Positions 1-30,322 of a DNA stretch of 30,322 nt are shown in pieces. The translations under genes and the position numbers were made by a program. How positions within the stretch are numbered: position 1 is the stretch's first letter; every line of letters begins with the position of its first letter. Origin of the DNA: Planctomycetota bacterium (lineage in GTDB: Bacteria; Planctomycetota; Planctomycetia; Pirellulales; Lacipirellulaceae); contig JBCCXZ010000052.1 of NCBI GenBank assembly GCA_039190745.1, positions 1-30,322 on the forward strand. Direction: 5' to 3'. Under the pieces are notes generated by a model. The model was not told the DNA's origin. It worked only from the letters and a program-made list of their open reading frames with translations, and made no database searches.

Positions 1-5
1 GCCGG

Positions 6-815
6 ATGCTCGACCTCGAGCTCGTCGCGCTGGAGTCGATGCCGTCGCTCAAGAAGCGCATCGACCAGGTCCGTCTGCACTACGCGGAGTACGAAGAGGC
101 AAAGCGTCAGCTCTCGAGCGGAAACCTGCGTCTCGTCGTTTCGATCGCGAAGAAGTACCGCAACCGCGGGCTCTCGTTCCTCGACCTGATCCAGGAAGGC
201 AACACCGGCCTGATGCGGGCGGTCGACAAGTACGAGTACCGCCGCGGCTTCAAGTTCAGCACGTACGCGACCTGGTGGATCCGGCAGGCGATTACCCGGG
301 CGATTGCCGACCAGGCGCGGACGATCCGCATCCCCGTGCACATGATCGACGTGCTCACGAAACTGCGGAACACCGCCAAGAAGCTGCAGCAGGAACTCGG
401 TCGTGAGCCGACCTACGAAGAGATCTCCCGCGCTTCGGAGATCCCGCTCGACGAAACGGAGCGGGTGCTCGAAATCGGTCGCCACCCGGTCAGCCTCGAT
501 CGCCCCGTCGGCAACAGCGAGGACAGCCACTTCGGCGACCTGCTGCCCGACGCAGGGGCCGAAAGCCCCGCCATCGGGGCCGCCCAAGAGATGCTCCGCA
601 CGCGTATCTCTAAGGTGCTCAAGACGCTCAGTTACCGTGAGCGGGAGATCATCAAGCTCCGCTACGGCTTGGGCGACGGCTACAGCTACACGCTCGAAGA
701 GGTCGGCCACATCTTCAAGGTCACCCGCGAGCGGATCCGGCAGATCGAGGCCAAAGCGGTCCGCAAACTGCAGCAGCCCAGCCGCAGCCAGGAACTTTCC
801 GGATTCCTCGACTAG
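6..815 (+). CDS. rpoD: RNA polymerase sigma-70 factor, RpoD/SigA family (regions 2-4; probably 5'-truncated by the window edge)
   Basis: Region 2 [12 protein letters not shown]...[54 protein letters not shown]; region 4 [26 protein letters not shown]. The frame is open to the window start. It could be a paralogue rather than the primary sigma. Confidence 0.92.
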
Positions 816-876
816 CGGACGGCTTCCAACTACAGTCGATCCTAATCTGTTATCGCACGCCCCCCCCCGGCGAGCC

Positions 877-899
877 CCCCGGCACGCCGGGGTTTTTTT
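877..899 (+). terminator. Rho-independent terminator of the sigma factor gene
   Basis: CCCCGG-cacg-CCGGGG stem (877-892) followed by TTTTTTT (893-899), about 60 nt after the stop. Confidence 0.8.
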
Positions 900-946
900 A
901 ATGGCCAAAGCTTAAACGACTTAGGTTCGCTCTTGGAACGCGATGA

Positions 947-975
947 TTGACACACAACGATAGGCCGCATAACTT
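947..975 (+). promoter_or_regulatory. Sigma-70-type promoter for the riboswitch operon
   Basis: TTGACA (947-952), 17-nt spacer, TAACTT (970-975). The predicted start site near 982 falls just 5' of the riboswitch P1 stem. Confidence 0.7.
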
Positions 976-984
976 CGGTGACGA

Positions 985-1190
985 GTCGTGTGTTGGTGGT
1001 CGGCCCGAACCGCTTTTCGGGTCGACGAACAGGGAACTCCGGTGCGATTCCGGGACGGCCCCGCCGCTGTGACCGAGCACGACCAACGCGGTGCATTCCT
1101 TTGGCCATTGCCTAAGGCGGCGAAAGCCGTCCCAGGGTGAGAAGGCCCGGCCGCGTTGGGCTCGGGAGTCAGAAGACCTACCAGCACAGT
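985..1190 (+). ncRNA. Cobalamin (B12) riboswitch
   Basis: P1 TGTGTTGGT (989-997) pairs with ACCAGCACA (1180-1188). P2 is GTCGGCCCGAA/TTCGGGTCGAC. Core motifs AGGGAActCCGGTGcgAtTCCGG-ACGGCCCCGCCGCTGT, GCCATTG...GAGAAGGC and the B12 box GAGTCAGAAGACCTACC all appear in canonical order. Confidence 0.93.
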
Positions 1191-1368
1191 TGTACCGGTA
1201 CGCCCGCGAGGGACGAGCGGCCGCTAACGTCAATCGTAATGTGTCTTCGTCGACCCGTGATTGCCTGCGCAGATCGCTGTGCAAGGTTGTATTGATCCGG
1301 TCTGCCCGTGCGCACTTGCGCCCCGGAACCCGCAACCTCAATCTCTAGTCGCCGCGACGCCCACCGCC

Positions 1369-2241
1369 ATGCGGTCTGTTATCCCCCCCAACCGATGCCG
1401 TGCCCGAGGGTTCACGCTGGTTGAGCTGCTCGTGGTGATCGCGCTGGTCGGAGTGCTGATCGGCCTGCTGCTGCCTGCAATCCAGTCGGCCCGCGAATCC
1501 GCGCGCCGCACCCAGTGCAAGAACAACCTTCGGCAACTCGCGGTGGCGTGTCTTGCGTACGAGACGGTCGAGAAGGACTTCCCGATCGGGTGCATCGAGT
1601 GTCGGTTCTCGCCCGACCCCGCCCGGCGGAAGCAGATCGCCTGGAACGTCGCTACGCTCCCGCACATCGAGCAAAGCGCGGTCTACCAACAATTCAGCTA
1701 CAGAGAAGCCTACTCTGCTCCGGCCAACCGGGAAGCGGTCTCTGCCGTCATCCCGACCTTCCTCTGCCCCACCGTCGCACGCGGCCTGACTACCCCAAGC
1801 GATGAACCGGCATTCACCGACTACGGCGGGGTGTTCGGCGTTGAAGGCCCGGGCCGCAGCGCGCCGTTTGGGTCTCAGCACTACCTCAACGACGAATCAC
1901 TCGGCGTCATGCTCTACGAGGTTCCGACGCGCACCGCCGAGATCACCGACGGCCTCGCTCACACCGCCATTGTCGCCGAGTGCGCACGCCGAGAGACGGT
2001 TGTTGAGGGTTTCGTCATCGACTACGAGGCCCAGTGGGCCAACGGCCACAATCTGCTCGCGCAGCACCAAGACACGCAGCTCAACGCTACGCCCGACAAC
2101 GAAATCTTCAGCGAGCACCCGTCGGTCGCCGGGATCGCGTTCTGCGACGGGCACGTCGCGTTCGTTCACGAATCGGTGGACCAGGCCGTGCTGATAGCCA
2201 TGCTCACACGGGCTGGCGGGGAGGCGAGCCATGCCCCGTAA
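1369..2241 (+). CDS. DUF1559 family protein with prepilin-type N-terminal cleavage/methylation motif
   Basis: [46 protein letters not shown]-terminus and C-terminal H-X9-DG motif ([14 protein letters not shown]). ATG 1369 is preferred over TTG 1261, which lies in the riboswitch expression platform. Confidence 0.9.
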
Positions 2242-3079
2242 CCTTCCCCTACTCGCTTGGCTCCTCGCTTGGCTGCCCGCCGCGGCCTCAGCCGGACCGG
2301 TGAGCTCGTTCAGCGACATCACCAACTGGACCGGCACCGGCGATCAACAAGCGGCATTCATCGTCGATTGGCAGGGCGAATCGTCTGGCGACAACGCACT
2401 CGCCTGGGGCTACCGCTGGGACGGCATGGCCTACGGCGAAGACATGCTCCGCGCTGTCGTCGCGGCGGACGAGAGGCTGTTCGCCAAGCTCAGCGGGCCG
2501 ACGCCACAGGGGGTGCGCATCTACGGTCTGGGGTACGACGCCGACAGCGATGGGCAGTTCGGCACCACCGATGGCGACTTCTTCAACAGCGATGGAGTCA
2601 CAATCTCCGGGGTGCCCGACAGTTCCTCGGCAGCCGCCGCTGCTTCCGACCCCGACGACTGGTACGCGGAAGGATGGTTCACCGGATTCTGGCACTATGG
2701 CCTGGCGGTGGAGAATCCGTACACCGACGGGCAGTGGTTCAGCAGCCAATTGGGGGCCTCAAAGATTCCGCTGGCTGACGGCATGTGGAACAGCTGGGCC
2801 TTCTCGCCAAACCTGCTGTACACGGTCTACGGCGAAAACCTACTAGCCGCGGAGAGCGACGCCGCAGCCGACCGCGACGCCGATAGCGACGTCGACCTCG
2901 CCGACCTGCTCGCCCTCCAGCGCGATTTCGACGCCGCGGGGCTCGACGCCTGGAACGCGGCGTTCGGCCTAGGCGGGATGGCGCTCTCCGCAAGCGTAGC
3001 GGTCCCAGAACCCTCACCGCTCACATTGTTGTTTTGTTTCTGTTTCACTCGATTTTGCAACCGGAGAAAAAGCTCATGA
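2231..3079 (+). CDS. Secreted PEP-CTERM surface protein with dockerin-like motif; possible cobalamin-related
   Basis: Signal peptide ([15 protein letters not shown]), WGYRWDG-containing domain, DxDxDxDVDLAD motif, and a VPEPS + hydrophobic + RRK tail. Overlaps the upstream stop. Confidence 0.8.
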
Positions 3080-3930
3080 CCCGCCCGACAACTTTCCTGG
3101 CCGCCCTCGCGGCATTTGCGCTCGGCACGCAGCCTACGCTGGCCGCTAACCCCTGGGCCGACAACGTCGTCTCCTACAACGCGGGGACCGATCCCGCTCC
3201 CGGCTTCACCGACCCTACTTCCGCCCTCGGCGAGCCGACACGTATCTCCGGCCCAACGTCAATGTTCCCTAGCATCGTTAACCCGAATAGCCCAGCCTTT
3301 GGCACAGACGAAATTGTCTCGATCGGCGTCGGCGGGTCGCTCACCGTCTCGTTCGACGAACCGGTGACCGACGACCCCCTCAACCCGTTCGGCATCGACC
3401 TGCTGATCTTCGGCAATTCCTTCCTCACCGGCCTCTTCGGCCCCCCGCCCAATTTCGAATTCGACCCCAATGCGCCGTTCACCGGCATCGCCGATGAACC
3501 CGGCCGCATCGAGGTCAGCGCCGACGATGTCACCTATGTCGAAGTCAGTGGAGTGTTTGCCGACTCGTTCTTCCCCACCAACGGTTACTCCGACATCACC
3601 GAGCTGCCCCTCCCCTTCGGAGGCATATCCACCCCCGGCAGCGTGCCTTCCGACTTCACCAAGCCGGTCGATCCCAGCCTCAACGCCATCGGGCTGACGT
3701 TCCCTGAATTGATCGCCGCGTACGACGGCTCCGGCGGCGGTGTGGGCGTTGACCTAGCCGATGTCGGCTTGCCGAGCATCTCGTTCGTGCGGATCACCAA
3801 CCCGGGTTCCGACCCGACGGTCTCGCCGGAGATCGACGCCTTCGCCGACGTCCGCGCCATCCCTGAACCGACCGCCGCGATGCTCACTTCCGCAGCCTTG
3901 CTGCTGTCGCAGGCCCGCCGGCGCCGCTAA
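3076..3930 (+). CDS. Secreted PEP-CTERM surface protein; possible cobalamin-binding
   Basis: ATGA overlap with the previous gene and GGAG at 3063-3066. Signal peptide, VSIGVGGSLTVSFD...DLLIFGNSF...EPGRIEVS domain, and an IPEPT...RRRR tail. Confidence 0.82.
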   Translation: MTRPTTFLAALAAFALGTQPTLAANPWADNVVSYNAGTDPAPGFTDPTSALGEPTRISGPTSMFPSIVNPNSPAFGTDEIVSIGVGGSLTVSFDEPVTDDPLNPFGIDLLIFGNSFLTGLFGPPPNFEFDPNAPFTGIADEPGRIEVSADDVTYVEVSGVFADSFFPTNGYSDITELPLPFGGISTPGSVPSDFTKPVDPSLNAIGLTFPELIAAYDGSGGGVGVDLADVGLPSISFVRITNPGSDPTVSPEIDAFADVRAIPEPTAAMLTSAALLLSQARRRR

Positions 3931-3961
3931 CCCCGCGCACCGACCCTAACCGACGCTAACC

Positions 3962-4001
3962 GACGCTCCAAGCCGCCGAGCTACGCCTCGGCGGCTGCGT
4001 C
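3962..4001. terminator. Strong hairpin at a convergent gene junction (terminator-like, no U-tract)
   Basis: AGCCGCCGAG (3971-3980)/CTCGGCGGCT (3987-3996) perfect 10-bp stem, extendable by GACGC/GCGTC. Confidence 0.4.
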
Positions 4002-4736
4002 GGGCGCGGGTTCAGCCCCTTCATCGGTTTCTAGTGAACGAGCACCCCGCCTGAGAAACCGCCACAACAAAACCGCCGTCGCAACATAAGCCGCCTGAGC
4101 CGCAACGATCTCACGGAACACCTGCCGGGGCGAGATCACCACCTGGCTTAGGCACCCCGCCACCGCCACCGCGGCCACGAGCGGGATCACAAACCGCCGC
4201 ATCCCCAGCCGCACGACCCACACCCCCGCAAAGGGCGTGAGCAGCACCGCAGCGGTCTTGTAGGCGAAGTCTCCGCTCCGGAAGACCGGCTGGAAGTCCA
4301 TGTGCCGCGCCCCAAAACTGACCGCCGCCGCAACGATCGTCCAGCCGAACAGCTCCATAAGCGGCAACCGGAATCTCTCTCCATGCCCGTGGGCGTGCTC
4401 CAAACGCGTCGCCGCCGCATCCACCGCCGCAGCAACCCCGGCCACGAATGCTGTATAGACGGCCAGCACAGCGAGCCATACGCCACGGCCCATCGGCGCT
4501 TCTGACCCGGTCCACACGGCCAGCGCCGCGGTAACCGCCACCAGCAACCCCGCCCGCCCCAGCCGGTGCCCTCGCCCGAACGCCGCCCAGGCCGCCAGCA
4601 CGCCGACCTGCCCCAGCACAAGCCCGGTGAGCACCCCGTCCGCCGTGTAAGCCCGGTCGGGTAGGCGCCACAGAACGAAATCGAGCACCGCCGACGCGAC
4701 GATCAACAGCCAAACGAGGGGACGATCTACGTTCAA
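3981..4736 (-). CDS. Hypothetical integral membrane protein
   Basis: Several hydrophobic segments across 251 aa; lies 36 nt downstream of the AraC gene on the same strand. Confidence 0.7.
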   Translation of the reverse strand: MNVDRPLVWLLIVASAVLDFVLWRLPDRAYTADGVLTGLVLGQVGVLAAWAAFGRGHRLGRAGLLVAVTAALAVWTGSEAPMGRGVWLAVLAVYTAFVAGVAAAVDAAATRLEHAHGHGERFRLPLMELFGWTIVAAAVSFGARHMDFQPVFRSGDFAYKTAAVLLTPFAGVWVVRLGMRRFVIPLVAAVAVAGCLSQVVISPRQVFREIVAAQAAYVATAVLLWRFLRRGARSLETDEGAEPAPDAAAEA

Positions 4737-4772
4737 GAGGCTAACCGGCCTGGGGGCTCTCTTCCTGGTGAC

Positions 4773-5852
4773 TCACTCAAGCCACTGATGCAAACGCCGA
4801 ATGCTGTGCGAAAACTCTCTCGCCCGGGTATGGCCGCGACTCAAGACTGCCCGCCCCTCTAGGGCCACCTCCGCCGGGCTCTTGCCGTAGCGTTCCTTGA
4901 AAATCCGGTGGAAGTACGACGCGTTGAAGAAACCCCAGCGTTCGTGCACCTCGTAAATGTGCTTGAAGCTGTGTTTCGGAGAAGCCAACTCCCGGTAGCA
5001 ACGCGCCAGGCGGTGATCCTGGATATAGCCCTTGATGCCGCCGGGCACCGCGAAGTTCCGGTAGACGGTCGCCCTCGAAACCCTGAATACTCGTGCCAAC
5101 ATCTCTGGGCCGAGGTCGGGGTCGTCGAGGTGCTCTTCGAGATAACGCTTCATGGCGTCGGCTTGGGTCTCGCCGCTGCACCGCGGGGTTCTTGGTTGCC
5201 GCCCGTGGCGCGTGTCGTAGATCAACCCGTTCACCAGCTCGACCAGCTTATCCGCTAGGGCGGGGGCATCGCTCTCCGCGGCGTTGGGCAAACCCTCCCA
5301 AGTCTCCAGGCACAACCGCGCCAAAGCCCTCCCCGACCCGGTCGTTCGCGACCAATTCAGCGTCGGAGAGCTGCGGTAGACCCAGTCGATGGCCTCGATC
5401 CGCTCACGCGGGACAAGAATGCCCAGCTTCTCAGTCTCTTCGGCGGATGTCTCGTAAGGGTGCGCCCAATCGCACAGAGTGACCCGGTCGGGAGACATCC
5501 GCACTTTGTGGCCGCTCAGCACTCCCCGCTCGACGCCCACGCGCGGCAGGTGCAGGGTCACGTGGTCGCTCTCGCCGCCCCGGACCACTTCGGGGCTGCG
5601 GACGTACCTCATGGCCGAGAAGGCGACCTGGTTGAAGATCAGCTTGTCGACCTTGGCGAACCGCGTCGCCAAGCGGAACTGCGTCAGGGGCGTACGGGGC
5701 ATGGCCTCGAACACGGGCCGGCAGACCGTCCGCCAGTAGTCGAAGGCCGGCTCGCCGTTGGGAAACGTGTCCTCGACGATGACCAGCTTCGAATCCCGAT
5801 CGCCGTTCTCGTTCTGTGCAGTCTGGTCGGACACGCGCTTGATCTCCTGCAC
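4773..5852 (-). CDS. AraC family transcriptional regulator (FeaR/NitR-like architecture)
   Basis: C-terminal double HTH (LDDPDLGPEMLARVFRVSRATVYRNF...WGFFNASYFHRIFKERYGKSP) and an N-terminal FDYWR-type AraC binding-like domain. Confidence 0.88.
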   Translation of the reverse strand: MQEIKRVSDQTAQNENGDRDSKLVIVEDTFPNGEPAFDYWRTVCRPVFEAMPRTPLTQFRLATRFAKVDKLIFNQVAFSAMRYVRSPEVVRGGESDHVTLHLPRVGVERGVLSGHKVRMSPDRVTLCDWAHPYETSAEETEKLGILVPRERIEAIDWVYRSSPTLNWSRTTGSGRALARLCLETWEGLPNAAESDAPALADKLVELVNGLIYDTRHGRQPRTPRCSGETQADAMKRYLEEHLDDPDLGPEMLARVFRVSRATVYRNFAVPGGIKGYIQDHRLARCYRELASPKHSFKHIYEVHERWGFFNASYFHRIFKERYGKSPAEVALEGRAVLSRGHTRAREFSHSIRRLHQWLE

Positions 5853-6063
5853 GAGGGCGACCCGGCTGGTCGCTCATGCTGTCGCCGCTTCTGGCCGGCG
5901 GCTCAATTCTCACCGCCCGTGAGACAGAAGTGCAATAAACCCGCCGCCCGCCTCGGTATTATGCACGGTTCTTCGCCTCGCGACACACCCGCGCCAGAGC
6001 GGGCCCGACTGCACCACCCGATCCGCTTGCCAAGTTAGGCAGCAACCAGGAGCTAACCCAGCC

Positions 6064-8796
6064 GTGACAAGACTCACTCGAGCCATCGCCTGTATCCCGT
6101 TCCTGGCATGCTTCACCGCCGCACCCGCGTGGTGCCAAGTCGCCTACTACGCCCTCGAAGGCGACCTCAACGCCGTCGGGGCCCAGCACGACTTCTTCTT
6201 CGACCTGTCGCGCAGCGTCAGCAGCCCCGAGGTGTTCCAGTTCGAAACGTACGCCAACGCCGGCGGGCTGAACTTCGCGGAGATCTTTGTTGCCTCGGGC
6301 GGGATCGACGGCTTCCTGGAGCTCTTCACTGCCGCGGGCGTCTCCAGGGGCTCCAACGACAACGGCGCCCTAAGAGACGGGCCGAGCGGAGAGATGGGCG
6401 ACGCGATCCTCAGTTGGCCTGGGCTCGGCTTGGCCCGCGACGGGGGGCCCATCACGGTGAACCCAGTCGCGGCCGGCAGCTACCGGCTGAATTCTCGAGA
6501 GACTGCGGATAGCGCTACTGGGCCTTGGGCGGTCGAGCTGCTAGCTCCGCCCGACGCGATCACACTGACCAACGCGTCCGCCAGCGGCAACAGCACGTTG
6601 GAATCGCTCGCGTTCGGCACGCGGAACTCCGTGTCGGACAGGGCCCAATTCACGCTGAGCAGCTCGGCCCTGAGCGTGAGCTCAGACGTGGTTGTGGGGC
6701 GGACGGGCCTCGCCGCCCTACGCGTTGAAAGCGGCACAGCGATAAGCCGGGGGTTTCTCACAAGCGGCACAGGCGTCGTCGGTGATTTAGCCGGTTCGGA
6801 CGGCACAGCGCACGTCACGGGCACAAATCCCCAGGGGGGGAGTACAGAGTGGGGCGTCTCTAACTCCCTCACGGTGGGCAAGGCCGGGACCGGGGCACTG
6901 ACCGTGGATGGCCTAGCGAAAGTCACATCCAACAGCGGAGTCGTCGGGGAGGCTGCGGGTTCCAACGGCACGATCACCATTCGCGAAGGCGCTACCGCTC
7001 CATTTGGGAGCAAGTCGCGATGGGACATAAGTGCGGGGCTCTCCGTTGGTGTGGGGGGGACGGGGCAACTCAACATCGAGTCGGGCGCTCAAGTCACCAA
7101 CCTGAACGGCGTAGTGGGACAAAACGCCGGCGGTATCGGTAGCGTGGTGTTGAAAGGCAGCGCTGCTTCTGGCATCTCGGTATGGGACAACGCGGGCACG
7201 CTCGTCGTTGCCGAATCCGGATCGGGAACGATCGAGGTCCAAGACGGCGCTGCGCTGCGAGATCAAGGCAGCACAGTCGGCAAGAATGCAGGCTCCAACG
7301 GGGTGATAACCGTGACAGGAACCGACTCGGGCGGCAATCGCTCTAGCTGGACCTCCAACGGTAGCGCAATCCTAGGGGAGAACGGCAGTGGCAGCCTGAT
7401 TGTATCCGCAGGAGGCTCAGCGAGGCTTCCTATTACCGGCTCCACTGTTCTGGGCCAGGGATCGACGGGGTCGGGCTCAGCGTTAGTGTCGGGGGCCGGT
7501 TCCCTGCTTATCGCTAGTGACTTGACTGTAGGGGGCGCCGGGACGGGGATCCTCACCGTAGAAAACGGTGGAGAAGCCATGATTACCGGGACGACAACCG
7601 TTGGCCCAAACGGAACCGTCAACCTCAACGGCGGTCAACTCAGTTTCGGCACCGCGGACCCCACCGAGTTCGAACGGTTCAATGTGCAGAGCGGCACACT
7701 GATAGGAGAAGTCCCGACAAGCGGACTGATCGACATCGCGGCCCTGCCTCCCGTGTTGCGTGCCGGCTCCCCGGCGGACCTCAGCGGGGTGACTCTGAGA
7801 AACTCCGGGAGGCTCGTTGGCAACGGCAATCTCGCAATCAGTCTGGACAACCTTAGTGGCGGAGAGGTCGAGGTGATCACGGGCGAACGGATGCAATTCG
7901 GCGGCTCGACGAACGCCAACGGCGGCCAGATTACTCTTGCGGGCGGCCAAGTCGATTTCGCGACGGGGTTCACGAACCTATCCAACAGTCTGGTCCTCGG
8001 AAACGGCAGCCTCCGCACCGGGACCAGCACGACCAACGGCGGGACGATGGCTTTCAGTGCGACGGCAAACATCATCGGCGACGTGAACAACTCCGCATCT
8101 GGCCTGATCACTTCCTCAGGCGACACCACCTTCTTCGACGACGTGGTAAATAGCGGCACGATCCGCACCAACGCGGGCAGTTCCACCGTCTACTTCGGCT
8201 CGTACTCGGGCAACGGCGACACCGGAACGGGAACCGTCATCATGGAGGGCGACCTCAAGCCGGGGTCGAGCCCGGGGATCATGGCGTTCGCCGGCGACCT
8301 GGTGTTCGGCGACACGGCGGACACCGAGATCGAGCTTGGGGGGCTGGTCCCCGGCACGGAGTTCGACCAGATTACCGTCGCCGACCAGCTCACCCTCAAC
8401 GGCGACCTCGAGGTGAGCCTCTTCGGCGGGTTCACACCCTCCATCGGCGACTTGTTCCCGATCATCACCGCTGCCGGCGGGCTGACCGGAACCTTTGACT
8501 CCGCCCAGTTCCCTACACTCAGCGGCGGCCTCGGCTTCGAGACGATCTACGGCCCCAGCTCGGTCGACTTGTTGGTCGTGCCCCTCAACGGCGACTTCGA
8601 CGCCGACGGCGATGTGGACGTGGCCGACGCCCTGGCGGGCCAGAGGATAGGGGCTTCGCTCGACGCCTGGAGGACCAACTTCGGGACCGTACCATCGCCG
8701 ACGAGCGGAGTAACGGCCGTGCCCGAGCCGGGGGCCGTGATCCTGTTGCTCTTCGGCGCCGCTCTCCTGCCCCACGGCAGTCGCGGTAGCCGCTGA
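6064..8796 (+). CDS. Large secreted PEP-CTERM protein with about 6 T5SS/PEP-CTERM-associated beta repeats and a dockerin-like motif
   Basis: Signal peptide; repeats of the form W..s.LtVG..GtG.L.v..Ga.V...vvG..aGs.G; autotransporter-passenger-like C-terminal part (PGSSPG...FDQITV); GDFDADGDVDVAD; VPEPGAVILLL tail. Confidence 0.88.
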   Translation: MTRLTRAIACIPFLACFTAAPAWCQVAYYALEGDLNAVGAQHDFFFDLSRSVSSPEVFQFETYANAGGLNFAEIFVASGGIDGFLELFTAAGVSRGSNDNGALRDGPSGEMGDAILSWPGLGLARDGGPITVNPVAAGSYRLNSRETADSATGPWAVELLAPPDAITLTNASASGNSTLESLAFGTRNSVSDRAQFTLSSSALSVSSDVVVGRTGLAALRVESGTAISRGFLTSGTGVVGDLAGSDGTAHVTGTNPQGGSTEWGVSNSLTVGKAGTGALTVDGLAKVTSNSGVVGEAAGSNGTITIREGATAPFGSKSRWDISAGLSVGVGGTGQLNIESGAQVTNLNGVVGQNAGGIGSVVLKGSAASGISVWDNAGTLVVAESGSGTIEVQDGAALRDQGSTVGKNAGSNGVITVTGTDSGGNRSSWTSNGSAILGENGSGSLIVSAGGSARLPITGSTVLGQGSTGSGSALVSGAGSLLIASDLTVGGAGTGILTVENGGEAMITGTTTVGPNGTVNLNGGQLSFGTADPTEFERFNVQSGTLIGEVPTSGLIDIAALPPVLRAGSPADLSGVTLRNSGRLVGNGNLAISLDNLSGGEVEVITGERMQFGGSTNANGGQITLAGGQVDFATGFTNLSNSLVLGNGSLRTGTSTTNGGTMAFSATANIIGDVNNSASGLITSSGDTTFFDDVVNSGTIRTNAGSSTVYFGSYSGNGDTGTGTVIMEGDLKPGSSPGIMAFAGDLVFGDTADTEIELGGLVPGTEFDQITVADQLTLNGDLEVSLFGGFTPSIGDLFPIITAAGGLTGTFDSAQFPTLSGGLGFETIYGPSSVDLLVVPLNGDFDADGDVDVADALAGQRIGASLDAWRTNFGTVPSPTSGVTAVPEPGAVILLLFGAALLPHGSRGSR

Positions 8797-8808
8797 GAAA
8801 CGGTTCGC

Positions 8809-8916
8809 TCAGTCGGTGTGCGGCAGGTAACGGATCACTTCGTCCCGCTCCTCCTCGAACGTCTCGGCGAGGATGCTCGTGCCGCCCGTCTGCCCGGTGT
8901 TCTCGAATGCCAACAT
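8809..8916 (-). CDS. Putative small acidic protein (35 aa, MLAFENTGQTGGTSILAETFEEERDEVIRYLPHTD), not in the ORF track
   Basis: ATG 8916 with AAGGGGGA SD 7 nt upstream, TGA at 8809-8811, almost all codons ending in G/C. Sits in an otherwise empty gap of about 470 nt. Confidence 0.55.
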   Translation of the reverse strand: MLAFENTGQTGGTSILAETFEEERDEVIRYLPHTD

Positions 8917-9262
8917 TTCTGCGTCCCCCTTAGGGTCAGTAGCTCGGAAGCGTTGCCTGTTACTGCTATCAAGCGGCGGCGCCCGCCGAGTGTTACACGG
9001 GTGTCAGGAACAAGTGGCGCCGGGAAAGACCCGGATCGCCCGCACAAGGTTCGCGGCGGGGAAAACAGGGGCGCCAAGCCGCCCGATCCGCCGTTTCATC
9101 GGCAGGGGCCGCCCGGCGGTCCATCGGTCTTTGGCTCGGCTCTCATTCAGAAAACGAATGGAAGCGGCCCAAACACGGCCCTGGGCGGCCGGCGGCGTTG
9201 TACTGGCGTGCTCATCTGGCGAGAATGCCAGTTTGTGCCCGTCTGCCGGAGGCCCGCGTCTC

Positions 9263-10117
9263 TTGTCCAACCAATCCCAGCAAGACGTCTGCTGCCTGAT
9301 GGGCGACCCCGTCGCCGGCAACCCCACGCAGTACATGCTGGAGCAGGCCTTCGACGCGGCGCACCTCGACTGGCGGTTCCTGACGTTCGAGGTCTCAGCC
9401 GTCGACTTCGAGGGGGCCCTCCGGGGGGCGCGGATCTTCGGCTTCCGCGGCGTCATGCTCGCACCGCCCCACCGGGCCCGGGCGCTGCCCTACCTGGAGG
9501 AGCTCGGCGACGCCGCTCGCATCAGCGGTCAGGTGAACTGCGTCGCCCAGACCGACGGGCGGCTCCGCGGCTACAACACCGAGGGCCGGGCGCTCCGCCA
9601 CCTGCTGGAGCAGCACGGGCCCCTCACCGGCGCAAAGGTTACTGTGCTCGGCGCCGGCCGCGTTGCGAAATCGATCGCCGCAGAGCTCGCCTCAGTCGAG
9701 GTGCAGGAGTTGGCCTTCGTGACCCGCCGGCCGGACGAAGCCGAAAAGTTCGCTGCTCGGCTGACCGACGAGACCCCACTGGGGGCCTGTGCCGTCGTCC
9801 CTTGGGAGGAAGACGCCCCGCTGCGGGCCGTCGAAGGGAGCCGCGTGCTGATCAACGCCACGCCGCTCGGCCGGCCGGACGACGGCCCGCTCGAAGTTTC
9901 GCTCCAAGGGCTCGCCCCTAAGTCCGTAGTAGCTGACGTGCTGTACAACCCCCCGCAGACCCCCCTGCTCTCCCGCGCCGGCGAGGGCGACTTCGTAACG
10001 GTCGACGGCCTGACGCTGCTGATCGAACAGGCGGCGCTCGCGTTCGAGATCTGGACCGGCGCCTCCGCCGACCGCACCGTCATGCGCGAGGCGGTTGAAG
10101 AGTTCCTCGTGCTCTAG
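9263..10117 (+). CDS. aroE: Shikimate dehydrogenase
   Basis: GDPVAGNP, VNCV...GYNTEG, VLGAGRVA, LINATPLG, DVLYNPPQTPLL and DGLTLLIEQAALAFEIWTG motifs. TTG 9263 with GGAGG at 9248-9252 gives 284 aa. Confidence 0.9.
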   Translation: MSNQSQQDVCCLMGDPVAGNPTQYMLEQAFDAAHLDWRFLTFEVSAVDFEGALRGARIFGFRGVMLAPPHRARALPYLEELGDAARISGQVNCVAQTDGRLRGYNTEGRALRHLLEQHGPLTGAKVTVLGAGRVAKSIAAELASVEVQELAFVTRRPDEAEKFAARLTDETPLGACAVVPWEEDAPLRAVEGSRVLINATPLGRPDDGPLEVSLQGLAPKSVVADVLYNPPQTPLLSRAGEGDFVTVDGLTLLIEQAALAFEIWTGASADRTVMREAVEEFLVL

Positions 10118-10131
10118 TCCGACAGGCTGCT

Positions 10132-10851
10132 ATGGCCACTTGGGACCTCTTCATCACCGGCACCAACACCGAGATCGGCAAGACGCACGTCGCCGCGATG
10201 ATCGCTCGGCAGTTGGCCCAGGCCGGCGTCACCGTGGGCGTCTACAAACCCGTCGCCAGCGGCTGCCGCCGAGAGAACGGCACGCTCGTCAGCGACGACG
10301 CCGAGCTGCTCTGGGAAGCCGCCGGCCGCCCCGCGACGCTCGAAGCCGTGTGCCCCCAACGGTTCGAGCTGCCCGTTGCGCCGCCCGTCGCGGCCCGCGC
10401 CGAGGGCCGGCAGATCGACCAGGATCGGCTGCGCGACGGCCTGCGGTTCTGGCAAGAACGCTCTGATGCGGTGATTGTCGAAGGCGCCGGCGGGCTGCTT
10501 TCGCCGCTTGCTGAGAACTTCTCCAACGCTGACCTCGCCGCCGACCTGGGCCTGCCTCTGCTGGTGGTCGCCGCCAACCAACTCGGCGTCATCAACACGA
10601 CGCTGCAGACGCTCGTGACCGCGTCGGCCTACCCCCGACCGCTGCCAATCGCCGGGGTGGTGCTCAACCAATCCGCTGGCGGCGAGGGCGACGCCAGCCT
10701 CGCGACCAACGCCGAAGAACTCGCGGTCCGTTGCGACGGGCTGCTGCTGGGCTCGGTAGTACACGGTGGCGCGGCGTTCGATCCGCCGATCGATTGGCAC
10801 ACCGCGGCGGGGTCTGCCCGGCGCCGAGAGCCCCATACGTTCTTCGGCTAG
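10132..10851 (+). CDS. bioD: Dethiobiotin synthase
   Basis: FITGTNTEIGKT P-loop, YKPVASG, VEGAGGLLSP and LGVINTT motifs. Confidence 0.95.
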   Translation: MATWDLFITGTNTEIGKTHVAAMIARQLAQAGVTVGVYKPVASGCRRENGTLVSDDAELLWEAAGRPATLEAVCPQRFELPVAPPVAARAEGRQIDQDRLRDGLRFWQERSDAVIVEGAGGLLSPLAENFSNADLAADLGLPLLVVAANQLGVINTTLQTLVTASAYPRPLPIAGVVLNQSAGGEGDASLATNAEELAVRCDGLLLGSVVHGGAAFDPPIDWHTAAGSARRREPHTFFG

Positions 10852-10854
10852 CGG

Positions 10855-13038
10855 CTAGACAGTCACCACCGTCGGCGTCGGCTCCGCCCGCTGCTCGGCC
10901 CGCTGCGTGTCGATCGTCAGCTGCGCCGTCACGCTCCAACGCCCTTCGGCGTCGGGCACCACCGACCAGTGCGGCACCACCACCACCGATTGGTGCACCA
11001 GCTCGAACCCGGCCTCCGACTGGCTGACCGTCTCCACCGGGTAAGTCCACACGGCCGTCGGCTGGCCGAAGCCGACACCCACGTCGATGCCGAGCCATTC
11101 GTCGACCAGCCCCAGCTCCGTAATCCCGCCCAGGTCTAGCTGCTCGCCGAGGCCGCCAAGCCGTTCCCCCGCCCCGGTGCGGAAGTAGCGATCGTCCGCC
11201 CCCGAGGGCAGCCCCGCAAAGTTCAGCTCCGGTGCGAACTGAAACCGTTCCGCCCCGGAGAGCCCTTCGAGCAGGTAGGCAATCTCCAACTGGTTGCTGT
11301 CCGCGTTTAGCGACACGCCCTTGGTCATCGTTACCTGCTGACCCTGCACTTGCCCGGTGCGAGTCATCTGCAGCTGCACCCGGCCTTCGCTCCGGCGGAG
11401 CTTTGCCTCGAAGCCGCCGGTGACAAAGTCCCCCAGCTCCTCCGCAGCGCCGGAGACCACATCGGTGCTCGGCACGCCCTCGCGGTAGAAGTGATCGACC
11501 AGCGAGTTGCGCTCCCAGTGGTCGTACTGCACACGCTGGTCGAGACCCTCCTGCTTGAACACGACGCGGTCGTGGATGCTCGCCACGTCGCCGCCGCCAG
11601 CGTTCTCGCCGCCGAGCACCTTTCGGTGGTACGCCTCGGGCCGACGCCCGAGCGTCGCCGCCAAATTGTGCCGGATCGATCGCACATCGAGTTCGTAGAT
11701 CTGCCCGCCCTCGGCCGGCGAAACCAGCACGCTCAGCCGGTTGTTCGCCAGCCGCGCCTCGGGCCGGCCGTCCAGGTTGTAGTCTTCGCTGGTCAGCTCC
11801 ACCCACTGCGTCCCAGCGCCCGTGCGGCCCCGGCCTTCGGCTTCGTCCAGCAGGTTCTCGGCCGCGATCAGGTGCTCGAACACCGCGTTCCGCAAATGCG
11901 GCAGGTAGATCCCGCCGAAGGCCCCGTGCCAGTAGCTGCAGTTGCACTGCCCGCGGTAGAGGTCCAACCGGGCCTGTTCCACCACGTCCTCCGGCACGCC
12001 AGCGGCCGCGGCCTCGTCTACACGCTTGCTCACCATCTGCATGCGGCAGTACATAGAGTTGGTTTCGGGGTACTTCACCTTGAAGTTCCGCCAGTAGCCG
12101 CCCCGAATGAACGGCTGCACCCGCTCCCAGTTGCCCTGGTCTTCCAGCCAGTGCTGGACGTCCTCGTACTCCGAGATCCGCGCCGCCGGCAACGCCCACT
12201 CGGTCATCTCGCGGTAGCTCGCCTCGGGGATGTACAGCTTACCCAGCGGCGGCACCGACTCGATCGCCTCGCTCGGCGTGGTCGTCTGCAGCCAATCAGC
12301 GTTCGCCTCGAGCGCACTAAAGAAATCGTTCAACCAACCGCGGTCGTAGACGTGCTCCTTCGTCCCAGGCCAGGTGCCGAACTTCTCCCCGTCGTCGCCG
12401 AACACCATCACCGCGCCGGGCCGACGCTCCGCCACCGAACGCAAGAAGTCGATCGTCTCGTGCGGCGGCCGGAACGGCAGCAAGTACCGCAGCCGCTCGC
12501 TCCCCGGGAACACCCGCAGCAGCCGGCCGTCGTCTTCGGTTAGGTAGTACCCGTCGAGCTGGTCGTCCCGCAGCCCCGCCTTCTTGAAATGGAAGTCGTC
12601 GAGGATCGTGTACTCCATCTCCGCTTCGGCCATATCGGAAGTGAGCGTCTGCTCCCACACCCGCTCGGGCACCCACATGCCGCGGACGCTTGTCGACAGC
12701 CGGTTCTCGAGCCAGTGTTTGTAGCTGCTGATCTGCCCCACCCGGTCGCGCCCGGGGATCATCGTCAAGATCGGCTCAAAGAACGCCCCGCCCACAATCT
12801 CGATCCGCCCGGCCTCCGCAAGCGCCGCCAGTCGGTCGAGGTACTCCGGGTGCCGACGCTCGATCCACTCGATGAGCGACCCGCTCGTATGCAAAGCGAT
12901 CCGCACGTTCGAGAATTGCTCAAACACGTCGAGAAACGGCAGGTAGCTGTCCTGGTACGCCTCTTCGCACACCCCGTCGAAGTTGCCAATGGGCTGGTGG
13001 TTGTGCAGAACCAGGACGAGTCGCAACGGATGATTCAT
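10855..13038 (-). CDS. GH57 alpha-amylase/4-alpha-glucanotransferase with DUF1925/DUF1926-type C-terminus
   Basis: HNHQP, GMWVPERVWE, DDGEKFG and QCNCSYWHGAFGGIYLPHLR motifs. The start at MNHPLRL (13038) is preferred over the 800-aa ORF. Confidence 0.93.
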   Translation of the reverse strand: MNHPLRLVLVLHNHQPIGNFDGVCEEAYQDSYLPFLDVFEQFSNVRIALHTSGSLIEWIERRHPEYLDRLAALAEAGRIEIVGGAFFEPILTMIPGRDRVGQISSYKHWLENRLSTSVRGMWVPERVWEQTLTSDMAEAEMEYTILDDFHFKKAGLRDDQLDGYYLTEDDGRLLRVFPGSERLRYLLPFRPPHETIDFLRSVAERRPGAVMVFGDDGEKFGTWPGTKEHVYDRGWLNDFFSALEANADWLQTTTPSEAIESVPPLGKLYIPEASYREMTEWALPAARISEYEDVQHWLEDQGNWERVQPFIRGGYWRNFKVKYPETNSMYCRMQMVSKRVDEAAAAGVPEDVVEQARLDLYRGQCNCSYWHGAFGGIYLPHLRNAVFEHLIAAENLLDEAEGRGRTGAGTQWVELTSEDYNLDGRPEARLANNRLSVLVSPAEGGQIYELDVRSIRHNLAATLGRRPEAYHRKVLGGENAGGGDVASIHDRVVFKQEGLDQRVQYDHWERNSLVDHFYREGVPSTDVVSGAAEELGDFVTGGFEAKLRRSEGRVQLQMTRTGQVQGQQVTMTKGVSLNADSNQLEIAYLLEGLSGAERFQFAPELNFAGLPSGADDRYFRTGAGERLGGLGEQLDLGGITELGLVDEWLGIDVGVGFGQPTAVWTYPVETVSQSEAGFELVHQSVVVVPHWSVVPDAEGRWSVTAQLTIDTQRAEQRAEPTPTVVTV

Positions 13039-13337
13039 GGGGAGAAGGTCTCTGTGCAGAAGCAAGGGGAGGCGTCGTCGGGGTCGGCCGCACGGTGCCG
13101 ATGGGCAAGTCGTCCTGATTGGCGCGCGTTCCAGATTTAGCGCTATCGGGCAGACCCTTCCAAGATTGCCGTTTACGGCACACATGGCCAGCGGGCGTGC
13201 CGCGAAAACCGGCCGATTCCTGCCCCGTTCCCAGCCAGCAAACGCGACAACAATCACAGGCGCAAGGCCCTGCCGAAGCTGCCCAGCCTACCGGCCCAAC
13301 CGGGTGACCACAGTCTAGCGGATCGCTGCAAACCGAC

Positions 13338-14366
13338 CTACCCAAGAGGCCCGCTCGACAACGCATCCCGCAGGCGGTCCGCCGCACGCTCGGGCGACAA
13401 CGGATTGATAAGCAACCCAGAGCCCCACTCGAAACCCGCCAGTCGGCACGACCGCGGAACCAGTTCCACGTGCCACTGATAGAACGGCTCAAACTCGCTC
13501 CCCGCCGGGCAAGTCCGCAAAATCAGGTTGTACGATAGTGGCGACAGGAGGCGACCCAACGCCCCCAAAAGCGGCAACAACATCTCAGCCAGCATTCCGT
13601 ACAGCCCGCCGTCCTCTGCTTCGAAACGGGCCGCACGCCGCCGCGGCACAATCAGCATCTCATACGGCTGCCTCGCCGCCTGGGCCGACAGCACCACAAG
13701 AGCGTCGGTCTCCGCCACAACCCGTACGCCCAACGAAAGCTCGCTCTCCAAGAGCGACAGCAGCAGGCTTTCCCCCCGACGCTGGTAGTAGTCCCCTGCC
13801 ACGGCCAGAGAACGCTCTACCTCCGGAGGCACGGCGGGCAACGCCACCAGCTGGCTGTGCACGTGGTGCAGCGAAGCCCCCGCCGCGTACCCTTCGTTCT
13901 TGAACACGAACGCGTACCGCACCCCAGGCACGCCGGCCCAGTACCTCAGCCTGTGTGCGTAGGCTTGCAACACGAGCGTTAACTGCTCCGCGGAAAGCGA
14001 TCCTGCCGCCGATACATGCTCGGGCGACTCGATGATCACTTCGTGGCCGCCCGCCGCCGGCTCGGCCGGAAGAAACAACCCTTCTGCCGATGCCATCGCC
14101 TCCGCGGCCGCCGACACCGCCGGGTACTTGTTCGGAATCACCCGAACTAACCAGCCGCCGTCGTTAGTAGATTTCGCCCCCCCGGTCAGTTCCAGCAGCG
14201 CCGGCGGGGTGTCCGCCTCGTGCCCCGGGCAGAACGGGCAATCAGCCGCTCCGTCGTCCTGCAGCTCATCAGCGCCCGGCAGCACGAAATCGTTAGGGCG
14301 CCCCGCGCGGTCCTCGGCAATGTACACCCGACGACCAGTAAGGGGGTCGCGTCGCAGCTCCGTCAC
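13338..14366 (-). CDS. galT: GalT-family nucleotidyltransferase (galactose-1-phosphate uridylyltransferase-like)
   Basis: ELRRDPLTG, RAGRP, CPFCPGHE, VIPNKYPA, HEVIIESP, GASLHHVHSQ and GFEWGSG motifs. The start codon is uncertain. Confidence 0.88.
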   Translation of the reverse strand: MTELRRDPLTGRRVYIAEDRAGRPNDFVLPGADELQDDGAADCPFCPGHEADTPPALLELTGGAKSTNDGGWLVRVIPNKYPAVSAAAEAMASAEGLFLPAEPAAGGHEVIIESPEHVSAAGSLSAEQLTLVLQAYAHRLRYWAGVPGVRYAFVFKNEGYAAGASLHHVHSQLVALPAVPPEVERSLAVAGDYYQRRGESLLLSLLESELSLGVRVVAETDALVVLSAQAARQPYEMLIVPRRRAARFEAEDGGLYGMLAEMLLPLLGALGRLLSPLSYNLILRTCPAGSEFEPFYQWHVELVPRSCRLAGFEWGSGLLINPLSPERAADRLRDALSSGPLG

Positions 14367-14377
14367 CGGCGGCCGGT

Positions 14378-15868
14378 TCAGGGCAGCACCCCCCGACGCA
14401 TCCGGCTCAGCGTCATTTCGTAGAGGTCGCCGTACAACGGCGCACTCCGACCCCACGACCAATCTTGCCGCATGCCGGCCTCAACGATCCGATCCCAAGT
14501 CGCCGGCTCAGAGAACGCCTGACACGCATGCTCAATCGACCCCGAAAGCGCCTGCGACGTGTAGTCGTCGAACAGAAAACCGGTCGCCGTCCCCTTCTCC
14601 AAGTTCTCGGCGTCGACCTGCGTCACCGTGTCGGCGAGACCGCCCGTGTTCCGCACCACGGGGACGGTCCCATACTTCAGGCTGTAGAGCTGGTTGAGCC
14701 CGCACGGCTCGTACTGGCTCGGCATCAGGAACATGTCCGCCCCCGCCTCGATACGGTGCGCCAGCGGATTGGAAAACTCCAGCCGCACAGCCACCTTCGT
14801 GTGCAGCTCCCGCGCGAGCCGTTCGAGCAACTGGTGGTACTTAGGGTCGCCCGTCCCGAGCACCACCCACTGCGCATTGTGCCGCGGGGCCCACTGCTGC
14901 ATCACACGCGCGATCAGGTCGAACCCCTTCTGATCGGCCAGCCGTCCTACCGTCGCCAGCAGCGGAGCCGACGCATCCTCGGGCAAACCCAGTTCCGCCT
15001 GCAGGGCACGCTTGCACTCCGCTTTGCCCGCACGCCAGTTCGAAATGTCGTAGTTGCGGCCCCCGAGGTGCTCGTCGGACGCCGGGTCCCAAGCCGAGTA
15101 ATCGGCCCCGTTCAGGATGCCGAACACGTCCTCCGAGCGGTACTGCAGCACGCCCTCCATGCCGCAGCCCAAAGGCGGCCGCATGATCTCCCGGGCGTAC
15201 GTCGGGCTGACCGTCGTCACCGTGTCTGCGAACACGATGCCCGACTTCTTAAAGCTCAGGTGGCCGTGGAACTCCAACTCTTTCCAATTGAAGTACTTCC
15301 AGTCCAGGCCCGTGAGCGCCATGTCCCAGTGCCAGAAGTTTCCCTGATAAGCCAGGTTGTGGATCGTGTAGACCAGCCCCGTCTCCCGGAACCACGCACG
15401 ATCGGAGAACACGGTCCGGGCGTAAGCGGGGATCAGCCCAGTGCACCAGTCGTGGCAGTGCAGCACGTCAGGCCGGAAGCCTAGCGCCTCCGCCGCGTCG
15501 AACACGCAACGCGAGAAGAAGACGAACCGCTCGCAGTTGTCCGAGTACGCTTCGCCGCCGACGTCGTACAACCCTTCACGCCCGAAGTACTCGTCGTTCT
15601 TCACCAAGTACACGGGAACATTCGTTCCAGGGAAGCGGCTCCGCAGCAGCTCGCCGTGGACGACCTTCTTACCGATCGGCACCTCGAATTCCACACCGGC
15701 GTGGTCGATCGGCTCCCCACACTCGAGCGCCTGCCGGAATGCGGGCAGGATCACGGCCACTTCGTGCCCAAGGGCCGCCACCTCACGCGGCAGGCTCCCG
15801 CACACGTCTGCTAGGCCCCCCGTCTTGCAGAACGGAGTCGCCTCGGAAGTTGCCAGCAGTATCTTCAC
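14378..15868 (-). CDS. glgA: Glycogen/starch synthase (GT5)
   Basis: KTGGLADV, HCHDW, TIHNLAYQG, RLADQKGFDL, MPSQYEPCGLNQLYSLKYGT and TGGLADTV motifs. Confidence 0.96.
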   Translation of the reverse strand: MKILLATSEATPFCKTGGLADVCGSLPREVAALGHEVAVILPAFRQALECGEPIDHAGVEFEVPIGKKVVHGELLRSRFPGTNVPVYLVKNDEYFGREGLYDVGGEAYSDNCERFVFFSRCVFDAAEALGFRPDVLHCHDWCTGLIPAYARTVFSDRAWFRETGLVYTIHNLAYQGNFWHWDMALTGLDWKYFNWKELEFHGHLSFKKSGIVFADTVTTVSPTYAREIMRPPLGCGMEGVLQYRSEDVFGILNGADYSAWDPASDEHLGGRNYDISNWRAGKAECKRALQAELGLPEDASAPLLATVGRLADQKGFDLIARVMQQWAPRHNAQWVVLGTGDPKYHQLLERLARELHTKVAVRLEFSNPLAHRIEAGADMFLMPSQYEPCGLNQLYSLKYGTVPVVRNTGGLADTVTQVDAENLEKGTATGFLFDDYTSQALSGSIEHACQAFSEPATWDRIVEAGMRQDWSWGRSAPLYGDLYEMTLSRMRRGVLP

Positions 15869-16084
15869 GCCGCGAATCCGATGTGGAAGGAGAACCGCAG
15901 AGGCCCCACGCCTCTCGCAGAAAACCTATCAAAATCGCGCAATCTTGGGTATGCCGACGGGCGGGCCGGACTGTCGCACGGCCGCCTCTACCTATTGATG
16001 AGTCCGTTGGATTGCGTTTTCCAACGGCAAGTAGATCGGTGGAATCCGTTGGCCAAAGGCCATACTAACCAATGCCTCGCTGAG

Positions 16085-17275
16085 TCAGCTCACCGCCGCG
16101 ATCGCCTTCGCCACCCGCCCAACGTTGTCCGGCGTCAACCCCGCCACGTTGATCCGCCCCGAGCCGACCACGTAGATCGCGTGCTCCTCACGAAGCCGCC
16201 CCACCTGCTCCTTCGTCAGCCCGCTGAATGAGAACATCCCCCGCTGACGCGTGATGAACGAGTAGTCGCCCGGCACGCCCTCCGCCTTCAGCGACTCGAC
16301 CAACAACGACCGCATCCCGTTGATCCGGTCGCGCATGACGGCCACTTCTCCGAGCCACTGCTGGTGCAGCGCATCGTCCGTGAGCACGCACTCGACGAGC
16401 GCCGCCCCGTGCGCCGGCGGGTTCGAGTAGTTCGACCGGATCACCCGGTTCATCTGGCTCTGCACGGCAGCCGCACCCTCAGCATCCGCCGACACAATCG
16501 ACAAGCCGCCCACGCGCTCGCGGTACAGGCTGAAGTTCTTTGAGAAAGAACTAATGACGATCAGCTCCGCCCCTTCGCCGGCAAACGCCTTCAAGCCGAC
16601 CGTGTCTTCCTCCACCCCGTCGGCAAAGCCCTGGTAGGCGAAGTCCAAGAGCGGCAACACGCCACGCTCTCGCACGGCCCCGGCGATCTTGCTCCACTGC
16701 TCCGGAGTCGGGTCGATCCCCGTCGGATTGTGGCAGCACCCGTGGAGCAGGATCGCGTCGCCCGCCGGCATCTGGCCGATGTCCGCAAGCATGCCTTCAA
16801 AATCCAATCCATTGGTCGCAGGGTCGAAGTACCGGTACCCCTTCGTGGTCACCCCCGCCGCACCGAAAATGTTCGGGTGGTTGGGCCACGTCGGCGTGCT
16901 CATCCACAGCGTCGCCCCCGACAGATTCGCCTTGAGGAAATCGCCCGCCACCCGCAGACCGCCAGTACCCCCCGGCGTGTGGGCGAACGATACCCGGCCC
17001 GCCTCCACGCCCGTCGACGCGAACACGAGTTCCCGCACCGCGTTGCGGAAACCGGGCGAGCCCGGGATCGGCAGGTAGCTCTTCGTCTGGGTCTCCGCCG
17101 CCAGCCGCCCCTCGGCTTCCCGCACGCACTCCAGAAGAGGCGTCCGCCCTTGCTCGTCCTGGTAGACGCCAACACTTAAGTTGATCTTCCCCTCACGCGT
17201 GTCCTCTTTGAATGCGGCGGTCAGCCCCAGAATAGGGTCTGCTGGGGCGGCTTCGATCTTGTCTAGTACCAGCAT
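16085..17275 (-). CDS. aspC: Aspartate/aromatic amino acid aminotransferase (AspC/TyrB type)
   Basis: APADPILGL, TPGGTGGL, HGCCHNPTG, DFAYQGF and SFSKNFSLYRER (PLP Lys) motifs. ATG 17275 gives 396 aa. Confidence 0.94.
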   Translation of the reverse strand: MLVLDKIEAAPADPILGLTAAFKEDTREGKINLSVGVYQDEQGRTPLLECVREAEGRLAAETQTKSYLPIPGSPGFRNAVRELVFASTGVEAGRVSFAHTPGGTGGLRVAGDFLKANLSGATLWMSTPTWPNHPNIFGAAGVTTKGYRYFDPATNGLDFEGMLADIGQMPAGDAILLHGCCHNPTGIDPTPEQWSKIAGAVRERGVLPLLDFAYQGFADGVEEDTVGLKAFAGEGAELIVISSFSKNFSLYRERVGGLSIVSADAEGAAAVQSQMNRVIRSNYSNPPAHGAALVECVLTDDALHQQWLGEVAVMRDRINGMRSLLVESLKAEGVPGDYSFITRQRGMFSFSGLTKEQVGRLREEHAIYVVGSGRINVAGLTPDNVGRVAKAIAAVS

Positions 17276-17708
17276 CGTCTCTGCCTCATAACGTCTTTGT
17301 TTCTCGAATCGCGTCGAGTTTCTTAGGTCTTCCTCAGCGCCGACAGGAGCCGCCCGCAAGCGGCGGGTTCGCCCTGTTCGGGAAAGCCGGATTTTACTCG
17401 TAAGTGGCCACTTGCTTTGCTACACAGGTACTTGGCGAAGCGAGGTGTTGTTGAGCAGATCGCAAACATGGCGTGGCGCAACTGCCCCATCGGTGGAAGC
17501 GCATCCCGCCGCAAAAAACTCTTCAAGAACGAACGCAAACTCCGCTCATTTAGTCCACTGACGAACTAGCCGCGACGCTACGCGTCGCTGCAACCGGCAA
17601 TCAAGACCTGACAAAACAACAGACTTTTGGCGTTTCGCCGCGTGATGGCCTAGGCGAGCCAAAAGACAAAAAAAGCCTCCGGCCCCGGGCCACTCGCTAG
17701 ACCGCTCG

Positions 17709-17738
17709 TTGACGCCCAACTCAACCCGGTGCGACAAT
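17709..17738 (+). promoter_or_regulatory. Possible sigma-70 promoter for ino1
   Basis: TTGACG (17709-17714), 18-nt spacer, TGcGACAAT extended -10. Confidence 0.35.
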
Positions 17739-17778
17739 CTTAAGAATCCCCCGCCTCCCGCAACAGTAGCCCCCCGCC

Positions 17779-19014
17779 ATGGCAGAACGCCGCACCGGAA
17801 TCTGGATCATCGGCGCCCGCGGCGGCGTCGCCTGCACCACCATCGCCGGGCTGCACGCCCTCCAGCGGGGCCTCACCCCCGCCACCGGCCTGGTGACCGC
17901 CCTGCCCGCCTTCGCTCCCCTCGAACTGCTCGGATGGGACGAACTGATCGTCGGCGGCCACGAAATCCGCCCCACTACCCTCCGGGACGAGCTTTGGCGG
18001 CTCCACCACGACGACCGACTCTTCTCAGCTGAGCTTCTCGAAGCCATCGAGCCCGACCTGGCCCAAACCGAGTCCCGCATCCGCCCCGGCCTCGTCCGCC
18101 GGCCCGGAGATGCCATCGAACGGCTCGCCCCAGACGCCGCCGAGACAACGAGCCCACGAGCCGTCGTGGAGCACCTGCAGCGAGACCTCAGCCGCTTCAT
18201 CGAGTCCAACGACCTCGACTCTGCAGTGGTGGTCAATCTCGCCTCCACCGAGCCCGTCACGACGGAAGCACTCTGGCACGACGACCTCGACGCTCTCCAA
18301 GCCGAGCTCGACCAGGATTCCTCCACCGTGCCCGTAAGCACGCTGCAGGCCTTCGGCACGCTGGAACTGGGGCTGCCCTTTGTAAACTTTACTCCGTCGC
18401 TGGGAGCTTCAATCCCCGCTCTGGATCAGCTTGCGGCCGAGAAAGGCGCCTGTCATGCCGGCCGCGACGGGAAGACGGGAGAAACGCTCCTCAAATCCGC
18501 CCTCGCGGCCGTCTTCGCCGACCGCAACCTCGAGGTCATGAGCTGGGTGGGGCACAACATCTTCGGCAACCGCGACGGCCAGGTTCTTGATAACCCCGCC
18601 AACAAGGCCGCCAAGGTCGTCAGCAAAGACCAGGCGCTCGCCTCGGTGCTCGGCTACGCTCCGCAAACATTGGTCTCGATCGAGCACATCGAGAGCCTCG
18701 GGGACTGGAAAACCGCCTGGGACCACATCCACTTCCAGGGCTTTCTCGGTACGCCGATGACGCTGCAGTTCACCTGGCAGGGCTGCGATTCCGCACTTGC
18801 TGCGCCGCTGGTGCTCGATCTCGTCCGTCTCTGCGCCTGCTCGGCTTCCCGCGGTGAACGCGGACCGCTGCGGCATCTTAGCTGTTTCTTCAAGAGCCCG
18901 GTCGGCTCCGCCACGCATCGGTTCGACCATCAGGTGGCCGTACTCAAGCAATGGCTCTCCGATGTCGACAAGGAAGAACACGCGGAGAGCCAACCCGCCT
19001 TTTCCGGTGAATAA
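17779..19014 (+). CDS. ino1: myo-inositol-1-phosphate synthase
   Basis: GARGGVA Rossmann motif plus VVNLASTE, FVNFTPS, GRDGKTGETLLKS, NIFGNRDG, LGDWKTAWD and DSALAAPLVLDL. Confidence 0.93.
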   Translation: MAERRTGIWIIGARGGVACTTIAGLHALQRGLTPATGLVTALPAFAPLELLGWDELIVGGHEIRPTTLRDELWRLHHDDRLFSAELLEAIEPDLAQTESRIRPGLVRRPGDAIERLAPDAAETTSPRAVVEHLQRDLSRFIESNDLDSAVVVNLASTEPVTTEALWHDDLDALQAELDQDSSTVPVSTLQAFGTLELGLPFVNFTPSLGASIPALDQLAAEKGACHAGRDGKTGETLLKSALAAVFADRNLEVMSWVGHNIFGNRDGQVLDNPANKAAKVVSKDQALASVLGYAPQTLVSIEHIESLGDWKTAWDHIHFQGFLGTPMTLQFTWQGCDSALAAPLVLDLVRLCACSASRGERGPLRHLSCFFKSPVGSATHRFDHQVAVLKQWLSDVDKEEHAESQPAFSGE

Positions 19015-19028
19015 ACTGTCAATTCCAC

Positions 19029-19058
19029 TTGACCTAGAGTCTGAGTAATTGGTTCAAT
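19029..19058 (+). promoter_or_regulatory. Possible sigma-70 promoter for the Lys-rich small gene
   Basis: TTGACC (19029-19034), 18-nt spacer, TGgTTCAAT. Confidence 0.35.
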
Positions 19059-19333
19059 GCGCGCAATCGAGGCAAAGCACGCGCAACTATCACAACCCAC
19101 GGTCGCTCGAAGCAGCCGCCGAGTACACAAGCAAGACCAGCCAAGGACTCAGACCGATCACTCTGAGCAACTGACGATTCCTAGGACCGACGGGTCCAAA
19201 GAATAGACTGGCGAGCCGGCCGCTATGCGGGCCTCTCGCTATTTCCGATCTAGGGTGAGTCCTTCTCCCTCCTCCGAGGCGCCCGGGGAGAGGACCATAC
19301 AGAACTGGGCGCAAACGGAAGGAGCCACAGGCT

Positions 19334-19468
19334 ATGGCAACCAAGAAGAAGGCCGCCAAGAAGACGGCAAAGAAGAAGGTGGCTAAGAAGGCCGCCAAGA
19401 AGTCGCCGAAGAAGAAGACCGCTAAAAAGAAGGCGACCAAGAAGAAGACCGCCAAAAAGAAGAAGTAA
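19334..19468 (+). CDS. Small Lys/Ala-rich histone H1-like basic protein (44 aa), not in the ORF track
   Basis: MATKKKAAKKTAKKKVAKKAAKKSPKKKTAKKKATKKKTAKKKK with 25 Lys. GGAAGGAG SD at 19317-19324, AAG-dominated codons, TAA at 19466-19468. Confidence 0.85.
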   Translation: MATKKKAAKKTAKKKVAKKAAKKSPKKKTAKKKATKKKTAKKKK

Positions 19469-19651
19469 CCGCTCTCCGCGGCTTCTTCGGACCGGAGTTC
19501 AAAAAACGGGTCGGCCCCGTGGCGCAGTGCCACGGCCGGCCCGCTCTCGTTGCCAGACGCTCGTTGACCGTGGAGGGCAGCCGGGTTAGCCTTTTACCCC
19601 TGTACAAGCACCTCCGACTGCCACGACCTCCTCTCCGCAAGCGTTCCCCCT

Positions 19652-20929
19652 TTGACGAAGACGCCCCCCAATCCCGCCGACGACGACGGCGGCGCTACAC
19701 CGGGCTTCGATGAGCTCGGCCTCTCCGAGATTACTCTCGAAGCCCTCCGCGAGGCGCAGTACCACCAGCCTTCGCCAGTTCAGGCGGGGCTCATCCCGGA
19801 AGCCCTCAAGGGCGCCGACCTCCTCGGCCAGGCCCGCACCGGCACCGGCAAGACGGCCGCGTTTGCGTTACCGATCTTGGAACGCCTCGATGAACCCGTG
19901 AAGGGCCACCCCCCGCGGGCTTTGGTGCTCGTGCCGACGCGCGAACTCGCGGTGCAGGTACGCGACGAGATGGCCAAACTCTCCTTCGGCCGCAAGCTCC
20001 GCTTCGTCGCGGTCTACGGCGGCAAGCCGATCCGGCAGCAGATCACCCGACTGGAGAAGGGGGCCGACGTCGTGATCGGCACGCCCGGGCGGGTGCTCGA
20101 TCACCTCTCGCGATCGACGCTCCGCCTCGAAAAACTTGATGTTGTGGTACTCGACGAGGCCGACCGGATGCTCGACATCGGCTTCCGGCCCGACATCGAG
20201 CGCATCTTGCGCCGGTGCCCCAGCTCGCGGCAGACTCTGCTGCTCAGCGCAACGGTGGCCCCTCCCGTGGAGCGGCTGGCCAAACGCTACATGCGTAACC
20301 CGCAGATTATGGACTTCTCGCCGAAGTCTAAGTCCGTGGACACGATCGAGCAGCGTTACTTCACAGTCGAAGAGCCTCGGAAATTCGACCTGCTGGTCAA
20401 GTTGCTCGAGCGAGAGCAGCCAGAGCAGGCGATCATATTCTGCCGGACGAAGCGCGGCACCGATCGGATACACAGAAAACTTTCCTCTAAGTTCAAGCAG
20501 GTCGACTGCATCCACGGCGACATGCAGCAGGGAGCGCGCGACCGGGTGATGCGGGGTTTCCGCGACGGCAAGGTGAAAGCACTAGTCGCGACTGACGTCG
20601 TGGGGCGTGGCATCGACGTGAGCACGATCTCGCACATCATCAACTACGACATCCCGCAGTCCTCGGACGACTATGTCCACCGTGTCGGCCGCACCGGCCG
20701 TATGGGCCGAGAAGGCATCGCGTTCACCTTCGTGACGCCGGAGCAAGGCATCGAGCTCACCCGGATCGAGATGCTCATCAACCGACTGCTGCAGCGGGAT
20801 GAGATCGACGGATTCCGCGCGGTGCCTGAAGCGGCGCCTCAGCCGGCCGAGCCGGAGAAGCCCGTCGAGAAGAAGCCGCCGCCGCCGGGCTCACGCTCTC
20901 GCGGCCGCCGACACAAGCGGGCGCTCTGA
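19652..20929 (+). CDS. DEAD-box ATP-dependent RNA helicase
   Basis: Q motif, ARTGTGKT, PTRELA, GG, TPGR, DEAD, SAT and HRVGRTGR motifs. Motif V reads VGRGID. Confidence 0.95.
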   Translation: MTKTPPNPADDDGGATPGFDELGLSEITLEALREAQYHQPSPVQAGLIPEALKGADLLGQARTGTGKTAAFALPILERLDEPVKGHPPRALVLVPTRELAVQVRDEMAKLSFGRKLRFVAVYGGKPIRQQITRLEKGADVVIGTPGRVLDHLSRSTLRLEKLDVVVLDEADRMLDIGFRPDIERILRRCPSSRQTLLLSATVAPPVERLAKRYMRNPQIMDFSPKSKSVDTIEQRYFTVEEPRKFDLLVKLLEREQPEQAIIFCRTKRGTDRIHRKLSSKFKQVDCIHGDMQQGARDRVMRGFRDGKVKALVATDVVGRGIDVSTISHIINYDIPQSSDDYVHRVGRTGRMGREGIAFTFVTPEQGIELTRIEMLINRLLQRDEIDGFRAVPEAAPQPAEPEKPVEKKPPPPGSRSRGRRHKRAL

Positions 20930-20943
20930 TCGCCGAAAAGCGG

Positions 20944-22032
20944 TTATTCTGGTGCAGCGAACACGTCGCGGAGAATGGGCGCGACTTCGTCCCAGCGAGC
21001 GGCAGCCGCTTCGAAATCGATTTCCATGGCACGAATCGTTTCCGGCGTCTCAACCCGCGCGTTCGTTTCTACGCCCTTGCCGAGTGGGATCTGAGCGCTC
21101 GGGCCGGAAGCAAGCATGCGTTCGACTTCCGGAGACAGCAAGAACTCGACCAACTCCTGCGCCGATCCCGCGTTCGGGCTGCCGCTGATCCGGGCGACCG
21201 TGTTTGGGATGAACAGCGTCCCCAGTTCGCCCTCTGCCTGGTCGGGGTAAACGATCGCAACGGGCCTGCCCGACTCGACCTCGGCGATGGCGTCGTCGGT
21301 GTCGGTCAGTCCGAAGGCTACCTCCCCCGCGGCGACCGCTAGAGCAACCTGCTTGTTGCCGGAAAGTACTCGGGCGTTCTTATTCACCGTGCGGAAGAAG
21401 TGCGTGGATTCTTCGTCACCCAAAGCAGTGTAGAGGCACATGGCGTGGGTCGCCGTGGTGCCGGCCAGGGGTTTTGCGATCGCGCACTTCCCCTTCCAAT
21501 CCGGGTCTGTCAGCGCGTAGATCGATGTCGGCGTAACCTCTTCGGCAACCAGGCTGGTGTTAACCAGCAAGACCCTCGCCCGAGCGGCAAAGCCGTGCCA
21601 GGTGCTATCCGTGCCTCGGAACGAGGCCGGGAATGCCTCGGAAGCTGCGTTCGGGCTCGGGGCCAGTAGCCCCTTTTGCTGCAAGCGGAGCGTGTTCAGG
21701 ATCTCGTTGTTCCAGAAGACGTCGCAGATGGGCCGTGCGCTCTCGGCCATAATGGCTTGGGTCAACCCGACGGTCTTAGTCGACTCGGTATCATATTTTG
21801 GTCTCACGGCGATGCCGGTCTGTTCGGTAAAGCGTTCCAGTACCGGGCGTGAAAACGGCTCATCGAGGGCTGTGTAGACGACAACTGTCTCTTCCGGCTG
21901 AGACCGGAAGCAACCTGACATTAGCAAGGAGAAAGCCACTGCCAAACGGCGGGCGGCCCGGCCATCTAGGCCGCGAAACGGCCTCCACGGGGCAGCGGGA
22001 TGGCTGGGAAACCTGAGGTGCTCGTAGATCAT
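20944..22032 (-). CDS. ABC transporter extracellular solute-binding lipoprotein (Fe3+/FutA-like family); start uncertain
   Basis: Lipobox-like LLMSGC plus VVVYTALDE, DVFWNNE, RARVLLVN, GLTDTDD and IPNTVA motifs. Confidence 0.82.
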   Translation of the reverse strand: MIYEHLRFPSHPAAPWRPFRGLDGRAARRLAVAFSLLMSGCFRSQPEETVVVYTALDEPFSRPVLERFTEQTGIAVRPKYDTESTKTVGLTQAIMAESARPICDVFWNNEILNTLRLQQKGLLAPSPNAASEAFPASFRGTDSTWHGFAARARVLLVNTSLVAEEVTPTSIYALTDPDWKGKCAIAKPLAGTTATHAMCLYTALGDEESTHFFRTVNKNARVLSGNKQVALAVAAGEVAFGLTDTDDAIAEVESGRPVAIVYPDQAEGELGTLFIPNTVARISGSPNAGSAQELVEFLLSPEVERMLASGPSAQIPLGKGVETNARVETPETIRAMEIDFEAAAARWDEVAPILRDVFAAPE

Positions 22033-22086
22033 TGTGTACCCGACGATTAGAATGCTACGAAGTTTTCGCATCACGGCAGGCCTTCG

Positions 22087-22827
22087 ATGAAACTGCTGCT
22101 CCTCGGGACTACGGGCTACCACCCGAACGACCGTCGCCAGACGGCCTGCTTGATGCTGCCTGAGATCGGCCTCGTGTTTGATGCGGGCACGGCCGCATAC
22201 CGACTGCGCGAGTACCTGAAGACCCCTTCTCTGGACATCTTCCTAACCCACGCTCACCTGGACCACGTCATTGGTCTGACGTTTCTCTTCAACGTGATTG
22301 ACGGCACCGGCATTGAACGTGTCGCGGTTCATGGAGAGCCGGAGAAACTGGAGGCGATTCAACAGCACCTGTTCTCCGAACTATTGTTCCCCGTTGCTCC
22401 GCCTTTGGACATGCACCCGCTGGAGCAGAATCATAAGCTAGCGGACGGGAGTGTGTTGACTCACTTCCCGCTGGAGCACCCTGGCGGTTCGGTGGGTTAC
22501 CGGATCGACTGGCCCGATCGTTCTTTCGCCTACGTGACCGATACGGTCGCTTTTGATGATGCTCCGTACCTCAAGCTTATTGAAGGAGTCGACGTACTTG
22601 TTCATGAGTGTTACTTCAACGACGACATGCGAGAGCACGCGGAATTGACCGGGCACAGCTGCTTGTCGGATGTAGCACGGGTCGCCTCGAAGTCGGGGGC
22701 GAAGAGAACCATCCTGGTTCATATGAACCCGATGTACGGATCGGACAACCAACTCCTGATGGCCGAAGCGAAGCGGATCTGCCCTACGATCGAGTTGGGG
22801 GTCGACCGGATGGAAGTGGACTTTTAG
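22087..22827 (+). CDS. Metallo-beta-lactamase fold hydrolase, RNase Z/BN-like
   Basis: LLGTTG, FDAGT, THAHLDH, HPGGSVGY, VTDT, VHEC, GHS and LVH motifs. Confidence 0.88.
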   Translation: MKLLLLGTTGYHPNDRRQTACLMLPEIGLVFDAGTAAYRLREYLKTPSLDIFLTHAHLDHVIGLTFLFNVIDGTGIERVAVHGEPEKLEAIQQHLFSELLFPVAPPLDMHPLEQNHKLADGSVLTHFPLEHPGGSVGYRIDWPDRSFAYVTDTVAFDDAPYLKLIEGVDVLVHECYFNDDMREHAELTGHSCLSDVARVASKSGAKRTILVHMNPMYGSDNQLLMAEAKRICPTIELGVDRMEVDF

Positions 22828-22842
22828 TCTGGTCGCGGAGGG

Positions 22843-24156
22843 TTACTGGAGTTGGTTCTGCAGTCTCCGCAAGCTCCGACGGTAGGCATAGTACTCAACC
22901 TCCAAATCGTGGCGGGGGGAATCAACGTACGCGATCGTTTTCCGCACGCACTCAGCCGCTTTGCGTTTGTCCGCCCGCAATCGTGAAGCCGCCGGTGCGT
23001 CCTGCTTCTTCGCGGTTAAAAATCTCGCTATAGCCAGTGCCTGATCGTCCACCAACCCCCACTGCCCGCTGTCTGGTTGGATCATCCCCGCGATGAATAA
23101 GTCGTCTCGCTCTGGGTGAAAGATATTCAAGTAGAAACCCCGGTTGCCGCTTCCGGAGGGCAGGAAGCGGTCTTCGAGGAACGGCATGGTCAGCTTGAAC
23201 CCTGTCGCGAACACGACCAAGTCGACCTGTGTTTGGGAGCCGTCGACGAAGTAGACGAGGTTGCCCTCAAAGCGTTCGATGTCAGGCCGCAAAGTTAGCC
23301 TGCCATGACCGACATGGTGGTGCAACTGCGAGTTGATGATGGGGTGCGTCTCAAAGAGCCGGTGGTCGGGCGTCGGCATTGCGCAATCGGCGTTGGGCCC
23401 CAGGGCCCAACGTGCTGCGAGCATTGCGATGCGGCGTCGCAGCCACAGCGGCAAGCGTAAGCGATGCAGCAAGTCGCCCCACTGATCGATTGGCACACCG
23501 CGGAAGAACTTCGGCAGCACATGATAGCCCCTCCGCCAACTGAGTTCGGCGTGGCGCGCGTGGACAGCCGCTTCGGCCGCGATGTCGCACCCGGAGTTGC
23601 CGCCTCCGACAACCAGCACACGCTTGTCGCGGAGCGTTTCGGTTCTCTTGTACTGCGAAGAGTGCAGCACCTCTCCTGTGAACTCACCTGGGTACTCAGG
23701 CCAGCGGGGGTCCCAGTTGTGGCCGTTCGCGATCACGACCGCCGCAAACTCACAAGCGGTTCCGTCACTTAGCTCGACACGCCAACCGCTGTCTTGAACC
23801 TGCTCGTTCAGCGGCTCGATGCGTAGCACTTCGGTTTGGAACTGAATATCCTTCCGCAGATCGAAGTGCTCCACGTAGCTGAGCAGATACTCGATCACTT
23901 GTGCATGCCCCGGGAAATCGGGAAAGCGCTCGGGCATCGGGTAATCGTTGTACTCGGTGAGTTCCTTCGACGAGATCAAGTGGGTCGATTCGTTGATGCT
24001 GCTCGCGGGGGAGCCGATGTTCCAATTGCCCCCCAGGTCTTCGTGGGCTTCGTAGCAAACCGCGGCGACGCCCGCTTCGGTCAGCCGCTTCAGGGCGGCT
24101 AGCCCAGAGGTGCCGGCTCCGATCACGCAAACGGTTTTCATCGGTTCTCGGTGCAT
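22843..24156 (-). CDS. Flavin-containing monooxygenase (FMO family)
   Basis: VIGAGTSG FAD motif, FMO fingerprint FTGEVLHSSQYK, VVGGGNSG NADP motif, FATGF. Alternative start at 24141. Confidence 0.92.
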   Translation of the reverse strand: MHREPMKTVCVIGAGTSGLAALKRLTEAGVAAVCYEAHEDLGGNWNIGSPASSINESTHLISSKELTEYNDYPMPERFPDFPGHAQVIEYLLSYVEHFDLRKDIQFQTEVLRIEPLNEQVQDSGWRVELSDGTACEFAAVVIANGHNWDPRWPEYPGEFTGEVLHSSQYKRTETLRDKRVLVVGGGNSGCDIAAEAAVHARHAELSWRRGYHVLPKFFRGVPIDQWGDLLHRLRLPLWLRRRIAMLAARWALGPNADCAMPTPDHRLFETHPIINSQLHHHVGHGRLTLRPDIERFEGNLVYFVDGSQTQVDLVVFATGFKLTMPFLEDRFLPSGSGNRGFYLNIFHPERDDLFIAGMIQPDSGQWGLVDDQALAIARFLTAKKQDAPAASRLRADKRKAAECVRKTIAYVDSPRHDLEVEYYAYRRSLRRLQNQLQ

Positions 24157-24317
24157 TCGATACAGGCGGCCGCAGTCTGGTGGAAATGCTGAGGCTTGCC
24201 GGGCAAGCCTAGGTGGATTTCTGCTGCGGGGAGCGCTCGGTAATTGACTTCTGCGGAGAACAATGTACTCCTGTACACATTACTGCAGATTCTGTGTACC
24301 CTCTCAGTGTATCCATC

Positions 24318-24836
24318 ATGGCTAGGGAAACGCGCGAAATCGAGCCCGAACGGCTCTACAGCAAGAACCTCAGGCGGTTGATGGCAAAGCTGGACATGAC
24401 GCTCCAGGATGTCGTTGATGCGTCGGGGGTGGATGCACGCACTCTAGGGTCCCTGCTGCGGGGGACAACCAAGCCCCACGCGCGAACGTTGAAGAAGCTC
24501 GCAGACGGCCTGGGGGTCGGCTCCGACGAGTTGTTCCAGAGCCTCTTTTCGGTTGGCGCCGCTTTCGACCGAGACACGAACCCGGTTGTGGCTGAGGCTG
24601 TTGATTCCTCCCCCTCCATCTTCAACCAATGGTCGCAAGAGGACTTCGACGAACTCTACAGCCGTGTTGGGATCGGCGGCGGGCTAACCATAGATGGAAC
24701 TATTGAGGCCGCCAATCGGATGAATGAAAAGCGCGAGCTGTTGCGTCAGGCCGCGCTTGTTCTAGAAAGTTCTGAGCAGGACGTGCTCCGCGAGCTGATC
24801 CAGATCCTCTACCGCAAAGTGACCGTCAGCGAGTAA
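24318..24836 (+). CDS. XRE-family helix-turn-helix transcriptional regulator
   Basis: NLRRLMAKLDMTLQDVVDASGVDARTLGSLLRGTTKPHARTLKKLADGLGV Cro/C1-type HTH. ATG 24318 is preferred. Confidence 0.85.
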   Translation: MARETREIEPERLYSKNLRRLMAKLDMTLQDVVDASGVDARTLGSLLRGTTKPHARTLKKLADGLGVGSDELFQSLFSVGAAFDRDTNPVVAEAVDSSPSIFNQWSQEDFDELYSRVGIGGGLTIDGTIEAANRMNEKRELLRQAALVLESSEQDVLRELIQILYRKVTVSE

Positions 24837-24873
24837 GCCCCTAGCACCCCTACCGCAGCGGAGCTGAAAGATG

Positions 24874-25509
24874 CTAGGCGCTCTCCGGGACAACGCGGAT
24901 CGAGAGCGAAGCGCCGAGACGCTCTGGCATCTCCACTTCATCTAGCAAAAAGATATCTCCGGAAGTCGTCACAAACCGATCCCCGGCTGTCAACTCTACT
25001 GGCTCGATGAGAGACAAACGGTAGGAAGTCGTCACGACAGGGTCGATGGCGTTCGGGTCGTCGACCGAAATGGATTCGAGAGCAACCTGAGCGGGGTAGG
25101 CCATCGAGACGAGACTCCAGCCGATCGTTTCCCCTCCTTCGACAATCGGTCGTTGGATGTCCACGCTTTCGGCAAGCGAAGGCGGGATGGACAATCTCCG
25201 AGTTTCGAGCTTCCATTTCTTGAGGGGGGGCGAGTACCTGGTGCGGAGAATCACTGCAGCCAGTCCCCCGTTTTCTACGAGCGTGTCGCCGACTTGCGGG
25301 CTCGGACCAGAAACCGGCAGTTGCAAACTCCACTCGGTATCGGCGGCAACGACGGCGTTTTCAGAAGGGTCTTCCTGTTCTGAACGAGTAGGCCCGCGCA
25401 AGGCATTGGGGATGGGGATCGCGTAGCTGCCGCCGCGAGGGTAGAGATTGACGCCCTCACCCTCCACGAGGGTGCTAAAGTCTGCCTCGGCATGGATAGA
25501 GTATGGCAT
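24874..25509 (-). CDS. Putative phage head-closure/head-tail joining-like protein (apparently two similar beta-rich halves)
   Basis: Last gene of the head operon, TGATG-coupled. Both halves carry a xGDxxx motif (PQVGDTLV, LTAGDRFV) followed by short beta strands, as in head-closure proteins. The assignment is inferred. Confidence 0.5.
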   Translation of the reverse strand: MPYSIHAEADFSTLVEGEGVNLYPRGGSYAIPIPNALRGPTRSEQEDPSENAVVAADTEWSLQLPVSGPSPQVGDTLVENGGLAAVILRTRYSPPLKKWKLETRRLSIPPSLAESVDIQRPIVEGGETIGWSLVSMAYPAQVALESISVDDPNAIDPVVTTSYRLSLIEPVELTAGDRFVTTSGDIFLLDEVEMPERLGASLSIRVVPESA

Positions 25510-25724
25510 CAGGTGGCGCCCCAGGACTGGATTTCGTACGGCTGCTGATCAGCAATCTTATGGTCACACCATTCGACGGTTGCCCGGAGCGAGGCCACGT
25601 ACTCTGTCCAGTCCACTCGCTGCCCGTCGATGACGTAGCTGGGCTTGGGCTGTGCGGTCACGTCGGCTATTTGCGCCAACGCTTGGCTCCGTATCGCAAT
25701 CAACTGTTCTGCGTCGCTCGGCAT
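25509..25724 (-). CDS. Putative head-completion/adaptor protein, lambda gpW-like (71 aa)
   Basis: Helix - SYVIDGQRV hairpin - helix pattern. TAATG overlap with the upstream gene and GAGGTG SD. Confidence 0.6.
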   Translation of the reverse strand: MPSDAEQLIAIRSQALAQIADVTAQPKPSYVIDGQRVDWTEYVASLRATVEWCDHKIADQQPYEIQSWGAT

Positions 25725-26122
25725 TACAGGCACCTCAACATGAATCGGAAGACTACCCTCTGCCCTTGCACGGGCGTAACCTCGTACCTCACCAGGTAGG
25801 TTGCTCCGGGGCTGGTAAAGGCCTCGGCCGCAGACACGTCAATCTCGTGACGGAAGTTGTAGCCAGTGGAGTCGACGCTCCAAGAGCCGTCGTTCTGGAG
25901 CGTGTCGAAGACGCAATCGTTCGCGTTAAGGCTAACATTCTCGTGGCCAGTCACCGGCGATTGCGGGTCTTGGCCATGCGTGGAGAGTTCGAACACCGAA
26001 TAACTGATCGAAGACACGTGGGCTCGAATCAGGTTCTGGCCGGAAGCATTAACGACACGCGCCATTAAGACCGCCGTGCCTTTGTTGTAGACGGTTCCGT
26101 ATGCGTCTCTTGCAGTCGACAT
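25724..26122 (-). CDS. Hypothetical beta-rich protein of the head operon (132 aa)
   Basis: TGATG overlap with the LamG gene, GGAGG SD, coupled on both sides. Confidence 0.75.
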   Translation of the reverse strand: MSTARDAYGTVYNKGTAVLMARVVNASGQNLIRAHVSSISYSVFELSTHGQDPQSPVTGHENVSLNANDCVFDTLQNDGSWSVDSTGYNFRHEIDVSAAEAFTSPGATYLVRYEVTPVQGQRVVFRFMLRCL

Positions 26123-26898
26123 CAGGAAATGACCTCCGCGCAAGGATCGAGATCGTTAGAGGCAAGGCCTGCGGCCCAGGCTTCTGCGGCAGCCGCACCT
26201 GCCGAGTAGCTCTGGGACGCGGCGTCCCAGAACGGCCCGGGCGCCCGGGCTCGCTGTGAGAAAACAGGGCTGTTTCGAGCTTTTAAAACACGAGGATGCG
26301 TCGTCGCGGCTGGACTCTGTGCGGATGTTGCAAGGGGTCCGAGACCGGGGCGATTGCCGCGGGCGACAAAGTCGTGGTAGGCGACTAGGTCCTTGCGGCA
26401 AGGCAAGCTTAGGGGCGTAGCACCGGCTGCCAACTCCGCGATCTGATCGGCAGCTACTTCGCTTCTCCAAATCGCGACTTCCGCGGCGTCGAAAGTGCCC
26501 GGTAACGACGCGCCGCCCACCCTGTAATGGGTAAGTGTGTGGAACTCTCTCGGATTGGTAAGCGTGTTCTCGAAGACACCGTCGAAGTAAATCGATCGGC
26601 TATTCACCGCGCGGAAGACACCTGCAAGATGATGCCACTCGCCAGGCTGAACCGAGCTGACCGAGACTGCTGCCCCTACCGTACCCTGGTCGATGGTGAG
26701 AGCGGCCACCCATCCTGTGGGGTGCCCGGCGTAGAGCAATAGGTGGCCTGAAGTTTCCGACGCGTCCTTAAATTCGACAAACGTCTGCATGCTGCCGGAC
26801 ATCTCAGACTTGAACCAACCGGAGATCGTGAACGGGTAGTCGGTGATCGCTAGATCACCCAGGTTCAACCACGTCGATGCGCTGATCGTGACGGCCAA
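26122..26898 (-). CDS. LamG/concanavalin A-like domain protein (possible virion-surface adhesin)
   Basis: FTISGWFK, GEWHHLAGVF, SIYFDG and EVAIWRSEVAADQI match the LamG-like jelly-roll pattern. Confidence 0.78.
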   Translation of the reverse strand: MAVTISASTWLNLGDLAITDYPFTISGWFKSEMSGSMQTFVEFKDASETSGHLLLYAGHPTGWVAALTIDQGTVGAAVSVSSVQPGEWHHLAGVFRAVNSRSIYFDGVFENTLTNPREFHTLTHYRVGGASLPGTFDAAEVAIWRSEVAADQIAELAAGATPLSLPCRKDLVAYHDFVARGNRPGLGPLATSAQSPAATTHPRVLKARNSPVFSQRARAPGPFWDAASQSYSAGAAAAEAWAAGLASNDLDPCAEVIS

Positions 26899-26900
26899 AT

Positions 26901-27386
26901 CTAGGACTCCTTCAATTCGATCGAGACAATCTCCAACCCATCGGCTAGCGTGTCCGACGGATCGGACGCCAACCGCTCGGCGGACAGCATGAAATGCTGC
27001 CCCTTAGAAGCAGACGACAGAGGCATGCTCAGCGACTGCTGCTCGGCGAGGTCGCCTGCTGCGCTCGGCGCCGTCAGTGTGGCTTCAGCGTTCTGCGGAG
27101 CCGCTGTTGGGCTCTCTAGGCTCTCGCCTGGAGCGATGGGGGTCACACTCAGTCGAAGGAGGGCCGCTCCGCTGGTCGCGGTTTCGGTTGTGTAGTGGAC
27201 AACGCACGTGACCCCGTTGCCGCTATAAACGGAGGGCGCGACCGCCACAAAAGCTGCTCGCTGGTTCCCCGAGCTACTGAAGCGCAGCACTACGAAGTCG
27301 CCGCGCAAGGCCAGCGTCGCGTAGTTCGACGCCGGCGGCAGATTAGCCAAGGCGTCGAACGCGACGAGGGTATCGCCGGCTGCCAT
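26901..27386 (-). CDS. Hypothetical protein downstream of the major capsid gene (161 aa; possible head fibre/spike component)
   Basis: GGAGGAG SD 6 nt before ATG 27386; beta-rich; 2 nt from the next gene. Confidence 0.7.
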   Translation of the reverse strand: MAAGDTLVAFDALANLPPASNYATLALRGDFVVLRFSSSGNQRAAFVAVAPSVYSGNGVTCVVHYTTETATSGAALLRLSVTPIAPGESLESPTAAPQNAEATLTAPSAAGDLAEQQSLSMPLSSASKGQHFMLSAERLASDPSDTLADGLEIVSIELKES

Positions 27387-27482
27387 AGGATTCTCCTCCA
27401 TCGGTTGATACGGAAAACCGTCCCGCGAGCGAGGCGGGCTCTGGGCCCAGCCCCGCTCTGTGGGGGTCGATGCAACTGCCGT

Positions 27483-28640
27483 CTAGGCCGTGCACTTCAC
27501 GACGTAGCGTGGGTCAAGCACCGCCGCGGCTCCGCGCTCGCTTGCTTTGAACCGTAGTACAATGTCGTTCGAGAACTCCGCCTCTCCTCCGAGCGGAGCC
27601 TGGGTCACCGTAATCGGCCAGTTCTCCATGTATGCGAACGCTTTTTGGAAGTCCCCCAAGAACCACTGCTTCTGAGCGGCCTGGAACTGCACGCCCGCGG
27701 CGAGGAGTCGGCGGTACGCGATCCGGCTTTCGTTGACGGTATAGCTGCCCAACGGATTCGCGCTGGTCGTTTGTGAATCCCCTCCTGGAGTTGTGTAGGT
27801 GATCTCGCTCGCGTTGAAGATGCGGTGCGCATTGTGGCGGTACGCAGGCATCACGAGCACGTTCGTGGCCCGGAGCAGCACCGGTTCGCCCGTGTTGGGA
27901 TCGAGGATGTCGGCCATGAGTTGCTCAGCGGCGTCGACGTTAGACCAGTCCACCAGTTCGTTGCCGGGCAGTTGGTTGGCCCACTCACCGGAGAGCAGAT
28001 ACGTGTCTGTGCTCTGCCCGTTGAACTTGTACGGGTTGTTGATGCCGAGCACGGTGTCGAGGATCCGTTTCTCCTTGTTGAGACCTAAAACCTCGCCGAC
28101 TTCTGAAGCCCGGTTGAGAATGAGATTGCTCCGGTCGAAGAAAATCGCCTCTCGGGTCACCGGGACGATGAAACCCCGCTTCTCCGTGGGCGGCGTCTCG
28201 ACATAGCTCTCGCTGAAGCCGAGGTTCGGGTAGGGCATCCCCGGTCCGACCTCGGTGATGTCGTCGTGCACCTGCCCGATCGTTGGGAGCTTCTCTCCGT
28301 CGAGACGCGTGGGGATGGTGCGAACGAGCTTCGACGCAACGAACGCCTCGTGCTCGTATGAGTCCAGTACGCGAGTCTGGATAACATGCCCTGTTACGGC
28401 CTGGAACGCTGTGCTGTCGACGCCGTCGTAGGCCTCGTGCACACTAACGCTGCCGTTCCGGGGGTCGAGCGTGTTGACCCAGGCCGACCCTTCCGGGATT
28501 AGCGCCTCGGCGAGTCCACGGATACTGAAGTCGTCTGGGGTAAGGTGTTTCTCTTGAAGGGCTTCGCTGAAGTGCCGGACGGTCGCTTCGCCCCCGTCCA
28601 GCTCGAATCGTCTCTTCACCTCGCGGTAGTTGATGCCCAC
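27483..28640 (-). CDS. Phage major capsid protein (HK97 fold, Mu gpT-like)
   Basis: 385 aa with AAGGA SD. VGPGMPYP...EKRGFIVPVTREAIFFDRSNLILNRASEVGEVLG resembles the E-loop/spine helix of HK97-fold capsids, and the C-terminus ends in GAAAVLDPRYV. Its position after protease and decoration genes fits. Confidence 0.82.
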   Translation of the reverse strand: MGINYREVKRRFELDGGEATVRHFSEALQEKHLTPDDFSIRGLAEALIPEGSAWVNTLDPRNGSVSVHEAYDGVDSTAFQAVTGHVIQTRVLDSYEHEAFVASKLVRTIPTRLDGEKLPTIGQVHDDITEVGPGMPYPNLGFSESYVETPPTEKRGFIVPVTREAIFFDRSNLILNRASEVGEVLGLNKEKRILDTVLGINNPYKFNGQSTDTYLLSGEWANQLPGNELVDWSNVDAAEQLMADILDPNTGEPVLLRATNVLVMPAYRHNAHRIFNASEITYTTPGGDSQTTSANPLGSYTVNESRIAYRRLLAAGVQFQAAQKQWFLGDFQKAFAYMENWPITVTQAPLGGEAEFSNDIVLRFKASERGAAAVLDPRYVVKCTA

Positions 28641-28694
28641 GCTATCGTTCCTTATTGGGTGTTTACTTGCTTACGGCCTCGTGTTGACCGTGCG

Positions 28695-29165
28695 TTAGGC
28701 AGCCGCCTGGGGCCCCCCGCGGACGACCGTACTCACTACGTCTACAAGCACCTTGGCCGCGGCCTGCGGCTGAGAACGGACGCAACGCCCGATCGCGAGA
28801 CTGGGCGACAACACCGTGGCGATCGACTGGTTGTAGAGTTCCGCCCCGCTCACGGGTTCGTGAGTACCTAACAAGTCCCCGATGCCGTAGGTGGCCGAAG
28901 CGCTGAGAAACTCAAAGACCCCGCTGGTAGCAACCCGGATCGACTGGGTCTCTCCCTCGGGTGATTGCTGCATCGCCACACCAAGGAAGCTGTCGTGGAA
29001 CGCCTCCTGATTGGCAGGCTCTGAGCCTAAGTTCGCGAACGTTCCAGCGGAGACCGCGCTGCCGGAACTGAGGGCGACGAGGTCGCCGACCTCGATCAGA
29101 CTGCTGTCTGCCGGAGCCATCACCGGGTTCGTGTCGCCGTACCGCCATCGCATTACATTTGCCAT
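28695..29165 (-). CDS. Putative capsid decoration/cement protein (156 aa)
   Basis: GGAGG SD; IEVGDLV...FLGVA...IRVATSGVFEF...IGD pattern typical of cement proteins; lies between the scaffold and capsid genes. Confidence 0.65.
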   Translation of the reverse strand: MANVMRWRYGDTNPVMAPADSSLIEVGDLVALSSGSAVSAGTFANLGSEPANQEAFHDSFLGVAMQQSPEGETQSIRVATSGVFEFLSASATYGIGDLLGTHEPVSGAELYNQSIATVLSPSLAIGRCVRSQPQAAAKVLVDVVSTVVRGGPQAAA

Positions 29166-29235
29166 TGCAAGACCTCCAGAATTGAGAGTTAGAAATTTCG
29201 CCCCAGCCCCTCGAAGGGCCGCTATCACTGCGTTT

Positions 29236-30177
29236 CTAAACAGCTTGACCCTTGATCGAACTCACAAACGCCTCGGTCGATACGGGCGGGTCGCCCATGC
29301 GCCCCCAAACGGCCGCCTGATCGGCAGCTACTGGGTGGTCGAGGTTGAGGCGGCCCCGGCGATCCCATACCGCGGCCTGGCGGACCAGCTTGGCTCGTTC
29401 CTCAATCAGCCGCTCCATCTCGAGGGGATCGCAATCCAGTAGGCCTTTAACAAATGCTTCGGTGACGATCGCGTCCACCGCGTCTCCAGACGGCATCGGC
29501 AGGCCATAACGCTCCAACAGCAGACGGATGCGCTCGCGTCGAAGGAGTAACTCTGCCTCGGCGACGGCCGTCTCCTTCTGGGTCTGCGCTTCTTTGAGTC
29601 GCTTCGACTCGTACTCCTGGACCAAGTCAGGACGGTGCAGCAGCAGTGATTCCAAAGTCAACGTATCCCAAGCCGCGACACTCTCTTCGGTACGCTGCTC
29701 GAAAAGCCCTTTCGTGGTTGCGGGGTCTGCGACAAGGTCGACGCTCGCCACTTGCGAAATCTCTTCGACAACTTCCACGCCCTTTTCCCGCGTCATCTTG
29801 GCCAGCACGTTGTGGGAGAAGCCCACGTTTTGGGGGCTGTGCTCGGCGTCCCAGATCAACTGCTCCGCCAGGGGGTGCTTTGGGTTGAAGTGGAGGTCGC
29901 CGAACAATCCGCTCTCCGCGACGAACCGTACTTTTTCCACGGCGCCGATCCGGTCTCTGTAGTCTCTCGGCGCAAGCGGGCCGCCCTGGGCGTGGTTCAC
30001 GTTGACCTTGGCTTTTTCGTAGAGCTCGGCCGACTCCGACAGGGCCCGCTCGCGGTAGACCCGGCCGTTGCGAGACGCCAGCCCCAGGAGTTTCACTCGG
30101 TGAATGACACCGGCGTCACGGTCGACCCGAAGGTCTACGCCGCCGGAGTCGACGTACTCTTGCAGGCTCTCTGTCAT
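29236..30177 (-). CDS. Putative prohead protease/scaffold fusion (313 aa)
   Basis: SRNGRVY, VNVNH, GLFGDL, VGFSH and SVDLVADPA motifs of phage head maturation proteases, followed by a charged helical C-terminus. ATG 30177 has a purine-rich SD. Confidence 0.75.
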   Translation of the reverse strand: MTESLQEYVDSGGVDLRVDRDAGVIHRVKLLGLASRNGRVYRERALSESAELYEKAKVNVNHAQGGPLAPRDYRDRIGAVEKVRFVAESGLFGDLHFNPKHPLAEQLIWDAEHSPQNVGFSHNVLAKMTREKGVEVVEEISQVASVDLVADPATTKGLFEQRTEESVAAWDTLTLESLLLHRPDLVQEYESKRLKEAQTQKETAVAEAELLLRRERIRLLLERYGLPMPSGDAVDAIVTEAFVKGLLDCDPLEMERLIEERAKLVRQAAVWDRRGRLNLDHPVAADQAAVWGRMGDPPVSTEAFVSSIKGQAV

Positions 30178-30198
30178 GTGCCTCTTCCTCGTGGGGAT

Positions 30199-30252
30199 GA
30201 AATAAAAGAGCCCCGCGGTGGATTCCTGAGAGGATCGACCCCGGGGCTCTTT
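30199..30252 (-). terminator. Long hairpin with T-rich tail just upstream of the protease gene (intrinsic terminator/attenuator)
   Basis: AAAGAGCCCCG (30205-30215)/CGGGGCTCTTT (30242-30252) outer stem plus inner GGT/ACC, GAT/ATC and CCT/AGG pairs. On the minus strand the stem runs into TTTTATTTC. Confidence 0.65.
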
Positions 30253-30322
30253 CGGATACCGGTTAAGCGAACCCGCGCTTAAGGCTGCCCAGCGGAAACA
30301 GGGGTTGTAAATGTGCATGCGC

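Follow-up and report, generated by a model that had tools for sequence, protein, structure and literature searches.

Can a set of phage head genes without tail genes be a lasting part of a bacterial chromosome, and what might such a set do there? The locus that raises this question lies at one end of the window, i.e. the whole stretch of 30,322 nucleotides analysed here, which makes up all of contig C52 in a 125-contig MAG from the Lacipirellulaceae (Pirellulales). An ORF scan of the window found that all eight ORFs of the head operon (24874-30177, minus strand) are uninterrupted, and upstream of the protease gene 145 nt remain before the contig end. ORFs were called and clustered by simple in-house procedures, and gene maps were drawn for 161 sources.

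The head operon and its surroundings in the window

The features of the locus, from the contig end inwards, are:

30178..30322, minus: head operon leader, with hairpin arms at 30252-30242 and 30215-30205, a T-run, an SD-like purine run and the protease ATG
29236..30177, minus: 313-aa protein with a prohead serine protease in its N-terminal ~165 aa and a C-terminal half that is helical and scaffold-like
28695..29228, minus: decoration/cement protein; PF09956 Phage_cement_2, E 7e-4, below the Pfam cut-off
27483..28640, minus: HK97-type major capsid protein, 385 aa; PF25209 Phage_capsid_4, E 8e-16
26901..27401, minus: variable accessory protein a166 (166 aa)
26122..26898, minus: variable accessory LamG/concanavalin-A lectin-like protein, 258 aa; PF13385 Laminin_G_3, E 3e-14
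25724..26143, minus: accessory protein b139, a predicted beta-sandwich
25509..25733, minus: small conserved head-completion protein c74, in the adaptor position ahead of the stopper
24874..25509, minus: two-barrel neck protein d211, with a predicted C-terminal stopper/head-closure fold and an N-terminal second neck/tube-like barrel
24213..24836, plus: XRE/Cro-C1-type HTH regulator, convergent; HTH_3, E 1e-8, and phrog_3/4 repressors
19652..24156, mixed strands: conserved host flank (Pfam), made up of the following four genes
22843-24156, minus: FMO-like monooxygenase (FMO)
22087-22827, plus: MBL-fold hydrolase (MBL)
20944-22122, minus: solute-binding protein (SBP)
~19652-20926, plus: DEAD-box helicase (DEAD)

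An earlier note on this DNA had described protease/scaffold, decoration, capsid, three accessory, one gpW-like and one head-closure-like gene as intact, in agreement with the eight uninterrupted ORFs; the coupling of the distal genes by TGATG/TAATG overlaps was also found again (three distal junctions overlap), as was the distance of 37 nt from the end of the operon to the stop of the convergent XRE gene. Several gene starts, by contrast, have to be revised. The protease most likely starts at 30177 and not at 30318, according to the alignment with L082 (a relative of the same genus with the same flanks) and the upstream sequence; the decoration gene more likely starts at 29165 (156 aa), where the L082 alignment begins; and b139 and c74, given as 139 and 74 aa, most likely start at 26122 (132 aa) and 25724 (71 aa).

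The leader hairpin is GC-rich and folds with -33.8 kcal/mol. In 61 of 72 related loci a terminator-like hairpin followed by a T-run lies no further than 140 nt ahead of the protease start (0-2/72 in shuffled sequences, n=3), and a GTATC-N3-9-RAGC box occurs in 43/72, against 0-2 in the shuffles. The protease/scaffold matches phrog_29592 (E 1.6e-11) and phrog_207 (E 6e-4), has an S77/S80 prohead-protease likeness of 0.96 in the Atlas and, over residues 12-165, a structural TM of 0.70-0.85; His/Ser/His-type columns are invariant in 41 aligned sequences. Homologues of the decoration protein occur in 148/161 sources, and the capsid proteins of the window and L082 are 92% identical, with a dN/dS of 0.047.

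The accessory proteins are less widespread. Protein a166, which has no match in Pfam, PHROG or NCBIfam, was found in only 32/161 sources (dN/dS 0.136), and the LamG protein, a candidate capsid-surface adhesin, in 46/161; the latter is the fastest-evolving gene of the set. Protein b139 (76/161 sources; model pLDDT 87) gave only weak, Ig-like matches with Foldseek and no PDB profile match. Protein c74 is present in 136/161 sources, with six invariant columns and a dN/dS of 0.055; its proposed gpW-like identity was not upheld, as hhalign against lambda W returned a probability of 0.4% and the gpW cluster of the Atlas came at rank 20 (score 0.86). The head-closure-like call for the last gene is borne out by the modelled fold of d211 (pLDDT 91.5), whose residues 105-211 resemble neck chains of phiXacJX1, Pam3, Chi, Douge, SPP1 gp16, SaPI1 and lambda (VIA Z 8-9.8); SPP1 gp16 also provides the top matches in the PDB profile search (E 0.33). 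Residues 14-109 resemble the RcGTA chain 6tba_3A (Z 9.4), and tube and distal-tail folds are similar to this N-terminal barrel (Z 6.5-9).

The whole module and its chromosomal site

Using tblastn, no match to TerL or portal was obtained in the window's own assembled genome; as the packaging half is missing from this assembly, we infer the completeness of the module in this organism from L082. Upstream of the head genes L082 encodes a ParB-like protein, an ABC-ATPase/GNAT protein, TerS, TerL and portal, then a trypsin-like peptidase and, over 17 kb, housekeeping genes such as those for HisRS, NUDIX, lipoate ligase and MoCF. This upstream region contains no tail, integrase or replication genes, which answers the check proposed in the earlier note. 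The window thus covers the distal half of a module of about 11-13 kb, which in relatives comprises genes for a ParB-like protein, an ABC-type ATPase-GNAT acetyltransferase fusion, TerS, TerL, a lambda-family portal (PF05136) and a small protein, then the terminator-like hairpin, protease/scaffold, decoration, capsid, 0-3 variable proteins of surface type (LamG lectin-like, Ig-like), the 71-aa protein, stopper and XRE. The Walker A/B and nuclease motifs of TerL are kept in at least 95% of 72 sequences and the ATPase/GNAT motifs in at least 95% of 55 sequences. The module holds no tail, integration or replication genes, and no lysis genes were identified.

The XRE gene, a candidate repressor that marks the right end of the element, directly follows the last head gene in 42 sources and follows tail-like genes in the relatives that keep those. 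The order XRE-FMO-MBL-SBP-DEAD of the right flank is common to the window, L082 and many other family loci, and on the left about 15 kb of housekeeping genes are syntenic in four of the six genomes fetched. No tRNA was found in the window or in five relative loci scanned, and L082 showed no att-like repeat across the element. Four genomes that are complete or nearly so had no integrase for hundreds of kb around, the nearest one in L082 being 287 kb away; the earlier note had likewise seen neither an integrase nor a recognisable att site in the window.

Distribution, descent and loss of the tail genes

A capsid gene was detected in 53 of 58 Lacipirellulaceae genomes, mostly as one match each, and in 224/401 genomes across the order; TerL is present in 51/61 family genomes (40/46 of high quality), nearly always at full length. 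Outside the Pirellulales only distant matches were obtained, in one sister family (16/24 genomes), and the other families sampled outside the order gave none. This near-universal, single-copy presence in the family is far from a patchy, strain-specific distribution. Erosion does occur: the capsid match is missing in 5/58 and the TerL match in 10/61 family genomes, four TerL matches carry one stop, and one Lacipirellula genome retains a 55-aa TerL remnant. The stopper profile is missing in three of five family genomes checked and halved in a fourth, and several long-read MAG loci have fragmented genes. In Bythopirellula polymerisocia an inversion puts 11 kb between the TerL-portal and capsid genes, with both halves intact.

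All supported clades are common to the concatenated head tree and the host-flank tree (14 taxa), whose branch lengths are also similar, so that the incongruence of capsid and host trees considered beforehand was not seen. Distances for portal and TerL correlate with those of the DEAD helicase (r 0.84-0.85), and dS of the head genes is about that of the flanks. The head cluster has co-diverged with the flanking housekeeping genes by vertical inheritance. Between the window and L082 dN/dS is 0.05-0.19, at a dS of about 1 that is near saturation, and in seven further pairs it is 0.03-0.35, similar to the flanks; selection is purifying (0.03-0.35) and not relaxed.

Tail-like genes follow the stopper in 53 sources; in relatives from other Pirellulales families they lie exactly between stopper and XRE. 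They encode a tail-fibre protein, a minor tail protein (phrog_290, E 1e-28 to 6e-33) and a gp17-like protein for tail-to-head joining or termination. These labels rest partly on weak matches (for the gp17-like cluster, PHROG E 2e-5 and PDB E 0.058), and clusters c20, c24, c31 and c34 of these relatives are without known function. The gp17-like profile was found in 62/251 genomes of the order, each time a few kb away from the capsid gene, against 0/61 of the family; a second tail-region profile was found in 1/61 family genomes, and a sheath family in none of five. In the capsid tree (111 rows) one clade (support 98) takes in all 41 rows with XRE directly after the head genes and 11 rearranged rows, but no tail-like row; a single change therefore suffices to explain the tailless loci.

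Known systems and the possible role of the cluster

The RcGTA-type GTAs of Alphaproteobacteria, which are viriforms, resemble the module in being phage-derived structural clusters that measure about 11-15 kb and occupy a fixed chromosomal site, without integrase or replication genes, vertically inherited across a large clade under purifying selection, and in encoding an HK97-type head with terminase, portal, protease, capsid and neck proteins; at fold level the likeness consists of one match, that of the d211 barrel to virion chain 6tba_3A. In RcGTA, however, the tail genes (terminator, tube, tape measure, distal tail, hub, megatron) directly follow the stopper, whereas the Lacipirellulaceae cluster has none and has in addition a lambda-family portal, a decoration protein, and ParB-like and ATPase/GNAT genes; particle production and transfer by this cluster are putative. 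Lambda/SPP1-type head and neck modules of tailed phages share the order TerL, portal, protease/scaffold, decoration, capsid, adaptor, stopper, the PF05136 portal, a stopper fold as in SPP1 gp16 and lambda FII and, in relatives, the gp17-like protein as the next gene, but the cluster lacks the tail, lysis, replication and integration genes of these phages and is chromosomally fixed and vertically inherited. Capsid-forming PICIs (cf-PICIs) likewise bring along genes for terminase, portal, protease, capsid and head-tail connectors and have no tail; they are mobile satellites with integrase, att sites, replication, helper-phage induction and cross-species spread, whereas the present element has no integrase, tRNA or att site, conserved flanks on both sides and a host-congruent phylogeny. 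A mobile satellite is disfavoured by the lack of an integrase and by the fixed position in the chromosome. Encapsulin nanocompartments are also host-maintained HK97-fold shells but are not known to have portal, terminase, protease or neck proteins, all of which the cluster retains; what speaks against a plain nanocompartment is an intact portal and an intact TerL in which the ATPase and nuclease motifs are conserved. For Thaumarchaeota GTA-like head-tail loci, Krupovic et al. 2019 (PMC6563490) describe an apparently functional morphogenesis module without att sites or replication genes and propose domestication, "akin to GTAs"; those loci are archaeal, described as head-tail, few and mutually divergent, whereas the Lacipirellulaceae module has no tail, and for it conservation across the family, congruence and selection were measured.

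The candidate domesticated tailless capsid or GTA-like system proposed in the earlier note is supported, and none of the contrary outcomes that it had named occurred. We lean towards a head-only GTA-like viriform whose tail was lost once and whose packaging and head pathway was kept for the host. The tail module would have been deleted at or near the base of the family, and the head-assembly and DNA-packaging pathway retained because it is useful to the host. Relief of XRE repression in some cells would be the trigger, upon which TerS and TerL would load DNA into procapsids that the protease matures, c74 and the stopper would seal the capsids, lectin-like proteins would decorate them, and tailless, DNA-filled particles would be released. 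We know of no delivery mechanism for a tailless HK97-type capsid.

A delivery mechanism would be at hand if the stopper of DNA-filled capsids docked tails of co-resident or infecting phages, or free extracellular tails, the element itself being immobile and vertically inherited. The c74 protein and gp16-type stopper kept in the window's genus and many relatives, and the related tail-bearing elements in the same order, speak for such borrowing, as does the release by cf-PICIs of tail-less, DNA-filled capsids that are later joined to foreign tails, described in 10.1101/2025.02.11.637232. We consider it unlikely all the same: the cognate gp17-like tail-top protein is found in 0/61 family genomes, the stopper is gone in three of five genomes checked in which capsid, portal and TerL genes are intact, the site is fixed, with no integrase or att site and with congruent phylogeny, and no helper phage is known. 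Stepwise loss of the neck in sublineages (tail, then stopper; TerL in one genome) would fit a selected function other than DNA transfer, such as an anti-phage device that sequesters phage DNA, tails or assembly factors, or a compartment evolving towards storage of protein or DNA. The genes for protease, decoration and capsid meanwhile stay under purifying selection (dN/dS 0.06-0.17 in the pairs L087/L088 and L018/L158), and a conserved ParB-like protein and ATPase/GNAT accompany the cluster. This is rather doubtful, since most family genomes keep an intact TerL and portal, with conserved catalytic motifs, which a protein compartment would not need, and no cargo-type gene was seen.

Among the accessory genes or the upstream peptidase/c19 genes there could be tail proteins that belong to no recognisable family, in which case LamG, a166, b139, the second barrel of d211 or the trypsin-like peptidase/c19 would form a delivery device and the module would be a minimal tailed GTA or cryptic phage. 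Several of the proteins belong to no family, the N-terminal barrel of d211 has its likeness to tube and distal-tail folds (Z 6.5-9), and in different families the cluster is accompanied by peptidase and c19; we nevertheless hold this improbable because a166, LamG and b139 lie between capsid and adaptor genes, the usual place of head accessory genes, and are absent from many family loci that retain the rest, and because the cluster has no gene of tape-measure or nozzle size. Least probable of all is a functionless prophage remnant in slow decay, syntenic only through its age, as might be read from the lost tail genes and from the further deletions, inversion, 4-8 kb insertions and fragmented genes of some lineages; open frames are kept in dozens of species with saturated synonymous sites, dN/dS (0.03-0.25) is at the level of neighbouring housekeeping genes, catalytic motifs are conserved and presence is near-universal and single-copy.

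We found no earlier description of a tailless Lacipirellulaceae head cluster in the literature. The cluster is a phage-derived module fixed in the chromosome of the Lacipirellulaceae, vertically inherited and under purifying selection, which suggests that tailless capsids serve these bacteria in some way of their own.

The head operon and its upstream half

As the earlier note proposed, the window contains an intact phage-head operon: eight unbroken open reading frames lie on the minus strand at 24874-30322, given here from first to last.

ORF 1, minus strand: N-terminal domain resembling S77/S80 prohead serine proteases of the ESM Atlas, with a helical C-terminal half
ORF 2, minus strand: cement/decoration protein, a weak match (Pfam E 7e-4, under Pfam's cut-off)
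ORF 3, minus strand: HK97-type major capsid protein (PF25209, E 8e-16)
Accessory gene 1, minus strand: 166-aa protein, no family
Accessory gene 2, minus strand: 258-aa LamG/concanavalin-like protein (E 3e-14)
Accessory gene 3 (b139), minus strand: 132-aa predicted beta-sandwich, weak Ig-like matches only
ORF after the accessory genes, minus strand: 71-aa protein in the adaptor position, no family
Last ORF (d211), minus strand: 211-aa protein with two predicted beta-barrels (pLDDT 91.5)

TGATG/TAATG overlaps couple the genes at three distal junctions, and 37 nt separate the last head-gene stop codon from the stop of the convergent XRE-type HTH gene, both as had been described; the gene descriptions of the earlier note were likewise correct, apart from a few start codons and from the label "gpW-like" for the 71-aa protein, for which no support was found. 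The N-terminal domain of ORF 1 resembles the S77/S80 proteases of the ESM Atlas with a feature score of 0.96 and a structural TM of 0.70-0.85 over residues 12-165, and its His and Ser columns are invariant among 41 homologues; together with the helical C-terminal half, this fits a protease-scaffold fusion. A PDB profile search gave no match for the protease or for b139, for which a fold search returned just weak Ig-like rows (rmsd 8-10 Å). At three loci of relatives (L007, L099 and L103) the b139 domain is embedded in proteins of 557-728 aa, about 2.3 kb after the capsid gene, and other loci have proteins of 620-760 aa without assigned function in this same variable slot between capsid and adaptor, which is thus a hot spot for surface-type proteins.

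In its predicted structure, the C-terminal barrel of d211 (residues 105-211) corresponds to the SPP1 gp16/lambda FII type of stopper, a beta-barrel of about 110 aa whose gene follows those of capsid and adaptor, and so agrees with the earlier description of the last gene as head-closure-like. It matches ten or more solved phage-neck chains (among them SPP1 gp16, lambda neck, Pam3, Chi, Douge and SaPI1) with Z 8.2-9.8, and Foldseek gives a probability of 1.00 against the same chains, yet with E from 2e-3 to 2.5e-2. At the sequence level the PDB profile match to a stopper reaches only E 0.33, and hhalign against the lambda FII sequence found nothing, so that the relation to lambda FII is visible by fold alone. 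The predicted N-terminal barrel resembles an RcGTA virion chain (Z 9.4) and tube/distal-tail folds. For the 71-aa protein, neither PDB profiles, hhalign nor the Atlas supported the gpW-like label: there is no Pfam match to gpW (PF02831), hhalign to lambda W gives a probability of 0.4%, and gpW appears as a lead in the Atlas only at rank 20 (score 0.86).

The window is an entire contig of a 95%-complete MAG of 125 contigs, and it ends 145 nt upstream of the protease start. The sole public run that contains it is a DNA metagenome whose contigs end at 30195, without extension, and tblastn of the assembly found no match to the large terminase (TerL), portal or ATPase/GNAT protein of L082, the closest relative, a same-genus locus on a 1.6-Mb contig that carries the complete element. 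The capsid protein of L082 is 92% identical to that of the window, and the two share their right-hand flank (XRE, FMO-like monooxygenase, MBL-fold hydrolase, solute-binding protein and DEAD-box helicase). Upstream of the head genes, L082 encodes the following.

ParB-like protein (phrog_620)
ABC-type ATPase fused to a GNAT acetyltransferase (phrog_11143, E 3e-93)
Small terminase, TerS (phrog_4102)
Large terminase, TerL (phrog_38, E 3e-76)
Lambda-family portal (PF05136, E 8e-22)
Further left: trypsin-like peptidase and small genes of unassigned function

The ParB-like and ATPase/GNAT proteins always precede TerS-TerL, in tailless and tail-like forms alike (44 and 64 loci), and the ATPase/GNAT protein has Walker A, LSxGE-like signature and Walker B motifs (L082:3377-5052, L125:2724-4372 and homologues).

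The 145 nt that separate the protease start from the end of the contig contain, at 30205-30252 on the minus strand, a strong hairpin (-33.8 kcal/mol) with a T-run after it. A simple terminator scan of the window missed it, and a sigma-70 promoter scan gave 0 sites. Of 72 related loci, 61 have such a terminator-like hairpin and T-run between portal and protease genes, no more than 140 nt ahead of the protease start; three shuffles gave 0-2 of 72. The stems vary in sequence from locus to locus, and a GTATC-N3-9-RAGC box stands just 5' of it in 43 of the 72 (0-2 in shuffles). The recurrence of hairpin and box suggests that the structural operon may be gated by a terminator, with read-through or antitermination as the control point. 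Some loci have two tandem copies of the hairpin.

Distribution of the element and absence of tail genes

Relatives of the capsid protein numbered 346 in a pattern scan of species-representative genomes, where the top 80 are all recorded as Planctomycetota/Pirellulales, and IMG/VR added 132. The capsid gene is present in 224 of 401 sampled Pirellulales genomes; where a patchy, strain-specific distribution had been named as grounds for rejecting host maintenance, 53 of 58 genomes of the window's own family, the Lacipirellulaceae, carry it, nearly all as a single match. In other families of the order it was found in 47/57, 17/18, 12/13 and 11/12 genomes, and in one large family in 0/57. TerL was detected in 51 of 61 Lacipirellulaceae genomes (40 of the 46 of high quality), nearly always full length and adjoining the capsid gene, with four matches containing one stop. 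Outside the order, distant capsid matches were restricted to a single family of a sister order (16 of 24 genomes, mostly 31-41% identity, one homologue each), and the other families sampled gave none. These homologues (for example G545:C1:181374-182519 and G627:C1:883780-884940) may represent an older or parallel domesticated element. According to the names in the genome records, cultured isolates of Aeoliella, Bythopirellula, Botrimarina and Lacipirellula are among the strains that carry the cluster.

Using open reading frames called by a simple script of our own, iterative HMMs and clustering (clusters are labelled c18, c24 and so on), we compared 161 sources. They share a single consensus architecture that varies at two places, from portal to protease and from capsid to adaptor. 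The XRE gene directly follows the last head gene in 42 sources, and tail-like genes stand between or after in 53. These comprise:

Tail terminator/tail-to-head joining protein of about 135 aa (phrog_176, E 2e-5; top PDB match SPP1 gp17, E 0.058)
Minor tail protein (phrog_290, E 1e-28 to 6e-33)
Tail-fibre protein of 883 aa
Several more conserved genes of unassigned function

The PDB profile search gave no match for c24 or c20. Where an XRE gene is visible in tail-like loci it stands after the tail-like genes, and therefore marks the right end of the element in both forms; in the tail-like locus L095 the FMO gene also lies beyond it, an indication that the element occupied one and the same chromosomal site both before the tail was lost and afterwards.

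The earlier statement that the operon ends without tail genes was borne out, as no tail family was found in the window or in L082, and the gp17-like profile matched 0 of 61 Lacipirellulaceae genomes; as a positive control, it did match in 62 of 251 Pirellulales genomes, and every match lay a few kb from the capsid gene. A second tail-region profile matched 1 of the 61, and the sheath family 0 of 5. Nor did searches of the window's own genome find a tail module elsewhere: tblastn with 2130 downstream open reading frames of relatives gave host genes only, and the one match above cut-off to the tape measure family (PF10145) was rejected as a tail module, since it sits in a separate small integrative island. 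This island (contig C14, about 37000-46500; L169:7277-16434), which is unrelated to the element and looks like a satellite or remnant, encodes an integrase, primase/helicase, HNH endonuclease, excisionase/TerS-like protein, 501-aa major head protein (phrog_10, E 9e-45) and the 643-aa tape-measure-like protein.

In a capsid tree of 111 rows, all 41 rows in which the XRE gene follows directly, with 11 rearranged rows, form one clade (support 98) that includes no tail-like row, and all 53 tail-like rows fall outside it, so that a single change explains the pattern. The nesting of this clade among tail-like rows favours loss under midpoint rooting, by which the root position is not established. 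Reduction goes further in some genomes: among five of the family checked, the stopper profile is absent in three and down to the C-terminal barrel in a fourth, and one Lacipirellula genome retains only a 55-aa remnant of TerL. Outside the tailless clade, two different sets of tail-like genes come after the stopper, depending on the clade (c18/c24/c20 and fibre, as at L038:10135-18698, or c49/c64/c33/c30/c31/c43/c34, as at L112:13196-20657). Their extent varies between a single gene and about 8 kb, so tail reduction may have proceeded independently to several stages within the order.

Chromosomal site, inheritance and selection

Past the left end of the element in L082 there are housekeeping genes for 17 kb (histidyl-tRNA synthetase, NUDIX, lipoate ligase, HEAT and TPR proteins, glycosyltransferase, and CoA-binding, molybdopterin-binding and EEP-family proteins), so the tail, integrase and replication modules feared upstream are absent there. 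This flank is syntenic in 4 of the 6 family genomes fetched, and the right-hand one recurs in many family loci. In L082/L163, no integrase, att site or excision/replication module was found in the 19 kb on the left of the element or the 10 kb on its right; there was no att-like flanking direct repeat in L082, and no tRNA in the window or five relative loci. Four complete or near-complete genomes have their nearest tyrosine-recombinase (PF00589) match at a distance of 287 kb to about 1 Mb. The lack of an integrase and att site, observed earlier, also applies to the complete element of L082.

Trees of concatenated head genes and of four concatenated flanking host genes, built for the 14 loci having both, agree in all their supported clades and differ little in branch length; the stem of the window and L082, for example, measures 0.49 and 0.43, respectively. 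For portal and TerL, the distances between pairs of loci are correlated with the helicase distances of the flank (r 0.84-0.85, Mantel tests, in which kin are not independent and p-values are overstated); for the slowly evolving capsid protein the correlation is weaker (r 0.36). Between the window and L082, dN/dS is 0.05-0.19 for head genes (dS 0.85-1.4, near saturation) and 0.045-0.14 for flanks (dS 0.6-1.26). In a closer pair, L093 and L121, dS is 0.37-0.69 for element genes and 0.36-0.72 for flanks, with dN/dS 0.04-0.16; six further pairs give dN/dS of 0.03-0.35. At least 95% of 72 TerL sequences retain the Walker A/B and nuclease motifs, and at least 95% of 55 ATPase/GNAT sequences retain theirs. 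In Bythopirellula polymerisocia an inversion has placed TerL and portal 11 kb from the capsid genes, and both are still full-length open frames. The element is vertically inherited and under purifying selection, and both comparisons suggested in the earlier note, of trees and of dN/dS, came out on this side. Three family loci (L136, L138 and L143) have insertions of 4-8 kb between portal and protease genes.

Possible role of a tailless packaging element

The cut falls exactly between the proteins that complete the head (adaptor position and stopper) and the gp17-like protein with which the tail pathway begins, as expected if the selected product were heads and not virions. We propose that a phage-derived element would already have been fixed in the chromosome of an ancestor within the Pirellulales, that its tail-assembly genes would have been lost at or near the base of the Lacipirellulaceae, and that selection on the host would since have preserved it as machinery for assembling heads and packaging DNA. 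The tail, lysis, integration and replication modules of an intact tailed prophage were not found beside this head module. A plain decaying remnant would hardly be expected to have intact frames, conserved catalytic motifs and a dN/dS like that of host genes over a divergence at which synonymous sites are saturated; these features and the congruent trees fit the host-maintained, head-only element that the earlier note preferred. A mobile satellite is a parallel in gene content, since capsid-forming PICIs also have their own capsid and packaging genes without tail genes. Their integrase, att sites and excision/replication module were however not found at the element, and their patchy occurrence at varied sites differs from its shared flanks and congruent phylogeny, so that this explanation too is difficult to sustain. 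A protein nanocompartment would share the HK97-fold shell, but encapsulins lack portal, terminase and neck genes, and the retention of TerL and portal, conserved here with the stopper, is hard to explain on that basis.

Like RcGTA-like viriforms, whose particles package host DNA and pass it to recipients, the element is a structural cluster of phage origin that resides in the chromosome, has no genes for integration or replication, descends vertically with its host and is under purifying selection; it differs in lacking the tail genes that give those particles their delivery device. We lean slightly towards a GTA-like tailless DNA-packaging particle under control of the XRE regulator, the production, DNA content, release and delivery of which are all inferred. 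Rival readings are that the heads borrow tails, that they serve a purpose other than transfer, for instance defence, or that a delivery device has gone unrecognised. Planctomycetes show an unusual uptake of large molecules, and a bolder, rather doubtful extension is that an ancient domesticated Pirellulales phage element, tailless in one family and stopperless in some lineages, still packages DNA and is the first tailless gene-transfer particle, with lectin/Ig-decorated capsids taken up or opened by recipients without an injection machine. If so, tailed, tailless, stopperless and terminase-less forms would make up a living series from virus capsid to host-owned compartment.

To our knowledge, all characterised gene transfer agents are tailed, and tailless HK97 capsids filled with DNA are known only from mobile satellites. 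The closest published ideas found are the tail-less capsids of cf-PICIs (10.1101/2025.02.11.637232) and the suggestion that some thaumarchaeal head-tail loci are GTA-like (PMC6563490). The element was not described in the literature found on planctomycete GTAs or capsids, tailless GTAs or Lacipirellulaceae phages, mostly outside subscription journals, so that prior work may exist; the phage and capsid passages of a 2025 review of the phylum and of a 2026 species description of two family members do not mention it. Virus domestication would take a new form if selection maintains a head-only packaging module throughout a bacterial family, and such a module raises the question of what use a DNA-filled capsid has without a tail, which is directly testable as cultured strains carry the cluster. 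The graded loss of tail and neck across the order bears on how capsids turn into host organelles. Planctomycetes are poorly tractable genetically, and the element would offer a candidate for a natural route of DNA exchange among them.
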